The notes beneath the pieces were generated by a model, which saw nothing but the letters and a program-made list of their open reading frames with translations, was not told the DNA's origin and ran no database searches. The translations under genes and the position numbers were made by a program. From a virus (taxonomy: Duplodnaviria > Heunggongvirae > Uroviricota > Caudoviricetes), in IMG/VR virus record IMGVR_UViG_3300035502_000737: a stretch of 64,000 nucleotides of DNA. The stretch is one strand, 5' to 3'. Below, piece after piece: positions 1 through 64,000 of the stretch. Numbering within the stretch: the stretch's first letter is position 1; every line of letters starts with the position of its first letter.

Positions 1-265
1 TGACATGGTTATCGAGCAAGTGGAGACAAGCAATGTATATGACTTCATCGTATGGGTGAACGGGGAGAAGCAAGACTTTGAGAACGGGGTCACGCTGTAC
101 AATGAGGATGAAATCAGAATCGAGATATCCAAGGACGAGTATACGGAGGATTCAAGTGTTGTTTTCAGTGGATACGACCCGAATGTAAGAATTGACACGA
201 GAATAGACACGGAATCAGCCTTGGATGAGGAAATAAGCGATGAGACCATCGTACATAATGCTTAA
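1..265 (+). CDS. Hypothetical protein, 3' part (frame is open from the window start); acidic C-terminus
   Basis: Frame +2 is open from base 2 to TAA at 263-265; no recognisable motif. Confidence 0.6.
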   Translation, partial: DMVIEQVETSNVYDFIVWVNGEKQDFENGVTLYNEDEIRIEISKDEYTEDSSVVFSGYDPNVRIDTRIDTESALDEEISDETIVHNA

Positions 266-348
266 AGTTGGTTAAACGCTTGTGCAGTTCAATTCTTTTT
301 CATAAATTTGCAAGAGTATAGATAATTATAACATATATCATATTATAG

Positions 349-903
349 ATGGAATCGAGAAAAGAACAAAGAAATACCGTCAAACTGACCACGGAGGACA
401 TTGGTAGGATAATCACCGAATCATTGTCCTTTGTGCTTGCGGAAGGTTATGAAGGAAGGGATTTGGTTGAGAAGTACCTTCAAAACGTACAGCAGAAATT
501 GCAGAGAGCCTATCAATTCTATACGAGCAAGATTGGCTTCTCTCCAAGGACAGACGTGTCGAATTTTGCATACAACAAACAATACCTTGACAAGGTGAAC
601 AAAGTGTTTTCAAGTGTCATCAAGAACAATGACATTGATTTTGATGATTGGTTCAATGATAATTTGAGCTTGATTGAAGGAATGTCATATGATGCTCATT
701 TCAAGCCGCTTGGAAACGATGATTACAACCTTCTTGTAAGGTTGTGCAAACAGTGTGACGCTTTGGCCAATGGTATTGATACGAATTATGGCAGCCCCAA
801 CCACGGTTCTATGAATACTGACACCGTGGCGACTGAACTTAAGTCGGCTTCATTAGACTTGAAGTACTTGATTCGCAGAATGCACGACAAAGATTTTTAT
901 TAA
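349..903 (+). CDS. Hypothetical protein with N-terminal KLT...II.ES...VLxE leader (candidate virion cargo)
   Basis: 184-aa ORF; residues 12-34 KLTTEDIGRIITESLSFVLAEGY align with the leaders of ORFs 48480(-) and 48575(+); TAATTAT variant at 323-329. Confidence 0.75.
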   Translation: MESRKEQRNTVKLTTEDIGRIITESLSFVLAEGYEGRDLVEKYLQNVQQKLQRAYQFYTSKIGFSPRTDVSNFAYNKQYLDKVNKVFSSVIKNNDIDFDDWFNDNLSLIEGMSYDAHFKPLGNDDYNLLVRLCKQCDALANGIDTNYGSPNHGSMNTDTVATELKSASLDLKYLIRRMHDKDFY

Positions 904-912
904 CGTTAAGTC

Positions 913-1245
913 ATGAAAATAATTAGGAACAATTTCTTTCCATTCGGAGGTTTCAAGGCAATCAATATCTTCGGAGTTCTGTTTTGCAAGAAGAAAGCCA
1001 AACTGTCAAAGACGCTGATTAACCATGAATCCATCCACACTGCGCAGATGAAAGAGCTGCTGTACTTGCCGTTCTATATAATTTATGTAGTAGAATGGCT
1101 CATCCGCTTTATTTGTATTAGGGATGCCCACTCAGCATATCGGAAGATTTCTTTCGAGGAGGAGGCTAATACGAATGAAAAAAACTTGGATTATCTAAAA
1201 GAAAGGAAGCATTTTGCGATGTGGAGAAGTGGTTCCAATAATTAG
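913..1245 (+). CDS. Small HExxH-motif protein (putative metallopeptidase-like, membrane-associated)
   Basis: NHESIH motif followed by a hydrophobic stretch LLYLPFYIIYVVEWLIRF and ISFEEEA; resembles a family I recall from Bacteroidales phages (not searched). Confidence 0.65.
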   Translation: MKIIRNNFFPFGGFKAINIFGVLFCKKKAKLSKTLINHESIHTAQMKELLYLPFYIIYVVEWLIRFICIRDAHSAYRKISFEEEANTNEKNLDYLKERKHFAMWRSGSNN

Positions 1246-1257
1246 ATTTGCAATACT

Positions 1258-1809
1258 ATGTCAATAGAAAATAAGAAATTATCAATTAAAGAAGATAAGG
1301 CTTTTGACGTTCTAGAACATTGTTGGAACGTTAAAATTCCACGAGAAGAGTTTGAGTTTGACAAATTTGAAGCTCATATAGATTTGAATAGCATTATGGA
1401 TAAATTGTTTGATTTACGACGGATGCTTAGTGAGACTGTTGAGTTAGATTTGCCAAAACTTAATATCACAGACGAAGAGAAAAGGATATGTTCCGCGGAG
1501 TTTAATACTCAGCTAAATAAGAACTTGTTCGGTTCTTATAATGGACTTTATGACTTTTTTAATGATTTGATAAACCTTTTTTATAATTTCGACTTTGAGT
1601 TTGGATATTGCGATTTACTTAGATATAAGCGTGACTTAGAAGCTCTAATAAACTTTCTTAGCCCAATAGAAAATTTGATTCTTCTTAGAAGAACGCATAC
1701 CAAAACGGAATCGTTTTCGCCAATACTAGAAAAAATCAAGGATATTGATAAAGATATAACCAAAACTTTAGAGAAGCATTGGCATATCGTTTCAGCAGTA
1801 TCAAAATAA
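1258..1809 (+). CDS. Hypothetical protein (AT-rich)
   Basis: 183-aa ORF from ATG to TAA, visibly AT-richer than neighbouring core genes. Confidence 0.65.
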   Translation: MSIENKKLSIKEDKAFDVLEHCWNVKIPREEFEFDKFEAHIDLNSIMDKLFDLRRMLSETVELDLPKLNITDEEKRICSAEFNTQLNKNLFGSYNGLYDFFNDLINLFYNFDFEFGYCDLLRYKRDLEALINFLSPIENLILLRRTHTKTESFSPILEKIKDIDKDITKTLEKHWHIVSAVSK

Positions 1810-1837
1810 GATAATTACGTTACTTTAACTTTATTTA

Positions 1838-1870
1838 TTTGGGTAGCTCAATTTTTTTTTCCTATCTTTG
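1838..1870 (+). promoter_or_regulatory. Bacteroidota housekeeping-sigma promoter
   Basis: TTTG (1838-1841), 21-nt spacer, TATCTTTG (1863-1870), upstream of ATG 1902. Confidence 0.75.
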
Positions 1871-1901
1871 CATTCAGAAACAATTAGAACAGCAAAGATA
1901 T

Positions 1902-2585
1902 ATGGAAGGAGAATTGGTTAAGACATTATTCGACGAGTTTTTCGGGCCCGTGCAACTTATTGACACGGATACCGATATTTCTGAAATACAAAAAGAAATG
2001 ATGGATGGAAAGGACATGAGAATTGTAAGCGCTTCCGAGTGGCTGAAGTACCCTTGGGATACGGTTCGCATGTTCTTGCACTACAGTTGTACGTATGTTG
2101 TACCAACGGAGGAATTGATTGACTTCCTTGATAAGGAGATTGGGGACAATTCTGCCATAGAGATATGTTGTGGAAACGGTTTTATTGGCCGAGAGCTTAA
2201 CATACCTATTACAGACAGCTGCCAACAGAGGGATGATAAGGAAACCGTGTTATATTATAAGTTGCACGGGCAGCCTACCATCAAGTATCCGAAGGACGTC
2301 ATCAAGATGGAGGCGTTGGAGGCAGTGAAGCACTTCCGACCACATACGGTACTCGGCTGCTACGCCACACATAAGTACAGCTATGTGACCAATGACGGGA
2401 ATGACCATGGAGTGGAGTTTGTCAAGTTATTGAAGAGAGTGAAGAAGCTGATTTTAGTAGGGAATCTTGCCATTCACAAGAATAATCCAATCATGAAGCT
2501 TCCGCACAAGGAGATTTTGTTGGAGGGATTGATTACGAGAGCGGAAGACCCAATGACCAACAGAATCTTCATTTGGGAGAACTGA
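1902..2585 (+). CDS. Putative class I SAM-dependent methyltransferase-like protein
   Basis: AIEICCGNGFIG resembles SAM-binding motif I; ATG 1902 chosen because the promoter overlaps the TTG start given in the ORF track. Confidence 0.55.
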   Translation: MEGELVKTLFDEFFGPVQLIDTDTDISEIQKEMMDGKDMRIVSASEWLKYPWDTVRMFLHYSCTYVVPTEELIDFLDKEIGDNSAIEICCGNGFIGRELNIPITDSCQQRDDKETVLYYKLHGQPTIKYPKDVIKMEALEAVKHFRPHTVLGCYATHKYSYVTNDGNDHGVEFVKLLKRVKKLILVGNLAIHKNNPIMKLPHKEILLEGLITRAEDPMTNRIFIWEN

Positions 2586-2642
2586 ACCATAAGAAAAGAG
2601 ATAATAAAGAAATGCAATTCTGTTCATAAGTAAATGAATGCC

Positions 2643-2679
2643 AAACTCCAATCGTTGTGATAACGGTTGGAGTTTTTTT
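2643..2679 (+). terminator. Intrinsic terminator
   Basis: aaactccaatcgtt / aacggttggagttt hairpin followed by a T-run. Confidence 0.75.
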
Positions 2680-2738
2680 GCCTCGTAATTACGGCAAAAT
2701 AATTTACTCTGTGATTTCACTTTCTGAAATATCAGTGA

Positions 2739-2745
2739 TATTTAT
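2739..2745 (+). promoter_or_regulatory. TATTTAT motif, putative phage late promoter (tail sheath)
   Basis: 41 nt upstream of the sheath ATG; the same heptamer precedes many late genes. Confidence 0.55.
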
Positions 2746-2786
2746 CAGTAAATAAGAATATTTTAAGATTAAATCATAGATAGAAT

Positions 2787-5700
2787 ATGGCTGATAATGC
2801 AAGAGGAATACATGTTTCCCCAGGTATCTACACCAAGGAAACCGACATTACATATGCCGTGAAGAGTCTTGGCATCACGACTCTTGGCTTGGTCGGTGAG
2901 ACGCAGAAAGGTCCTGCATTCCAACCGATGCTCATCGAGAATTGGAAGGAGTTCAAGTCTACCTTCGGTGGAACAAGCACGGAGAAATTCCAAGGTAGCC
3001 AATATCCGAAGTACGAGCTTCCTTATGTGGCTAAATCATACTTGTCTGAGTCAAACCAACTGCAAGTTTGTAGGGTATTGGGATTGAGCGGCTATAACGC
3101 TGGCCCTGCTTGGGTCATCAAGGCCGTCCTCAAGGGTTCCACTCAGTTCGTACCCGTTGCCGTCCTTCGTTCTCGCGGACATTACGAGAAGTATCACAAG
3201 TACGCCACCACAACGGGCACTTGCGACTGCCTTTCAGAGTCTTACGACACCTTGTTCTACACCGTGGGCGAGGTTTCTGCAAGCACATCGAACTTCTGCA
3301 AGGCTCCCAAACTGTACAACATGGACGCCGTCAAGCTGACCGCATACACGGAATACGCTTCTGACGGTTCTGAGTGCGCTGGCTATAAGGCCTCTGGAAC
3401 GACCCTTACCTTCAACGTCACCTCCACCAACTACGGACAGTTCAAAATCATCGGCATCAAGGGCGAGCACGCCAAAGGCACTAAGCCTTCAAGCGGTGAT
3501 ACGGGCTATTTCGAATATCCCGTCTCCTTAAATCCATCCGCAAAGGATTACATCCTCAAGGTCTTGGGAACCTCTCCTTCCGACGGAGACGCTCCACTTT
3601 ACGTGGAGTCCTTGTATGACGTTGTCCTTCAACAGCTCGTGCTTGAGGGCAAGGTGGAGGAAATCAGTTCCGAACTTGAGGCTTACGACGTATACCACGT
3701 TTCTGACTTCAACTCGCTTGAGTCAGTTAATGGCATCATCGAGAAGCAAGAGGAATCCTTGACGAAGAAGGATGTTGGCAAACGTTTCTTGGCTGACGCA
3801 TCCGCCGTTACGAACAAGATTCACAGCCATGAGTACAAGAACGGAAAACCCGTCTTCATCACTGTGGAGGAAAGTGGTTCTACGGTCGAGAGTCCGAAGG
3901 TCGTTGAGGTTGGACAGATTTATACTGTCGCCCAATACACAACCGAAAGCGGAAAGAGGAAGTATTACTACAAGTTCGTCACTGACGAAAATGACAAGTT
4001 GATTGACGGTTCCAAGTTTACGGGTTCCACAATCTCCACCATCGACTATACTGACAAGGGGCGCGTGCTTGTATTAAACAATACTGACAACCGCTATTAT
4101 AGGCTGTATGGCACGGATGTAACCCCCGTCACTTGCGACATGAACAACTACCGTGACACCTACCGTTATGCATCAACACCTTGGATTGTATCCAACGTGA
4201 AGGGTGACGCCACGAAGATTGAGTTGAACAAGCTGTTCAGATTCCACACCATCTCGGATGGTAATATGGCCAACCAAGAGATTAAGATTTCGATTCAGAA
4301 CATCAAGACGGATGATGGAACGTTTGAGGTTGCGGTACGTGACATCAACGATACGGACTCAAGTCCCGTGTACTTGGAAAGGTTCACGAAGTGTACGCTG
4401 ACGCCTGGAGATTCGACGTACGTCGCATACAAAATCGGTTCCTTCGACGGCGTATACGAGTCCAAGTCGAAGTACATCACCGTAGAGGTGAACGAGAGCA
4501 CTTCCGCTCAGAATTCTTCTCCTAGCGGTTTCTTGGGATATCCCCTTTCTCAGTTCGCAGGCGTTGAGGTTCTATCCGCAGACAACCACTCAGACATGAC
4601 CCAACCCGTCCTCAAGTACAACCTTGACTACGACGAGGATGTCAAGAACCGCAAGCAGTACTTCGGCCTTTCCGACCGTGTCGGCGTGGACATTGACATG
4701 TTTACCTACAAGGGCCATGCGGCTTATGGCGAAGAACCCGAATTCTTGACCCAAGGATTCCACTTGGATTCTCGTCTTGACCTCTCCTCATACGACAAGG
4801 CTCCCAAACTGACTGTTGACGGTGAGGAAGGATACACCTTCGATTCCGTTTCAACTCAGAACCGTACCTTGACTCTTGACAATTCGCCAATCATCGGTAC
4901 TGAGAATGAAATGATTGGAAGCATCTACGAATACGTGGATTTGAGAAAGTTCACCGTGTACTTCTACGGAGGTTTCGACGGTTGGGACGAGTACAGAGAT
5001 TATCGAAGCAACACGGACGACTTCAAGCTGAGCAAGTACAGAGGCCAATATAACGAGGAGAACGGAGAGGGACTGTCATTCAACGCAATCGATGATTATG
5101 AGCCGCTGAAGCTGAACCAAAAGGGACTGACTTCGGATTGGTATGCATACTTGTCGGGTATTAGGCAGTTTGCGAACCCAGAGGAAGTGGACATCAATGT
5201 CTTCGCTACCCCAGGCATCGACATCATCAACAACCAACTCCTCGTCGAGGAAGCCATCGAAATGATTGAAGAGGAACGTGCCGACTCCATCTACGTCGTC
5301 ACCTTGCCCGACAAACCTTTCGGAGCCGCTGACTATGTGGACGAGATGTACACCGCTGACGATGTTGTATACGCCCTTGAGGATACAGAAATCGACTCGA
5401 ACTACACGTGTACGTACTATCCTTGGGTGAAGTACGAGGATACGGATAATAACCAATATATCTATCTGCCTCCTACGAAGGATGTGGTTAGGAATATGGC
5501 GATAACGGACAATACGGCTTATCCGTGGTTCGCTCCTGCAGGTATCACCCGTGGCGACGTCACTTGCGCTCGCGCTCACGTCGTAACCAAGCTCGCCGAT
5601 GAGGACGTCCTCTATGAAGGCCGAATCAATCCCATCAAGACCTTCGCTTCCGACGGAGTCAAGATTTGGGGACAAAAGAATCTTCAAGTGGCAGACTCGC

Positions 5701-6017
5701 AGCTCAACAGAATCAACGTAAGGCGACTCTTGCTGAGACTGAGGAAACTCATCGCCATCTCTTGCCTCGGACTCATCTTCGAGCAGAATGACGCGACCAC
5801 GAAGAACAAGTTCTTGAGCACCGTCACTCCGATACTTGATAACATCAAGGCCAATAGGGGAATCACGGACTATAGGATTGAAATTGAAGATTCGTTGGAA
5901 GCCCGTGAAAGACACGAAATGAATGTCTCGTTATTTATAAAGCCATCGCAAGTGCTTGAGTATCTGACAATTGACTTCATTGTAACGCCAGAAGGCGTTT
6001 CATTTGATGATATCTAA
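2787..6017 (+). CDS. Tail sheath protein (long, with insertion domains)
   Basis: N-terminal SPGIYTKETD...GLVGETQKGPAF and C-terminal PWFAPAG...INPI...IWGQKNL..DSQLNRINVRRLL...IDF motifs typical of contractile sheaths; 1076 aa. Confidence 0.95.
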   Translation: MADNARGIHVSPGIYTKETDITYAVKSLGITTLGLVGETQKGPAFQPMLIENWKEFKSTFGGTSTEKFQGSQYPKYELPYVAKSYLSESNQLQVCRVLGLSGYNAGPAWVIKAVLKGSTQFVPVAVLRSRGHYEKYHKYATTTGTCDCLSESYDTLFYTVGEVSASTSNFCKAPKLYNMDAVKLTAYTEYASDGSECAGYKASGTTLTFNVTSTNYGQFKIIGIKGEHAKGTKPSSGDTGYFEYPVSLNPSAKDYILKVLGTSPSDGDAPLYVESLYDVVLQQLVLEGKVEEISSELEAYDVYHVSDFNSLESVNGIIEKQEESLTKKDVGKRFLADASAVTNKIHSHEYKNGKPVFITVEESGSTVESPKVVEVGQIYTVAQYTTESGKRKYYYKFVTDENDKLIDGSKFTGSTISTIDYTDKGRVLVLNNTDNRYYRLYGTDVTPVTCDMNNYRDTYRYASTPWIVSNVKGDATKIELNKLFRFHTISDGNMANQEIKISIQNIKTDDGTFEVAVRDINDTDSSPVYLERFTKCTLTPGDSTYVAYKIGSFDGVYESKSKYITVEVNESTSAQNSSPSGFLGYPLSQFAGVEVLSADNHSDMTQPVLKYNLDYDEDVKNRKQYFGLSDRVGVDIDMFTYKGHAAYGEEPEFLTQGFHLDSRLDLSSYDKAPKLTVDGEEGYTFDSVSTQNRTLTLDNSPIIGTENEMIGSIYEYVDLRKFTVYFYGGFDGWDEYRDYRSNTDDFKLSKYRGQYNEENGEGLSFNAIDDYEPLKLNQKGLTSDWYAYLSGIRQFANPEEVDINVFATPGIDIINNQLLVEEAIEMIEEERADSIYVVTLPDKPFGAADYVDEMYTADDVVYALEDTEIDSNYTCTYYPWVKYEDTDNNQYIYLPPTKDVVRNMAITDNTAYPWFAPAGITRGDVTCARAHVVTKLADEDVLYEGRINPIKTFASDGVKIWGQKNLQVADSQLNRINVRRLLLRLRKLIAISCLGLIFEQNDATTKNKFLSTVTPILDNIKANRGITDYRIEIEDSLEARERHEMNVSLFIKPSQVLEYLTIDFIVTPEGVSFDDI

Positions 6018-6046
6018 TCTGATTCTCAGATTGTATGATTCTCAAT

Positions 6047-6086
6047 AAAAAGAGGGAGGATGTTGTAAGTCCTCCCTCTCTTTTTT
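6047..6086. terminator. Bidirectional intrinsic terminator
   Basis: aaaa-agagggagga / tcctccctct-ctttttt between the convergent sheath and 6105-6710 genes. Confidence 0.8.
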
Positions 6087-6104
6087 ACTTATGTAAATGG
6101 AAAA

Positions 6105-6710
6105 TCATGCGGATTGTATATAATAAACTCCGTCAATTTCAAGAACGTCTATTTCTCCATATTCACCACTATTAATGGTTAAAGTGTCATAACCGATGCA
6201 TACGTAATGCTCATCATCTGTAGGGAAATTAATTGTTAATGTCTTGATATTAAAATCATAATCATAATCTTTTGCTTTTAAAATAATATGAACTCTTTTA
6301 AGAGGAAGCGACTCTATTTTGAAATTTATAGTCCCTTCCAAGTCTGTAACCAAAAACACCTCTTCATCTTTTTGACTAATAGTAAGTGACGAAGTCGTTG
6401 CAGTAGTTGTTGGTATTGGAGGCATGTCAACGTAATTCCCGTCTGATGATTTATACAAGGCCTTTTTATTGTCTTTGTCAATAAAAAGATTAGGCAATTT
6501 CGCTACAACTTGCTTATCAGATTCAGAGCCAACGTGCACGTCCTCTTTAAAGGTAACAATTTCGTTGTCTGAATTTTTAATCGATAGACATTCAACATCT
6601 TTTGAATAGTTGATAGCCAATTCTCCATAAGTGATGTCTTTTGTTGTTGGTAGTTTTGGCGAGCCATCACTCAATAATACATTGCTTCTTTTGTGAAGAA
6701 CTTTTTGCAT
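6105..6710 (-). CDS. Hypothetical protein with Mtd_N-like (tail fibre/tropism determinant N-terminal) head domain
   Basis: HKRS...PKLP...ITYGELAINY...LSIKNSDNEIVTF resembles the N-terminal module of phage fibre proteins; AT-rich. Confidence 0.5.
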   Translation of the reverse strand: MQKVLHKRSNVLLSDGSPKLPTTKDITYGELAINYSKDVECLSIKNSDNEIVTFKEDVHVGSESDKQVVAKLPNLFIDKDNKKALYKSSDGNYVDMPPIPTTTATTSSLTISQKDEEVFLVTDLEGTINFKIESLPLKRVHIILKAKDYDYDFNIKTLTINFPTDDEHYVCIGYDTLTINSGEYGEIDVLEIDGVYYIQSA

Positions 6711-6812
6711 TTTATTTTATAAAAAAAAGTAATAACTTAAGTTACAATGAATTCATTTCATTGTAAAACAAGAGTAATGATACAATATCATTGTGGACAT
6801 TCAAACGAATGC

Positions 6813-8075
6813 TTATTCATCTTCGTTTTCAATTTCTTCATCGGGTTCTTCTTCAATTTCGGGGTTATCATTATATACCAAAAATGTTATTTCAGCATTT
6901 GGAAACCATATCTTTAACGTTTCTTCCAAATCAGAATTACATTCATCAACTGTTAATTCAGTAACGGACGTATTTGGCAAAGACGTACTGCTAGACGTTT
7001 CGCCGAAATAAATGCCATGAAAGTCCCCATAAATAGTCAATTTAGAAATATTTTTATATGTACCATATGAACTCGGTTTAAATGCGTTAACAAAAGAACA
7101 AGTGCCATCAAATTGCACATTAAAATCCTCAAATATTAGCTTAGTGTCATTCCATGTTTTAAATGATTCAAACATAGAATCTGCATTTTTTACTGATAAC
7201 ATATTATAGCTCAAATCAATAGTATCAATCCCATTGGGCAACAAGAAGTAAGAATTATAGAACATATAAGACATATCTTCCACACAATCAGTACCTAAAT
7301 TAGAAATACCTTCAAACCGATAATATGCGGAATCGTCCTTAATCATATAAGGAAGTTCAGAAAACATATATGACATATCTGTAGCTTGACATGTGTTAAT
7401 ATTATTTAATTCAAAAGTAGAACTTGTACCCATAAACATATAAGACATGTTTTTTGCCATCATAAAAGAATTTTCTTGGAAAGAAAATTTAGTGTAAGCC
7501 CTGAAGTAAGCAAACATACCCAAAGCATTGTCTACATGTTGAAGACAACTTTTTTCAAAGCTGATTTTTTTATCACTTGTTGTACCGCTTAATAAGAAAC
7601 ACTGTAAATCTTCAGCATTGTCTAAATTATAGTAAGATATAATTGCATTGGTGATTTTTGAATCAAAAAATGTATATCGGAAACTTTTTATGCTAGAAGT
7701 ATCGAAATTAGTTATATTAGTTATGTTGAACACCTTTTTATGGGCGCATTGACTATTAAGATTATTAATTTTCTTCATATCAAAATTTGAATAATCTACG
7801 CCGTAATATATGGAGCCATTGTTAAGCATAAAATGAAGACCTTTTGATTGCCTTCTTATACAGATTTTTATTTCATTAGAATCCTCATTTGATAAAGTGA
7901 TTGATGACGTAGGAGAATATACCTTTCCATCATAAACAATCGCTGCTATGCATCCTAAAAACGATGTTGACCCACTATTATATCCAATTTCAAAAGTGCT
8001 TCCGCTAGTTGCTCCACTTGTCGTGAATAGGATATAATTATCCAAATATCTTCTTGTTAGTCTTCTTCTTAGCAT
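6813..8075 (-). CDS. BspA/DUF285-like leucine-rich-repeat surface or adhesion protein
   Basis: Repeated xTSxxxxMSYMF units (DTSSIKSFRYTF, NTCQATDMSYMF, GTDCVEDMSYMF, MLSVKNADSMF); MLRRRL N-terminus; acidic tail. Confidence 0.65.
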   Translation of the reverse strand: MLRRRLTRRYLDNYILFTTSGATSGSTFEIGYNSGSTSFLGCIAAIVYDGKVYSPTSSITLSNEDSNEIKICIRRQSKGLHFMLNNGSIYYGVDYSNFDMKKINNLNSQCAHKKVFNITNITNFDTSSIKSFRYTFFDSKITNAIISYYNLDNAEDLQCFLLSGTTSDKKISFEKSCLQHVDNALGMFAYFRAYTKFSFQENSFMMAKNMSYMFMGTSSTFELNNINTCQATDMSYMFSELPYMIKDDSAYYRFEGISNLGTDCVEDMSYMFYNSYFLLPNGIDTIDLSYNMLSVKNADSMFESFKTWNDTKLIFEDFNVQFDGTCSFVNAFKPSSYGTYKNISKLTIYGDFHGIYFGETSSSTSLPNTSVTELTVDECNSDLEETLKIWFPNAEITFLVYNDNPEIEEEPDEEIENEDE

Positions 8076-8085
8076 TTGCCAGTTT

Positions 8086-8114
8086 AGTTATGTACTAATT
8101 ATTAGTACATAACT
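8086..8114. repeat. Perfect 14-bp inverted repeat with a 1-nt centre
   Basis: agttatgtactaat-t-attagtacataact, 10 nt upstream of the ATG of the minus-strand LRR gene. Confidence 0.9.
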
Positions 8115-8167
8115 TGTGAAAACAGTGTTATAATGAAGATTTTTTTTGCTATATTTAACATTGCGGA

Positions 8168-8199
8168 TTTGCATATTTTTCTTTTACTGTTTATATTTG
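8168..8199 (+). promoter_or_regulatory. Bacteroidota housekeeping-sigma promoter
   Basis: TTTG (8168-8171), 20-nt spacer, TATATTTG (8192-8199). Confidence 0.75.
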
Positions 8200-8263
8200 C
8201 AAAGTGAAACAATAAAATATATGTGGTATTGAATTTAGTTATTATAAAAAGCCGAAAGACTTA

Positions 8264-9088
8264 ATGGTTTATACATTCATAGAAGGTAAAGCCAAGGTGG
8301 AAAGAAAAGAGGAACCTCGGTTTAATGTCATTGACACGAATAACAAGTTGATTTCCGAATCATGGTTTGAGGACATTGAGGTGTGGCATAATGGTTCAAT
8401 CAAGGTCAAACGTGATGGTAAATGGAATTATATTGCAAAAGATGGAAGTTTTGTTTTTGACACTTGGTATGATGAGCTTGAGGAGGTACAATATGGGTAT
8501 TTTTCAGCCAAGGATTCAGATAGTGGAAGAGAATATCTTATTGATGATAAAGGAAATATAGTTTTTGGAGAAAAGTTTCTTAGCGTTCTTCCGTTTGACG
8601 ACGAAGGCTATGCTATTGTAAGGACCGAACAAGGATATAACTTTGCCAACAAGGAAGGCGAATTGGTTAGTGATGAGTTCTTTGACGAAGTTGAAGAATA
8701 TGACTTCGAGTGGAGAGAAGTGGCGAAGGTTATGAGAAACAAGAAATATAACTTAATCGATAGAAAAGGAAATATTCTGAGTGATATTTGGTTTGATTGG
8801 ATGGAGGAAGGCTATGCTGAGGGATATTTGGTGGTTAAGCGTGACGGGAAGTACAATTTCTTGGATAAGGAAGCGAAGCTGCTTTCTGATATTTGGTTTG
8901 ACTATGCCATTGATTTCCATGAGAACTGCACCTTTGTGAAGTTGGACGGGAAGTGGAATATACTGACGTTATACGGGCAGTTCCTTTACGAGGAGTGGAT
9001 TGAGGATAAGAGTAAAGCGGATGAACTTGTCCGAGATTTTAGAGCTTGCAACTGTTTTCATAAACCTTTTGAACATTGGGAGGAATAA
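8264..9088 (+). CDS. WG-repeat (beta-repeat) protein
   Basis: ~35-aa repeats such as DGKWNYIAKDGSFVFDTWYD and DGKYNFLDKEAKLLSDIWFD. Confidence 0.75.
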   Translation: MVYTFIEGKAKVERKEEPRFNVIDTNNKLISESWFEDIEVWHNGSIKVKRDGKWNYIAKDGSFVFDTWYDELEEVQYGYFSAKDSDSGREYLIDDKGNIVFGEKFLSVLPFDDEGYAIVRTEQGYNFANKEGELVSDEFFDEVEEYDFEWREVAKVMRNKKYNLIDRKGNILSDIWFDWMEEGYAEGYLVVKRDGKYNFLDKEAKLLSDIWFDYAIDFHENCTFVKLDGKWNILTLYGQFLYEEWIEDKSKADELVRDFRACNCFHKPFEHWEE

Positions 9089-9145
9089 GTTTTCCGTTCA
9101 GCTAATATTTTATCATCTTTGTATTCTATTTTCCATTTCTTCCTA

Positions 9146-9152
9146 TATTTAT
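9146..9152 (+). promoter_or_regulatory. TATTTAT motif, putative late promoter
   Basis: 40 nt upstream of ATG 9193. Confidence 0.45.
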
Positions 9153-9192
9153 ATAATGGCGAGGATATTAGAAGACTTGCTCATTACCCTAT

Positions 9193-9552
9193 ATGAAGAA
9201 GAAACAATCTTATATACAAGAGATGTTGGCTGATTTGGACAAGTGCACCAAATTGCTGAAGGAAAGTTATGTTTTTGACGAGGGAGAAGTTCCCACCGAG
9301 TACGATGACGAGCCTCCTTATGAAGGCGAGGAAGGCCCCGACTATGCGGAACAAGAGATTGGCGGCTCTGAGGTTGACGACAAGATTGCCCAAATAAGGA
9401 AGCTTGCCCTTGACGGCATCCAAGAGTTCGCTGAGGACGTGGATTCCGAGGAATACATCTTTTACAAGAAGGTGTGGATGGAATGCGATAAGTTATACAC
9501 AGAACGCAACGAACAGCAGAACGGTGGACAGAATATGAAGCAAAATGCTTAA
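9193..9552 (+). CDS. Acidic hypothetical protein (candidate head-associated; LLKES site)
   Basis: 119-aa acidic ORF containing KLLKESY. Confidence 0.7.
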   Translation: MKKKQSYIQEMLADLDKCTKLLKESYVFDEGEVPTEYDDEPPYEGEEGPDYAEQEIGGSEVDDKIAQIRKLALDGIQEFAEDVDSEEYIFYKKVWMECDKLYTERNEQQNGGQNMKQNA

Positions 9553-9577
9553 TCTTTGTTAAAAGATAATTGATAAT

Positions 9578-9608
9578 TTTGCAGATACAGAAAGAAATCA
9601 TATCTTTG
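9578..9608 (+). promoter_or_regulatory. Bacteroidota housekeeping-sigma promoter driving the candidate ncRNA
   Basis: TTTG (9578-9581), 19-nt spacer, TATCTTTG (9601-9608). Confidence 0.8.
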
Positions 9609-9612
9609 CACA

Positions 9613-9829
9613 CATAAGAAAGTCTTTTAACTAACAAAGAACTTGTCGAGAGATAAGTTTCCGCTGCAGCGGCTACCGAGAGGCCATCTCGGAAAGTAAT
9701 GCGCGTGGATGGTGGTCTTTTTCCATCTTTTGAAGCACGAATAAAAATGGCATTGGAGCACGGTGACGAGCGAAAACCAAGCATTAATCGCACCGTGCAT
9801 GCCCTAGGAATTCGTCCTAGGGCTTTTTT
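9613..9829 (+). ncRNA. Candidate structured non-coding RNA (~215 nt), family not recognised
   Basis: Bounded by a consensus promoter and an intrinsic terminator; five hairpins (9641-9658 with GAGA tetraloop, 9661-9672, 9676-9692, 9708-9727, 9758-9798); no ORF fits inside the unit. 5' end estimated from promoter geometry. Confidence 0.6.
9801..9829 (+). terminator. Intrinsic terminator
   Basis: gccctagg-aattcgt-cctagggc-tttttt; also contains the stop codon of the convergent nuclease gene. Confidence 0.85.
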
Positions 9830-11271
9830 ATTTTATATTTTGCCTTTCCACAGTCCCAAATCCTCTCATATCCTAATTTTATTGCCATTTCCTTTTCGGA
9901 CAGTGTGTATGGTAGGTTGTATCTGAACGATATGGTTTTCTTGTTCATCTTGTGCCTCGGAATCCTATGGGTTGGATTGGCGCTGTCAATGTAATAGTAG
10001 TCTTGTGGCACACATCCGCATCTTTGGAATCCGACACTTTCCAATACATTATTATATATGTTGAATCGGTTGTCTACGATGAATTCAACCTCTTCCGCAT
10101 TTTCTTCAAGAAACAGCTTTAAAGCCATTGATTTTAGGATTTTATCCTCGTTTTTCGCAGAAATCTTGCAAAAATAGCGTTTTAATTCGTAATTTTGACA
10201 ATTTAAACTTTTTCGCTTGAACAAAGAACAAGCGATGAGTTCATTGTGATGGTAGCATCCATAGCATACGGTACATGCGTGATAACCTTCAATCCAATTC
10301 TTGTCCATGAATTCTTTTGCAATGGATTTTTCAATGGTTTTTATCTCAAATCCGTCAATCTCTTCTTCTTCCTTGCTTATCGCTTTATTAATTACATTAA
10401 GCACTTGCTCCTTTTTCATAATGTATTCGTCCTCGAAGAACTGAAATAGGTTGATTCCTTTATCTTCCGCTTGTAAGAACTTGTTGATATGATACTGTTT
10501 GTCCTTGCCGAAACTCTCTGAATGCCATCTCAATCCATTGTACTCTATACCTACATGAATATAAGGCAGCAGTATGTCGATTTCTTTTCCGTCCAACAAT
10601 CTTCTGTCGTTGTGGATGACATTATCCTTACCTACCTTATTAATAATGTATTCCAATATCTCCATCTCATTGGAAGATACCAATTTCCCACATGTCGGGC
10701 ATCCGTGTCCTTGCAAATGGTCGTTGGGACGCTGTAAGAATGCCCCGTGTTTACCACAAACGATGATGACCTTGTCAAGAATGGACTTGTAATCCACGTT
10801 GGAATAGTCGTACTTATAGTTGTACAGCAGATTTGCCCTATGTATGAATGCGGACTTGTCCAACTTATGCTTCTCACTCCTTTTGCTGACCGCACACAAG
10901 GGACATCCTTGTCCATTTAAGTGTTTGGATGGTGTCTGTTGGAATTCTCCGTGCTCTTTGCATATAATGGTTGACTTCACATGCATCCCGTTGAACTCGA
11001 ACTTGGGATAGTCGTACTCATCTCCATGAACCTTCTTAAACCGCTCGATTACTTCCTCACGTGAAAGAGTCCTACCGCTACACTTTGGACATCCTTGCCC
11101 TCTCAAATGGGCGGAAGGGAGCTGTCGGAACTCTCCGTGAAGAGGGCAGATAATTGTGACCTTCGTTCTGTCATTGACGTAGGACACTTTTGAATAATCG
11201 TATCTGTCTCCGTGCTTGGATTTCGCACGGAGAATGAATTCCTCAGTCGTTAGTTTCTTTGTGGAGGACAT
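9817..11271 (-). CDS. Free-standing putative homing endonuclease: three Zn-ribbon (DUF723-like) repeats + PD-(D/E)xK/Vsr-like domain + Hef-like C-terminal domain
   Basis: 3x HG..YDY.K..Y......IIC..HG.F.Q.P..HL.G.GCP.C; EIDILLP...GIEYNGLRWHS; C-terminal RIWDCG. Start set at ATG 11271 (TATTTAC variant 22 nt upstream). Confidence 0.75.
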   Translation of the reverse strand: MSSTKKLTTEEFILRAKSKHGDRYDYSKVSYVNDRTKVTIICPLHGEFRQLPSAHLRGQGCPKCSGRTLSREEVIERFKKVHGDEYDYPKFEFNGMHVKSTIICKEHGEFQQTPSKHLNGQGCPLCAVSKRSEKHKLDKSAFIHRANLLYNYKYDYSNVDYKSILDKVIIVCGKHGAFLQRPNDHLQGHGCPTCGKLVSSNEMEILEYIINKVGKDNVIHNDRRLLDGKEIDILLPYIHVGIEYNGLRWHSESFGKDKQYHINKFLQAEDKGINLFQFFEDEYIMKKEQVLNVINKAISKEEEEIDGFEIKTIEKSIAKEFMDKNWIEGYHACTVCYGCYHHNELIACSLFKRKSLNCQNYELKRYFCKISAKNEDKILKSMALKLFLEENAEEVEFIVDNRFNIYNNVLESVGFQRCGCVPQDYYYIDSANPTHRIPRHKMNKKTISFRYNLPYTLSEKEMAIKLGYERIWDCGKAKYKIKKP

Positions 11272-11361
11272 GTATAATGTAAGTTTTTTAACTGTAAATA
11301 TCAGTGCCAAGAAGAAAGCTTAAAAAATGAGAGAGAAAGGGAGAAAAAACAAGAACGGAGC

Positions 11362-11368
11362 TATTTAT
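11362..11368 (+). promoter_or_regulatory. TATTTAT motif, putative late promoter (tail tube)
   Basis: 30 nt upstream of ATG 11399. Confidence 0.55.
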
Positions 11369-11398
11369 CAGAAAATTGAACAAATACTAGTATTAGAT

Positions 11399-11887
11399 AT
11401 GTCTGATTTGCTGATTAAAATGCCGCTCAACTATGAGCCGCTTAGAAAAAACCGTTGGCTGTTCCGTTTTCCAGCCGACCTTGGCATCCAAGAATGGTGG
11501 CTTGACAGCGCATCTCGTCCTACCATCAACCAAAAGGAAACGGAAATCCCGTTCCTCAACACCTCGACTTGGGTCGTAGGACGATACACGTGGGATTCGA
11601 TTCAGATTACACTGAGAGACCCCATCGGACCTTCCGCATCACAAGCCGTGATGGAGTGGATTCGACTGCACTCGGAAAGTGTAACGGGTAGGCAAGGGTA
11701 TGCTGTCGGATACAAGCGTGACGTCGAACTCGAAATGCTTGACCCTACGGGCGTCGTCGTACAGAAATGGATTCTGAAGAACACGATGGCAACGGTGGCA
11801 AACTTCGGTGATTTGAACTACTCGGCTGATGACTTGGCGACCATTCAGATTACCTTGCGCTTCGACTATGCGATTCTCTGCTACTAA
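11399..11887 (+). CDS. Tail tube protein (T4 gp19-like)
   Basis: YEPLRKNRWLFRFP...SASRPTI...IPFLN...GRYTWDSI...LRDPIGPSASQAVMEW...LDPTG..V.KW.L; downstream of the sheath gene. Confidence 0.9.
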   Translation: MSDLLIKMPLNYEPLRKNRWLFRFPADLGIQEWWLDSASRPTINQKETEIPFLNTSTWVVGRYTWDSIQITLRDPIGPSASQAVMEWIRLHSESVTGRQGYAVGYKRDVELEMLDPTGVVVQKWILKNTMATVANFGDLNYSADDLATIQITLRFDYAILCY

Positions 11888-11914
11888 TTTCATTTTTCAT
11901 TACGTCATTTTTTT

Positions 11915-11959
11915 TAGCGGATTGGGGTTGCTATTTTTCCCCATTCCGCTATATTTTTT
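11915..11959 (+). terminator. Intrinsic terminator (possibly bidirectional)
   Basis: tagcggattgggg / ccccattccgcta hairpin with flanking T-runs. Confidence 0.6.
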
Positions 11960-11966
11960 CTATATT

Positions 11967-12707
11967 ATGAGCAAGAAAATCACACAAGAGGAGTTTCTAC
12001 GCCGTTCCATTGATAGACATGGCAAGAAATATGACTACAGTAAGGCTGTTTATGAGGGAAAGGAAAGACTAATTACCATCATTTGCCCAAAACATGGAGA
12101 GTTTCGTCAGAGGGCAAGCAGTCATTGGTTGTACGGATGCGAAAAGTGCTCGTATGAGGAGCGTGGTGAGAAATGTAGGAAAAGTAAGGAGCAGTTTGTC
12201 ATTGATTCAAGGAAAGTTCATGGGGACAAGTATGATTACACCAAGTTTGAGTATGTGAATGCACGGACAAAGGGAATCATTATATGCCCTACGCATGGGG
12301 AGTTCTTGATGACTCCGAATATGCATTTGACAAAGCGTGAAGGTTGTCCTTATTGCAAGCAGAGCAAGTTGGAATTGAAAGTTGCAAGGCTATTGAAAGA
12401 AAAAGGAGTGGAATTCGAGATGCAGAAACGCTTTGATTGGCTTGGAAAGATGTCACTTGACTTTTATCTCCCAAAATACAGTATGGCCATTGAGTGCCAA
12501 GGCAAACAGCACTTCGGTATTGGGAATTGGGGACGAGAAACAGAGTCAATACATGAAAGAGACATGAGAAAACGTGATTTATGCAATGAAAATGGTGTTA
12601 AAATGCTGTATTTCACAGATTTAAATGAAATTAAAGAAGATGAGTGTTATGTTGAAACACAATATGCGTTAACGGTTGAAGATTTATGGAGACTGATTCA
12701 GAATTGA
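11967..12707 (+). CDS. Putative homing endonuclease: two Zn-ribbon repeats + DUF559/Vsr-like domain
   Basis: 2x HG.KYDY.K..Y...IICP.HGEF repeats; SLDFYLPKYSMAIECQGKQH. ATG 11967 preferred over the track start, which lies inside the tube gene. Confidence 0.75.
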   Translation: MSKKITQEEFLRRSIDRHGKKYDYSKAVYEGKERLITIICPKHGEFRQRASSHWLYGCEKCSYEERGEKCRKSKEQFVIDSRKVHGDKYDYTKFEYVNARTKGIIICPTHGEFLMTPNMHLTKREGCPYCKQSKLELKVARLLKEKGVEFEMQKRFDWLGKMSLDFYLPKYSMAIECQGKQHFGIGNWGRETESIHERDMRKRDLCNENGVKMLYFTDLNEIKEDECYVETQYALTVEDLWRLIQN

Positions 12708-13525
12708 TTTACAAATGTCCGTATTGTGATAGGAGTTTCAATACATTCAATGGCCTTTCTAAACATATTGTGAGGTTCAAGGCGCATGGGGACATATCCA
12801 AGGAGAAGTTATTGACAGATTTGCTGTACAATGGGAAAAGGCCTACTTGCAAGTGTGGTTGTGGTGAATTTACGGATATAGAGTATAATAACGGAGCGCA
12901 TTTCGCCGACTTCATACGAGGACACGCAGCGAGGATAAACAATAATTGGGGGCATAATGAAAGAGCTAAGGAGAAATCCGCCGAGACGAGGAGAAGGCAG
13001 TACAGAAATGGCGAGCGCATACAGTGGAATAAAGGCTTAAAATGGAGCGAATGTTATTCAGATGAACAATCCGCCATACTGAGAGAAAAACTGTCTCAGA
13101 AAGCCTTAAAACGGCTTGAAACAGCATCATTTACGCAAACATCCAAGCTTGAGAATGAGTTCATCGACAAATTCATTATGCCATTAGGAGAAGAAGTAAT
13201 TAGACAGTTCTATATAAAAGACATCAATCAATTTTGTGACTGCTATCTTCCGAAATATAATCTAGTCATAGAGATTAACGGCAGGTATTGGCACTGCGAC
13301 CCAAGATTCTACAAGAATGGTCCAATTAATGAAAAGCAAAAGAGGAGAATCGAGAAAGATGGAATTAAGTCGTCATATCTCGATTCTCACGGTTTTCGAT
13401 TGTTTGTTGCTTGGGAGGACGATATAAAGTCGAATCCGAACTTGCTAATTGAAGATATTAAGAAACTAATAAATCAAAGTTCCTCTTCCTCTGTGTCTTC
13501 ATCTTCCTCCTCGTTGTCATCTTGA
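12686..13525 (+). CDS. Putative endonuclease: C2H2 Zn finger + NUMOD3-like segment + Vsr-like domain
   Basis: CPYC...H....H; RPTCKCGCG; QWNKGL; CDCYLPKYNLVIEINGRYWH...D..K...L...G..L...WEDD. Confidence 0.7.
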   Translation: METDSELIYKCPYCDRSFNTFNGLSKHIVRFKAHGDISKEKLLTDLLYNGKRPTCKCGCGEFTDIEYNNGAHFADFIRGHAARINNNWGHNERAKEKSAETRRRQYRNGERIQWNKGLKWSECYSDEQSAILREKLSQKALKRLETASFTQTSKLENEFIDKFIMPLGEEVIRQFYIKDINQFCDCYLPKYNLVIEINGRYWHCDPRFYKNGPINEKQKRRIEKDGIKSSYLDSHGFRLFVAWEDDIKSNPNLLIEDIKKLINQSSSSSVSSSSSSLSS

Positions 13526-14310
13526 GGAAGTTTTCCATCTGAATAGTATCTGTCAATATCATTGATGACCATATCTACATAAGGACTGTCATAGTGGAGG
13601 TACTTGCTTGAATCAAGGAAGGAGACATACAGTTCGTCGTTATGGTACGATTGGATGACTTCTTCAAGCGTATCGAATTGAGCAGCCGTTGGCATACATG
13701 ACATATCGATACCATTGTGCGTGAGTCGGATATTTCCGAGGTCAATAAAATGGAAAGTTCCTTCAACTCCAGGTATCAATGCACTTGCGTTGTGCTCGTC
13801 CTCAGTGTAAACGACAACTCCGTTATGCAAGATAAAGCCTCTACAGTTGTCATAATAATCTCCGTGAGGGAGTATTTTCATAGCCATTTGGTCAAGTTCG
13901 TACGGATTGTTAATGTCCACATCCTCTTCCGTATACATGGTAAATGGCTCTATTTCTCCCTTTCCGTCTTTCAAGCAATCATTGAAGATTTTCTCTGCGA
14001 TTCTGTCATCGAACATTCTTTCTATCTCATAGAACATGACAGAGTCATTGTCACAGCGATGGAAATCCAAGTCGTAGTAATCAATGTCGAACATTGCCTC
14101 ATCGTTCAAGTACTTCTTCTTTGACTCTTCGTTGTCTTCAAGTCCGTTTGCTTGAAGCCATTCCGCATATTCATCCTCGTCGATATAGGTTTCATACTCA
14201 ATCTTTCCATATTCTGACAAGTCCCTATCCTTGGATTCCTTTATTAGTTTGAGAAGTGCTTGGTGGCAATACTTCTCTGAAATTCTTCGTATATCTTCTT
14301 TTAAAAGCAT
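13474..14310 (-). CDS. Highly acidic hypothetical protein with LIKES site
   Basis: 278 aa; TATTTAT 22 nt upstream (14333-14339 on the reverse strand); C-terminal half has GFIL.NG...EH...F..LGNIR...PT..Q motif. Confidence 0.75.
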   Translation of the reverse strand: MLLKEDIRRISEKYCHQALLKLIKESKDRDLSEYGKIEYETYIDEDEYAEWLQANGLEDNEESKKKYLNDEAMFDIDYYDLDFHRCDNDSVMFYEIERMFDDRIAEKIFNDCLKDGKGEIEPFTMYTEEDVDINNPYELDQMAMKILPHGDYYDNCRGFILHNGVVVYTEDEHNASALIPGVEGTFHFIDLGNIRLTHNGIDMSCMPTAAQFDTLEEVIQSYHNDELYVSFLDSSKYLHYDSPYVDMVINDIDRYYSDGKLPQDDNEEEDEDTEEEEL

Positions 14311-14332
14311 TCTGCGTTCTTATTTATTATCA

Positions 14333-14339
14333 ATAAATA
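14333..14339 (-). promoter_or_regulatory. TATTTAT motif, putative late promoter
   Basis: ATAAATA on the + strand, 22 nt upstream of the minus-strand ATG at 14310. Confidence 0.5.
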
Positions 14340-14435
14340 TCGTAAAATTTTCGATTTAAGCCATTGTTTTTTCTTGGATGATAAACTATACTATTTTGTG
14401 GAGAAAGTGCCTTAAAACGCCTTAAAATACGTCCT

Positions 14436-15176
14436 ATGAGGAGAAAAACGACGGAATCATTCATCCAAGCGGCAAGAGAGAAGTACGGTGATAGATATGA
14501 CTATTCAAAGGTTGATTACAAGAACAACAAGACGAAGGTATGCATCATCTGTAAGGAGCATGGTGAGTTTTGGCAGAGGCCTAATGACCATCTTAGTGGT
14601 TATGGATGCCCTCGATGCAGTGGTCATGGCTCATTGGAGCATGGAAGGAGGACAACGGAAGAGTTCGTGGAGGATGCTAGAAAAGTGCATGGAGACAAGT
14701 ATGATTACTCCAAGGTTGAATACAATGGAGTGTTTGAAAACGTGCTTATCATTTGCAGAGAGCATGGGGAGTTTTGGCAGCGGCCCAATAACCACTTGAA
14801 TGGCTCATTATGCCCGAAATGCGCAAAAGTGGTCAATTTCAGTAGAATGGCACAAAAGGTTTACGAGAAATTATTGGCTGAAGGATATGAGGTTGAAAAA
14901 GAGAAAACTTTTGATTGGCTTGTATTCAAGCGTCATATGAAGCTTGATTTCTTCCTCCCAATGTATAATGTAGCTGTCGAGGTCCAAGGCGGACAGCATT
15001 TCAGAGCGTTTGACAAATTTGGAGGGGAAAGGAACTTGGAGGAACAACAAGAACGTGACGAGGCGAAACGGATGCTGTGCGAGGAGCATGGAATCAAGCT
15101 ATTTTACATCACTCAGCATAATTCCAATATCGATGAAATTAAGGCGTTTGTTGAGAATATGAAAATTTTAAGTTGA
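14436..15176 (+). CDS. Putative homing endonuclease: two Zn-ribbon repeats + DUF559/Vsr-like domain
   Basis: Same architecture as 11967-12707; KLDFFLPMYNVAVEVQGGQH. Confidence 0.75.
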   Translation: MRRKTTESFIQAAREKYGDRYDYSKVDYKNNKTKVCIICKEHGEFWQRPNDHLSGYGCPRCSGHGSLEHGRRTTEEFVEDARKVHGDKYDYSKVEYNGVFENVLIICREHGEFWQRPNNHLNGSLCPKCAKVVNFSRMAQKVYEKLLAEGYEVEKEKTFDWLVFKRHMKLDFFLPMYNVAVEVQGGQHFRAFDKFGGERNLEEQQERDEAKRMLCEEHGIKLFYITQHNSNIDEIKAFVENMKILS

Positions 15177-15179
15177 CGC

Positions 15180-15186
15180 TATTTAT
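15180..15186 (+). promoter_or_regulatory. TATTTAT motif, putative late promoter
   Basis: 24 nt upstream of GTG 15211. Confidence 0.55.
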
Positions 15187-15210
15187 AGAAACAACAAAAT
15201 AAGAGTAACC

Positions 15211-15681
15211 GTGAACCAACCGTTGAAACGTCAGAACAAGAACGCAAAACAAGCGAGCAAACCGAAGAAGAGGGGAGGTTTTTTCAAGAAGTGGCATCCG
15301 AAGTTCGGGACGTCGAAACTTGAAGAGGACTTCGCGAGGGATTTCTTGGACAAGCTTGGAGTGGAATACATATACCAATATGAGGCGAAGGACATTGGAA
15401 GGTTCTTTGACTTCATGTTGGAGGGGAGGTTGCTCGTTGAGATAGATGGTGATTACTACCACTCCAATCCCCTCCTTTACGAGGGCAAGGAGCTCAACAA
15501 GATGCAGCTCCGCAACAAGAAGGTTGACGAGCTTAAGAACCGTTGGGCGCTTCTTCACGGCATTCCCATTCTCCGCATTTGGGAGCACGACATACGAAAT
15601 AATCCGAAGATGGTGATGGACATGCTCATCGAGCGGTTGAACCTTATTGACAAGGAGAAAGAGAAGAAGAAGCGTCACTGA
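15211..15681 (+). CDS. Stand-alone Vsr/DUF559-like endonuclease
   Basis: FFDFMLEGRLLVEIDGDYYH...Q..N...DELKN..A...G..ILRIWEHD. Confidence 0.75.
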   Translation: MNQPLKRQNKNAKQASKPKKRGGFFKKWHPKFGTSKLEEDFARDFLDKLGVEYIYQYEAKDIGRFFDFMLEGRLLVEIDGDYYHSNPLLYEGKELNKMQLRNKKVDELKNRWALLHGIPILRIWEHDIRNNPKMVMDMLIERLNLIDKEKEKKKRH

Positions 15682-15732
15682 TATAAAACAAAGAAACTTA
15701 TATTTAAAAAATATATTCAAATTATACCATAT

Positions 15733-17049
15733 ATGGCAAAGAAGACAAGGACAGCGCAGCAAGAGAAGGAGATTCAGATGCTCCTTGCGAATAATGAGAT
15801 GTATGAGAAGACGAAGGAAGAGGTGAGGTTGCGTGGAGGCGACGAGGACAAGATGAAACTTATTGTCGAGGCGCAGAAGGACATTATCCAAAAGTTGAGG
15901 AATGTGGACGAGAGTGTTGCTGACGAGGTGGTTTCCAAGAATTCGTCTAACAAGGATAATGGGAATGATGTGGTTGACTTCCTTTCGAGGGATGAGTCGA
16001 GCGTTTACGACCGAATCAACTTGGTGGGTGCGAATAATGTGATTTCCACGGAGGAAGTGAAGGTTGGCGAGGACGCTCTTGAGGCGCGTGACACCTCCGA
16101 TGATGTATATGGATACTACAACGGTTCTTCTTCAACAGTTCCTAGTGATTTCGGGGCTGTGAACAGTGACGTGCAGTACGATATCGTATCATTGCCTAGC
16201 AACGGTCAGTGTTATAAGGACAAGAGGGACAGAATCGCCGTGGCTTATCTGACGGCTTATGACGAGAATATGATTACGTCTCCCAACTTGTACAAGGACG
16301 GTCTTGTGATTGACTGTTTGCTCAAGCAGAAGATTGTGGACAAGTCCATTGACATTGACAGTCTTTGCGTCGGTGACGTGGATGCGATTACCTTGTTCTT
16401 GAGGGCTAGTTCATACGGGGCGGATTTCCCCATTGTGGTGAAAGACCCTCAGAGTGGCGAGCAGATTGAGTCTGTGGTGGACTTGTCTCAGCTGAAGGTG
16501 AAGGAATTCAAGTTGGAGGGGGATGAGAACGGATACTTTGACTTCAAGCTTCCCGTCAGTGGGGATGACGTTAAGTTCAAGTTCTTGACCCGTAGGGATG
16601 AGAAACTTTTGATGGCTCTTTCAAGGCTTGAGGAAGAGGGTGTAAAGGCGAATACTGTGAGGGGACAGATTAAGGATTTGACGGACGCCATCAAGTCTGA
16701 CAAGATTCTGAGCGGAAAGGAGAAGCAGATGTTTGTGGATGACCTCGGCAAGATGTCGGATTGGGTGAAGAAACTCGCAAGTAGGTCTCCGCTCCCTTAT
16801 TCAAAGACGATTACGAATAGGTTGGAGCTTTCCATTGTGTCAGTGAACGGGAATGGTGACAAGAAGTTCATTTCGCAGTATGTAAGGAACATGGGCGCGA
16901 AGGATTCGCTGATGCTGAGAAGGTACATCTTGGAGAATGAGCCTGGTATTGACTTCTCCATCACCGTGGAGCGTCCATTGAGTCTCGGAGGTGGCTCCTT
17001 CGACACCTTTCTTGAATGGGACGATTCTATTTTCCTTAATATCGCCTAA
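15733..17049 (+). CDS. Baseplate hub assembly / tail assembly chaperone (T4 gp26-like)
   Basis: LPSNGQCY...AYLTAYDENMITSPNL...LCVGDVDAI.LFLRASSYG...V.DP...VDLS.L...LP.S...VKFKFLT; located between the tube and tape measure genes. Confidence 0.75.
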   Translation: MAKKTRTAQQEKEIQMLLANNEMYEKTKEEVRLRGGDEDKMKLIVEAQKDIIQKLRNVDESVADEVVSKNSSNKDNGNDVVDFLSRDESSVYDRINLVGANNVISTEEVKVGEDALEARDTSDDVYGYYNGSSSTVPSDFGAVNSDVQYDIVSLPSNGQCYKDKRDRIAVAYLTAYDENMITSPNLYKDGLVIDCLLKQKIVDKSIDIDSLCVGDVDAITLFLRASSYGADFPIVVKDPQSGEQIESVVDLSQLKVKEFKLEGDENGYFDFKLPVSGDDVKFKFLTRRDEKLLMALSRLEEEGVKANTVRGQIKDLTDAIKSDKILSGKEKQMFVDDLGKMSDWVKKLASRSPLPYSKTITNRLELSIVSVNGNGDKKFISQYVRNMGAKDSLMLRRYILENEPGIDFSITVERPLSLGGGSFDTFLEWDDSIFLNIA

Positions 17050-17281
17050 TTTCGAGAGGAACCTTAAGGACGAATTGTTCGGTTGTTTCAAGTATATCGG
17101 AATACCGTTCGAGGTATTGGACAAGATGCCCGTGAGGGACAGAAAGTACTACATCGCCAAGCACAATGGAATCGCAGACGAGGAGAACCGACAAGCGAGG
17201 AAGAACGAAATCAATGGAGAGGCAATCAACGCTTATGCGGAACTTGCCCAACAGAATGAAATCAACAGCAAAAAGAGATAG
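16991..17281 (+). CDS. Second tail-assembly-chaperone-like ORF in the +1 frame, with no ATG (possible frameshift extension)
   Basis: LKDELFGCFKYIGIPFEVLDKMPVRDRKYYI resembles the small chaperone that follows gp26-like genes; the first in-frame ATG lies well inside the conserved part. Confidence 0.6.
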   Translation: MAPSTPFLNGTILFSLISPNFERNLKDELFGCFKYIGIPFEVLDKMPVRDRKYYIAKHNGIADEENRQARKNEINGEAINAYAELAQQNEINSKKR

Positions 17282-17287
17282 GAAAAA

Positions 17288-18220
17288 ATGGAAGAATCAA
17301 ACGTGTTCAAGCCGACCGTGGAATGGATGAATGAACAGTATGAGATATTCAATCAGAAGTATTTCAGAGGCGAGCTGACAAAGTGTGACTTTGACATACG
17401 GAAGATTGATACCAAGTATTACGGCTTATTTCACTTTCAAAACGAGGTGAAAGGTGACAGAAGGAGCGGCAGACTTTTCTCCGTGTGGTTTGGAAGGAAA
17501 ACTTGGATTGACAAGGAGAATTTCTATGAGGAATGCCGTCCGCAGATTGTGCTGAACGACAGATACTTTGGAACTGAGCGCGGCTGTTTGTCAACCCTTC
17601 TACATGAGATGTGTCATTTGTATACTTATATGAATGGACGTTGTCCCAAGCAAGGTCATGGACCCGAATTCAGAATGATTGCGGCTGTTATTTCTCGTCG
17701 AACTGGAGGCTTGTTCACAGTCGAGAGCTTTATGTCGGCTGATGAGCAGAAGGAGTTCAAGTTGAATGATGAGGACAAGGCAAGGATTGAACGGAGGAGG
17801 AACAATAAGAAAAGTAATGTCATGGCCTTGCTTGTCAAGACGAATAGCGGCAATATAAGACTTTTGAACACCACTTCTCAAAAGTTGCTTGACGATATTT
17901 ATGCCATGGAAAATCCGAAAGGGAGCAAGGTATACGTTTGCAAGGATGAAAAACTATATGAATTCTTGGACGGACTAGGATATGGCTCTGTTTCAAGGCT
18001 TTACAGATATTGGAGCATTGATGCGAAATTCAAGTTGCAGAAAGAACTTGAGGCGTATAATTTTGTGGAGTATAAAGGCCAAATGGAGGAGGAAAGGGGA
18101 TTTTCTTTCAAAAGGATAGTGGAGGAAGTGCTCAAGGAATTGAATTTCAACATGGAACAAGATGACAGCTTTGAGATTCTTCCAACCATGAACTTGAGCG
18201 AGGAATCTCCTTTTGAATAG
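17288..18220 (+). CDS. SprT-like zinc metalloprotease
   Basis: STLLHEMCHLY (HExxH) followed by HGPEF. Confidence 0.8.
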   Translation: MEESNVFKPTVEWMNEQYEIFNQKYFRGELTKCDFDIRKIDTKYYGLFHFQNEVKGDRRSGRLFSVWFGRKTWIDKENFYEECRPQIVLNDRYFGTERGCLSTLLHEMCHLYTYMNGRCPKQGHGPEFRMIAAVISRRTGGLFTVESFMSADEQKEFKLNDEDKARIERRRNNKKSNVMALLVKTNSGNIRLLNTTSQKLLDDIYAMENPKGSKVYVCKDEKLYEFLDGLGYGSVSRLYRYWSIDAKFKLQKELEAYNFVEYKGQMEEERGFSFKRIVEEVLKELNFNMEQDDSFEILPTMNLSEESPFE

Positions 18221-18247
18221 GCATTGCGCAAACTGTTTTTTATAAAG

Positions 18248-18294
18248 AAATGGAGTAGACGGAAAGGCATTCAGCCAATCTACTACTCCATTTT
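18248..18294. terminator. Bidirectional terminator-like hairpin
   Basis: aaatggagtag / ctactccattt between convergent genes. Confidence 0.6.
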
Positions 18295-18322
18295 CATGTA
18301 TATATCACTTAGCTCAATAAAA

Positions 18323-18574
18323 TCAAATAATCCAATGTGTGAAGATATAGAACGAGCCACCTATAAAGCAAATGATGGCAATGAATCTAAGTAACACATC
18401 CAAAAAGTCCCAAATGGAAAAGTTTCCACCGCCTTGTTCGATGATGTATTTCAATCCGAGCGGTCCTTCGACCTCTCGGAACACTTTCGGCTTGTTTGCT
18501 TGCTGAAGCTCGCTTCTGACAGAATTGAGTTCTTCTCTCAATGAGTCAATTTCTTGTTGTTGTTGTCTGCTCAT
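18323..18574 (-). CDS. Small coiled-coil protein with a C-terminal transmembrane helix
   Basis: N-terminal QQEIDSLREELNSVRSELQQ; C-terminal LLRFIAIICFIGGSFYIF; has its own host-type promoter. Confidence 0.7.
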   Translation of the reverse strand: MSRQQQQEIDSLREELNSVRSELQQANKPKVFREVEGPLGLKYIIEQGGGNFSIWDFLDVLLRFIAIICFIGGSFYIFTHWII

Positions 18575-18603
18575 AATTTGTCTCCTATTTTTGTTTCACG
18601 ATG

Positions 18604-18635
18604 CAAAGGTAGCAAAAATATTTTGGGTAAGCAAA
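18604..18635 (-). promoter_or_regulatory. Bacteroidota housekeeping-sigma promoter
   Basis: Reverse strand TTTG (18635-18632), 20-nt spacer, TACCTTTG (18611-18604). Confidence 0.75.
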
Positions 18636-18664
18636 CTTATACGGTTAAAAAACTATAAAATACC

Positions 18665-18671
18665 TATTTAT
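18665..18671 (+). promoter_or_regulatory. TATTTAT motif, putative late promoter (tape measure)
   Basis: 24 nt upstream of ATG 18696. Confidence 0.55.
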
Positions 18672-18695
18672 AGGTAATTTGAATATTCTCTTAGG

Positions 18696-21600
18696 ATGGC
18701 TAATAAAAACGGAAAAATAATCAATAAGGAACACGAGGAGATGATTGCTCTCCTCGCAGCCAACGCCGACAAGCTTATCGGAAAGCTTGCCCTACTTCGT
18801 ACTGAGGGCAACAAGCTCCACCAACAGTTTGCAAGCACATTCAACATGTCGGAAGAGGAATTGAACAAACTTTTCCAAGCCGAGCCTAAGCTGAGGGAGT
18901 CATACGACGAACTCACAAAGAGAATGGGCGACCTTGGCGAGCAAATCAAGAAGAATGTTGGCAACATCGACTCATTGGCCAAGAAATACCATGTGGAAAG
19001 TGGGGAAATGGCCAAACTTCTTGACAAGCTGAGGACCTATCATGACTTGCAGAAGGAAGCGCAAGCCGTAAGCGAGAAGAAGCAGAAGATTGAGGACAAC
19101 GGAGGCGATTTCAGAGAAAGGAACCGACTGAAGGCAAGACTTGAGGACATCCTTAAGGGAATCAGGCAGATTGAAGGGAACTTGAACTCATCTAGCGTCG
19201 GCTCAAGGATGCTCCATGATTACGGAGCAGAGAAGAGTGGCAGACAGAAGCTTCACGCCACTGTCAACCTTCAATCCAAGATTAAGGACAATTCGGAGGA
19301 AATCGCCAACTTCTCCAAGCAGACGTCAGAGAATGTCTATGCGGCGAATTCCGCATTGACGGCGCAGCAAGGAAGACTGAATACACTTAAGGCATTGTGG
19401 CGCTCCATTTACGGGGAAGGAAAGAAGGCGTTCAACAAGTATCTTGAGATTAACCATGCCGTAACTGCGCTCGGTAGGGAAAGCGGAATGGCCGCTTCCC
19501 AAGTGAAGGGATTCGAGAACAACGTCCTTTCCAACTATGGGGCTATGGCGGAACGCCTTGGAATGACGTTCAAGGACATATTCAAGTTCCAAGAAAGTTA
19601 TATCAAGAATACGGGAAGAGCCATTCTTCTTACCAATGAGCAGACGGAATCCATCGCTGGTCTTTCCACCGCTGTCGGAGAGGCTGCCGTATCCAACGCA
19701 GAGACCAATTTCGACATATTGGGAGCATCCTCCTCAACCGCTCTTGACCATCTCACCTTGACACTTGCTCGTGCGGCAAGCCAAGGGTTGAACGTACAGC
19801 AAGCGAGTGAGAAGTTCTCTCAGAATATCAAGATGGCTTCCAAGTATACTTTCCGCGAGGGAGTGAACGGAATATCCAAGATGACGTTGCTTTCACAGCG
19901 CTTGAAGTTCAACATGGAATCCGTTGGCGCTGCGATGGACAAGTTCAACAACATCGAGGGAGCCATTTCCGCTAGTGCCAACATCCAAGTCTTGGGAGGC
20001 TCATACGCTGCCAACTTCACGAACCCCATGCAAGCCATGGGAGAGGCGCTGCTTGACGCCGAGTCGTTCACGAAGAGGATTGTGGACACGGTGGCATCGA
20101 CTGCCGTCTTCAATAGGGAGAGCGGACAAGTGGAAATGTCTGCGCTTGACAAGGCGAAGATGAGGGAGGCGTCCAACCAACTTGGAATCTCCTATGACGA
20201 ACTGTTCAACATGGCTTCCCAACAAGCGAAGCTCGGAAATATCGAGGCTTACTTGAGGGGAAGAAACTTGAACGAGGAACAAAGGGCATATGTGGCAAAT
20301 ACCGCTCAGTATGACGCTGAAACAAAGCAGTGGAAGGTCAATATCATGAATTCCAACGGGGACTTTGAGGATGTGGACATCAAGGACTTGAGCGGAGAAC
20401 AGATTGACGAGATTCGAAGGACGAATGACTTTGAGAAGAGCATACAAGGTGACGTACATTCCATCAGAAGCCAACTGAGCGATTACTTGAAGACCTATGT
20501 AAAGGAAACCCGTAGTTTGCAAGAGAGGATTACGGGAGGTAGGGAGCACATCGCTGTAAATGAAGCCAACGTGGTGAATAACTTGGGGATTCCGAGAGCC
20601 ATCAATTGGGCTTTTGACACCTTCGGCTCTGCCATGACACTTGGAGCCGTTGGCGTTGGAAGTGCTGTCGCATCCGCATTTGGAACCGAGTACCTTGGAA
20701 AGAAGTTCGGAGGTAAATTCAGTAAATTTTTCGGAGGGAAAGGTGGAAACACGCCACCAACTACACCCACAGGCAACACGTTCAGTGGCAGCGAATCAAA
20801 ACTATCAAAAGCGCTAGGAAAAGGCTCGAAGCTTGGACGTATATTCAAGATTGGAAAAGTTGCGAAAGGAATTGGCGCGGTTGGAACAGTATTGTCTGTG
20901 GCAAGCGCCGTTTCAGACTATTCGGCTGCCAATTCCGAATTGGAGGAGGAAAAACGTCAGATTAATGCGGATTCCTCGCTTTCAAGGAGTGAAAAGGCGA
21001 AGGCGAAGTACGAGGCAAGGAAGAAGGCGAATGAGTCCAAGGGAGATACGTTGGGCGGAAGCATCGGAAGTATTGCAGGCATGGCCATCGGTACTGCTGT
21101 TGCTGGCCCCGTCGGAGCTGTAGTTGGCGGATTTCTTGGAAATTGGATTGGCGGAAAGATTGGTTCCGCCATCGGAAGTTCCACCACGAAGAAGGAGCGT
21201 GGAATGAATGACGAAAACTCCGTCAATGGCAATGGAGAGACTACACAATCTGTATCTCAAGCAGAAGGAGCCAATTATTTGTCAATCATCCAAGAGGATG
21301 TAAAGGGAATCCGAAAGACTGTTGATTCTCAAGATTTTGCAATGCCTCGTATTGTGATTTCTTCCAACACTTCAAACCCTAACACAGTCATATCAGAGAA
21401 TAAGAATGTGGTAGCCAATTCAAGGTCTGATGTAAACAGTCTTTATGATTGGACGAGTAACGTTGTATCGAACAACAAGAATACGGTATCCAATTCAAGG
21501 TCTGACATGAACAGTCTTTATGACGGAACAAGCAATATAGTGACGAACAACAAGAATGTGGCGGCCAATTCAAGGTCTAGCGTGAATAGTCTTTATGATG

Positions 21601-22067
21601 TGGCTAGTAACGTTGTGAAAAACAGCAAAAATGTGGTAGCCAACTCCAAGTCTGACGTAAACAGCCTTTATGATGGAACAAGCAATGTTGTGACAAACAG
21701 TAAGAATGGATACAGCTCCAATGTAAACAATACGACAGTGGTGAATCCAACTCCATTATATGCGGAAAGGACTCCTATTAGGATTGACAGAATAGGAATT
21801 ACCTCACCTTCCGTGACAAGACCGAGTGTGCAAGACATCAAGGTGGACATCAGCGGAAGGATTCGCATTGACGCTCCAAACGGTCAGACAGCCAACTTTG
21901 ACGCGAAGAAGCTGTTTGAGTCTAGTGAGTTTGTCAGCATGCTTAAGGAAAAGGTTACTGAAGGGATGCTTCGAGGTGTCAGCGCTACGGGAACGGAAGA
22001 CCGAAACAGTACGAAGAGTATAATGGGAGGCGCGTATTCCCCTTGGGAGTCGTATTCCCAAGCATAA
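18696..22067 (+). CDS. Tape measure protein
   Basis: 1123 aa, helical/coiled-coil N-terminus, Ala/Gly-rich glycine-zipper segment (GGSIGSIAGMAIGTAVAGPVGAVVGGFLG), position between chaperones and baseplate genes. Confidence 0.85.
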   Translation: MANKNGKIINKEHEEMIALLAANADKLIGKLALLRTEGNKLHQQFASTFNMSEEELNKLFQAEPKLRESYDELTKRMGDLGEQIKKNVGNIDSLAKKYHVESGEMAKLLDKLRTYHDLQKEAQAVSEKKQKIEDNGGDFRERNRLKARLEDILKGIRQIEGNLNSSSVGSRMLHDYGAEKSGRQKLHATVNLQSKIKDNSEEIANFSKQTSENVYAANSALTAQQGRLNTLKALWRSIYGEGKKAFNKYLEINHAVTALGRESGMAASQVKGFENNVLSNYGAMAERLGMTFKDIFKFQESYIKNTGRAILLTNEQTESIAGLSTAVGEAAVSNAETNFDILGASSSTALDHLTLTLARAASQGLNVQQASEKFSQNIKMASKYTFREGVNGISKMTLLSQRLKFNMESVGAAMDKFNNIEGAISASANIQVLGGSYAANFTNPMQAMGEALLDAESFTKRIVDTVASTAVFNRESGQVEMSALDKAKMREASNQLGISYDELFNMASQQAKLGNIEAYLRGRNLNEEQRAYVANTAQYDAETKQWKVNIMNSNGDFEDVDIKDLSGEQIDEIRRTNDFEKSIQGDVHSIRSQLSDYLKTYVKETRSLQERITGGREHIAVNEANVVNNLGIPRAINWAFDTFGSAMTLGAVGVGSAVASAFGTEYLGKKFGGKFSKFFGGKGGNTPPTTPTGNTFSGSESKLSKALGKGSKLGRIFKIGKVAKGIGAVGTVLSVASAVSDYSAANSELEEEKRQINADSSLSRSEKAKAKYEARKKANESKGDTLGGSIGSIAGMAIGTAVAGPVGAVVGGFLGNWIGGKIGSAIGSSTTKKERGMNDENSVNGNGETTQSVSQAEGANYLSIIQEDVKGIRKTVDSQDFAMPRIVISSNTSNPNTVISENKNVVANSRSDVNSLYDWTSNVVSNNKNTVSNSRSDMNSLYDGTSNIVTNNKNVAANSRSSVNSLYDVASNVVKNSKNVVANSKSDVNSLYDGTSNVVTNSKNGYSSNVNNTTVVNPTPLYAERTPIRIDRIGITSPSVTRPSVQDIKVDISGRIRIDAPNGQTANFDAKKLFESSEFVSMLKEKVTEGMLRGVSATGTEDRNSTKSIMGGAYSPWESYSQA
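21381..21707 (+). repeat. In-frame tandem repeat, 75 nt (25 aa), about 4.3 copies
   Basis: ag(t/c)ctttatga recurs at 21438, 21513, 21588 and 21663; unit SNVVSNNKNTVSNSRSDMNSLYDGT. Confidence 0.9.
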
Positions 22068-22129
22068 TAAGAAAAAGGCAAGCCAATTAACGTTGACTTT
22101 CAAGGAATAAACCATATGCATTATAGGTA

Positions 22130-25100
22130 ATGGGATTGATAAGTAAAATTAACGAAAAGGTTTCAGAAACCGCAGAGACGGTAGGCGTATATGCTTCCAC
22201 GATGATTGGACTCGGCTCGCTCATCAAGAGTGGAGGCTGGACAGCTGTGAACAAATCAAACATCTTCGGCTCGGATACAAAGCTTGCCAAGATTGTGAGG
22301 AGTGGGAATAGCTCAAGCTCTTCCTACGAGAACTCCATATACAATAGGAAGATTGGGCTTGTCGCCAACGAGTATGATTTGGCCAAAGCCACATTGGAGA
22401 GGAATATCGGAAGCGGTCACTTTGACTATGACGGTTATGCCACTCCAATAGGAAGTCTTGCCGACGCGGAATTGAACTTACAGACGAATCCTTGGTTCAT
22501 CATGGACGAGGATAAGAACCGATATGACAACTATATCCGCTATGTAAACGCATTGTACTTTAACGGATGGATGCCGATGCCGAACTTCAGAAGCGCCGAG
22601 GAAAGGGCTATGAATTTCGACATCAACTCACTTCTTCTGAGTGAGAACAAGGTAGGAGCGGTTAGAGGATACGACATATCGGATACGGCTTCTGCAAGGA
22701 ATATGGTTCCGTATGGGATTCAGACCAATGTGAACGGATACGAGGACACCAAGCTTGGTATTATCAATAACTTTTACTTGAACGCCACACTGAACGCCTC
22801 ATATTCGTATTTGAGTCAAATGGGCTCGTACATGACAACGGGAGTGGAGGATGACTCCGACGTATCCAATGTGACGATAGGCGCATACAACAAGTTCGGA
22901 TTCCTCGGAGAGAAGGGGATGAAGAACGGAGGGTTGGAGCCAATCAGCGGAGTCGTTGAGAATCAGTCCTTATTTACTGCGGACATCATTCCGTCCACAC
23001 CCATTGAGAGCGATTACGACACATTCGGGAATTACTATGACACTTCATTGTCAAATTCGTTGTATGATGCAAGTTCTTCAAGGACGAAGGAACTGATAGC
23101 AAAGTCCATGTTCGGATACGACTTGCTTGACGAGCAAGGGGCGACTTTGGATGACATCATATCCTTGTCGAGCAAGAAATATTATGTGGCAAAGGACAAG
23201 ACGGGTAATGATTACCTCACCTTGATTACGGGTGACAAGGTAAGCTTGACGGATGATGTGGATACGGACAAACATATAAGGTACAATGTCAACGAGGCTG
23301 GGTATGGGAATTCCGTCACAAGCAGAATTCTTTATACCTATGCGGAGGCTGAACTTGAATCGCCCAACGGAGCGTCAACCGTTCCATATACGTCGAATAT
23401 CGCCACCACCTATCACTTGGGAGTGGATTACAACAAGTATGACACATATGAGAATGTAATCACGTCTGCGGATGCGCAAGGGAATAGCAAGAATGACCTT
23501 CTTTCCTATACCAACAAGCGTTTCACGAGGGGTAAGATTGACACCCTTATCGCAAGATTCCATACCAATGTGACGGACGGAACAAAAAGAGACCCATTGT
23601 CATCTGCGGTAAGCAGCTATGGCATGTCGCACGGTAGGAACTTGTTGAAAAAGGACCATGTAGGCTCCAAGGACAACGGATACAGCAATCCTTACTGTCG
23701 CGTATGGACTTACCATTACCAATATAATGACTTTACAAAGACGATTAGACCGTTCAGCGACGATAACAAGAGTCTGAGTGGAACACTTGTCGAGAAGTCA
23801 CAGCACAACCGCCTTCGCCTTGAAAAGAACAGCGTCCGTGACGAGAATAACCGTCTTGTACGCTTCGCTCCAACTAGCGAGAACTATAAGGAGAAGATAA
23901 AACGCTGCATGTTCTCCATCGAGAATCTCGCTTGGAGGCAAGAGCGTGACGGATTCCAAGGGCATGAGGACCAAAAGGGGCCATTCGGTGGAAGAATCAT
24001 GTGGTTCCCTCCTTATGGACTGAAATTCAACGAGAGTGTGAATGTTGGGTGGAATTCCACACAATTTATCGGTAGGGGAGAGAATATATACACATATACC
24101 AATACGGAACGTGGCGGTTCATTGGACTTCAAGCTGTTGATTGACCATCCGACATTGATTAACGAGTGGCAGACAGAGACATCCAACGGAACGACTGACG
24201 TGGATGACGTGAACAGTACGGAACAGAAACTCCTCCGATTCTTCGCAGGGTGTGAAATTCTTGAACCGTACAGCGCTGATACAACAGTCAAGCCGAAAAT
24301 TGTCGAGAAGCCAACCATTCCTCCCGAACCGAAGCAAGAACCCACTGTGACTCCAAGCCCTACGACCGTTCAAGTTTCATTCTACGTCTTCTATCCAAAC
24401 AACTACAGTGGGGAGGATGACGATGCGAATGGAGTTGTGAAACCCATGGAGTACTTGCTGAACGGTATCGCATGCCAAAAGTCGAAGCGTAATGGAAGTT
24501 ATGTGGATATAGGAACCACCATGAGCGGAACTTTCAAGGGATACGAGACATTCGGAAACGGCATTGACTATGACTTGGATACTGTGAACGGAGGAAGCAA
24601 GGCGTTTAATGGAACCGATTTCTACACTTATGACGTGAGCAACAAGAACGGGAAGAAGAACCACTGGGCATATCGTGTGGATGAAAGATACAAGGACGAG
24701 GTGTTCAGAAACTCGAAGAGCTATACGGACAGCAGTTCAAGCAAACTGAACTCAAGCGGTTACAAGACATTGCTTGACTACCATACGGAGGCGAATGAGT
24801 TCATTGAGAACGGTGGACAGCTGTATAGCTTTGCCGAAGTGTTCTGTGCGTTGCAAGATGACGGAATGAATGTGTTGAGCGGAGTGGTGGATAAAGACAA
24901 TGTGGAAGCATTGAAGAAAATGTTCAATGAGTATGACGTGGTTAGTGTAGAATCTCGTGGTTTTGCCTCCTCACACGGCTATACTGCCAATAACAATAGG
25001 CTTGACGTGAACAGAGCGAGGAGCGTTGTGAATTGGCTGAAGTCTAGGAGTTCAAAGTTCTCCATCGCTGAAGTTACAGAATCATCCATCGGACCGAAAT

Positions 25101-25963
25101 TGAACACCTCTAGCGCCGCTGATTTGGAAGCTAAGGTATGGCGTTGCGCATGTGCCATCATCACTTTGCAGCAAGCCACTGTAGGCGAATTGAATGAGAT
25201 TTCAACAAATCAGAGCGAAGTTCTTGATACTGAACAAGTTGAGAAAGTTTCGAACTTAAGTCTTGATTCGGTTTCAAGTATCAATACGCAAGGCATGACG
25301 GCAGTGGATAAGAACAGTGTTCAGAACCAATTGTCCTATAACTCGAAGAAGGCGGAGAGTGACTTGAAGACCGCATCAGAGAATTCCAATGCGAATCCTT
25401 CGAACTCTGCAATTTCGGAGGGATACGGAAAGGAATATGAGTTTTTCAAGGACTTGGATAGAAACTCGCCGTTGTTGAGGAACAAGATTGTGGACAAGAT
25501 AAAGTATTTTGACCCAGCTTACCACTCGATAACGCCAGAGGGATTCAATGCAAGACTGACCTTCCTACACCAATGCACGAGGCAAGGAAGCACGTCGAGC
25601 GCTAGTGATAATAAGTCGTATAAGACGGCAAGCAACTTGGCTTTCGGTGCTCCTCCCGTATGCGTGCTTAGGATTGGGGATTTCTTCTACACGAAGATTA
25701 TCATCGATTCACTGACCATTGCGTATGACGACTGCAATTGGGACTTGAACGACGAGGGAATCGGAATAATGCCAATGATTGCGGATGTGAACATAGGATT
25801 CAAGTTCTTGGGAGGAAGCGACATCACTGGCCCAATCTCCCGTCTTCAGAACGCCGTATCCTTCAACTACTACGCCAATACGGGCGTGTACGATGACCGT
25901 GCGGAGGAGGCTGAATTTGACGATGACGGCAATATAATAAGTTTTAAACGGCAACAAGATTGA
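22130..25963 (+). CDS. Large baseplate/tail-tube-initiator-type structural protein with an OmpA-like domain
   Basis: 1277 aa; GRIMWFPPYGLKFNE, FIGRGE.IYTY, PPVCVLRIGDFFYTKIII motifs; VESRGFASSHG...N.RL..NRARSVVNWL resembles OmpA_C. Confidence 0.7.
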   Translation: MGLISKINEKVSETAETVGVYASTMIGLGSLIKSGGWTAVNKSNIFGSDTKLAKIVRSGNSSSSSYENSIYNRKIGLVANEYDLAKATLERNIGSGHFDYDGYATPIGSLADAELNLQTNPWFIMDEDKNRYDNYIRYVNALYFNGWMPMPNFRSAEERAMNFDINSLLLSENKVGAVRGYDISDTASARNMVPYGIQTNVNGYEDTKLGIINNFYLNATLNASYSYLSQMGSYMTTGVEDDSDVSNVTIGAYNKFGFLGEKGMKNGGLEPISGVVENQSLFTADIIPSTPIESDYDTFGNYYDTSLSNSLYDASSSRTKELIAKSMFGYDLLDEQGATLDDIISLSSKKYYVAKDKTGNDYLTLITGDKVSLTDDVDTDKHIRYNVNEAGYGNSVTSRILYTYAEAELESPNGASTVPYTSNIATTYHLGVDYNKYDTYENVITSADAQGNSKNDLLSYTNKRFTRGKIDTLIARFHTNVTDGTKRDPLSSAVSSYGMSHGRNLLKKDHVGSKDNGYSNPYCRVWTYHYQYNDFTKTIRPFSDDNKSLSGTLVEKSQHNRLRLEKNSVRDENNRLVRFAPTSENYKEKIKRCMFSIENLAWRQERDGFQGHEDQKGPFGGRIMWFPPYGLKFNESVNVGWNSTQFIGRGENIYTYTNTERGGSLDFKLLIDHPTLINEWQTETSNGTTDVDDVNSTEQKLLRFFAGCEILEPYSADTTVKPKIVEKPTIPPEPKQEPTVTPSPTTVQVSFYVFYPNNYSGEDDDANGVVKPMEYLLNGIACQKSKRNGSYVDIGTTMSGTFKGYETFGNGIDYDLDTVNGGSKAFNGTDFYTYDVSNKNGKKNHWAYRVDERYKDEVFRNSKSYTDSSSSKLNSSGYKTLLDYHTEANEFIENGGQLYSFAEVFCALQDDGMNVLSGVVDKDNVEALKKMFNEYDVVSVESRGFASSHGYTANNNRLDVNRARSVVNWLKSRSSKFSIAEVTESSIGPKLNTSSAADLEAKVWRCACAIITLQQATVGELNEISTNQSEVLDTEQVEKVSNLSLDSVSSINTQGMTAVDKNSVQNQLSYNSKKAESDLKTASENSNANPSNSAISEGYGKEYEFFKDLDRNSPLLRNKIVDKIKYFDPAYHSITPEGFNARLTFLHQCTRQGSTSSASDNKSYKTASNLAFGAPPVCVLRIGDFFYTKIIIDSLTIAYDDCNWDLNDEGIGIMPMIADVNIGFKFLGGSDITGPISRLQNAVSFNYYANTGVYDDRAEEAEFDDDGNIISFKRQQD

Positions 25964-26283
25964 TGAGTACATACAATAGATATTCAAAGTTTACGAATGA
26001 CGGAACCATAGAGTTGGTTCCGTTCATTTCAATTGACAAGATGCCGACGGATTACTACGTCTATTACAAGGCGAACGAGACCCGTCTTGACTTGTTGTCA
26101 TACGATTATTACAATGACCCGAATTACGGTTGGCTGATTCTCCAAGCGAACCCTCAGTACGGCTCGCTTGAGTTCAAGATACCTCACAACGCACTCTTGA
26201 GGATTCCTTATCCGCTAGAATCTGCGATAGCAAATTATAATAACGCGATTAAGACTTACAAGGAACTGTATGGCGAACAATAA
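25960..26283 (+). CDS. Baseplate wedge / LysM-like tail protein (gp53-like)
   Basis: RLDLLSYDYYNDPNYGWLILQANP motif; overlaps both neighbours. Confidence 0.75.
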   Translation: MMSTYNRYSKFTNDGTIELVPFISIDKMPTDYYVYYKANETRLDLLSYDYYNDPNYGWLILQANPQYGSLEFKIPHNALLRIPYPLESAIANYNNAIKTYKELYGEQ

Positions 26284-29200
26284 TGTATTATACTACGAGC
26301 CTAACGAGACAGCTTCACTCTCTCTTAGGAATAAGGACGGACAGTTTGGCATCGTCCGCCAAGCGCCTCCAATGGAGGATTATTGCGTGGTGGTTGACTT
26401 GCAAGTGGAGGTTCCGAAACGTCCGAAGTGCGCTTCCGTCACGACGGGGGATACAGTGCTGTATGTGCGATATTCCTCCGCGAAGGATGGAGACGCTAGG
26501 ATATCGTTCAACAAGGGAACCACATTCGAGGGCTCCCAAAACTCGTATATGACCTCTTTGCCCACAGAGTTAGGTACATTCTTGGACATTGACAGCACAA
26601 GGGCAAGTGGAACAAATAGTGAGATGTTTGGAATCAACTCCATCGATATCGAGTATAACCAATACATGGTTCCCGTTGTCACCATTCGGTTCACGGATAT
26701 TAGGGGAATGTCTCTGTTCGGTTCCGAGGATTTGAGGCACAATAGGACGGTGGGTGGCATTGACAATTCAGCCAATGCCGAGATTGCTGGTTCCTTCTTC
26801 AAGTGCTTCTTTACCTTCCCCTATCCTCGTTTCAAGATTATCGTCAAGGGATTCTACGGCCAACCCATCGCTTACGAGCTTACTTGCTCCGATTTTCGTG
26901 CATCCTTCGAAGCTAGTACGGGAAATTTCGGTGCGACCGCAAAATTCATTGGATACACATTCTCCGTATTGAATGACTTGACCTTGTCTTCCCTTCTCGC
27001 CACTTCCAATTCTCAATACTTCGGAGGAAGCTATTGGGCGAACCATCCCGACAAGTTTGTCTTTTCGGACGGGACACTCATGCCAACCTTCATGCAATTG
27101 ATGGTGAATGTGGGGCAGATGTCAAAGAAACTTGGAAAGGCGGAAGAAAGCGGAGAGCTGATAGACATTCAGAATAAGTCCACCAAATTATCCAACGTGC
27201 AGAACGCCCTTGACGCTTACTATGGCACATTGGTGGCTTATTTGGCTAATAAGCTGCATAAGACAAGCGGCTCAAGGAACATATACGGTGATTTTTCAGA
27301 ATCTGTGGAAGGACTTGCCAAGGTAACGGTTCCTAGGGATGTGACGAACGCATATAATTTGTTGAAGGACGCCTTGAACTCATTCTATGACACGAATGTT
27401 CCGAAACCTACCGCATACGGGGAAACGAAGCAGCCGAACGATTTCAAGAATGAGTCCGATTACAGCAAGTACTCCAATTGTTATTCCTTCCTTGGGAATG
27501 AATTGCAAGATTATTTGACAAGAAACATGACAAAGGTGGCGCAAGACCTTGTCGTGAAACAGAAGGAGGTTGCAGACGCCACCAATGAGAGCATAACCAA
27601 ACTGATTGGATTCAAACCGACGGTAAAGAACGTGACCGAACTGATTTTGGCCCATGTGGACACTCTTGTCAATGAGATTTACGCTTGTGCCGAGGAAGTG
27701 CACAATGGCTATGATACGAGTGCCACGTACAGAGTGGACGAGGTGGATGGGACGAGGACGTATTGTGCTTTCCCATCGGTCACGAAGACTGTTGTTGACA
27801 ATGGGGTGACGAAGGAGGAGCAAGCTTGGATTGGAGAGTTGGATGCGAATGCTCCAGAGGCAAAGTTGGTGGACAGCTTACTTAGGGCTACGCATGACAT
27901 AGAGGATATTACGGAAAAGGCTGCTGCCAATGTTGAATCTTCCGAGTTTGATGGCAGCAAGGCGCTTGGAATGAATGTGACGGTTCCATTGATTCCGAGT
28001 GACATTCTTGGCACATCCAATCCGTATGAAGGAATGGATATCGATGACATCGATGACTTCTGTGGAACGGTTGCGTTGAGAGGATTCATTGTATGCTCCA
28101 CTTTGTATACCTTGCCGAACTTTGCGAAGGAATGCGGATATTGTGATGCCAAGAACTTCTTGAAGGCTTTCCCCAATGTGAGCGAATCGTTCAAGAAGAA
28201 GGTTGGTGATAATGGAATCATTAGCTCAAAGACGCTTTTCAACCATTTGTGGGAATTGAACAACAAGGCAAATTCATTGACAAAGCAAGATTGCATTTGG
28301 AACACGAACAATTACAAGTACAATCATCTGCTGTCTAACAAGGGAGGAAGCGCATACCCATCCGAGTATTTCCAAGACACAAATAAGAGAATGATGCTTC
28401 CTCTCACCCATCCGAAATGGAGCGAGTTCCATGATACGGTACTCTCATCCAATGGGAATGTGGGAGATATGCAAGCTCTTACACAAGGAGTGGACGGAAT
28501 TAACAAGAATGTGTTCTACGTCGACCTTGACATTGAGAAGTACAAGAATTATAAGAGCGACAGCGGATATGACAAGGTAGACGAACTGTTCGATAACTTG
28601 ACATTCGATTCCGAGGAGATGCAAGGATTCTACGAGAATACGTTGAATGAGAACAAAACCTTGTTGTGCTATAAGGCGTCTTCTGACGGATACAAGGGTT
28701 CTTACCAAGATTCTATGGTAAACTCATTGGTTGGAATCGTTGGAAACAGCGGAGAGAGCAACAAGTTGTTCGCTTACAGCCTTGGAGGGTATAAGGACGG
28801 ATACTTGTACGAGGGCACTTCCATTTTCGGGCAAGAAGACTACTATGAGAATATAAAGAACGGGAACAAGACACTCGCCATGCTGTTCTTGAATACGTTC
28901 GATTGGGATTATAAGAAATTCAGCGACTTCTTGAAGGGACAGTCAAATTACATGTATTTCCCCTACTTGATGCTGCTGACAATTGGAGGATACTATTATA
29001 GGAAGAACAAGTCCATCACGTTCTATGACGGTCTTGACTTTAAGTACGGTTTGAGAAAGACGAGTTATAGGATTCATAGCGGAACCTATTACTTGGATAG
29101 CTTGTATGATGCGGATGACGCTACACAACAGACCTTGATGAAGATGTTCGAGGAATGGGCTGAAGGTGATTTCGTGACATTGGTAAGGAATGAGTTCGAG

Positions 29201-32200
29201 ATTACCGTCAAGGAGAAATTCGCACCGAATGAGGAAAGAGTGGATGCCGAAGACATTATTTTGGCTGCGAAATATGATTCTGTGGAAGACTTCAAGAATT
29301 TCATGAACAAGAACTGTTCAAGCAGATTCGGAAAGAACTACAAGACAGTTAATATTGTCAAGAAGACAAAGGATGTTTCCTTAAAGCTTATCATGAATGA
29401 GGAATCTGAGGCAGTATCTACCCTTACAAGGATGATTCTACAGTCTTGCATGGTTGTCAAGGGAAAGAAGTACATTGGAGGCTCAAGCAAAATATCAAGC
29501 GTGAGCAGAGGAATCCTTCAATCATATTTTGGCGGTTTCTTGGACGGTATCAACGAGGGGGCCAATGTGCAGACAAACGGCGATATTGCCTCCAATGCGG
29601 TGAATGAGTTTAAGACGAACGAGAAGCTGAAAATAGCCCTTTACAATTACCTCAAGATTATTTGGGACAAGTGGCTCAGCGGACGACCAAAGAACGGTGT
29701 TCAGACCGCATGGAACCTTGAGATTCTAAAGGATAGGTGGCATTATTTGGATTCTTTCTTCAACAAGTTGGACGATAGGTCAACTATCAATGTCTTTGAC
29801 TTGGTGAGTGACGTGAGAAATTCCTTGGCAAAGCAAGGATACAGCGCTTTGTCGTTGATGCAGATGACTTATGGTAGGAACAAGTACTTGCTGATGTGCA
29901 ACCAAAGCTTCCAAAGCATGATTGACCCCGAATTGATGAAGGATATGTTCAAGCCCATTCCGTTCAAGTCCATCGACTTCTCGAATGTGAGTGATGTTCC
30001 CGACTTCATCGTCATGTATACGAACGAGCCGTCGAAGTACCTTAACATAGAGAACGGTCCGACGAAGGATGACTCGTATATGATTGGAGGAGACGACCAA
30101 CAGTTGCCGAGGCAGATTACGACGAAGGTGGAAGGAAGGGGATATAAGATTCCAGCCTTCGGGGTCACTTATGGAGGACAGTACCAAAGTTACTTCAGCG
30201 ATGTGCAAGTGAGCATGGAGAACCCTCAAGTGACGGAGCAGTCCTTGATGGCGCAATTCCAAATCGCACAGTCCGCCTTGGGAGGGGAGAACGGTCAAGA
30301 CTACTATGCGGTAGGCCAAGACTTGTTCACCATCTATTCGAACATATCCTATACGTGTACGGTCACGATGATGGGATGCGCGTGGGTGCAGCCGTTGATG
30401 TATTTCCAACTGAACAATGTTCCGATGTTCAAGGGAACGTACTTGATACAGAAGGTCAAGCATTCGATTGAACCAGGCCGCATGACGACCGTCATCGTTG
30501 GAACCCGTATGGCGAAGACTTCCACACCGCTTGTCGAGAACGGTCTTATCCTCAAGAACAATACTCAGAGCGGATTGCCTACATCCTCTTGGATTGAGAC
30601 GGAGAATCACAATGCCCAACTGTCCAACGACTGTAGGTACAAGTTCTTCAACCCTCTTTCCGATTCAGACGGATGCGGAATGACGAGTTCGGACTTGGAA
30701 TCCACGGTGGATGATTATGGAAAGAACCACGGAGGGTGGAGATATTCCATCGGATGGGGAGGAAAGAAGATATATGAACTTTTGGCTGGCGTCATCGACA
30801 ACGAGGCACGCAACCAAGATGAGCTCGGAAAGCAGCTCGTTTGCACCGTCCTTTTCAACCGCTACAAGGCGTACGGAAGCAACCTTACCTCCATGTTCTA
30901 CAACAGCAAGCAGCATAACACCACGGAATGCACTCCGAGCGCGAGCAGTATTGCCATTGTGAAGGATATATTCACCAATACACCTTCCGTTCTTGTGGGG
31001 AAGAAGACCTATGTAAAGAATAGGGTTCCCATTTGGAAGGGAGGGAAAAACACGAAAACGGAAAGCTCGTCACTGACCATTACGTTGCATCAGTTGAAGT
31101 CAATCGACTCTTACTGTACGACGAACGGGTACAATACGAACTATCACAATCCAAGGACGGATGAGGACAAGAAGACGTTGGAACCCATTCCTACATCCAC
31201 TTACATTCCTTCTTGGCACAAGGGAGAATATATGTTACAGCATGACAGTGTAAATGCATATGGCCATGTGTTCTGTTCTGTTGGAGTCAATTCCTATAAG
31301 AGCGGAGCGGAGTATTGGAAGAACGAGTCGAAAAAGGGTAAAAATTCAAGCTCGAATCCATCTGTGGCTGCAAGGCAATTGTTTAACGCCATCAAGCAGA
31401 CCGTGGACTATTCAGATAGCATCACACTGAAAGACCTTAGCATGAGCGCTGATAAGAAGGGCAATGCGGACACCATATATATAACATGCTCGCCAACGAG
31501 CGGAATGTCACAAGTGTTTGACATTGTGTTGAACACTTATTCCGATTATGTGTCTGAGTTGTATTGGGTGGTGAAGCAGAGCGGTTCGGAGGAACCCACA
31601 AGGATACAGCTTAGGGCGGATTCCACAAGTGCGGACAAGGTGTTTGCGGTGGCAAAGATTGACAGTTCGAAGAGGAACGGAGTACAAGTCTTGAACCAAT
31701 GCGACGAATTGAATGAGGATTTCTTGAGGTCTCTGAAGAAGATGTACGGTGACTTGTCAAGCAAGGAGACTCTGTTCAAGTCGGAGTGCAGAAACTTCTC
31801 TTCCTTGACGTCAAAGGACAATTGGGTCAGTGAGGCGAAGAAGATTCTTGACGTGAATGTGACGGAGTGTGGAATGCAATCCAATTCGTTGCTTGACGGA
31901 AGCGACGTGTTCAGTTGGAAAGGCTCCGACAGCCTTCAGAACACGGCTAGTCCGATGAGCGCGAGCGGAACGTACAATCCAAGCGGCGCTGCAAGCTACG
32001 CTAGGAACCATTCATTGGCCAAGTCACAGCACAAATGCGCCGCTTATGTAAGGGACGCCATCATAAACGGAGGGAAGCTGAACTTGCAGTCATATCCAAT
32101 CTCAGCATGCAGATATGTGCAGCATTTGCCCAAATGGGGATTCAAGGTTGTGCATAGCGGTGTGGCTGGGGATAGCTTCTCCGACTTCAAGGAGGGTGAC

Positions 32201-32365
32201 ATCTCCGTCATCGCTGGCACTCAGAACGGTCCAACCTCCGTCCACGGCCACATTCAGATTTACTCAAGCGACGGCGGATGGTATTCCGATTACCGAGACA
32301 CCAAGGTTTGGTGCTACAATTCTCCAAAAGGACGCCCTTATGTGGTCTTCAGATTTGGAAGTTAA
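26270..32365 (+). CDS. Baseplate hub / tail-associated lysin with SleB-like hydrolase and C-terminal CHAP/NlpC-like amidase
   Basis: 2031 aa; FGINSIDIEYN...P.VTI.F.DIRG.SLF and PLMYFQL.NVPMF.G.Y.I.KV.H.I hub motifs; LAGVIDNEAR...VC.VLFNR; KCAAYVRDAI...GDI.V...HGHIQIY...W.SD. Confidence 0.75.
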   Translation: MANNNVLYYEPNETASLSLRNKDGQFGIVRQAPPMEDYCVVVDLQVEVPKRPKCASVTTGDTVLYVRYSSAKDGDARISFNKGTTFEGSQNSYMTSLPTELGTFLDIDSTRASGTNSEMFGINSIDIEYNQYMVPVVTIRFTDIRGMSLFGSEDLRHNRTVGGIDNSANAEIAGSFFKCFFTFPYPRFKIIVKGFYGQPIAYELTCSDFRASFEASTGNFGATAKFIGYTFSVLNDLTLSSLLATSNSQYFGGSYWANHPDKFVFSDGTLMPTFMQLMVNVGQMSKKLGKAEESGELIDIQNKSTKLSNVQNALDAYYGTLVAYLANKLHKTSGSRNIYGDFSESVEGLAKVTVPRDVTNAYNLLKDALNSFYDTNVPKPTAYGETKQPNDFKNESDYSKYSNCYSFLGNELQDYLTRNMTKVAQDLVVKQKEVADATNESITKLIGFKPTVKNVTELILAHVDTLVNEIYACAEEVHNGYDTSATYRVDEVDGTRTYCAFPSVTKTVVDNGVTKEEQAWIGELDANAPEAKLVDSLLRATHDIEDITEKAAANVESSEFDGSKALGMNVTVPLIPSDILGTSNPYEGMDIDDIDDFCGTVALRGFIVCSTLYTLPNFAKECGYCDAKNFLKAFPNVSESFKKKVGDNGIISSKTLFNHLWELNNKANSLTKQDCIWNTNNYKYNHLLSNKGGSAYPSEYFQDTNKRMMLPLTHPKWSEFHDTVLSSNGNVGDMQALTQGVDGINKNVFYVDLDIEKYKNYKSDSGYDKVDELFDNLTFDSEEMQGFYENTLNENKTLLCYKASSDGYKGSYQDSMVNSLVGIVGNSGESNKLFAYSLGGYKDGYLYEGTSIFGQEDYYENIKNGNKTLAMLFLNTFDWDYKKFSDFLKGQSNYMYFPYLMLLTIGGYYYRKNKSITFYDGLDFKYGLRKTSYRIHSGTYYLDSLYDADDATQQTLMKMFEEWAEGDFVTLVRNEFEITVKEKFAPNEERVDAEDIILAAKYDSVEDFKNFMNKNCSSRFGKNYKTVNIVKKTKDVSLKLIMNEESEAVSTLTRMILQSCMVVKGKKYIGGSSKISSVSRGILQSYFGGFLDGINEGANVQTNGDIASNAVNEFKTNEKLKIALYNYLKIIWDKWLSGRPKNGVQTAWNLEILKDRWHYLDSFFNKLDDRSTINVFDLVSDVRNSLAKQGYSALSLMQMTYGRNKYLLMCNQSFQSMIDPELMKDMFKPIPFKSIDFSNVSDVPDFIVMYTNEPSKYLNIENGPTKDDSYMIGGDDQQLPRQITTKVEGRGYKIPAFGVTYGGQYQSYFSDVQVSMENPQVTEQSLMAQFQIAQSALGGENGQDYYAVGQDLFTIYSNISYTCTVTMMGCAWVQPLMYFQLNNVPMFKGTYLIQKVKHSIEPGRMTTVIVGTRMAKTSTPLVENGLILKNNTQSGLPTSSWIETENHNAQLSNDCRYKFFNPLSDSDGCGMTSSDLESTVDDYGKNHGGWRYSIGWGGKKIYELLAGVIDNEARNQDELGKQLVCTVLFNRYKAYGSNLTSMFYNSKQHNTTECTPSASSIAIVKDIFTNTPSVLVGKKTYVKNRVPIWKGGKNTKTESSSLTITLHQLKSIDSYCTTNGYNTNYHNPRTDEDKKTLEPIPTSTYIPSWHKGEYMLQHDSVNAYGHVFCSVGVNSYKSGAEYWKNESKKGKNSSSNPSVAARQLFNAIKQTVDYSDSITLKDLSMSADKKGNADTIYITCSPTSGMSQVFDIVLNTYSDYVSELYWVVKQSGSEEPTRIQLRADSTSADKVFAVAKIDSSKRNGVQVLNQCDELNEDFLRSLKKMYGDLSSKETLFKSECRNFSSLTSKDNWVSEAKKILDVNVTECGMQSNSLLDGSDVFSWKGSDSLQNTASPMSASGTYNPSGAASYARNHSLAKSQHKCAAYVRDAIINGGKLNLQSYPISACRYVQHLPKWGFKVVHSGVAGDSFSDFKEGDISVIAGTQNGPTSVHGHIQIYSSDGGWYSDYRDTKVWCYNSPKGRPYVVFRFGS

Positions 32366-32385
32366 AGAAAAAATGCATATCTTTG
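32354..32385 (+). promoter_or_regulatory. Bacteroidota housekeeping-sigma promoter
   Basis: TTTG (32354-32357), 20-nt spacer, TATCTTTG (32378-32385). Confidence 0.75.
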
Positions 32386-32412
32386 CACCGTAGTTATAAT
32401 AGCAGCAAACAA

Positions 32413-33015
32413 ATGCGTACATTAGGATATATCGTATCAAAAAGGAAAGTAAATGATTGTGTCGGCTTTGTCTCTGTCGTTTCTGACATTTCCAAGGTTG
32501 AGGACAGAACATTGCCGACACTCATTGTAGGAATAGAGGAGGCCAAGAAGTACAGAAAGGACTTTTCCATCCTTGACAAGAGGCTTGGAGGAAACTTATT
32601 TTGGACGTTCGGGAAGACAGAGAAACGTTCCGACTACGAGTACGACATCAATAGGTTCTTCTGCCATATCATGGACAATGAGATTGGGAAAATCAGATAT
32701 TATTATGTGAACCCTTTTAAGTTGAAGTTCTCCAAGGCAAAGGCGTTGCTCAACATTGTATTCAACGAGAAGGACAAGTACGTATTCGTGGACAAGAGCA
32801 TGATATACATATATTATAACAACTATGTCTTGGGGGTGTCCACGCAAGTGTGTGAGTACATCGGAATCGGGAAGGAAAAGATACTGAAGCTCGTCAAATC
32901 CAACAAGAGCAACAAAATCTGTTACAACGATTCATTCCTTGACTCGAATTTCAAGAAAATAATTAGTGACAAGAAGTACGCTACTGCATATTGCTATATG
33001 CTTAGCCTTTCATAA
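32413..33015 (+). CDS. Hypothetical protein
   Basis: ATG 32413 just downstream of the promoter; LPTLIVG...FWTFGKTEKR. Confidence 0.7.
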   Translation: MRTLGYIVSKRKVNDCVGFVSVVSDISKVEDRTLPTLIVGIEEAKKYRKDFSILDKRLGGNLFWTFGKTEKRSDYEYDINRFFCHIMDNEIGKIRYYYVNPFKLKFSKAKALLNIVFNEKDKYVFVDKSMIYIYYNNYVLGVSTQVCEYIGIGKEKILKLVKSNKSNKICYNDSFLDSNFKKIISDKKYATAYCYMLSLS

Positions 33016-33017
33016 GA

Positions 33018-33443
33018 ATGATAATGGAGAATAAGGAAATAAAGAAAGTACTGATAGGTACATTCGTGGACAAATGCGAGATAATATCTTTCATCGAGCA
33101 AGTGAAGGAAAGGTTTTGTGTCAATGATGACGCGTTTTTGCTATATCATATAAATGAAGACAAGAATGTGATTTTGGCTATGTTTTTAGGCGAAAGAAAT
33201 TACATGCAAGACTATTTGATGGGTGGTTCTATTATTATGTTCATCGCACACGGCTAAATTTTCACATATAACGGTTACAATAGGCTTGCACAGCTTGAAC
33301 ACGGAGATGAAAACACCACTTTGAAGCCGAATTTGGACTATTTAGGCAAAAATAAGTTGGTCACTTTGAGTAGAGGGAGGCTTCAAATCTTCACTATTGA
33401 AAAAATAAAAGGCCTAAAAGCTGAAATTTCTCAAGAGCCGTGA
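33018..33443 (+). pseudogene. Hypothetical gene interrupted by a single in-frame TAA (33255-33257)
   Basis: After HG-TAA the same frame stays open for 61 codons (IFTYNGYNRLAQLE...KNKLVTL...) to TGA at 33441, with no ATG restart. Confidence 0.55.
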
Positions 33444-33450
33444 TATTTAT
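33444..33450 (+). promoter_or_regulatory. TATTTAT motif, putative late promoter
   Basis: 23 nt upstream of ATG 33474. Confidence 0.55.
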
Positions 33451-33473
33451 AATAAAATCGATTGTACTGCAAC

Positions 33474-33761
33474 ATGGCGCGTTTTATCACAAAAAGACAA
33501 AATGTAAGACCTTTGCAGAAGCGTAATTTCCAAATTCCGCGCGTTAAGGATGAAGAAGTTGCTGTTGCAGAGGAAACAAAAGAAGAAACAAACGAAGGAG
33601 AGGTTATGGATACGAAAGAAAAGATATTGGCTGCGTCTGAGATTCTCAGCGAACCTACCAACAAGGTGAAGAAACTGAAGAAGGAAAAAGGCCTCATCGA
33701 GAAGATGGAGAGCGCTAAGACCATTCTGACGGAAGACAACAAGGAGCTTTTGGCTGACTGA
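33474..33761 (+). CDS. Small charged hypothetical protein
   Basis: ATG 33474 in frame with the track ORF; KKLKKEKGLIEK...ILTEDNKELL. Confidence 0.7.
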   Translation: MARFITKRQNVRPLQKRNFQIPRVKDEEVAVAEETKEETNEGEVMDTKEKILAASEILSEPTNKVKKLKKEKGLIEKMESAKTILTEDNKELLAD

Positions 33762-33784
33762 CATAAACACATTGGCAAGGAAAT

Positions 33785-34609
33785 ATGAATAAAGAGTTGC
33801 TAAAGGAAAACAAGTTTGCGGAAGCTCACAAGCAGTTCATGCGTCTTTGTGAGTGGTCTTATGTCCCACAGAGTCTTGAGGAGGAAGGGGATGACGACGA
33901 TATCCAAGAACCGCAAGGAGGAGGGATGCCCCAAGACGGAGGCGGTGATATTCCACAAGGTGGTGGAGGAATGCCCCAAGATGGCGGAGGACTTGGCCAA
34001 GACCCAATGGGCGGAGGCGGTATGCCGCAAGGAGGACAAGACGCACAAGGAGGTGAAATGCCTCCACAAGACCCGAATATGGGTGGGGGAGAAATGCCTA
34101 CCGCCGTGGACGACGCTCCGTTGGATGATGACTTGGGAGGCGACGAGGAAGAGGACGATGTCCTTGACGTGGATGAACTGACCGACGCCCAAGAGAAGAT
34201 GAACGGAAAGGTGAATCATGTGGGGCAGAAGCTCGGAAACGTGGATGACAAGATTCAAGCGCTGATGGCATCCCTTGAGAAGGTGGAACAGATGATTGAC
34301 GCAAACAACCAAGAGATTTCGGATTTCAAGCAAGAGTTCGAGAAGAGGAACCCCACGCAGACGGAGAAACTGAACCTACGCTCGTTGGACTCTTATCCGT
34401 TCAACATCAATCCCAAGGATTATTGGGCGGAGAAGGGTATTGACCCGAACAGCAATTACGTGGGCTATTCCGACAACAGCGAGCCCACCACACAAGAGTA
34501 CGAGATTACGAACAGTGACGTGGACGACTTTGACGAAAGGTCCGTGGAGCAGTCGTTCGATATCGAGGACGAGCTGAACCAAGATTTGAAGAAGATTTTC
34601 GGCTTATAG
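33785..34609 (+). CDS. Acidic protein with Gly/Pro/Gln/Met low-complexity repeats and a coiled coil (scaffold/core-like)
   Basis: PQGGGMPQDGGG repeats at about 33910-34100; coiled coil; LRSLDSYPFN motif; LLKE site near the N-terminus. Confidence 0.7.
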   Translation: MNKELLKENKFAEAHKQFMRLCEWSYVPQSLEEEGDDDDIQEPQGGGMPQDGGGDIPQGGGGMPQDGGGLGQDPMGGGGMPQGGQDAQGGEMPPQDPNMGGGEMPTAVDDAPLDDDLGGDEEEDDVLDVDELTDAQEKMNGKVNHVGQKLGNVDDKIQALMASLEKVEQMIDANNQEISDFKQEFEKRNPTQTEKLNLRSLDSYPFNINPKDYWAEKGIDPNSNYVGYSDNSEPTTQEYEITNSDVDDFDERSVEQSFDIEDELNQDLKKIFGL

Positions 34610-34687
34610 CGAGATAAAGAATAAACAATTGATTATCAATTAAATACAAGTTTTCTGGAGGAAACATCAAAAATTTCCTCCTTAAAA

Positions 34688-34719
34688 TTTGCTTTTTGAA
34701 AAATTTTCCTATATCTTTG
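34688..34719 (+). promoter_or_regulatory. Bacteroidota housekeeping-sigma promoter
   Basis: TTTG (34688-34691), 20-nt spacer, TATCTTTG (34712-34719). Confidence 0.75.
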
Positions 34720-34778
34720 CGATGAAGGAACGAAGGTAATTACCATGAAAATATATACTTTAAATTTTTAATAATAAA

Positions 34779-35771
34779 ATGGCTTATTTTGGAGTTAACA
34801 TCGGCGCGGATGATGTCCGTCGCCAACAAGAAGAATTAAAATCTAGAACGAAGAACACAACCTACAATTCAAACAACTACCTTGACGACAAGATTGCCGA
34901 AGGACAAAGCGAGAAGAGCATGACCATCCGACTGCTTCCCTTCACAAGTGAGGGAGGAAGTCCATTCAAGAAGGTTTATATGCATTTCGTGAAGGTTCCC
35001 AAGGATGTCAGTTCTAACGGATGGAAGAAATTTGTATGCAAGGAACGGAATGGCTTGGGTGAGAAGTGCCCATTCTGCGAGACTTCTCGTCAAGCCTACA
35101 AGGAAGCGGATGCAGTCGAGCCTTCCGAAGAACAGAAAAAGAAGATGCTTTCCGAGGTGGGACATTCCTACAGAGCGTCTGAGTTTTGGGTCGTCCGTTG
35201 CATCGAGAGAGGAAAGGAATCTGAAGGTGTCAAGTTTTGGATGTTCTCGCACAACAGAAAGGGCGAGGGTATTTATGACAAAATCATCAACATTTTCAAC
35301 GAGAGAAGCAAGAAGGGAAAGAATATCTTCGATATAAACGAGGGAAAGGACTTGAATATCAAGGTGACGAGGAACTCATTGGGGAAACGTGCGTTCCAAA
35401 TCACGGATGATGACGAGTACACCCCTCTGACAACCAACTATGAGCTTGGAATGTCATGGATTAACGATGCGAAGCAGTGGTCGGACCTTTGGAAACCGAA
35501 GAGCGACGAGTACATGCAGATTATCATCAATGGCGGCGTCCCTTATTGGAACAAGGAGGAAGGCGGATACATTGATAAGCGAGTTCTTGACAAGAAGGCG
35601 GAGGACGAAGCGAGGGCTGATGTGGAGCAAGCGTTTAATATTGACCTAAGCGGCGAGGAAATCGACCTCAGCCAAGTCAGCTTGAAAAACCAAGCTCCTA
35701 CATTGACTGTTACAAAACCGCAGCAAGAAATCTCATTGGCCAATAGTTACGGAGACGACGTGCCTTTCTGA
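34779..35771 (+). CDS. Single-stranded DNA-binding protein (T4 gp32-like)
   Basis: IRLLP...SPF...HF...C......CPFCE...G.YDKI...IFD..EGKDL.IKV; acidic C-terminal DDVPF. Confidence 0.85.
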   Translation: MAYFGVNIGADDVRRQQEELKSRTKNTTYNSNNYLDDKIAEGQSEKSMTIRLLPFTSEGGSPFKKVYMHFVKVPKDVSSNGWKKFVCKERNGLGEKCPFCETSRQAYKEADAVEPSEEQKKKMLSEVGHSYRASEFWVVRCIERGKESEGVKFWMFSHNRKGEGIYDKIINIFNERSKKGKNIFDINEGKDLNIKVTRNSLGKRAFQITDDDEYTPLTTNYELGMSWINDAKQWSDLWKPKSDEYMQIIINGGVPYWNKEEGGYIDKRVLDKKAEDEARADVEQAFNIDLSGEEIDLSQVSLKNQAPTLTVTKPQQEISLANSYGDDVPF

Positions 35772-35808
35772 GAAGGTGTGGTCGTATGATATCTGTTCAT
35801 ACATTAGT

Positions 35809-35860
35809 GGAGAAGGCGTTACGCATTAAAATACGTTAGTAATTGCCTTCTCCCTTTTTT
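35809..35860 (+). terminator. Intrinsic terminator
   Basis: ggagaaggc / gccttctcc followed by a T-run. Confidence 0.6.
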
Positions 35861-35904
35861 AACTTTTGTTTTTTAATTGTTAATAACTTAATTATTTGAA
35901 TATT

Positions 35905-37101
35905 GTGAAACAAGCGATTAAGAAGAAGGAAGCGTTGAAGAAACCGACAGCGAGCGATATCAAGGCGAAGTTGGGGATGTCGGTAAGTGTAAATAACTTG
36001 GAAACAGCGAATGCGGACAAGCCGATGGACTTCATTCCGTTGCCAGAGGCGTTTGAGAATGCGCTTAAGCTCCCAGGGATTCCGCAAGGCTATACCTCTA
36101 TCATCACGGGTTGGTCCAATACGGGTAAGTCAACCATCAAGAATGCCATCATTGCCTCATGCATCAATAATGGGATTCTTCCCGTCATCTTCGAGACTGA
36201 GAACAACTTTGACTTCCAATATGCGATGGATTGCGGTGTGAAAGCCACGCCCGTTTATGGAGAGGTTGAAGTGGAAAGAGTTGACGAGGAGACGGGAGAG
36301 GTTTTCCTTGATACGGAGGAAAGAATCATCGACTACAGCGGAGAGTTTCTTTATTTTGATAACAAGACTCTTTGCGCACAGTTCGGTGACAATGACTATT
36401 CCACGGGAAAGAAGCTGAAGACAAAGAGAAAGGAAGCCGTTCTTGAGGACATCGCTTATGCTATGAATTCCATCATGGACATGCAAGCGAACGGGGATAT
36501 CCAACAGTCAATCTGTTTCATTTGGGACTCCATCGGCTCCATCGGCTCTTTCAAGTCATTGGCCTCGAAGGTCGGAAACAACATGTTTGACGCTGGAGCC
36601 ATCTCTGCCGCTTTCAATTCCATCCTCAACGCTCGTATTCCCACCTCTAGAAAGGTCTCCGAACCTTACTTCAACACCTTTGTCTGCGTGAACAAGATTT
36701 GGAACGATTCGATGAACTCTGCGATGGGTCTTCCGTCCATTGAGCTGAAGGGAGGAAAGACCTTCTATTACGGAGCGCGTCTTATCATCCACCTTGGAGG
36801 TGTTGCGAAGGCTGCCACAAAGAAGCTGACGGCCACCGCAAAGGGACAGACGTACAACTACGGCATCATCAGCAAGATTAAGGTGACGAAGAACCAACTT
36901 CCTACCCCTTATAACATTACCTATGAGGGAGAGGTCGCATGTGTGCACAACGGACTGTGTGTTCCCGAAAAAATCGAGGACTACAAGAAGACATACATGA
37001 AAGAAATTTTGGACGGCATCACAAAACGCTCGGATGCCAAGGTGGAGATTTCCGAATCGGACATCTCTTTCTCTGAAGAGGAAGGCGAAAGTGAACTTTG
37101 A
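35905..37101 (+). CDS. uvsX: RecA/UvsX-like recombinase
   Basis: Walker A GWSNTGKS, Walker B FIWDSIGS, ELKGGKTFYYGAR...KVTKN; no ATG, start probably GTG 35905 (or TTG 35896). Confidence 0.9.
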   Translation: MKQAIKKKEALKKPTASDIKAKLGMSVSVNNLETANADKPMDFIPLPEAFENALKLPGIPQGYTSIITGWSNTGKSTIKNAIIASCINNGILPVIFETENNFDFQYAMDCGVKATPVYGEVEVERVDEETGEVFLDTEERIIDYSGEFLYFDNKTLCAQFGDNDYSTGKKLKTKRKEAVLEDIAYAMNSIMDMQANGDIQQSICFIWDSIGSIGSFKSLASKVGNNMFDAGAISAAFNSILNARIPTSRKVSEPYFNTFVCVNKIWNDSMNSAMGLPSIELKGGKTFYYGARLIIHLGGVAKAATKKLTATAKGQTYNYGIISKIKVTKNQLPTPYNITYEGEVACVHNGLCVPEKIEDYKKTYMKEILDGITKRSDAKVEISESDISFSEEEGESEL

Positions 37102-37143
37102 AAATATTTCGTAAATAGATTATATGCATTGTTACTAATTGGG

Positions 37144-37177
37144 TTGCGCTTGGCTGTGAAGTTAGGCGCAATTTTTT
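37144..37177 (+). terminator. Intrinsic terminator
   Basis: ttgcgc...gcgcaa hairpin followed by a T-run. Confidence 0.6.
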
Positions 37178-37242
37178 AACCTTTCATTCCTTGCTTTATC
37201 CGTAGGTTCTCATATACTGAATGTGATAAACACTGACAGTTC

Positions 37243-37857
37243 ATGGAGAGCAAACTGAGAAAAAATGACGAGGCGATGACAGAGGTAATATCCACCTTGT
37301 TGGACAATGTATTTTACACCAAACATACGGAAAACTTTGAAAGAGTGAATGACAAGATGCGGCAAGTCAGCGGAATCGACGTCATCTTTACTTATGATGG
37401 GTTCGAGTACGTTTGTGATGAGAAAGCTGCCATCCACTATATCAACAAGGTGCTTCCCACATTCTCGCTTGAGCTTTCATTCATTGATAGAAAGGACAAC
37501 TTGCATGACGGTTGGCTCATTGATGAGGGCAAGGTGAACAATTCCTTCCTATTCGTTTGGATTGACAAGGCGAAGAAGGATAATGTGGATTCGCCGAGTG
37601 ATGTGGAGAAGATGGAATTCGCCTTGGTAAGGAGGGACAAGATAGTTGGATATCTCGAAAGCCTTGGATGGACGAAGGAAAGACTGTTGCAGAAGACGGT
37701 CAACTTGAGGAACAATCCAAGGGAGCCGAGAGGGGACTTGGAGAGGAACGGGTGCAGATTCAACGTGAGTCCGCAGTTGGTTGAAAATCCAGTTAACGTA
37801 TTGATTAAGAGAGATAAGCTGATAGAATTAAGTGACCTTAAAGGAAATTTTGAATGA
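37243..37857 (+). CDS. Putative PD-(D/E)xK nuclease-fold protein
   Basis: QVSGIDVIF...YVCDEKAA fits the D...(D/E)xK pattern. Confidence 0.5.
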   Translation: MESKLRKNDEAMTEVISTLLDNVFYTKHTENFERVNDKMRQVSGIDVIFTYDGFEYVCDEKAAIHYINKVLPTFSLELSFIDRKDNLHDGWLIDEGKVNNSFLFVWIDKAKKDNVDSPSDVEKMEFALVRRDKIVGYLESLGWTKERLLQKTVNLRNNPREPRGDLERNGCRFNVSPQLVENPVNVLIKRDKLIELSDLKGNFE

Positions 37858-38330
37858 TTATGGGGACGAATTTTTACGTAAAGAGAAAGCTGAAGACAGA
37901 GGATGAGGTGAACGGCATGAAGTACCTTCAGAATGGGGATTATGCCGAGTTGAAGGACTTGATGGATGAGAAAATGAAACCCGTCCACATCGGGAAGTCA
38001 TCTTGTGGGTGGCAGTTCCTATTCAATTGGAATCTCGGAAAGTATTACGACGCAAACAGACAGTCCATCAAGGAATACTTGGAAAAGAGCGACGGATTGT
38101 ATGATGAGTATGGAGAACCGATGGACTTGGACGAGTTTTGGAAAATGGTGGATTCGAAGAAGGATTTGCTCAATGGAAAGAAGGCGTATGAGGCTGCTGA
38201 CGAGAACGAAAGGGCGTCCATGATTATGTGGGGCGATTACTGTGACAAGATTTATGAGCAGTTCAACCCCGAATTCCATGATTTCGAGTCGGACGGATTG
38301 AGATTCGCTACTTCGGATTACTTCAGTTAA
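37854..38330 (+). CDS. Hypothetical phage protein (HIGKSS.GW.F motif)
   Basis: MGTNFY...HIGKSSCGWQFLF...DEYGE...FS. Confidence 0.7.
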   Translation: MIMGTNFYVKRKLKTEDEVNGMKYLQNGDYAELKDLMDEKMKPVHIGKSSCGWQFLFNWNLGKYYDANRQSIKEYLEKSDGLYDEYGEPMDLDEFWKMVDSKKDLLNGKKAYEAADENERASMIMWGDYCDKIYEQFNPEFHDFESDGLRFATSDYFS

Positions 38331-38348
38331 CCTATTGAAATTTTTTAT

Positions 38349-39530
38349 ATGAAACAAGTCATAAAGCCGAAGATAAAGGCTGATTACGACATAACGGACG
38401 AACCTACCATTTTTACTCTCATCCTTGACATGAACTCCATCATGAAGATGTCATTGGTGGATAAGAGAATGAATGACAAGGGTGAGGAATACGGCATGGT
38501 TTATCAGACCCTCCTACAGATAAAGAAACAGATGGAGAGGAAGGACTACAATTTTGTCTACGCCTTCTACGACGGATATAACAGCGGACAGCTCCGTTAC
38601 AACCTTTATCACGATTACAAGGCAAACAGAGACAAGAGTTTCGAGGATTCATCTTCCCCAAAGACGGATTACGACAAGAAGATTGATGATTACTGCAAGA
38701 AGGTGTTGGCATACAGCAAGGAAAGGAAGAAAACGGTCAAGCGAGAGGAGACGGAGGACGAGTCTTTCGAGAGACAGCGCGAGATTATCTTCAAATGCCT
38801 TGAGGAACTGTATGTGAGGAACCTTATGTGCGATGACGTGGAGGGTGACGACTTGATTGCCTATTACGTCAACCACAAGAAGAGGAACGAGAAGATTGTC
38901 ATTGTCAGTGGGGATAGGGACTTGACGCAATTGATTTCGGAAGACGTGTGCATCTACGCCACGCAGTTGAAGAAGTACTTGAGCGTGAAGAACCATAAGG
39001 AACTAATGGGGTATACGCATGAGAATGTGCTGTTGAAGAAGATATTCTGCGGAGATTCGTCGGATAACATCAAGGGGATTAAGGGGCTTGGCGAGAAATC
39101 GTTTTTTAGCCTATTTCCTGACGCTAGGACGAAGCCAATGACCGTGGATGATATCTTATCCATCTCAAGGGAGAAAATCGCTGAGAGACGCTCAAATGGG
39201 CTCAAACCACTATTGGTTACAGAGAATATAGTGAACGCCGTAACATTGGGCTGCCAAGGGAAGGATATATATAGGATAAACGACCTTATCATCAACTTGA
39301 GGAAACCGCTCTTGACGGAGGAGGCGAACGAGGAGATTGAGGCGCTCTCTTACGCTCCGATGGATGGTGAAGGAAGAAGCTTCAAGAATTTGTTCGGAAT
39401 TGTATCCGAGTGTGGAATCAAGGAATTCTCTGACGAGGGCAAGTTCGGTGATTTTTTCGCTTGCTACAACAAACTTATTGATAATGAGAGAAAGTATGCG
39501 AAAAAGGCATTGGAGGAAGAAAAAAAGTAA
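38349..39530 (+). CDS. 5'-3' exonuclease / flap endonuclease (T4 RNase H, Pol I N-terminal type)
   Basis: YKANR, VEGDDLIAYY, IVSGDRDLTQL, GDSSDNIKGIKGLGEK. Confidence 0.9.
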   Translation: MKQVIKPKIKADYDITDEPTIFTLILDMNSIMKMSLVDKRMNDKGEEYGMVYQTLLQIKKQMERKDYNFVYAFYDGYNSGQLRYNLYHDYKANRDKSFEDSSSPKTDYDKKIDDYCKKVLAYSKERKKTVKREETEDESFERQREIIFKCLEELYVRNLMCDDVEGDDLIAYYVNHKKRNEKIVIVSGDRDLTQLISEDVCIYATQLKKYLSVKNHKELMGYTHENVLLKKIFCGDSSDNIKGIKGLGEKSFFSLFPDARTKPMTVDDILSISREKIAERRSNGLKPLLVTENIVNAVTLGCQGKDIYRINDLIINLRKPLLTEEANEEIEALSYAPMDGEGRSFKNLFGIVSECGIKEFSDEGKFGDFFACYNKLIDNERKYAKKALEEEKK

Positions 39531-39562
39531 TAGTTAAAGTTGCTAAAAAAGGTTCTCGAAAG

Positions 39563-39594
39563 CTTGGCGTTGAAAAAACTTTTGAGTATCTTTG
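39563..39594 (+). promoter_or_regulatory. Bacteroidota housekeeping-sigma promoter (variant -33 box)
   Basis: CTTG, 20-nt spacer, TATCTTTG (39587-39594). Confidence 0.6.
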
Positions 39595-39646
39595 CAATGT
39601 TGAGAATTATAAACATTTTGTTAACCGTTTAATTTTATTTAACCTA

Positions 39647-40447
39647 ATGGAAAATAGAAAAGAAGCCAACGAGCTGAGAGAGAGCAAGGAACAGAAGGAT
39701 GGAGTGCGCGAGTACAAGGAGGAACGATTCTCATTCATCCTTTACTTGAATGACAACCAAGTGTGCAAGCGCTATTTCAAGATTAACAATTACATCGAGG
39801 ATAGCATGCACTCTGTCGATTTCAAGTTTGTGTTCGATGAGTTGGTTGCGTTGATTGACGATGACCTTAAGTCAAAGAGCCGTGTATATACATGGTATTA
39901 TTACGATGAGAATCATGTGGACGAAGAGTTTGTGAATGAACTTCCCAAGCCTTGGGAATACACACTCAAGTTCGTGGTGTATGACAACAAGAAGCCCGTC
40001 ATGGAGCGCATTTGGGACGCTAGCGGATATCCGAAGGCTGTCCTTGACAGAATCGACTTGACCAACAAGTGGTTTCGCGTCAGCTCAAGGGAGGGCAGAA
40101 CGTATACGTTCGAGAAGAACGAGTATTTGGAGAACAACGGAAACCGTCTCTCCGCGGAAGTTTACGTGCAGAAAGCGATGATTATGGACAAGAAGGACGT
40201 TCCATTTGAAATCATCCGACGAATCTGCGACGCATGCTCTCCAAGGGACAATGGATACCAAGTCCAAGGTGACTACACCTTCGAGGACGAGTTTAAGCAG
40301 AAGGGAAAGAAGACAAAGCCCTACATCACTAGCTTGCGTATGGCTAACCAAGGCGTTGTGCAAGGTTGGAGCAAGAAACTCTACGAAAAGACAAAGAAAC
40401 ACGTAGTTGAACTTCATTATAAAGTGGGTAATGTCAATAAACAGTAA
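39647..40447 (+). CDS. Hypothetical protein upstream of the helicase
   Basis: 266-aa ORF with its own host-type promoter; no recognisable domain. Confidence 0.75.
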   Translation: MENRKEANELRESKEQKDGVREYKEERFSFILYLNDNQVCKRYFKINNYIEDSMHSVDFKFVFDELVALIDDDLKSKSRVYTWYYYDENHVDEEFVNELPKPWEYTLKFVVYDNKKPVMERIWDASGYPKAVLDRIDLTNKWFRVSSREGRTYTFEKNEYLENNGNRLSAEVYVQKAMIMDKKDVPFEIIRRICDACSPRDNGYQVQGDYTFEDEFKQKGKKTKPYITSLRMANQGVVQGWSKKLYEKTKKHVVELHYKVGNVNKQ

Positions 40448-42722
40448 GCAAAGCCTCGGATACTTGGGTGAGGACTTTCAGTACAAGTTGGTGCATGCTT
40501 TCATGGATGACAAGGAGTTCTTCAAGGATTTGAACGCGATTGTCGACCAAAACATGTTTACCAACCCCACGCTGAAGGTGTTCGTCGGAGTGATGAAAGA
40601 GTACTACGAGCGCGAAGAAGCAGTCCCCTCATATACCATGATGGGGATTGCTCTTAACGAGAAGTCACATAATGACATCGAGAAGGAGACGTTCGAAGCC
40701 ACTCTTGAGAAGATAAAAAATACGGAATCTGACGGTTCCAATTACATTCGCACGTTGGCTGAGAAGTTTTTCAAGCAGCAAAACATCGTGCGTGTCGCCA
40801 ACGAGATTCTTCGTATCGCTGGCAATGGCGACGTATCCCAATTCGAACGCTGCCAAGAACTTCTCTCCCAAGCTTTGAGTCAAGGAAATCACGACGACCT
40901 CGGACAATCCGTTTTTGACGACCTAGGAGAAACCCTTTCCAAAGACTACCGAGTGACCATTCCCACGGGAATCGGAAAGCTTGACGAGGCTTTGGAAGGA
41001 GGACTCGCAAAAGGAGAACTCGGTGTCATAATCGGTTCCTCATCTTTTGGAAAGGCACAACCCTTGTATTCTAAGATTGCGACTCCGAGCGGATTCGTCA
41101 AGATGGGGGATATCAAGGTTGGTGACAAGGTCATCGGAACGGACGGGCAAGCGCACAATGTTGTAGGGGTGTTCCCACAAGGAAAACGTGACGTGTATAG
41201 GGTGCGATTCTCCAACGGGACGGAATGCGAGTGTGATTATGAGCACTTGTGGACAATCACCACGAACAAAGACTCGCACGAGAAGACCATCACACTGCGT
41301 GAGATTCACGAGAAGTTGGAGGAGGACTCCGACTTGAGAGTCTACATTCCAAAGTTCGAGGCGCTTGAGTTTGAAGAGAACGACTTGATTGACGAGCACT
41401 ATGAATTCGGCTTTGACTTAGGAAAGGAAATATCCGAGAAAACGGAATCTGACATCTTCGACAGTTTTGAGCCGTGCATCTTCGACACATTCAAACACCG
41501 TTGCGAGATTCTGAACGGAATCTTGGACGCGAGCGGGCAGCAGCCTTCATACGGCGTGGTTCGTGTATTCGCATTGAACGAGCGCATTGCCAATACACTT
41601 GCGATGCTCGTGCGCTCGTTAGGCGAGAAGGCGGATGTGGTGCAATCCAAAGTCGTGGATAGAGAGAATGGGATTTACCTCTCCTATTATTGGGTTTATA
41701 TCAAGGTGAACAATCGGAAAATAAAGCTTTTCTCCGACTCTTCCAAGCAGAAGAACTTGGATTACTACTATGCGGAGAGGGACGAACTTCCCTACTTCAC
41801 GGAGATTGAGAAGGTGGGTAACACCGAAGCTCAATGCATTATGGTCGACGTGCCCAATCATTTGTACCTTACGGATGACTTCATTGTCACGCACAACACC
41901 TCGATAACCACTGCGATGGCCAATTATGCGGCCACCTACAAGTGCGAGCAGAATGCGGATAAAGGATTCAAGGTGCTTCAGATTGTATTCGAGGACAGAA
42001 TCAAGCAAATCCAACGAAAGCATATCGGACGTCTTACAAACATCGAGGCAAAAGATTTGTCAAAGGAGGAGAACATTGATTATGTCAAGCAAATGATTGA
42101 GTCCTATGAGGACAAGGATATGCTTCAGCAGAACTTGAGAATCAAGAAGTTCCCGTCTGGTGAGTTGACAGCCATAAAAATCAAGGATTTCATCAAGAAA
42201 TTGATAAACAACGGGTTCCGACCAGACTTGGTGATTATCGACTACTTTGAATGCTTGTACCACGTGGGGGATGAAAGCACTACTAACGAGTACGAGAAGG
42301 AAGGAAAGACGATGAGAAAACTCGAAGCCATGGCTGGCGAACTTAACATGGCCTTTTGGATTCCCACACAAGGAACCAAGGAAAGTGTGAACATGGAACT
42401 CGTGACCATGGACAAGGCTGGCGGCTCCTTCAAGAAAATCCAAATCGCCCACATCGTCGTCTCCATCGCACGAACCATGGAGGAAATCGAGAAGAGCAAG
42501 GCCACCATCGCACTCCTCAAGAATCGAGCAGGCGGAAGCGGCAAGGTCTTCAACAACGTGGAATTCAACAACGGTACGTGCCGAATTAGCACCGACAACA
42601 TTGACGAGTTCGACAATATGCTCGACTTCAAGAAGAAAAACCAAGAGGACATGACCAAAATGGCTTCTGAAATCTTCAAGAGGTCACGGCAACGGTATGA
42701 GGAGAAAAATCAATTAACCTAA
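40431..42722 (+). CDS. dnaB: Replicative helicase (DnaB/gp41-like) containing an intein
   Basis: Walker A GSSSFGK|T split by the intein, Walker B LVIIDYFECL, IPTQG, ALLKNR; ATG 40431 preferred. Confidence 0.9.
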   Translation: MSINSKQSLGYLGEDFQYKLVHAFMDDKEFFKDLNAIVDQNMFTNPTLKVFVGVMKEYYEREEAVPSYTMMGIALNEKSHNDIEKETFEATLEKIKNTESDGSNYIRTLAEKFFKQQNIVRVANEILRIAGNGDVSQFERCQELLSQALSQGNHDDLGQSVFDDLGETLSKDYRVTIPTGIGKLDEALEGGLAKGELGVIIGSSSFGKAQPLYSKIATPSGFVKMGDIKVGDKVIGTDGQAHNVVGVFPQGKRDVYRVRFSNGTECECDYEHLWTITTNKDSHEKTITLREIHEKLEEDSDLRVYIPKFEALEFEENDLIDEHYEFGFDLGKEISEKTESDIFDSFEPCIFDTFKHRCEILNGILDASGQQPSYGVVRVFALNERIANTLAMLVRSLGEKADVVQSKVVDRENGIYLSYYWVYIKVNNRKIKLFSDSSKQKNLDYYYAERDELPYFTEIEKVGNTEAQCIMVDVPNHLYLTDDFIVTHNTSITTAMANYAATYKCEQNADKGFKVLQIVFEDRIKQIQRKHIGRLTNIEAKDLSKEENIDYVKQMIESYEDKDMLQQNLRIKKFPSGELTAIKIKDFIKKLINNGFRPDLVIIDYFECLYHVGDESTTNEYEKEGKTMRKLEAMAGELNMAFWIPTQGTKESVNMELVTMDKAGGSFKKIQIAHIVVSIARTMEEIEKSKATIALLKNRAGGSGKVFNNVEFNNGTCRISTDNIDEFDNMLDFKKKNQEDMTKMASEIFKRSRQRYEEKNQLT
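41055..41897 (+). mobile_element. Class 3 intein (281 aa) with a degenerate LAGLIDADG domain
   Basis: Begins AQPL, ends THN before Thr+1; block B HLW, block F QCIMVD, block G IVTHN give the W-C-T signature; ILNGILDASG is LAGLIDADG-like. Confidence 0.85.
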
Positions 42723-42728
42723 CCGATT

Positions 42729-42764
42729 GTGGGTCAAGAAGATAAATCTTGGCCCACTTTTTTT
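42729..42764 (+). terminator. Intrinsic terminator
   Basis: gtgggtcaaga / tcttggcccac followed by T7. Confidence 0.8.
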
Positions 42765-42800
42765 ATCAATTAAAGTGGAAATTTTAATCCAAAAGTTTCC

Positions 42801-42929
42801 TATTTATATTCACCCACGTTTAAAAAAGTATTTGTTTGTTGTCTGATTTGACGGTATGGACGGTATGGCTGTAGTACTACAGAAATATTGATAATCAGAT
42901 AGTTAGCAAACACCATCTTTTAAAAGTGG
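42801..42929 (+). promoter_or_regulatory. TATTTAT motif followed by a structured nrdD 5' leader
   Basis: TATTTAT 42801-42807; nested stems 42814-42825/42918-42929 and 42834-42848/42893-42911; 14-bp palindrome at 42869-42882. Confidence 0.45.
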
Positions 42930-42971
42930 CTAAAAATCAACAAGTTAAAAAAATAAAAGTTTTCAAAAAAG

Positions 42972-45900
42972 ATGGTTGTACAAAAAAGTGACAATTCCTT
43001 TGAGGAATACAGCATTGAAAAGGTTAGGAACGGCATCTGCGAGGCTTATACGAGCGTTGGAGAGGAATGTCCCGAAATCCTAATCGAGAGCCTTGCCAAG
43101 AACTTGTACATCTACGACAAAATCAAGACCTCCGAGATTAGAAGACAAGTGGAGGAATGCTTGATGTCGTTTGATAAGAGAGTGGCGAAGGCGTATATCG
43201 CTAAATTCGATGAAATTGACGCGAACGGGAAACTTCTTAAAAGGAAGAAGGATTTCATCACCAACTACATCGATGCGTCCAATGCGTCAACGGGCTCAAA
43301 ATATGACCCCAACGCCAATGTGTCCAACAAGAACATTGCGACCCTTAACGCTGAGATTCCAAAGCAAGGCAATATCCAATTCAACCGATACAACACCTCT
43401 AACAAGATTGCTTCCATGTTTTCCAAGAAACTTGCCAAGCAGTATATCGAGGACTTGGAATCGCACATCATATACAAGAACGATGAGTCGACATTCGGTA
43501 TCAACTCTCCGTATTGTGTGGCCGTGCAGAGCTATCCATTCCTAATCGGAGGCTTGAAAGGACTTGGAGGACAGTCCTCAGCACCCAAGAACATCGACTC
43601 ATTCTGTGGTTCCTTCGTGAACTTCATCTTTGCGGTTTCCTCTCAGTTCGCTGGCGCTTGCCTTCACCATTCTCAACCCCTCGCCCTCACATCTCCTAGC
43701 GGAGACACACAAAGCATTCCCGTCAAGGACTTCGTGGACAGCATGTTCCTCAAGTCATCCACAACGGCTGAGTTTTACAACGAGCAAGGGCATTGGCGGT
43801 ATTCCGACATTTCAGAACTCGGATACTCGGTGGAGGAGAACGGCAAGAAAGTGAAGGTGAACAAGGTGTTCAAACGCACGTACCACGGCCAAATCTACGA
43901 AATTATATCCAAGAGCGGACTCGTGGCGAAGGTGTCAAAAGACCATAAGTTCAAGAAACTGCAAGGAGAGGAGTTCGTAACCACAAAGGCAGAGGACTTG
44001 AAGGTCGGAGACGAAGTGGAGGTTTCAAGCTATATCTGCAAGGGGAACACCGACGAAATCGTCGAGATAAGGAATTCCGATAACGACGAAAGATTCGTGT
44101 ACGAGATTGAGACCGAAAGTCATTGGTACAATTGCGGAGGATACATTACACATAACTGTGCCGTCGCAGGCTTCTTCAACATGATGGACTACTTCCTCAG
44201 AAAGGAATGGGGAAATGATTACTATCAGCATGAGAACGAAGCGACAAGGTTCAAGTTCGTGGACGGAAAGAAAGAGGGTGTCTCCATTTCAAAGCAGATT
44301 GACCAATATTTCCAACAGATTGTATACAGCATAAATATGCCAAGTGCTGCAAGGGGTTATCAGAGTGCGTAAATAACCTACCCTTTCATTCCATCCTTTT
44401 TCCACATGTTACCATGAAAAAACGAATTGAAGATACCGACGAAATGCGACAATACATTTACAATGAATACGTCGTTAACGATAAGACACGTAATGAAATT
44501 ATTGCAACATTAGATGTCCCGTTAGGCGCGTTGAAACGTTTTTTGAAAAGGAATCACATTCAAAAGGAAAAATTGGTAATTACGAAGGAGGGTTTGGAAA
44601 AGGTGATTGGTGAAGGCAAAACTCGTGGAGAGATTTGTAAGATATTTAATTGTTCAAAGGATTCTTTACGAAGAAGATGCAAGGAATATGGTCTTAAAGT
44701 GAAGGATGATGTTTATGTTCAATATGACCCAAGCAATGATGAGAAAATGATATCGATGTACGAGCAAGGATACTCTAGCACTCAGATTGCTAAAGCATTC
44801 AAGTTAGCCCATCGAACCGTATTGAATCATTTAATAAAAAACGGTATTGAAAGACGTTCATTATCTGATTCGCAAATGGCATATAAACAAAAAGTGCTTA
44901 GCGAAGATTTAAATGACTATGATACCATGTTTCAACTGCATATCGTCCAAAAAATGCCGTTGGCTGAAATAGCAAATCATTACGGATGTACTCCTAGAAC
45001 GGTCAGAAGGAGACTTATTAAATTGGGTATTGATGTAAAGGATTACAGATATGACGATGTGAAAGATACTTCAACTTATATTGAGTTTCATGAAACATTT
45101 AAGTCAACAGTTAGGAATAGGCTTCGCTATCTTACCAAGCAAGCGATGGAAAGAGACGGATACAAATGCAGAGAGTGCGGAAGTACGGAGAATTTGGAAG
45201 TACACCACATAAAGCGTTTCGGGCTTATCCTAAGAAGAATCCTCAATGAACATAAAGAATTGAACGAGTTTGACAAACGAGAGGAATTGTTCCAAATCGT
45301 TATTCATGACGAAGAAATGACTGATTTGGATAACTTAATCACCTTATGCCAAGAATGTCATAGAAAGACATTCGTTTGGAATGATAAATAGTATGCGCAC
45401 GTTAAACTTCTCTAATTGCTGGGAAGCGCTTAGAGCTTTCTGTACTCCTCTTACCTAGTAATAGGTAACGAGAACATACCGTAATGGGTATGGTATAGTG
45501 AAAATCAGAAAGATTGGGTAATCAGCAACGAAGAATCCCGTTTAGCATGGGATTTGTGTTCAACGACTATCGAAAGGCAGTCATAGATGACTGAACCGAG
45601 TAGAGTACACTCAAGCGAGTGGAAACGGGAAGGGCTACGAGTTGGCCGTGATATAGTCTCGTCTCTATTAGAAAATAATAGGCAGCTCAAGAAAGAGCGC
45701 ATGTGGAGTAGCGAACCGCATGGAAGACAACGTTACTAATTTTGGATATTTTGACAAACCTTATTTTGAAGGAATGTATGGAGAGTTCATTTTTCCCGAC
45801 GGGACACGACCACAATGGGAGAGTGTATCCTACCTACAGAAGAAGTTCATGCGTTGGTTTAACAACGAAAGAACAAAATGCGTATTGACGTTTCCCGTAA

Positions 45901-47586
45901 ACAAATCTGCGGCTTTATGCGGTAACGCATATTGAAAAACCCATCTAATTGCTGGAAGAGTTCCTTGCGTTCATTAATGACAAACGCATGGAGAGAATCA
46001 GCAGCGAAGAATCCAATTCCAAGAAAATGAGTTGGATTTGTGCTCAGAGACTATCGAAAGGCAGTCATTGTTGACTGAACCGAGTAGAGTACACTCAAGC
46101 GAGTGGAAATGGTGGGAGTCCAACACCGATAATGTTGGATTGTGATATAGTCCAAACATGTATGGCGACATACAGAAGTTCAAAAAAAAGAGAACTGCGC
46201 AAGAAGTAGCGCTCTTGCGTGAATACAATTGAGAGACGATGTCATTACTTTATAAGGACGGGGAGTTCGTCGACAAGGAGTATGCGGATTTCACTGCGGA
46301 GATGTATGCGGATGGCCATTCCTTCTTCACATATATCAGTGATTCTCCCGACACGTTGAGTTCTTGTTGCCGACTTTCCAACAAGATTACGGAGAACACC
46401 TTCAGTTTCACCAATGGACTGACGGGTGAGGCAACGGGCTCCAAGTCCGTCATCAGCCTTAACTACAACCGAATCACACAGAACTTTGTAAGGGAAGTGT
46501 ACGGAGGAGATAGGGACGCGTGGAAAAAAGACAAGGAGCAGTACAAGGAGAAGTTCAAGGAATACTTGATTCCCATCCTTGAGAGGGTATATAAGTACCA
46601 CACTGCTTATAACGAGATTCTGTGGGATTTGTACGAAGCGGATATGCTTCCAGTCTATAAGGCTGGGTTCATCCACCTTAACAAGCAGTACCTCACGCTT
46701 GGCTTGAACGGTGTGAACGAGGCTTGGATGTTTCTTGGCGGAGAGTGTAGGTATTCGGAGGATTATGTGGAATTCTGCAAGCTTATCTGCGGAACGATGA
46801 AGGAGCAGAATACGCTGCATAAGACGAAGAAGACAATGTTCAATTCCGAGTTTGTGCCTAGAAACGGTGGGCACGTTAAACCTCTTTTGATTGACTTGGA
46901 AACCATTGAGAGATGGCGACAAGGCGCAAGCAACAGAATTTGTAGTCTGTGTGCAGCGTGAACGACTGAGTAAAGAGGACTTTGGCAATTATGCCAAGGT
47001 GTGCGACAGTCTGAACTTCCATGGTAAAACATGGAGAGAGGAATCCGAAGAGGTTCCTCCGCTTGACGAATTATCGTCAAGTCTCCCTTTTCCACAAGAT
47101 ATGCACAATATCTGTAAGGGGCGTAACAGAGTGGCCGAAAGTCTTGGAATCAAGAACTACAAGTGGGATAAGCAAGACAAATATTGGGTTCCCGAAGGAA
47201 GGAACTGCTATACGTCTTATTTCTTCCTTCCCGACGACGAGGAAGTGAGTGTGATTGAGAAGATGCAGCTTCATGGCAAGGAGTTTGTGGAGAACTTGGA
47301 CGGAGGAAGCGCTTGCCATATCAACTTGAAGGAACATTTGTCATACGAGCAGTACAGAAAGCTGCTTGAGGTGGCTGGAACTATTGGAACCAACTATTTT
47401 ACCTTCAACGTCAAGAACACCGAGTGCCGTGACTGCGGATACATTAGCAAGCACACGCTTGAGGAGTGTCCCATCTGCGGAAGCAAGAACCTTGACTATT
47501 GGACAAGAATCATCGGATACCTTGTCAAGGTCAAGAACTTCTCCGAGGGAAGGCAGTTTGAGGAAGGAAAGAGAGTGTACGAATAA
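42972..47586 (+). CDS. nrdD: Anaerobic (class III) ribonucleotide reductase; join(42972..44370,45733..45898,46232..46859,47134..47586)
   Basis: Joined exons total 2646 nt (881 aa; 715 aa after intein removal); ATP cone, SSCCRL, C-terminal CRDC/CPIC and glycyl-radical TRIIGYL; junctions restore QSAFTNFGYFDK, TFPVETM and EFVPAESLG. Confidence 0.95.
43659..44156 (+). mobile_element. Mini-intein (166 aa, no endonuclease) in NrdD
   Basis: FAGA|CLHHSQ ... SKDHKF ... YEIETESHWY.CGGYITHN|CAVA: Cys1, block B His, terminal His-Asn, Cys+1. Confidence 0.9.
44371..45732 (+). mobile_element. Group I intron 1 of nrdD (1362 nt) with an HNH ORF in the P1 loop
   Basis: Exon ends in U, intron ends in G; P1 GUGCGU:GCGCAC (45395-45400); P aattgctgggaa 45414, Q aatcagcaa 45520, R ttcaacgactat 45559, S gtgatatagtct 45648. 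Confidence 0.92.
44414..45391 (+). CDS. Intron-encoded HNH homing endonuclease with N-terminal HTH repeats
   Basis: DGYKCRECGSTENLEVHHIK...DNLITLCQECH; several HTH-like segments; AT-rich. Confidence 0.88.
   Translation: MKKRIEDTDEMRQYIYNEYVVNDKTRNEIIATLDVPLGALKRFLKRNHIQKEKLVITKEGLEKVIGEGKTRGEICKIFNCSKDSLRRRCKEYGLKVKDDVYVQYDPSNDEKMISMYEQGYSSTQIAKAFKLAHRTVLNHLIKNGIERRSLSDSQMAYKQKVLSEDLNDYDTMFQLHIVQKMPLAEIANHYGCTPRTVRRRLIKLGIDVKDYRYDDVKDTSTYIEFHETFKSTVRNRLRYLTKQAMERDGYKCRECGSTENLEVHHIKRFGLILRRILNEHKELNEFDKREELFQIVIHDEEMTDLDNLITLCQECHRKTFVWNDK
45899..46231 (+). mobile_element. Group I intron 2 of nrdD (333 nt, no ORF)
   Basis: U|...G boundaries; P1 CCGU:GCGG (45909-45912); GUAA-looped P2; P aattgctggaa 45947, Q aatcagcag 45996, R tcagagactat 46044, S gtgatatagtcc 46142. 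Confidence 0.92.
46860..47133 (+). mobile_element. Group I intron 3 of nrdD (274 nt, no ORF, divergent core)
   Basis: P1 GUGCCU:GGGCAC (46869-46874); P10 GCCG:CGGU; P7 gactg (46964-46968) : cagtc (47007-47011); ends in G. Confidence 0.88.
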
Positions 47587-47599
47587 AAACAGTCGGATT

Positions 47600-47638
47600 G
47601 GAAGCGGAATTGGATTTCTTTTCCGCTTCCTTCCATTT
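47600..47638 (+). terminator. Terminator-like hairpin between nrdD and nrdG
   Basis: ggaagcggaa / ttccgcttcc stem with a weak T-tail. Confidence 0.55.
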
Positions 47639-47661
47639 TAAACAAAAAAACAATTATCGTA

Positions 47662-48114
47662 ATGGTAAAATACTATGTAAGCAGGGTTGTGTTTGAGGAA
47701 ATTCCCGACAAGGTGACTTTGTCATTCAGCATCACAAACTGCCAAGGAACGTGCAAGGGCTGTCATTCGGCCTTTTTAAGGCGAGATATCGGTGAGATGA
47801 TAGATTGTACCATTTTGGACAGAAAGTTCGTTAAAACGATTAAAAACGTCAATTGCGTGCTTTTCTTGGGAGAGGGTACTGACTTGCAAGCATTGATAGA
47901 GATGTCGGAGCATTTGAGAAAGAACTATAATCTTGAGACTGCCATTTACAGCGGAAGGGATGAAGTGGAGGACGAATTGTTCGAGCACTTTGATTATGTG
48001 AAGGTGGGAAGCTACCAAGCTGACAAGGGGCCTTTGAACAAGGAGACCACCAACCAAAGGCTGTATTACCACAGAGAGGATATCACAAGCAAGTTTTGGA
48101 ATAGAAAGAAATGA
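47662..48114 (+). CDS. nrdG: Anaerobic RNR activating protein (radical SAM)
   Basis: ITNCQGTCKGCHS (CxxxCxxC), VKVGSY...GPLN..TTNQR; adjacent to nrdD. Confidence 0.93.
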   Translation: MVKYYVSRVVFEEIPDKVTLSFSITNCQGTCKGCHSAFLRRDIGEMIDCTILDRKFVKTIKNVNCVLFLGEGTDLQALIEMSEHLRKNYNLETAIYSGRDEVEDELFEHFDYVKVGSYQADKGPLNKETTNQRLYYHREDITSKFWNRKK

Positions 48115-48186
48115 AAATGGGAAGGAATCGTATAAAAATACATTCCTCCCCTTCGTTTATTTACCGTTTATCTTAAATAAAGCCTA

Positions 48187-48480
48187 TTACCAATCTTCGC
48201 CTCCGTTAACGCTCGTGTTCTGTGCGTTTTCCCTTAGCCAATATTCACCTTCTTCCACTACGCTTTCAAGCCATTTCCTTACTTGCCAAACCGAGCTTTC
48301 GTTATCATCAATGTCACTTCCTTCAAGGTTTTGCAGAGCGACTTGCGCGTTTTTGATGATTTCTTCAATCGGTTGTGTATTCCCATACCAAGTGTAGTCT
48401 TCGTTCAAGACCTTTGTGATGCTCTCCCTTACTGCTTTTCTAAGGAAGCTTTCCGTTATTTTGATTTTTTGCTTTTTCAT
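48187..48480 (-). CDS. Small protein with KITES...VRES...VLNE leader (candidate virion cargo)
   Basis: Residues 7-29 match the shared leader; TATTTAT 22 nt upstream. Confidence 0.75.
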   Translation of the reverse strand: MKKQKIKITESFLRKAVRESITKVLNEDYTWYGNTQPIEEIIKNAQVALQNLEGSDIDDNESSVWQVRKWLESVVEEGEYWLRENAQNTSVNGGEDW

Positions 48481-48502
48481 CTCTTTTATCGTTTGTACAA
48501 TG

Positions 48503-48550
48503 ATAAATATAATTGATAGGTGAATAATTTGATGGCGATAAGATATTTAT
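48503..48550. promoter_or_regulatory. Back-to-back TATTTAT motifs (divergent putative late promoters)
   Basis: ATAAATA at 48503-48509 (minus-strand gene) and TATTTAT at 48544-48550 (plus-strand gene), 22 and 24 nt from the respective ATGs. Confidence 0.6.
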
Positions 48551-48574
48551 TTTAAAATAAATCAAATTCAGAAC

Positions 48575-48976
48575 ATGAAGAAAACTTTAAATAACAGAAG
48601 GAAACAGCTTTCCGAGCAAAGGCTGCATAATATTGTCTCCAAGACAATTCATAAAGTGTTGAGAGAGGAGTTCGGAGACAACGAAGTGGAAGACGAGCAA
48701 GAAGAGCACATGGCTGTCGATTTCTACGACTTTTATGATGTATTGACCGAAATGGGTTGGAGCTATTCAGATTACGAGGACATCAAACTGAAGGACGGAA
48801 GGGATGCCGTTCGGTTCAGAGTTAACAAGGATAGAAAGGACTCAGCTCCAATCGAGCAAGTGGTTGAGCGTTTGAAAGGAATGTCTGAAATTGAGGACGG
48901 AGTTTATTTGGTAGGAGGCCAATATCGTTATGCTCCAGAAATCAAGGCAAGCGCAATTGTGATACTTTATGCGTGA
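48575..48976 (+). CDS. Small protein with QLSE...IVSKTI.KVLRE leader (candidate virion cargo)
   Basis: Residues 11-33 match the shared leader; acidic linker follows. Confidence 0.75.
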   Translation: MKKTLNNRRKQLSEQRLHNIVSKTIHKVLREEFGDNEVEDEQEEHMAVDFYDFYDVLTEMGWSYSDYEDIKLKDGRDAVRFRVNKDRKDSAPIEQVVERLKGMSEIEDGVYLVGGQYRYAPEIKASAIVILYA

Positions 48977-48982
48977 TAAGAT

Positions 48983-49024
48983 AAAGAGGAGAAATGAAGT
49001 GATTTCAGTTTCTCCTCTTTTTTT
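48983..49024. terminator. Bidirectional intrinsic terminator
   Basis: aaagaggagaaa / tttctcctcttt between convergent genes. Confidence 0.8.
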
Positions 49025-50401
49025 CTATAGTTCTTTGTCGGGAAATGCGATGCCGTATTTATCATATATCTTATCATAGTTTTCTTTTCCTATGAGTTGT
49101 CTCAGCTGTTTTGGCCACATGTATCTAGACAAGGTTTGATAATCTCGATATTTTATAACATCTTCTTCAATGTTATCAGCGAGCTCTTTGACTTCTTTTT
49201 CAAAAGAGTAATACTCTTTTGACGTTTCATACGCTCGAATCTTAGGATATTTTTCTTCTTCTCGCTTAAGAATCCTTCTTGCGAAATCTTCTATGGAAGT
49301 GAAATCTTCTGTCGGTTGGAACACTCTTTCATTTTCAATCTTGTAAGAGCCATTTCTGCCGTTTGAAAATTTCTCATTCCCATATTCCTTTAGGAATTTG
49401 GCCCTTGTCATTGGAATGTAGTATTTATCGTCGGGTACAAGTGAGTTTCCCTTGTCTTTATATTTCTTTACCCAAAATCGCTTAATCATATTCGGATTCA
49501 AGTCGCCAATGAACAAGGCTTGGTGCTCAGTGTCGTTGAAGATGCTGTCAGCCATTGCTGGATTGGTAGAACCGCTCACAAACGATTTAGACGATTTACG
49601 TGCCAAATCTTGATACTTTTTTTTCTGCATATTACGTTCTTTCCTATTCTTGAACGATTGTGGGAAACTCCCTTGTGCGAAGTATGTTACACTATTATTC
49701 CAAACAGGCGTATCCAAGTCATTGGAATTGGCTGAAAATTCAATGATTACGGAAGCTTTTTTAGATTCTCCTCCATTAAATGGATTCGCGAAATTATCCA
49801 CTCTTACAAAATCGGTTGTGACGAAAAGCCCGACGGGATTCATCCCAGCTTCATAGGAATATTTTCTTGGCGTCCATTGCTTTCCGCTAAGTCCTTCCTT
49901 TGCAATAGTTACCGCAGTCTTAAGGTCTGTACCATGGAATACACGAATATATTCATTATTCATGATTGGCTGCTGATTGTATACTTGACTAGAATCTTTC
50001 TTACGAACTCTATCACCTTGTTCGTATGTAGTGTCAATGTACCGCACTTCATGTACTAAGAACTTATTGATGGATTTTGCCACCGCCTCCTTTATCAGTT
50101 GACGCATATTGATTGATTCGTGCACATTCTGTTGGTGAGTGGCGTTTATTATAATAATGCAGTCTCCTTTTATTATATATTCAAACACCCATTTTCTTAC
50201 TGTTCTTTGGTAGTTCCCATTCTTTATCTCGAAATGCTTGTTGGCGAGTTTCAGTTCTTTCTTGGCATCTGACATTATGCCTTTAATCAGTTTTGCTACT
50301 TCTTTATCATCCCATGTGTTCTTGTATTTCAATAGCATGTTCTGATAAAACGTTCTGATGTTTCCGAGCGCTGTTCGCTTAATTTTTACGTAATAGTCCA
50401 T
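49025..50401 (-). CDS. ParE/RelE-like domain + leader motif + ADP-ribosyltransferase-like domain fusion
   Basis: Residues 1-92 YYVKIKRTALGNIRTFY...WVFEYIIKGDCIIIINATH resemble ParE/RelE; residues 151-310 VFHGT...IAKEGL...GLFVTTD...NFA...IIEF...EHQALF resemble the PARP/DT-like ART fold. Confidence 0.65.
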   Translation of the reverse strand: MDYYVKIKRTALGNIRTFYQNMLLKYKNTWDDKEVAKLIKGIMSDAKKELKLANKHFEIKNGNYQRTVRKWVFEYIIKGDCIIIINATHQQNVHESINMRQLIKEAVAKSINKFLVHEVRYIDTTYEQGDRVRKKDSSQVYNQQPIMNNEYIRVFHGTDLKTAVTIAKEGLSGKQWTPRKYSYEAGMNPVGLFVTTDFVRVDNFANPFNGGESKKASVIIEFSANSNDLDTPVWNNSVTYFAQGSFPQSFKNRKERNMQKKKYQDLARKSSKSFVSGSTNPAMADSIFNDTEHQALFIGDLNPNMIKRFWVKKYKDKGNSLVPDDKYYIPMTRAKFLKEYGNEKFSNGRNGSYKIENERVFQPTEDFTSIEDFARRILKREEEKYPKIRAYETSKEYYSFEKEVKELADNIEEDVIKYRDYQTLSRYMWPKQLRQLIGKENYDKIYDKYGIAFPDKEL

Positions 50402-50582
50402 TTGCTTCTCCGTATTTGATTACTTGAGCAATGACAAGGTCTATTCCTTCATCGAAAGGAATTTCATCATTTCCCTCAAGTCCTTCTCTTAAAACAGTCC
50501 TTACTTCGCCATTCTCAACGAAAACTTTCGAACCGTTTACGTCGATGGCTTCATCCAAAATATTTTTATTGATTTTACTCAT
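50379..50582 (-). CDS. Small acidic protein, putative antitoxin
   Basis: 67 aa; its 3' end overlaps the start of the ParE/ART gene by 23 nt; TATTTAT 20 nt upstream (50603-50609). Confidence 0.55.
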   Translation of the reverse strand: MSKINKNILDEAIDVNGSKVFVENGEVRTVLREGLEGNDEIPFDEGIDLVIAQVIKYGEANGLLRKN

Positions 50583-50751
50583 AAACAGTCATTTAACTAT
50601 ATATAAATATTAAATTTGCTGCTAAATTACTAAAAAATCCCGACATATCAAAATCTTTTAAACAACATTAACAAAGCCATTGATTTTCGGCTCTTTTCCG
50701 CTATATTTTCTTTGACAGACTATTTAAATATAAACCAAGTTAATAAGAGAG

Positions 50752-51144
50752 ATGTCAAAGAAGCAATATTACGGCATAAAGTATCCGTTCACGGATAATG
50801 ATGTGGAAAATTACTTTGTGGATGTGAACAAGGAGACGAAGGACAAGGTGAAGAGCTTGCTGATGCATGTGGTGTTCACGCCGAAGGGACAGAAGTTGAG
50901 GGACCCTGAGTTCGGGACGGATTTGATTAAGTATATCTTCGAGCAGAATGACGAGACGAGTCTTGACGGAATCAAGATGGAGGTCATGGATGCGGTCAAG
51001 AAGTACATTAACGGCGTGACGGTAAACGGCATTTCCATGCTTGAGGACGACACGGACAAACATCATGTGTATGTTCGCCTTGACTATACGGTAAGCAATG
51101 GAATCAAGAAGGAGACTGACAGCTTGGTTACAAAAGTGGTATAA
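50752..51144 (+). CDS. Baseplate wedge subunit (gp25-like)
   Basis: GIKYPF...VKSLL...TPKGQKLRDPEFGTDLIKYIFE. Confidence 0.9.
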   Translation: MSKKQYYGIKYPFTDNDVENYFVDVNKETKDKVKSLLMHVVFTPKGQKLRDPEFGTDLIKYIFEQNDETSLDGIKMEVMDAVKKYINGVTVNGISMLEDDTDKHHVYVRLDYTVSNGIKKETDSLVTKVV

Positions 51145-51164
51145 TAAACAGCATATAGATTCTT

Positions 51165-53171
51165 ATGGACAAGAAAATATCATATTTGGCAAGGAGTTTC
51201 GACGATGTGAAGGGGGAATTGATTCAATTCTCCAAGAAATACTATCCCGAACTTTCGGACAATTTCAACGACGCTTCCGTTGGCGCATGGTTTATTGACT
51301 TGGTGAGCGCCGTGGGTGATGATTTGGCCTACCATACGGACAGAATGTATCAAGAGACGAATGTGAATTCGGCCAATTCAAGGTCTTCGGTGCTGAACAA
51401 CGCAAGGATGAACGGCGTCAAGGTTCCTGGCCCAAAGGCTTCCATCTGCGAGGTGGAGCTCTCTTGCGTCCTTCCCGTCGACCCCACCGACATCAGCTCT
51501 CCCATGTTCTCCGCCGCACCTACCATCAAGCGTGGAGGAATCGTCGGAAATTCAAGCTACACCTTTGAACTTTCCGAGGACGTGAACTTCGCGGAGCAGT
51601 TCAACTCTGACGGTATTTCAAATAGGAAGTTTACGCCGAACAGAGATTCAAACGGAACGATTGACGGGTATACCGTTACGAAGAGTACGATTGTGAGGGG
51701 AGGAAGAAGCAAGATATACAAGAAGGTACTGACGGATACGGATGTAAAGCCTTTTATGGAGGTTATCCTTCCAGAAGTGAACATTATGGATGTGGAGTCC
51801 ATCATCTTCAAGGAGAGCACAAGTTTCAACACAGACCCTCAGACATATGAATTCTACGTGGACGAGGAGGAATTCAAGGTATCTTCAGAATCCATCAAGA
51901 CCTACAGATACTTTGAGGTTGACTCGCTTGCCGACCAATTCAGATTCGGAACGAAAACTTATTCAAGCGGAGGGACGGATGACAACCGATACATCGCTCC
52001 GAAACAGTCGGCATACACAGATTGGACTTCTGACGGAGGCGAGGAGATTAGGAGATACTTCGATGGCGTTTGGAAACCGATTTCTCAGAAATTCATCACT
52101 GAATATACGGATAATGGATACCTCAAGGTTATCTTCGGAAGCGCCACGGATGTGGAGGACACTCCGATAAGCGGAACCACTTATGGAGAGGCTGTTACTT
52201 CAAGGATAATCAACAACAAGCAGTTGGGACTTCTTCCAAAGGTGGGATGGACCATGTTCGTACTCTACAGAGTGGGAGGAGGGACTGAGACCAACTTGGC
52301 TGAGGGTTCCATCAATACGGTTGTGAATGTGGATGTGGTTTTTGACACAACCAATACGGCTGTCACACAAACCATCAAGAGCAATGTGGTAAGTTCTTTC
52401 GAAGTATACAACCCTACCACTTCGGTGGCTGGAAAGGACGCTCCCTCCACCGAGGAGCTAAAATACCTCGTCAAGTATTCAATTCCGTCCATGAAGCGTT
52501 GCGTAACCGTGAAGGATTACAAGGAAAGAATCATGCAGATTCTTCCCAAGTATGGATGCCCATTCCGTTGCAATGCCATGGAGGACAACAACAAGATTGT
52601 GATTCCCATGCTCTGTATCGACGAGAACGGACTTCTAGTGAATGCAATTCCAAGTCCTCTTGTGGACAATCTTACCGAGTACTTGACCAACTATAAGACG
52701 ATTACCGATTTCGTGGAATTGCAGAGTGGAAAGATATACAATCTAGGATTTGAGATTGACGTGTTCATTGACAAGAACTATACCACTTCGGATGTGATTT
52801 CATCCATCATTGAGGAGGTGAAATCCTATATGGATGTGAACGAGCATGAAATGGGTGAGGATATCTTCGTGGGAGACTTGGAACGTGAACTGAGTTCGTT
52901 GGACGGTGTTATCAGCCTTATCGACTTGAGGGTGTACACTGTATATGACAGCAACGGTACAAGTGGGTACGGAGATAAGTGCAAGTTGCCCATCAAGGAT
53001 TCGAGCACAAACTGCAATGTGTCTGAAACAACCTTCAATGCAAGTAGCGGAGCTGTCGCGGAAGAGATTGACTTGGATTCGATTGACGGAGTCCTTTATG
53101 CGGATTACGATTCGATGTTCGAGATAAAGAATCCCAATGCGGACATTCAGATTAGAGCGAAATTGAGATAG
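51165..53171 (+). CDS. Baseplate wedge subunit (gp6 / baseplate J-like)
   Basis: ISYLARSFDDVK..LI...YYP....FNDASVG...IDL; YRVGGG...N; RCVTVKDY; follows the gp25-like gene. Confidence 0.88.
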   Translation: MDKKISYLARSFDDVKGELIQFSKKYYPELSDNFNDASVGAWFIDLVSAVGDDLAYHTDRMYQETNVNSANSRSSVLNNARMNGVKVPGPKASICEVELSCVLPVDPTDISSPMFSAAPTIKRGGIVGNSSYTFELSEDVNFAEQFNSDGISNRKFTPNRDSNGTIDGYTVTKSTIVRGGRSKIYKKVLTDTDVKPFMEVILPEVNIMDVESIIFKESTSFNTDPQTYEFYVDEEEFKVSSESIKTYRYFEVDSLADQFRFGTKTYSSGGTDDNRYIAPKQSAYTDWTSDGGEEIRRYFDGVWKPISQKFITEYTDNGYLKVIFGSATDVEDTPISGTTYGEAVTSRIINNKQLGLLPKVGWTMFVLYRVGGGTETNLAEGSINTVVNVDVVFDTTNTAVTQTIKSNVVSSFEVYNPTTSVAGKDAPSTEELKYLVKYSIPSMKRCVTVKDYKERIMQILPKYGCPFRCNAMEDNNKIVIPMLCIDENGLLVNAIPSPLVDNLTEYLTNYKTITDFVELQSGKIYNLGFEIDVFIDKNYTTSDVISSIIEEVKSYMDVNEHEMGEDIFVGDLERELSSLDGVISLIDLRVYTVYDSNGTSGYGDKCKLPIKDSSTNCNVSETTFNASSGAVAEEIDLDSIDGVLYADYDSMFEIKNPNADIQIRAKLR

Positions 53172-53191
53172 AAAGAAAGGAATATATTCGT

Positions 53192-53476
53192 ATGGCATGT
53201 AAGTGTAAGGAAGTAAAGAAACTGAAGAAAATGCTTGAAATCGAGACCCCGTCGCATGAGAAGAGGGGTCTCGAAAAGGTTTTGGCGTGGATATGGAACA
53301 TTGTAAAGAATTTGCTTATCAAGGTAGGGGTCACTGTAGTGATATTGTGCTTGGCTCCCGTTGTGGCTTTGTTCCTTATCGCAAGTCTTCTTTTTGAAGG
53401 GAAGGCTACCATCCACCTACCGAAGAAGTTTTTTAAAGCGGCTGTAGCTCAGAGTGAGGCCGAGGAAGAGGAATAG
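53192..53476 (+). CDS. Small membrane protein (MACKCK N-terminus)
   Basis: Hydrophobic segment VGVTVVILCLAPVVALFLIASLLF. Confidence 0.7.
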   Translation: MACKCKEVKKLKKMLEIETPSHEKRGLEKVLAWIWNIVKNLLIKVGVTVVILCLAPVVALFLIASLLFEGKATIHLPKKFFKAAVAQSEAEEEE

Positions 53477-53478
53477 TA

Positions 53479-56400
53479 ATGGCTGAAAAATCATACAGAA
53501 TAAGGACGGATGTCACGAAAGACCAAGTCGTCCGCACACAGCTTAGGCAAGACACTGATTTTCTTGAAATCCTTTCATTGAAAATCCGACAAGAGGACAC
53601 GTACAGATTGCACGTGTCCAATTATGGTATTATAGTGGGCCGCGTGCTTGCCAATGATGCGTTCGGAATTCCCAATGCGAAGGTGTCCGTGTTCATCGAG
53701 TTGGATGATGCCGACAAGTTGGACTCGGAAATCAAGAACTTGTATCCATACGCCACCATTCAGACCGTTGACGCTGATAATAGGAGGTACAACTTACTTC
53801 CAGATACTTCCAACGACGACTGCTATAGGGTTGTTGGCACGTTTCCGAACAAGAGGCTTGTGCTTGACAACGATGCGGAAATCGAGGTATACGAGAAATA
53901 TTGGAAGTACACGACCGTTACCAACAAGTCGGGCGATTACATGATTTTCGGCGTCCCTTGCGGCACTCAGCAAGTGCATGTGGACGTGGACTTGTCGGAT
54001 ATAGGCGTCTTGTCACAGAAGCCGAGGGATTTCATCTACAAAGGATATTCCATCACACAGTTCGACAATTCAAGCCAATTCAAGGAAAGCACGAACCTTG
54101 ATGGCTTGAGCCAATTGCTGAGCCAAACGAACAGTGTGCACGTGTATCCCTTTTGGGGTGATACCGATGTGGAGGAAGTGGCGATTACAAGGTGCGACTT
54201 GCAAGTGCAGTACAAGTTCGAGCCGACTTGCGTCTTTTTTGGTTCCATTGTTTCCGATAACTTCAGCAACAGCGTAGGAGATAAGTGCAATCCAAGCAAG
54301 TATTCTGGATTTAACCGCAATCTTGTGGCTGGCGAAGGAACCATCGAGATGATTCGCAAGACACAAGACGGACTCGTCGAGGAATTCCAAATCCAAGGCA
54401 ACCGACTCATCGACGGAGACGGTGTTTGGTGCTATCAGATTCCCATGAACCTTGATTACGTGGGGACAGATGAATTCGGTAACATTGTCCCCACTGACAA
54501 CCCCAATAAAGGTATCCCGACGAAGACAACGGTGAGATTCAGAATCTCCATGCAAGAGACAAACAACGAGGGAGTGTCAAGGCATAGGGCGAAGTATCTT
54601 GTACCCAATGTGCAGCAGATTTACAGCGGTTCCACCTATCCTCAAATTGAAAACCCCACAAAGTACGTGCAATGCTATGAGTTCGGCAGCGCGACTCCCG
54701 ATGAGTATTTCCGTGACCTATATTGGAACAAGGTGTACAGTGTGAAAAACTATATTCCTAGAATACAGCTTGGAACACAGAAGAATACGCAGAAGTATTG
54801 CGCCATAAGAACGGTGAACAACAGCGGAAACTTGAATCCGTTCCCATTTAACCATGGAAGGTTCAGATTGTTTTTTGCCTACCGTGTGCTTTGTACCTTG
54901 ATGTCCATCATTCTTGCCATTGAATGCGCTTTCAATACGTTTATTGCAAAAATAGCTGGCCTTAAAATCCTCGTTGTCCGTCCGTTCTCTTGGATTTGCT
55001 CTCTCGTGGGATGTCTTAGCATCAGCGGTGGACTTTCTGAGGACGAGGACAATCCTATTGAGTATTTCCCTTGCTGCTCGTACAAGAAGTGTAGGAAATG
55101 CTCCGAGAAGGGATGCCAACAAGAGACAAGTTTCTCCAAGCTGATGAATGTGGTTCAGCAGTCATTGGCACAAGAGTACGATACTGTCAATCTCGATTTC
55201 TATAACGATTGGATTAACGGATGCTTGTACATGCCTCTTTGGTTTTGGAAGAAGACGAAGAAGAAAAGCTATCTGTTCGGGCTGTTCAAGAAGAAGGCGG
55301 TTAATAGATATTGCAACTGTGACTCTAATTACAAGAGGATTAAGGTGACGGAGGCTTGTTCATTGAACTATGACTCGAATTACGGAGTGTCGGATTCGGA
55401 CAAGGGGGAGAAGTTCCACTATCAGTTTCCAAGCAACCCAGCAAGCATAGGACATGGGATAATCAAGGAAGTGGAGAATAAGGCTGGGCTGAAGATTTAT
55501 TATTATGCCCCAGGCGTCCCAACCACGACAGATTACCGTGACACATCCGATAAGTATGTGAATTACGTCCGCCTTTACTCTACGGATATAATTCTATTAG
55601 GCAGCCTTAATGATTGCGACTTGGACAACCTTCCACGCCCATTTCTTAATATGCCTTCTTCAAGCGCCAATATTCCTTATATTTCCACCTTGAAGGATTC
55701 TTCTACGGACAGTGACGTGGATAACAGCGGAACGGAGGATGATAACGGTACGGTTGAGGTGACGGGTATGGATTGGCTTGGCAGTGTCAACGATGGGTTG
55801 TTCATGGACTTGACTTGCTCCAAGGTAAAGACAAAACCGAAGACTTGTGTTAACCTAGCACGTATGAGTGAGCTTGGAGTTACACTTGACTCAAGGTATT
55901 ATGATTCCGTTTCCAACGGCACTGAGATTGTATATGATAATGAGCGTCCTTCCGACGGCTTGATTACAAGATACGAATTGGTGGACAATGAGACCCGTGC
56001 CATGTTCGCTTCCTTGAACCACAACGGCTTGACGGAGAAGGTTCATAATCCGAATACGGGATATGACACGTATAAGCTTACCTATATGTATCCTATTGAC
56101 TTTGACGGACATTTGTCGAAGTTCTCAAGCGGATATACAAAAAGCATGAAAGTGGTCACATACGACGTGAAGAGCGACTATTATGTGAACTATGTGTTCG
56201 GAGGGAACAAATATCACTTCTATTCACAAAGCGGTAGCAATTATCAGCAGCCGTTGTTCAACAACTCGTTCTTTTTCTACTTTGGATTGAATGAGGGAAA
56301 TACGGCGATTGACAAGTTCAACAATATGTTCTACTCGGAATGCTATAAGAATGTGAAGTATCCGTTCTTGGTTTCGGTGGAGACGACGCCAGCAAAATGG

Positions 56401-59400
56401 TGTAAAACGTACAGCTATGTATACAGCGGAAGCAGCTATAACGGAATTAAAAAGAATGAGCTGAAGGAAAGCTATGCGACTATTTCCGTGAAAATCAGCG
56501 GAATCAAGACACCGTATTCATACACATTGTATGACAGCTCCAATGAGGAGATTATGTCCGAGAGTGATATGTATTCCGAGGAGTTGAAGTTCGGTTACAA
56601 GGTAGCCAACGGAGGAGGCTCCTACGAGGAGGAGAAATACGGTTTGTTTACATATTTGACAGATGGAAAGGTGGTTGAGAACGAAACATCTGATAAGAAG
56701 AGCAAACTGTACTACTTGGTGGATAACGACACCTATAAGCTGTCCATTACGGATACGAATGGGAACACCGTTGATACAACTATCAGTATAAAACAATCTC
56801 CAATCACCGTGGATGTTACTGCGAACTCTCTTGGAGACAAGTATTACAGTGGAACCACTGAGATGACTGACCTATGTAATGAAGCTTCTTCTAATGGCGA
56901 GATTTGCATCAACTCGGTAAACATTGACGGCACGAATTATAAGTTCAAGAATGGAGATTCAGTGTCATTCAAACAAGATGGCTCTACAATCAGTGGGGAT
57001 GTGACGGTTTATACCTATACAACCAACTCTAACGGCTCTATCAGTCTTGGAAGTGACAGCGACAAGGTGAGACTTGTGATTAGTCCCTCTGATGATTCGA
57101 TGAGTTTCAAGGAAGATTGCCAATGCTCCGACTCTACCACGCCAAAGAGCTATAAAATTGAGAACAATATTCTTACATTGAATGTGTGGGTTCCTCAAGA
57201 TTATACGGTGAAGGTTCTTCAGATTTGCAATGGTAGTACAAATGGAAATACAAGTTCTGATACCGTGAATGTGGCAAATGGTAGCCCGTTTCAAGCGTAT
57301 TTGAATACCGTACCAATGAGGTTCTTGCTTGGAAAGTCACAAGACGTAAGCAATTACAACAAGAAGTTCTATAGCAAGACGGTTGCCACATCTCCGACTG
57401 ATACGAGCATGAGCGGATGGTTTGCCCTTCAAAACGAGAGCACCTATTCGTTTCCATCTATAACGAAAGAGAGCGACATTGATGTGTGGTCAGATTTCGT
57501 TACATTGTCTTCCGATTCCACGGATGAGGACAGCAGTGGTGCGGATAGCATTTCCATCGATTCTGTCATGGCTATTATCGAGTATAAGTTCAACAGTATG
57601 ATGAGTATGTGTATGAACTGCTACATTGACACTTCGGATGAGAAGACGATGAGCCTAAGCCATAGCGGTGGAAAGACTCCTATTGTATATAGGAGCTGTT
57701 ATCCGACCTATTCGGAATGGAGTGACACGTTCACGGAAGACGAGGAATTGAAGGATATTACCTTCGACTCAGACGGATTCGTGACTTGCGAATCCTCATC
57801 TCCAAATATCATCGGTTGGAACTATACAAGGTACAACAATGACATTGCATGCGATTTTGAGGATAACAAGACATATAGTGGAAGTCCTACCTTCAACAAG
57901 CTGTTTACGGATTACAGTCACTTGGGCAATTACTTTGCCGCATTTGAGAATACGAACAACCCGAAGGTAATGACCTCTAGCCCATACAACGCGGATATGC
58001 AAAGCGGAACTACAAGTCCATCAAGCTATCCTTCTGCCTTGTATAGTGGAAGCAAGAATCCTTATTTCAGAGGCATGTTCCTTGATAGAAGACCCGATTA
58101 TGACTTCTTTATCATGGTTCCTTTCAACGGTGAATGGAATTTCATTTCGAATGAAGATGAGGTAAGATGCGGAAGAATTATTGGGTTACAAATCAATGGA
58201 ATTGAAATGGCCTATGACAATTCTTATAATATTATCGGAAGTAGCAAATCGGACGGGCTTGAGTATACCATTGAAGGGATAGCTGATGAGAGCGTTAAAT
58301 TTAATAAGGTAGACAGCAAGGTGAAAATAACATACAATACGAGCTCTAAGAACAAGCGTTTTTATGACGCTTATGTAAAGGGAGGAAACAAGATTGATTT
58401 AAAAGATGCTTATTGGTCTACAGATAGGAATGGAATTTACGGGAAAAGAGGATTGTGTAACGGTGACTTTAGCGAGAGTAATTATCCTACATTAAGATGG
58501 CTTGATGTAAGCGGAATTACCAATAGTTCCAAGGTTGTTTATTCTGTGACTGGGTGTAAATATGCTCAGAACTTGCTTTCCAATGAGGATGATGACTACA
58601 TCACTTACGAATGTGAAATTGAGGAAGGAGAGGAAACGACATTTACAGTCGGTGCAAATACGTCAGTATCCTTTGTTACAAGTACATTGGAACAGTGCGC
58701 AGCGTCGAGTTACGGGAACATCACATTGAATTGCACGGATAGTAAAGGTGTTAGTACTTTAGCGGAACTTAAATCTGTTGATTTTACTTTTACGATTCCC
58801 TCAGACACCTCAAACGAAACACATAGAAGCTACACAATGCTTCCATTTGTTGCTTTTGATGACTATCGCCTTCAAGAACTTGTTAATACTAAAAATATTA
58901 GCGGCTTTACTGATATGGACAAAGTCGTTTGGTTCGTTTTCTGGTCGATTAATTTTAGCGGAGAAACGGTAACAGATTACAGCCTTTCAAATTCTGATGT
59001 GACTGTAGGGGAACCGCTTATTAGCCGATTGGCCTTAACTTCGAATGACGGTAAGGCAAAAATGTTTGCATTTAGAAAATCTGATGGGAGCATCTGTTTT
59101 GATGGAGACTCGGAGTTAACTGGTTTAAAATATCATTATACTTGTGATGTTGAAAAAGTATCTTTGTCAACTGCGATTGAAATTGTATACTTCCGACATT
59201 ATTTGAACGAAAGCAATGATTATTTGCTCAAGCAAATTGAGACTTTTTCAATCGGAGCAATCATTAATCCGATTCTTTATATTTCAACGGAAAATACAAA
59301 ATCCTATGAGACGAAGGTCCTTGGTGTTTTTGGTGGAGAAGTGGAAGATGCTTCAGCAAGCGATGGTTCCGACAGTGGAACGACTGCTGATACTAGCTCG

Positions 59401-59736
59401 AATACAAGTGAGTCTAGCAAATTGGTCAATGCAGCAACAAGTGCATGGACTCAGACAGTAGAGTTCACCTTCTTGTATGCCATTAATTCAAGCCTTGAGG
59501 AACCATCAAAATTGAGTGCAGTTGCAAAAGTAGGCTCTGATATATTGACAAATCCTACAATAGAAAAGAAAGAAGGTGAACATTCAGATACTTTATATAT
59601 TACTTTCAAGAGAGATGTAACCGATTTCAGCAAACTGTCGGAAACCAATGCGGAGTTATATTTAAAGAGGAGTAATGGCCTTGTCTTTAGGTTCACGAAC
59701 ATTATATTGGTAGATGGACAGAACGATGGAAATTAA
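53479..59736 (+). CDS. Very large tail/baseplate-associated structural protein (possible fibre or receptor-binding)
   Basis: 2085 aa; N-terminal GRVLANDAFGIPNAKVS..KYTT.TN.SGDYMIFGVP (carboxypeptidase-regulatory-like), Cys-rich segment, beta-rich Ser/Thr/Asn C-terminal half; in the baseplate cluster. Confidence 0.7.
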   Translation: MAEKSYRIRTDVTKDQVVRTQLRQDTDFLEILSLKIRQEDTYRLHVSNYGIIVGRVLANDAFGIPNAKVSVFIELDDADKLDSEIKNLYPYATIQTVDADNRRYNLLPDTSNDDCYRVVGTFPNKRLVLDNDAEIEVYEKYWKYTTVTNKSGDYMIFGVPCGTQQVHVDVDLSDIGVLSQKPRDFIYKGYSITQFDNSSQFKESTNLDGLSQLLSQTNSVHVYPFWGDTDVEEVAITRCDLQVQYKFEPTCVFFGSIVSDNFSNSVGDKCNPSKYSGFNRNLVAGEGTIEMIRKTQDGLVEEFQIQGNRLIDGDGVWCYQIPMNLDYVGTDEFGNIVPTDNPNKGIPTKTTVRFRISMQETNNEGVSRHRAKYLVPNVQQIYSGSTYPQIENPTKYVQCYEFGSATPDEYFRDLYWNKVYSVKNYIPRIQLGTQKNTQKYCAIRTVNNSGNLNPFPFNHGRFRLFFAYRVLCTLMSIILAIECAFNTFIAKIAGLKILVVRPFSWICSLVGCLSISGGLSEDEDNPIEYFPCCSYKKCRKCSEKGCQQETSFSKLMNVVQQSLAQEYDTVNLDFYNDWINGCLYMPLWFWKKTKKKSYLFGLFKKKAVNRYCNCDSNYKRIKVTEACSLNYDSNYGVSDSDKGEKFHYQFPSNPASIGHGIIKEVENKAGLKIYYYAPGVPTTTDYRDTSDKYVNYVRLYSTDIILLGSLNDCDLDNLPRPFLNMPSSSANIPYISTLKDSSTDSDVDNSGTEDDNGTVEVTGMDWLGSVNDGLFMDLTCSKVKTKPKTCVNLARMSELGVTLDSRYYDSVSNGTEIVYDNERPSDGLITRYELVDNETRAMFASLNHNGLTEKVHNPNTGYDTYKLTYMYPIDFDGHLSKFSSGYTKSMKVVTYDVKSDYYVNYVFGGNKYHFYSQSGSNYQQPLFNNSFFFYFGLNEGNTAIDKFNNMFYSECYKNVKYPFLVSVETTPAKWCKTYSYVYSGSSYNGIKKNELKESYATISVKISGIKTPYSYTLYDSSNEEIMSESDMYSEELKFGYKVANGGGSYEEEKYGLFTYLTDGKVVENETSDKKSKLYYLVDNDTYKLSITDTNGNTVDTTISIKQSPITVDVTANSLGDKYYSGTTEMTDLCNEASSNGEICINSVNIDGTNYKFKNGDSVSFKQDGSTISGDVTVYTYTTNSNGSISLGSDSDKVRLVISPSDDSMSFKEDCQCSDSTTPKSYKIENNILTLNVWVPQDYTVKVLQICNGSTNGNTSSDTVNVANGSPFQAYLNTVPMRFLLGKSQDVSNYNKKFYSKTVATSPTDTSMSGWFALQNESTYSFPSITKESDIDVWSDFVTLSSDSTDEDSSGADSISIDSVMAIIEYKFNSMMSMCMNCYIDTSDEKTMSLSHSGGKTPIVYRSCYPTYSEWSDTFTEDEELKDITFDSDGFVTCESSSPNIIGWNYTRYNNDIACDFEDNKTYSGSPTFNKLFTDYSHLGNYFAAFENTNNPKVMTSSPYNADMQSGTTSPSSYPSALYSGSKNPYFRGMFLDRRPDYDFFIMVPFNGEWNFISNEDEVRCGRIIGLQINGIEMAYDNSYNIIGSSKSDGLEYTIEGIADESVKFNKVDSKVKITYNTSSKNKRFYDAYVKGGNKIDLKDAYWSTDRNGIYGKRGLCNGDFSESNYPTLRWLDVSGITNSSKVVYSVTGCKYAQNLLSNEDDDYITYECEIEEGEETTFTVGANTSVSFVTSTLEQCAASSYGNITLNCTDSKGVSTLAELKSVDFTFTIPSDTSNETHRSYTMLPFVAFDDYRLQELVNTKNISGFTDMDKVVWFVFWSINFSGETVTDYSLSNSDVTVGEPLISRLALTSNDGKAKMFAFRKSDGSICFDGDSELTGLKYHYTCDVEKVSLSTAIEIVYFRHYLNESNDYLLKQIETFSIGAIINPILYISTENTKSYETKVLGVFGGEVEDASASDGSDSGTTADTSSNTSESSKLVNAATSAWTQTVEFTFLYAINSSLEEPSKLSAVAKVGSDILTNPTIEKKEGEHSDTLYITFKRDVTDFSKLSETNAELYLKRSNGLVFRFTNIILVDGQNDGN

Positions 59737-62440
59737 ACTTAGCAAGAACAAGAGCAAGAAGTCAACCAACGTCAACAATTCTCTCGCTGTCGAATTAAAA
59801 GGCAGTAAGAGATTGTTGCCGATTGGCGCTCTTGATACGACTGTGAATGAGATTGAACTATACAACAATGAGAGGAAGACGTCAACTACCATCCGACTCA
59901 CTTGCTCCATCAATCCCATTTGCAGTAACGTGTTGTTCAACAACATAACCGAGGTTGTTATCAATGAGGGTAGCGACAAGTGTAAGTGCTTGAATTATGG
60001 AGGGTTGGAATCAAGCTATTTCAACAGTGTGGAAGGAAAATCCAACAAGACGATATTCAACGGCAACGTGTACGAGGCAATCAGAGATACGCAATTATCT
60101 AACGAGGCGCTTGGTTTTGACTATCACTGCGGCATTGACATTTTTAACAATCACATCTTGAGAAGCAACACCTTCAAGACGGTTTGCTATCCCACCTCAA
60201 AAACGGACAAATTCAATACCATCGAGGATTGGATGAGGAACGAGGACGGAACCATCATCAGCGGATTCACGGATGCCTACAGCGGAACTTCCAAGGGTGA
60301 CATCCCGTTGCACGTGTATTTGGCCGACGAGGTTTCCACGTACAAGGATTGTGTGAGTGACAAGCTGTTGGACGAGAATGGTTGGCTTGGTTTTACGAAC
60401 GTGGGAAAGTTTCCGACGTATGACAAGAAGGGGGCGCAGTATGATTTTTACAAGGTGATAAACAATAGGAAACCGTGTGACTTCGTGGATATGGCTCCAG
60501 AGAGGGACTTGTTTTATTTCACTCCGAAATTCAATCCGTCAAGGAAGAGGGTTGAGAAGAATTGGAATTATTGCATCACATATCCGAGTTCTTCCACCAC
60601 GGAAGGTTTCTCTTTCATTAGGAAGAACACGAATTCTCTTAAAGTGTGCGTCTTCGATGACAATTCTCGCAATATGAACGGAACGAGCGGATTGAAGTTA
60701 TATAGCGTTTCGATGCACGGACTTTCAGTGGGGGATTATGTCAACGTATATAGAGGAGACAATGTGATGCTAAGAAATGCGGAGGTTTACGATGTGGAGG
60801 ATGAATTTTCCTTCTCCGTGTATAACAACGGGGTGAAGGTTTCCGATAATTGGACGGAAATCACCACAAGCGAACTTCAAGCCAAGTCATTCACAAGAAA
60901 TGGTACTATCTATACCGTATCTCAAGATGGATTGTATGCCTTTGCCAATGATGTAAAATATCCCATTGTCCCAAGTGGGAATACGGTTTGTCTTGATGAC
61001 ACGAGTTCATCAGAGAATGAGATTTCATATAAAAGAGTGGTTGAAGGTGGAGAAGTTGAGTATTATGTAAGGATTTTCTCCCGTCTTCCGAATTGGAAGT
61101 TTGCAGATGAGAAGCCGAGCGAGTACAATATGTATAAGGATGAACAAGCGTTGATAAAGAAGTACAACGTGATTGATTATGAGTTTGAGAACCATATCAA
61201 TAAGCTCGCATTTTCAAAGAATATATACAATGACGATGTGGCTGAGATTGTCTTCACGGATGATATTGATGTGGCCGACTTAAAGGATAACTTGGGCAGA
61301 CCCATCACGGACATTTATCTGACCATTGTAAAGAATAACAGTGGATTCAAGGAATGGTACAACAGTGGGAACACCTCAAGCGATACTGTTGAATATTCAC
61401 ATTGCTTTGGAAAGAACTCATGCGGATTCAGACTGTCACGATATTCCTTGTATAACAATGATTACATCAACATTATTGCATTGTCCAACAATCTTGACGG
61501 AAGCAAGTACAGAGGCCACAACATTGATATCTTGAACGGTGACAGAAGTGACAACGGTGTTGATGATTCTGAAATACAATATGGAAAGATTGGAACGTAT
61601 GAGGGAGACAGAAACTTTTATGGCGACTTGTGCTGCTATTCAGACATCTTGCTTGATGAGTATTCCATTCAGACAATGGAATTCAGATTCAATACAGCGC
61701 AGAGGGAGCTGAATGAGTCGTCTCCGAATTACAGCAAGTTCAGTAGCATCTACTATGACGAGATTACGAGTGACGACTATGACAGCGGATTCAAGTTTTC
61801 TGTGGAGAAGAAGGAGATAACGGATGCTTGCAGAAGGAATGAGGGGTATTGCTACATCCCCCATTACAAGATTCCGTTCAGAACATTCAGTAATACCATT
61901 TCGACAGAGAAACCGACATATTATACCATCAAGGAGTTCAACCAATCCACCAAGGAACTGTATACCATGGAAAAGACATACTTTGAAATCGGTGACATTT
62001 TCTTGCTGAAGTATGACAATAACATTACCGTCCGCTACCTCAAGTGTGAGGTAACTTCCGTCGAGGATTTGAGAAGATTTAAGTTCAAGATGTTGGATTC
62101 TACGGAGGATTTGTCAAAGCTGACGGACGGTTCTTTCAAGATTGTGAAAGCTACGGAGGACACTCCCGATTACGCCGAAATGTCAACGGAAGGAAGCTGC
62201 TATTACATGTGGAGGGAAATCATTGAGAATGGGTATGACAAGAACACCGATGTGGAGTCATATCCTTTTGTGAATGGCTCCTTTTATGTAAACAAGTCGA
62301 TTAACTTTTTCCTAAAGAGGCAAGACCCCAACGGGTATGGAGGACTTTGGTCGAAGACTTATCCTTATGATATGGATTCCAACTTGCTTACTTTTGAGGA
62401 AGAAGATAATTATATTGAAGAAGAGGATATTACATGCTAA
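59714..62440 (+). CDS. Large structural hypothetical protein
   Basis: 908 aa, overlaps the previous stop; start at 59714 or 59726; ends FFLKRQDP..YG motif. Confidence 0.75.
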   Translation: MDRTMEIKLSKNKSKKSTNVNNSLAVELKGSKRLLPIGALDTTVNEIELYNNERKTSTTIRLTCSINPICSNVLFNNITEVVINEGSDKCKCLNYGGLESSYFNSVEGKSNKTIFNGNVYEAIRDTQLSNEALGFDYHCGIDIFNNHILRSNTFKTVCYPTSKTDKFNTIEDWMRNEDGTIISGFTDAYSGTSKGDIPLHVYLADEVSTYKDCVSDKLLDENGWLGFTNVGKFPTYDKKGAQYDFYKVINNRKPCDFVDMAPERDLFYFTPKFNPSRKRVEKNWNYCITYPSSSTTEGFSFIRKNTNSLKVCVFDDNSRNMNGTSGLKLYSVSMHGLSVGDYVNVYRGDNVMLRNAEVYDVEDEFSFSVYNNGVKVSDNWTEITTSELQAKSFTRNGTIYTVSQDGLYAFANDVKYPIVPSGNTVCLDDTSSSENEISYKRVVEGGEVEYYVRIFSRLPNWKFADEKPSEYNMYKDEQALIKKYNVIDYEFENHINKLAFSKNIYNDDVAEIVFTDDIDVADLKDNLGRPITDIYLTIVKNNSGFKEWYNSGNTSSDTVEYSHCFGKNSCGFRLSRYSLYNNDYINIIALSNNLDGSKYRGHNIDILNGDRSDNGVDDSEIQYGKIGTYEGDRNFYGDLCCYSDILLDEYSIQTMEFRFNTAQRELNESSPNYSKFSSIYYDEITSDDYDSGFKFSVEKKEITDACRRNEGYCYIPHYKIPFRTFSNTISTEKPTYYTIKEFNQSTKELYTMEKTYFEIGDIFLLKYDNNITVRYLKCEVTSVEDLRRFKFKMLDSTEDLSKLTDGSFKIVKATEDTPDYAEMSTEGSCYYMWREIIENGYDKNTDVESYPFVNGSFYVNKSINFFLKRQDPNGYGGLWSKTYPYDMDSNLLTFEEEDNYIEEEDITC

Positions 62441-64000
62441 AGTATCAGTTTAAAATAGGGGCCAATACCGACAGTGTGCAAGAGATTGAATGTGAGTCCT
62501 TGTACTTGTCGGAAGACTTGGATTTCATATCGGGCATCACAAGCCCCACTTATGGATTGGTTGACGGCCAATCCATATTTGTACGTGAGGGGACTTCCAC
62601 TTCTTTCAACGAATTCGTCGTGTCCATCAGTGAGGTTACAAGAAGGGGGTATGTAAAGATTGACAAACCCTATTCAGTTCTTGACTTTGAGTACGGGAAC
62701 GAGACGTTGAAGGGATTCGTGTTCGCCGACGGAAAGAAATATATCGCGAAGAACAAAGTAAGCGGAAAAGAGGGCGTAACCGTCACTGTGAAGGACAAGA
62801 CACACTTGGATTCCGACGTGACTGTTACAATCGGTTCCTCCTCTTCAGTGACAATCACCACGAAGTATTGGGTGGAGGACAACAAGATTGCCATCGATGA
62901 CTATCTGTACGAGATTGACCCGTTTGACAAGAGCCCGAGCATCGTATACAACGGGCAAGTCTATTATGTGAATGATTGGACAAGAGATGTCACGGTAAAG
63001 GCATATAACGAGGATGAGGGAAAATACTACGAAAGAACTATTTCTTCCATTCCAAACATATACAAAATCGTCAAGTTCGAGATTCGCAAGACCTTGGATT
63101 ACAAGCTTGACGTGGATTATGCCATTTTCTCCAAGCAGCAGTATTACTTCGAGAGCGGAGACACCTCCGTATATACGGATTCGACCAATGAGAAAAAGAC
63201 GCTCTTACGTCCGAGAAAGTACATTGTGGATAGAGTGAAGAATACAGCCACTTGCTCATACTATGACGAGGAATCAGACGCGTATGAAACCGATACTGTC
63301 GATGTGACCGTAAACTACGAGAACCAAGTAACTGTCAATGGGGAGAAATACGAGCTAAAGAGCGAGTGGAAGAATGCTTCTAGTGGAAATTACCTTCACT
63401 TGTACTTGGATGACACCGAATACGCTTTTAAGGCAAGCCAAAAGATAAAGGTCACTCCGATACATTATACGGAGAGGGAATTTATTGTTACTGATAGTGG
63501 GAATACAAAATTTGCTTCCTTCTGTGGAAACAAGTATTACAAGAACAGTGACAAGACTGATTTCGCAGTGGTCAATGGAACTGAATATAGGGTATATTAC
63601 GGGGATGACAATTGGGGAAACGATGCAAACAGCTCGTTTCCTTCTGTAAGCGCTGACAAGGGAGGATACGGTTACATCCAAGTGGATGATTCCGTCTATC
63701 TTGTATACAAGAAGGGAGGGAAACTGTATTCCTTGCTTATGGGCAACAAGATTGCCTCATTCGGAGAGAAGGAGTTGGAACTGAAACAGTATGATTACAT
63801 CACCATCGATGACATTGATTACATGATTTACACCAACTCTCGCATCTTGAACGGAAACGCTTGGGAATATGAATACATCCTTGTAGAAGGGAAATTTCCC
63901 ATACGGCTTCTTGTGGAGGAGGTGATAAGTAGCAATCAGCTGAGATGTTCTGTCATAGGAAATGACGAATACGCTTCAGACGGGTTATCCAATCTTGTAA
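62434..64000 (+). CDS. Large hypothetical (probably structural) protein, 5' part; runs off the window
   Basis: ATG 62434 overlaps the previous stop; reads MLKYQFKIGANTDSVQ..., with no stop seen in the parts translated, including the last codons; absent from the ORF track because there is no stop in the window. Confidence 0.75.
   Translation, partial: MLKYQFKIGANTDSVQEIECESLYLSEDLDFISGITSPTYGLVDGQSIFVREGTSTSFNEFVVSISEVTRRGYVKIDKPYSVLDFEYGNETLKGFVFADGKKYIAKNKVSGKEGVTVTVKDKTHLDSDVTVTIGSSSSVTITTKYWVEDNKIAIDDYLYEIDPFDKSPSIVYNGQVYYVNDWTRDVTVKAYNEDEGKYYERTISSIPNIYKIVKFEIRKTLDYKLDVDYAIFSKQQYYFESGDTSVYTDSTNEKKTLLRPRKYIVDRVKNTATCSYYDEESDAYETDTVDVTVNYENQVTVNGEKYELKSEWKNASSGNYLHLYLDDTEYAFKASQKIKVTPIHYTEREFIVTDSGNTKFASFCGNKYYKNSDKTDFAVVNGTEYRVYYGDDNWGNDANSSFPSVSADKGGYGYIQVDDSVYLVYKKGGKLYSLLMGNKIASFGEKELELKQYDYITIDDIDYMIYTNSRILNGNAWEYEYILVEGKFPIRLLVEEVISSNQLRCSVIGNDEYASDGLSNLV

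Follow-up and report, generated by a model that had tools for sequence, protein, structure and literature searches.

A candidate stand-alone gene for a structured small RNA in an uncultured phage, probably a jumbo phage of Bacteroidota

Judged from its sequence, a short intergenic unit in an uncultured phage is a real, well-delimited and previously undescribed RNA gene, whose family stands outside Rfam. It lies on the plus strand of a 64,000-nt stretch of viral DNA, the whole of which was analysed and is here called the window. We interpret the unit as a stand-alone moron gene encoding a structured non-coding RNA of ~200–215 nt that would act in trans, and we put the probability of this reading at roughly one half. 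A diverged homologue, represented by contig L013, retains the promoter boxes, all five hairpins and the terminator.

The genes of the window include those for a tail sheath, a gp19-like tail tube, a tape measure, a UvsX-like recombinase and a DnaB-type helicase, and a split NrdD with a group I intron is also encoded. No cultured relative was found at the DNA level by blastn against INPHARED. No INPHARED phage has a tail tube more than 42% identical to that of the window, and IMG/VR contains 479 tail-tube relatives, many of them on contigs of 200–410 kb. The source is probably a large uncultured myovirus (jumbo phage) with a Bacteroidota host.

Promoter, fold and terminator of the unit

The RNA occupies the gap at positions 9553–9816, between the stop codon of a 119-aa gene of no known family (9193–9552, plus strand), which is the upstream neighbour and the synteny anchor, and the stop codon of a convergent endonuclease gene. 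A preliminary description of this DNA had proposed a consensus host promoter, and it is present at 9578–9608 (plus strand) as a promoter of the Bacteroidota sigma-A type, in which the −33 element TTTG (9578–9581) is followed by a 19-nt spacer and the −7 element TATCTTTG (9601–9608). TTTG and TAnnTTTG are the consensus of the Bacteroidota primary sigma factor, as cited in PMC7366714. The exact arrangement TTTG-N19-TAnnTTTG has a single match on both strands of the 64-kb window, with 0.22 expected by chance, and from its position transcription is predicted to start at ~9612–9615. When the spacer was relaxed to 17–21 nt, the TATCTTTG box (mostly then followed by CA) together with a −33 TTTG was also found at 1838, 32354 and 34688, one of these sites preceding an SSB-like gene. 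The RNA promoter has its TATCTTTGCA box in common with the SSB gene and other genes of the window, a bare TATCTTTG box lies at 39587 and a TATATTTG variant lies at 8168. Since boxes of the TATCTTTG type stand before non-structural genes of the phage, the RNA shares the promoter class of those genes.

A second, near-consensus promoter, TTTG-N20-TATCTTTGCA, is located at 32354–32385 (plus strand) at the end of a 2031-aa ORF, and downstream of it ~770 nt (33015–33785) are devoid of any long plus-strand ORF. This stretch could be another non-coding unit.

The plus strand of the RNA region folds with −75.8 kcal/mol (z = −4.80), a stability reached by none of 200 shuffled sequences, and the fold of the minus strand is far weaker (z = −2.39); G-U pairs and z-scores alike favour the plus strand. 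A pair-by-pair check of 9640–9798 bore out all five hairpins of the preliminary description exactly as they had first been written. The 5′ leader (9613–9639) is variable and without conserved structure, and is 17 nt shorter in the homologue. Helix 1 (9640–9659) has 8 bp and a GNRA tetraloop, which reads GAGA in the window and GCGA in L013. Helix 2 (9661–9672; CCGC-TGCA-GCGG) and helix 3 (9676–9692; CCGAGA-GGCCA-TCTCGG) follow, with two of four and three of six pairs, respectively, changed on both sides relative to L013. A conserved unpaired block, J3/4 (9693–9707; AAAGTrAwGCGyGTG(GA)), leads to helix 4 (9708–9727; GATGG-N10-CCATC), in which two of the five pairs are changed on both sides. A second conserved unpaired block, J4/5 (9728–9757), holds the invariant sequence GAAGCACGAA. 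Helix 5 (9758–9798) has a stem of 8 + 3 bp, formed by GCACGGTG plus CGA on one side and TCG plus CACCGTGC on the other. Its apex is the invariant AGCGAAAACCAAGC, in which a GC/GC mini-stem closes a 9-nt loop, GAAAACCAA, and the 3′ side bears an A-rich bulge. RNAalifold proposed that J3/4 (GCGUGG or GUGUGG) pairs with the helix 5 loop (CCAAGC). Such a pairing is possible and fits the single C-to-U change; the two sides, being otherwise invariant, give no further information.

The unit also has, as first described, its own GC-rich intrinsic terminator (9801–9829, plus strand), consisting of a 9-bp stem with six GC pairs (9801–9823), a 5-nt loop and a T6 run (TTTTTT). The stop codon of the endonuclease gene (9817–9819) does indeed sit within the 3′ half of the terminator stem, and the terminator, to judge from its sequence, would also stop the convergent endonuclease transcript.

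The non-coding reading of the unit is supported. The only plus-strand ORF (9699–9926) crosses the terminator, as had been noted, and a six-frame comparison found no ORF common to both lineages: L013 lacks the ATG codons of the window, indels of 1 and 2 nt put the two sequences out of phase, and the conserved nucleotide blocks do not fall in the same frame in window and homologue. The earlier impression that the RNA is not recognizable as a tRNA, tmRNA, 6S, SRP or RNase P RNA or a riboswitch also stands, as neither the Rfam covariance models nor ARAGORN gave a match. With Rfam 15 at gathering thresholds, the sole match in the whole window was a group I intron at 45889–46175; at E ≤ 10 the RNA region returned noise only (rli42 with 14.6 bits against a cut-off of 80, isrD with 14.6 against 37). 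ARAGORN detected no tRNA or tmRNA in the window.

Four specific identities were considered and rejected. Mimicry of tmRNA, suggested by a likeness to the E. coli sequence, was set aside after alignment to five Bacteroidia tmRNAs scored at shuffle level. A riboswitch or attenuator leader is at odds with the convergent orientation of the next gene, and an alternative pairing seen by eye (UGGCAU/AUGCC) is absent from L013. For a type I toxin–antitoxin RNA, neither strand has an ORF conserved between the two lineages, and for a type III toxin–antitoxin RNA there are no internal repeats.

Conservation, distribution and the insertion slot

The homologue was reached through the 119-aa protein, which has 37 relatives in a collection of 5.8 billion proteins. 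Five contigs (L008–L012) are near-identical copies of the window, and the RNA is identical there. Two proteins that are 67–70% identical to the 119-aa protein (P0002 and P0003) are encoded on the short contigs L013, L014 and L015, and all three contigs carry one identical diverged copy of the RNA in the same gap, of 266 nt. A covariance model built from the five helices of the window copy alone recovered the full-length L013 copy with an E-value of 1.9e-11.

Between the window and L013, 16 of the 34 base pairs are changed on both sides and 97% of the cells still pair, counts that are inflated, for helix 1 especially, because the alignment was fitted to the structure. As a control, when the partners were slid by 1–3 columns, just 30–39% paired. 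Separate minimum-energy folds of the two sequences gave the same order of hairpins, the full-length L013 fold having a modest z of −2.05. The covariation evidence comes from two distinct sequences, which are too few for a statistical test. Identity between the lineages is 45% at stem positions and 73% at unpaired positions; the third codon positions of the adjacent gene are 48% identical, about the level of the stems. Three blocks are conserved: AAAGUrAwGCGyGUGGA, GAAGCACGAA and AGCGAAAACCAAGC. The terminator differs at three positions between the lineages, two of which constitute a compensatory swap of C-G to G-C, and in L013 it is not part of the endonuclease coding sequence, so that its conservation is not attributable to coding constraint. 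That the structure and the blocks have been kept at ~50% synonymous identity points to purifying selection. Within the limits of a two-sequence comparison, this pattern is the signature expected of a functional structured RNA. Thus, the conserved and covarying structure in relatives on which the preliminary description had staked its reading was found in one diverged homologue, with compensatory changes in the helices, and is absent from the other relatives.

Beyond these two lineages, the RNA was not recovered. Blastn against INPHARED phages gave no homologue of the RNA, and two-block pattern scans of viral, metagenome and genome contig collections (the metagenome and genome sets being model-filtered) gave chance matches only. 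A 17-mer from helix 3 matched six viral contigs, all by chance. A covariance model of the RNA (R2) produced nothing credible in 80 IMG/VR loci around the tail-tube gene of relatives, and found no copy in five relatives of 280–400 kb that are rated 80–100% complete. The same model gave four weak matches in 151 Bacteroidia genomes, approximately the number expected by chance and all without the conserved blocks, so an origin from the host is not supported in the genomes searched. The RNA family is very narrow, as a young element of minor importance might also be.

The downstream neighbour of the RNA is a minus-strand gene for a protein of 484/497 aa (9817–11271/11310) with three DUF723-type zinc modules and a nuclease domain. 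It matches PHROG 559 (E 3e-84) and PHROG 3339, and its zinc modules match Pfam DUF723 and DUF4379. The preliminary description had called it a Zn-ribbon/PD-(D/E)xK nuclease; a convergent nuclease with zinc modules it is, and the PHROG 559 match makes homing endonuclease the better name. Relative to many other phages of the group, this endonuclease gene is an insertion. In many relatives (e.g. L151, L153, L152 and L146), the 119-aa gene is followed within 40–180 nt by the tail-tube gene. In relatives whose version of the 119-aa protein is at most 56% identical (L001, L128, L129 and L131), a gap of 50–77 nt holds a simple terminator and no RNA, and in three of these (L001, L128 and L129) a reverse-oriented homing endonuclease gene stands between the 119-aa and tail-tube genes, again without the RNA. 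Only the window and L013 lineages have both the RNA and the endonuclease in this slot. A slot that may be empty, filled by an endonuclease or filled by an endonuclease and the RNA is an insertion hot spot (9553–11326 in the window), and the RNA unit is accordingly a moron.

Its position in such a hot spot beside a homing endonuclease, the very narrow family and the group I intron elsewhere in the window would all suit a decaying remnant of a mobile element, that is, a functionless fragment of an intron or endonuclease cassette. This origin is nevertheless highly improbable: the unit matched no group I intron or other Rfam model even at E 10, it resembles nothing else in the window, and its compensatory changes and conserved blocks persist where synonymous sites are ~50% identical.

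Transcription from the upstream gene offers a different way to do without a separate RNA gene. A search between the stop codon of the 119-aa gene (9552) and the RNA found no terminator, so the transcript of the 119-aa gene may read into the RNA, and such read-through transcripts would probably carry the RNA sequence as a 3′ UTR as well. The element might then act in cis only, as a structured 3′ UTR and bidirectional terminator that stabilizes the 119-aa mRNA and insulates it from the endonuclease transcript, the promoter being incidental; that RNA-less relatives have just a terminator hairpin at this place agrees with such a role. We consider a purely cis-acting element distinctly unlikely. 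In the L013 copy both promoter boxes and the 19-nt spacing are exact and the sequence of the spacer is mostly different, a pattern that argues for independent transcription. Moreover, neither the conserved unpaired blocks nor the GNRA loop would be necessary for insulation, for which a gap of 50 nt suffices in relatives.

The helix 5 apex in the endonuclease mRNA and in other phage RNAs

The preliminary description had further suggested, as a speculation, that the RNA is a partner of the adjacent nuclease. Synteny does not support this, as homologous endonucleases occupy the same slot in the three RNA-less relatives named above. A weak but more specific link was suggested by the sequence of the helix 5 apex. 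The 14-mer GCGAAAACCAAGCA has one other match in the window at ≤1 mismatch, where 0.04 would be expected by chance, and this match lies within the mRNA of the endonuclease. There it forms part of a 9-bp hairpin, UCUCCGUGC-GAAAUCCAA-GCACGGAGA (11207–11233, minus strand; codons 13–21; z −3.05), which has a GCACGG/CCGUGC stem, the same GC/GC closing pairs as helix 5 and a 9-nt loop, GAAAUCCAA. Loop and closing pairs together agree with the apex of helix 5 at 13 of 14 positions. In RNA-less relatives, homologues of the endonuclease have this protein motif as well but lack the hairpin.

This likeness may be a coincidence or may mark a shared recognition hairpin; it is seen in one lineage and within a conserved coding motif. 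If the hairpin is shared, the RNA could be coupled to the endonuclease, with the apex of helix 5 copying the mRNA hairpin and competing for the same factor (a repressor, an RNase or the endonuclease itself), thereby tuning the timing of the nuclease. The low chance expectation of the 14-mer match, its location within a strong look-alike hairpin, the lack of that hairpin in endonuclease homologues of RNA-less relatives and the adjacency of RNA and endonuclease in both RNA-bearing lineages are consistent with such coupling. However, the evidence for the mRNA hairpin comes from the window lineage, the hairpin encodes the conserved motif AKSKHG, so that coding constraint may partly explain the match, and the same family of endonucleases functions without the RNA in other lineages. 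Furthermore, the hairpin is shared by RNAs on other contigs that have no endonuclease as a neighbour (the L038 type, see below). Coupling to the endonuclease is therefore, in our judgement, unlikely.

Recurrence of the apex in other phages was assessed by exact 14-mer and 17-mer scans of IMG/VR. An identical apex of 18–20 nt, AGCGAAAACCAAGCAUUAAU, is present in a group of RNAs that we call L038-type (L038, L084, L307, L308/L315, L310, L317/L328, L321 and L329), in which it is carried by a different, covarying 5-bp stem (AGUCA/UGACU). The L038-type unit is conserved, ORF-free and ~330 nt long (8540–8960, minus strand, in L038); it has covarying helices of its own, no Rfam match and no cultured relative. 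Full units are bounded on both sides by a stem-loop (CTACGACATCTTTAGTGTCGTAG in L038), the upstream one preceding a promoter-like site, a layout resembling the promoter-early stem-loops of T4-type phages. The L038-type RNAs and the window RNA are alike in being unannotated structured RNAs without an Rfam match and in sharing the apex. They differ in that the hairpin lies near the 5′ end in the L038 type and near the 3′ end in the window RNA, and in that the promoter of the former is sigma-70-like, unlike the Bacteroidota type of the window, which indicates that the host is probably different from that of the window phage. Single contigs of 147 kb and 194 kb bear two copies of the L038-type unit, one of these copies (L328) being a 5′ fragment.

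The loop GAAAACCAA was also observed on two further stems. A structured element of ~170 nt occurs in L056 (3380–3560, 4900–5080 and ~5712) and in L066, L027, L114 and others (IMG/VR sample 3300045988); it is present in two to three copies per contig before different ORFs, has no Rfam match and starts with the hairpin GUAGC-GAAAACCAA-GCUAC. The IMG/VR contig L041 has a UAUAGC-GAAAACCAA-GCUAUA hairpin, and at 9127–9187 (minus strand) the same contig carries a RAGATH-18 RNA (Rfam RF03064, 69 bits).

Several extensions of these likenesses were examined and discarded. Outside the hairpin, comparison of the window RNA with the L038-type and L056-type elements gave shuffle-level scores, so a wider homology was rejected, and none of the neighbours of these elements is an endonuclease, which removes a link through that gene. 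A look-alike of the L013 loop in the L309 group is part of an ORF and was judged to match by chance. A model of the hairpin (R3) recovered the window copy alone among relatives, and its match in G002 falls within an ORF and is without the motif.

The recurring components (a stem, the GC/GC mini-stem, the 9-nt loop GAAAACCAA and the A-rich 3′ bulge) could make up a portable recognition module employed by unrelated phage RNAs and by the mRNA of the adjacent endonuclease, in which case the window RNA might serve as a decoy or scaffold that captures the factor binding this hairpin. We regard this proposal as doubtful. If it were true, the apex module would be a new and widespread motif for RNA–protein or RNA–RNA recognition in phages, and would offer an initial way into the function of a class of orphan phage RNAs.

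Mode of action and comparison with known systems

According to the reading that we favour, the RNA unit is a moron cassette that entered the genome between the 119-aa gene and the gene for the homing endonuclease. Host RNA polymerase with the primary sigma factor would start at the consensus promoter, whose host type would place expression before the late programme of the phage, and transcription would end at the intrinsic terminator. The five hairpins of the predicted fold would hold three conserved, mostly unpaired segments, namely J3/4, J4/5 and the apical loop of helix 5. We infer that these segments are the functional surface and that the RNA acts in trans.

Binding or titration of a protein seems more likely than a plain antisense mechanism directed at an mRNA. 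A compact fold with a mode of action based on protein binding or tertiary structure, rather than on seed pairing, is suggested by the large number of short helices, by the GNRA loop that helix 1 has kept, by the large invariant loop of helix 5 and by the lack of conservation in the 5′ leader. On this basis, a role as a trans-acting decoy or scaffold is weakly favoured. The preliminary description had proposed an early phage sRNA serving as a protein sponge, an anti-defence decoy or a trans regulator, and these may be regarded as candidate functions.

Antisense targets were sought at the starts of 47 genes in the window, which represents 64 kb of a larger genome; the duplexes computed for J3/4, J4/5 and the helix 5 loop were no more stable than those that shuffled versions of the blocks gave. 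A search of the window with the reverse complement of the helix 5 loop yielded no meaningful match. These results bear on the alternative that the RNA is a base-pairing regulator similar to Bacteroides GibS or to phage anti-sRNAs, using an unpaired block as a seed to pair with host or phage mRNAs and thereby alter their translation or stability. The unit has the canonical layout of an intergenic sRNA, with promoter, hairpins, single-stranded stretches and terminator, as defined by Ryan et al. (2020; PMC7366714), and its unpaired blocks are better conserved than its stems. Yet none of the three blocks surpassed its shuffled versions at the gene starts of the window, and conservation is lacking in the single-stranded 5′ leader, the part that provides the seed in GibS. 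A base-pairing regulator is thus no more than tentatively entertained here.

The window RNA, which we continue to regard as a stand-alone and probably protein-binding RNA, is a clean candidate for study: its promoter matches the consensus exactly, it has a terminator, compensatory changes have preserved its five helices, and three of its unpaired blocks are conserved. To our knowledge, hardly any work has been done on the RNAs of large Bacteroidota phages from gut and rumen, and we know of no structured RNA of theirs with a known function. If the helix 5 hairpin is a shared recognition element, several orphan phage RNAs would be tied to one mechanism; if it is not, the RNA is one more lineage-restricted phage small RNA. 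Small-RNA morons that combine a host promoter with a terminator are a known kind of phage element, and this one is confined to two lineages of an uncultured jumbo phage.

Among known systems, the Bacteroides intergenic sRNAs (e.g. GibS; PMC7366714) have the same TAnnTTTG/TTTG promoter, hairpins, conserved single-stranded stretches and terminator as the window RNA. They also belong to the same size class, 100–250 nt, and have their own transcription start, which is predicted from the motif in the present case. Of the features that define them (Ryan et al, 2020), the window RNA has its own sigma-A promoter, present as a motif and conserved in the homologue, and a 3′ Rho-independent terminator. 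It differs from them in being phage-encoded, in its five helices and in having neither sequence nor Rfam kinship with them. GibS has a conserved single-stranded seed at its 5′ end, whereas the 5′ end of the window RNA is not conserved.

Stand-alone small RNAs of phages include OOP of lambda, sar of P22, c4 of P1/P7 and the stable RNAs rnaC and rnaD of T4. The window RNA is homologous to none of these and does not lie in a tRNA cluster. A further difference is that it is antisense to a neighbouring gene only over the 13-nt overlap at the terminator. The T4 RNAs rnaC and rnaD are stable structured RNAs of unknown function from a large myovirus, and the window RNA, too, is a stable-looking structured RNA in a large myovirus. 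Finally, it resembles phage morons, for it constitutes an independent promoter–RNA–terminator unit placed between genes that are adjacent in relatives.
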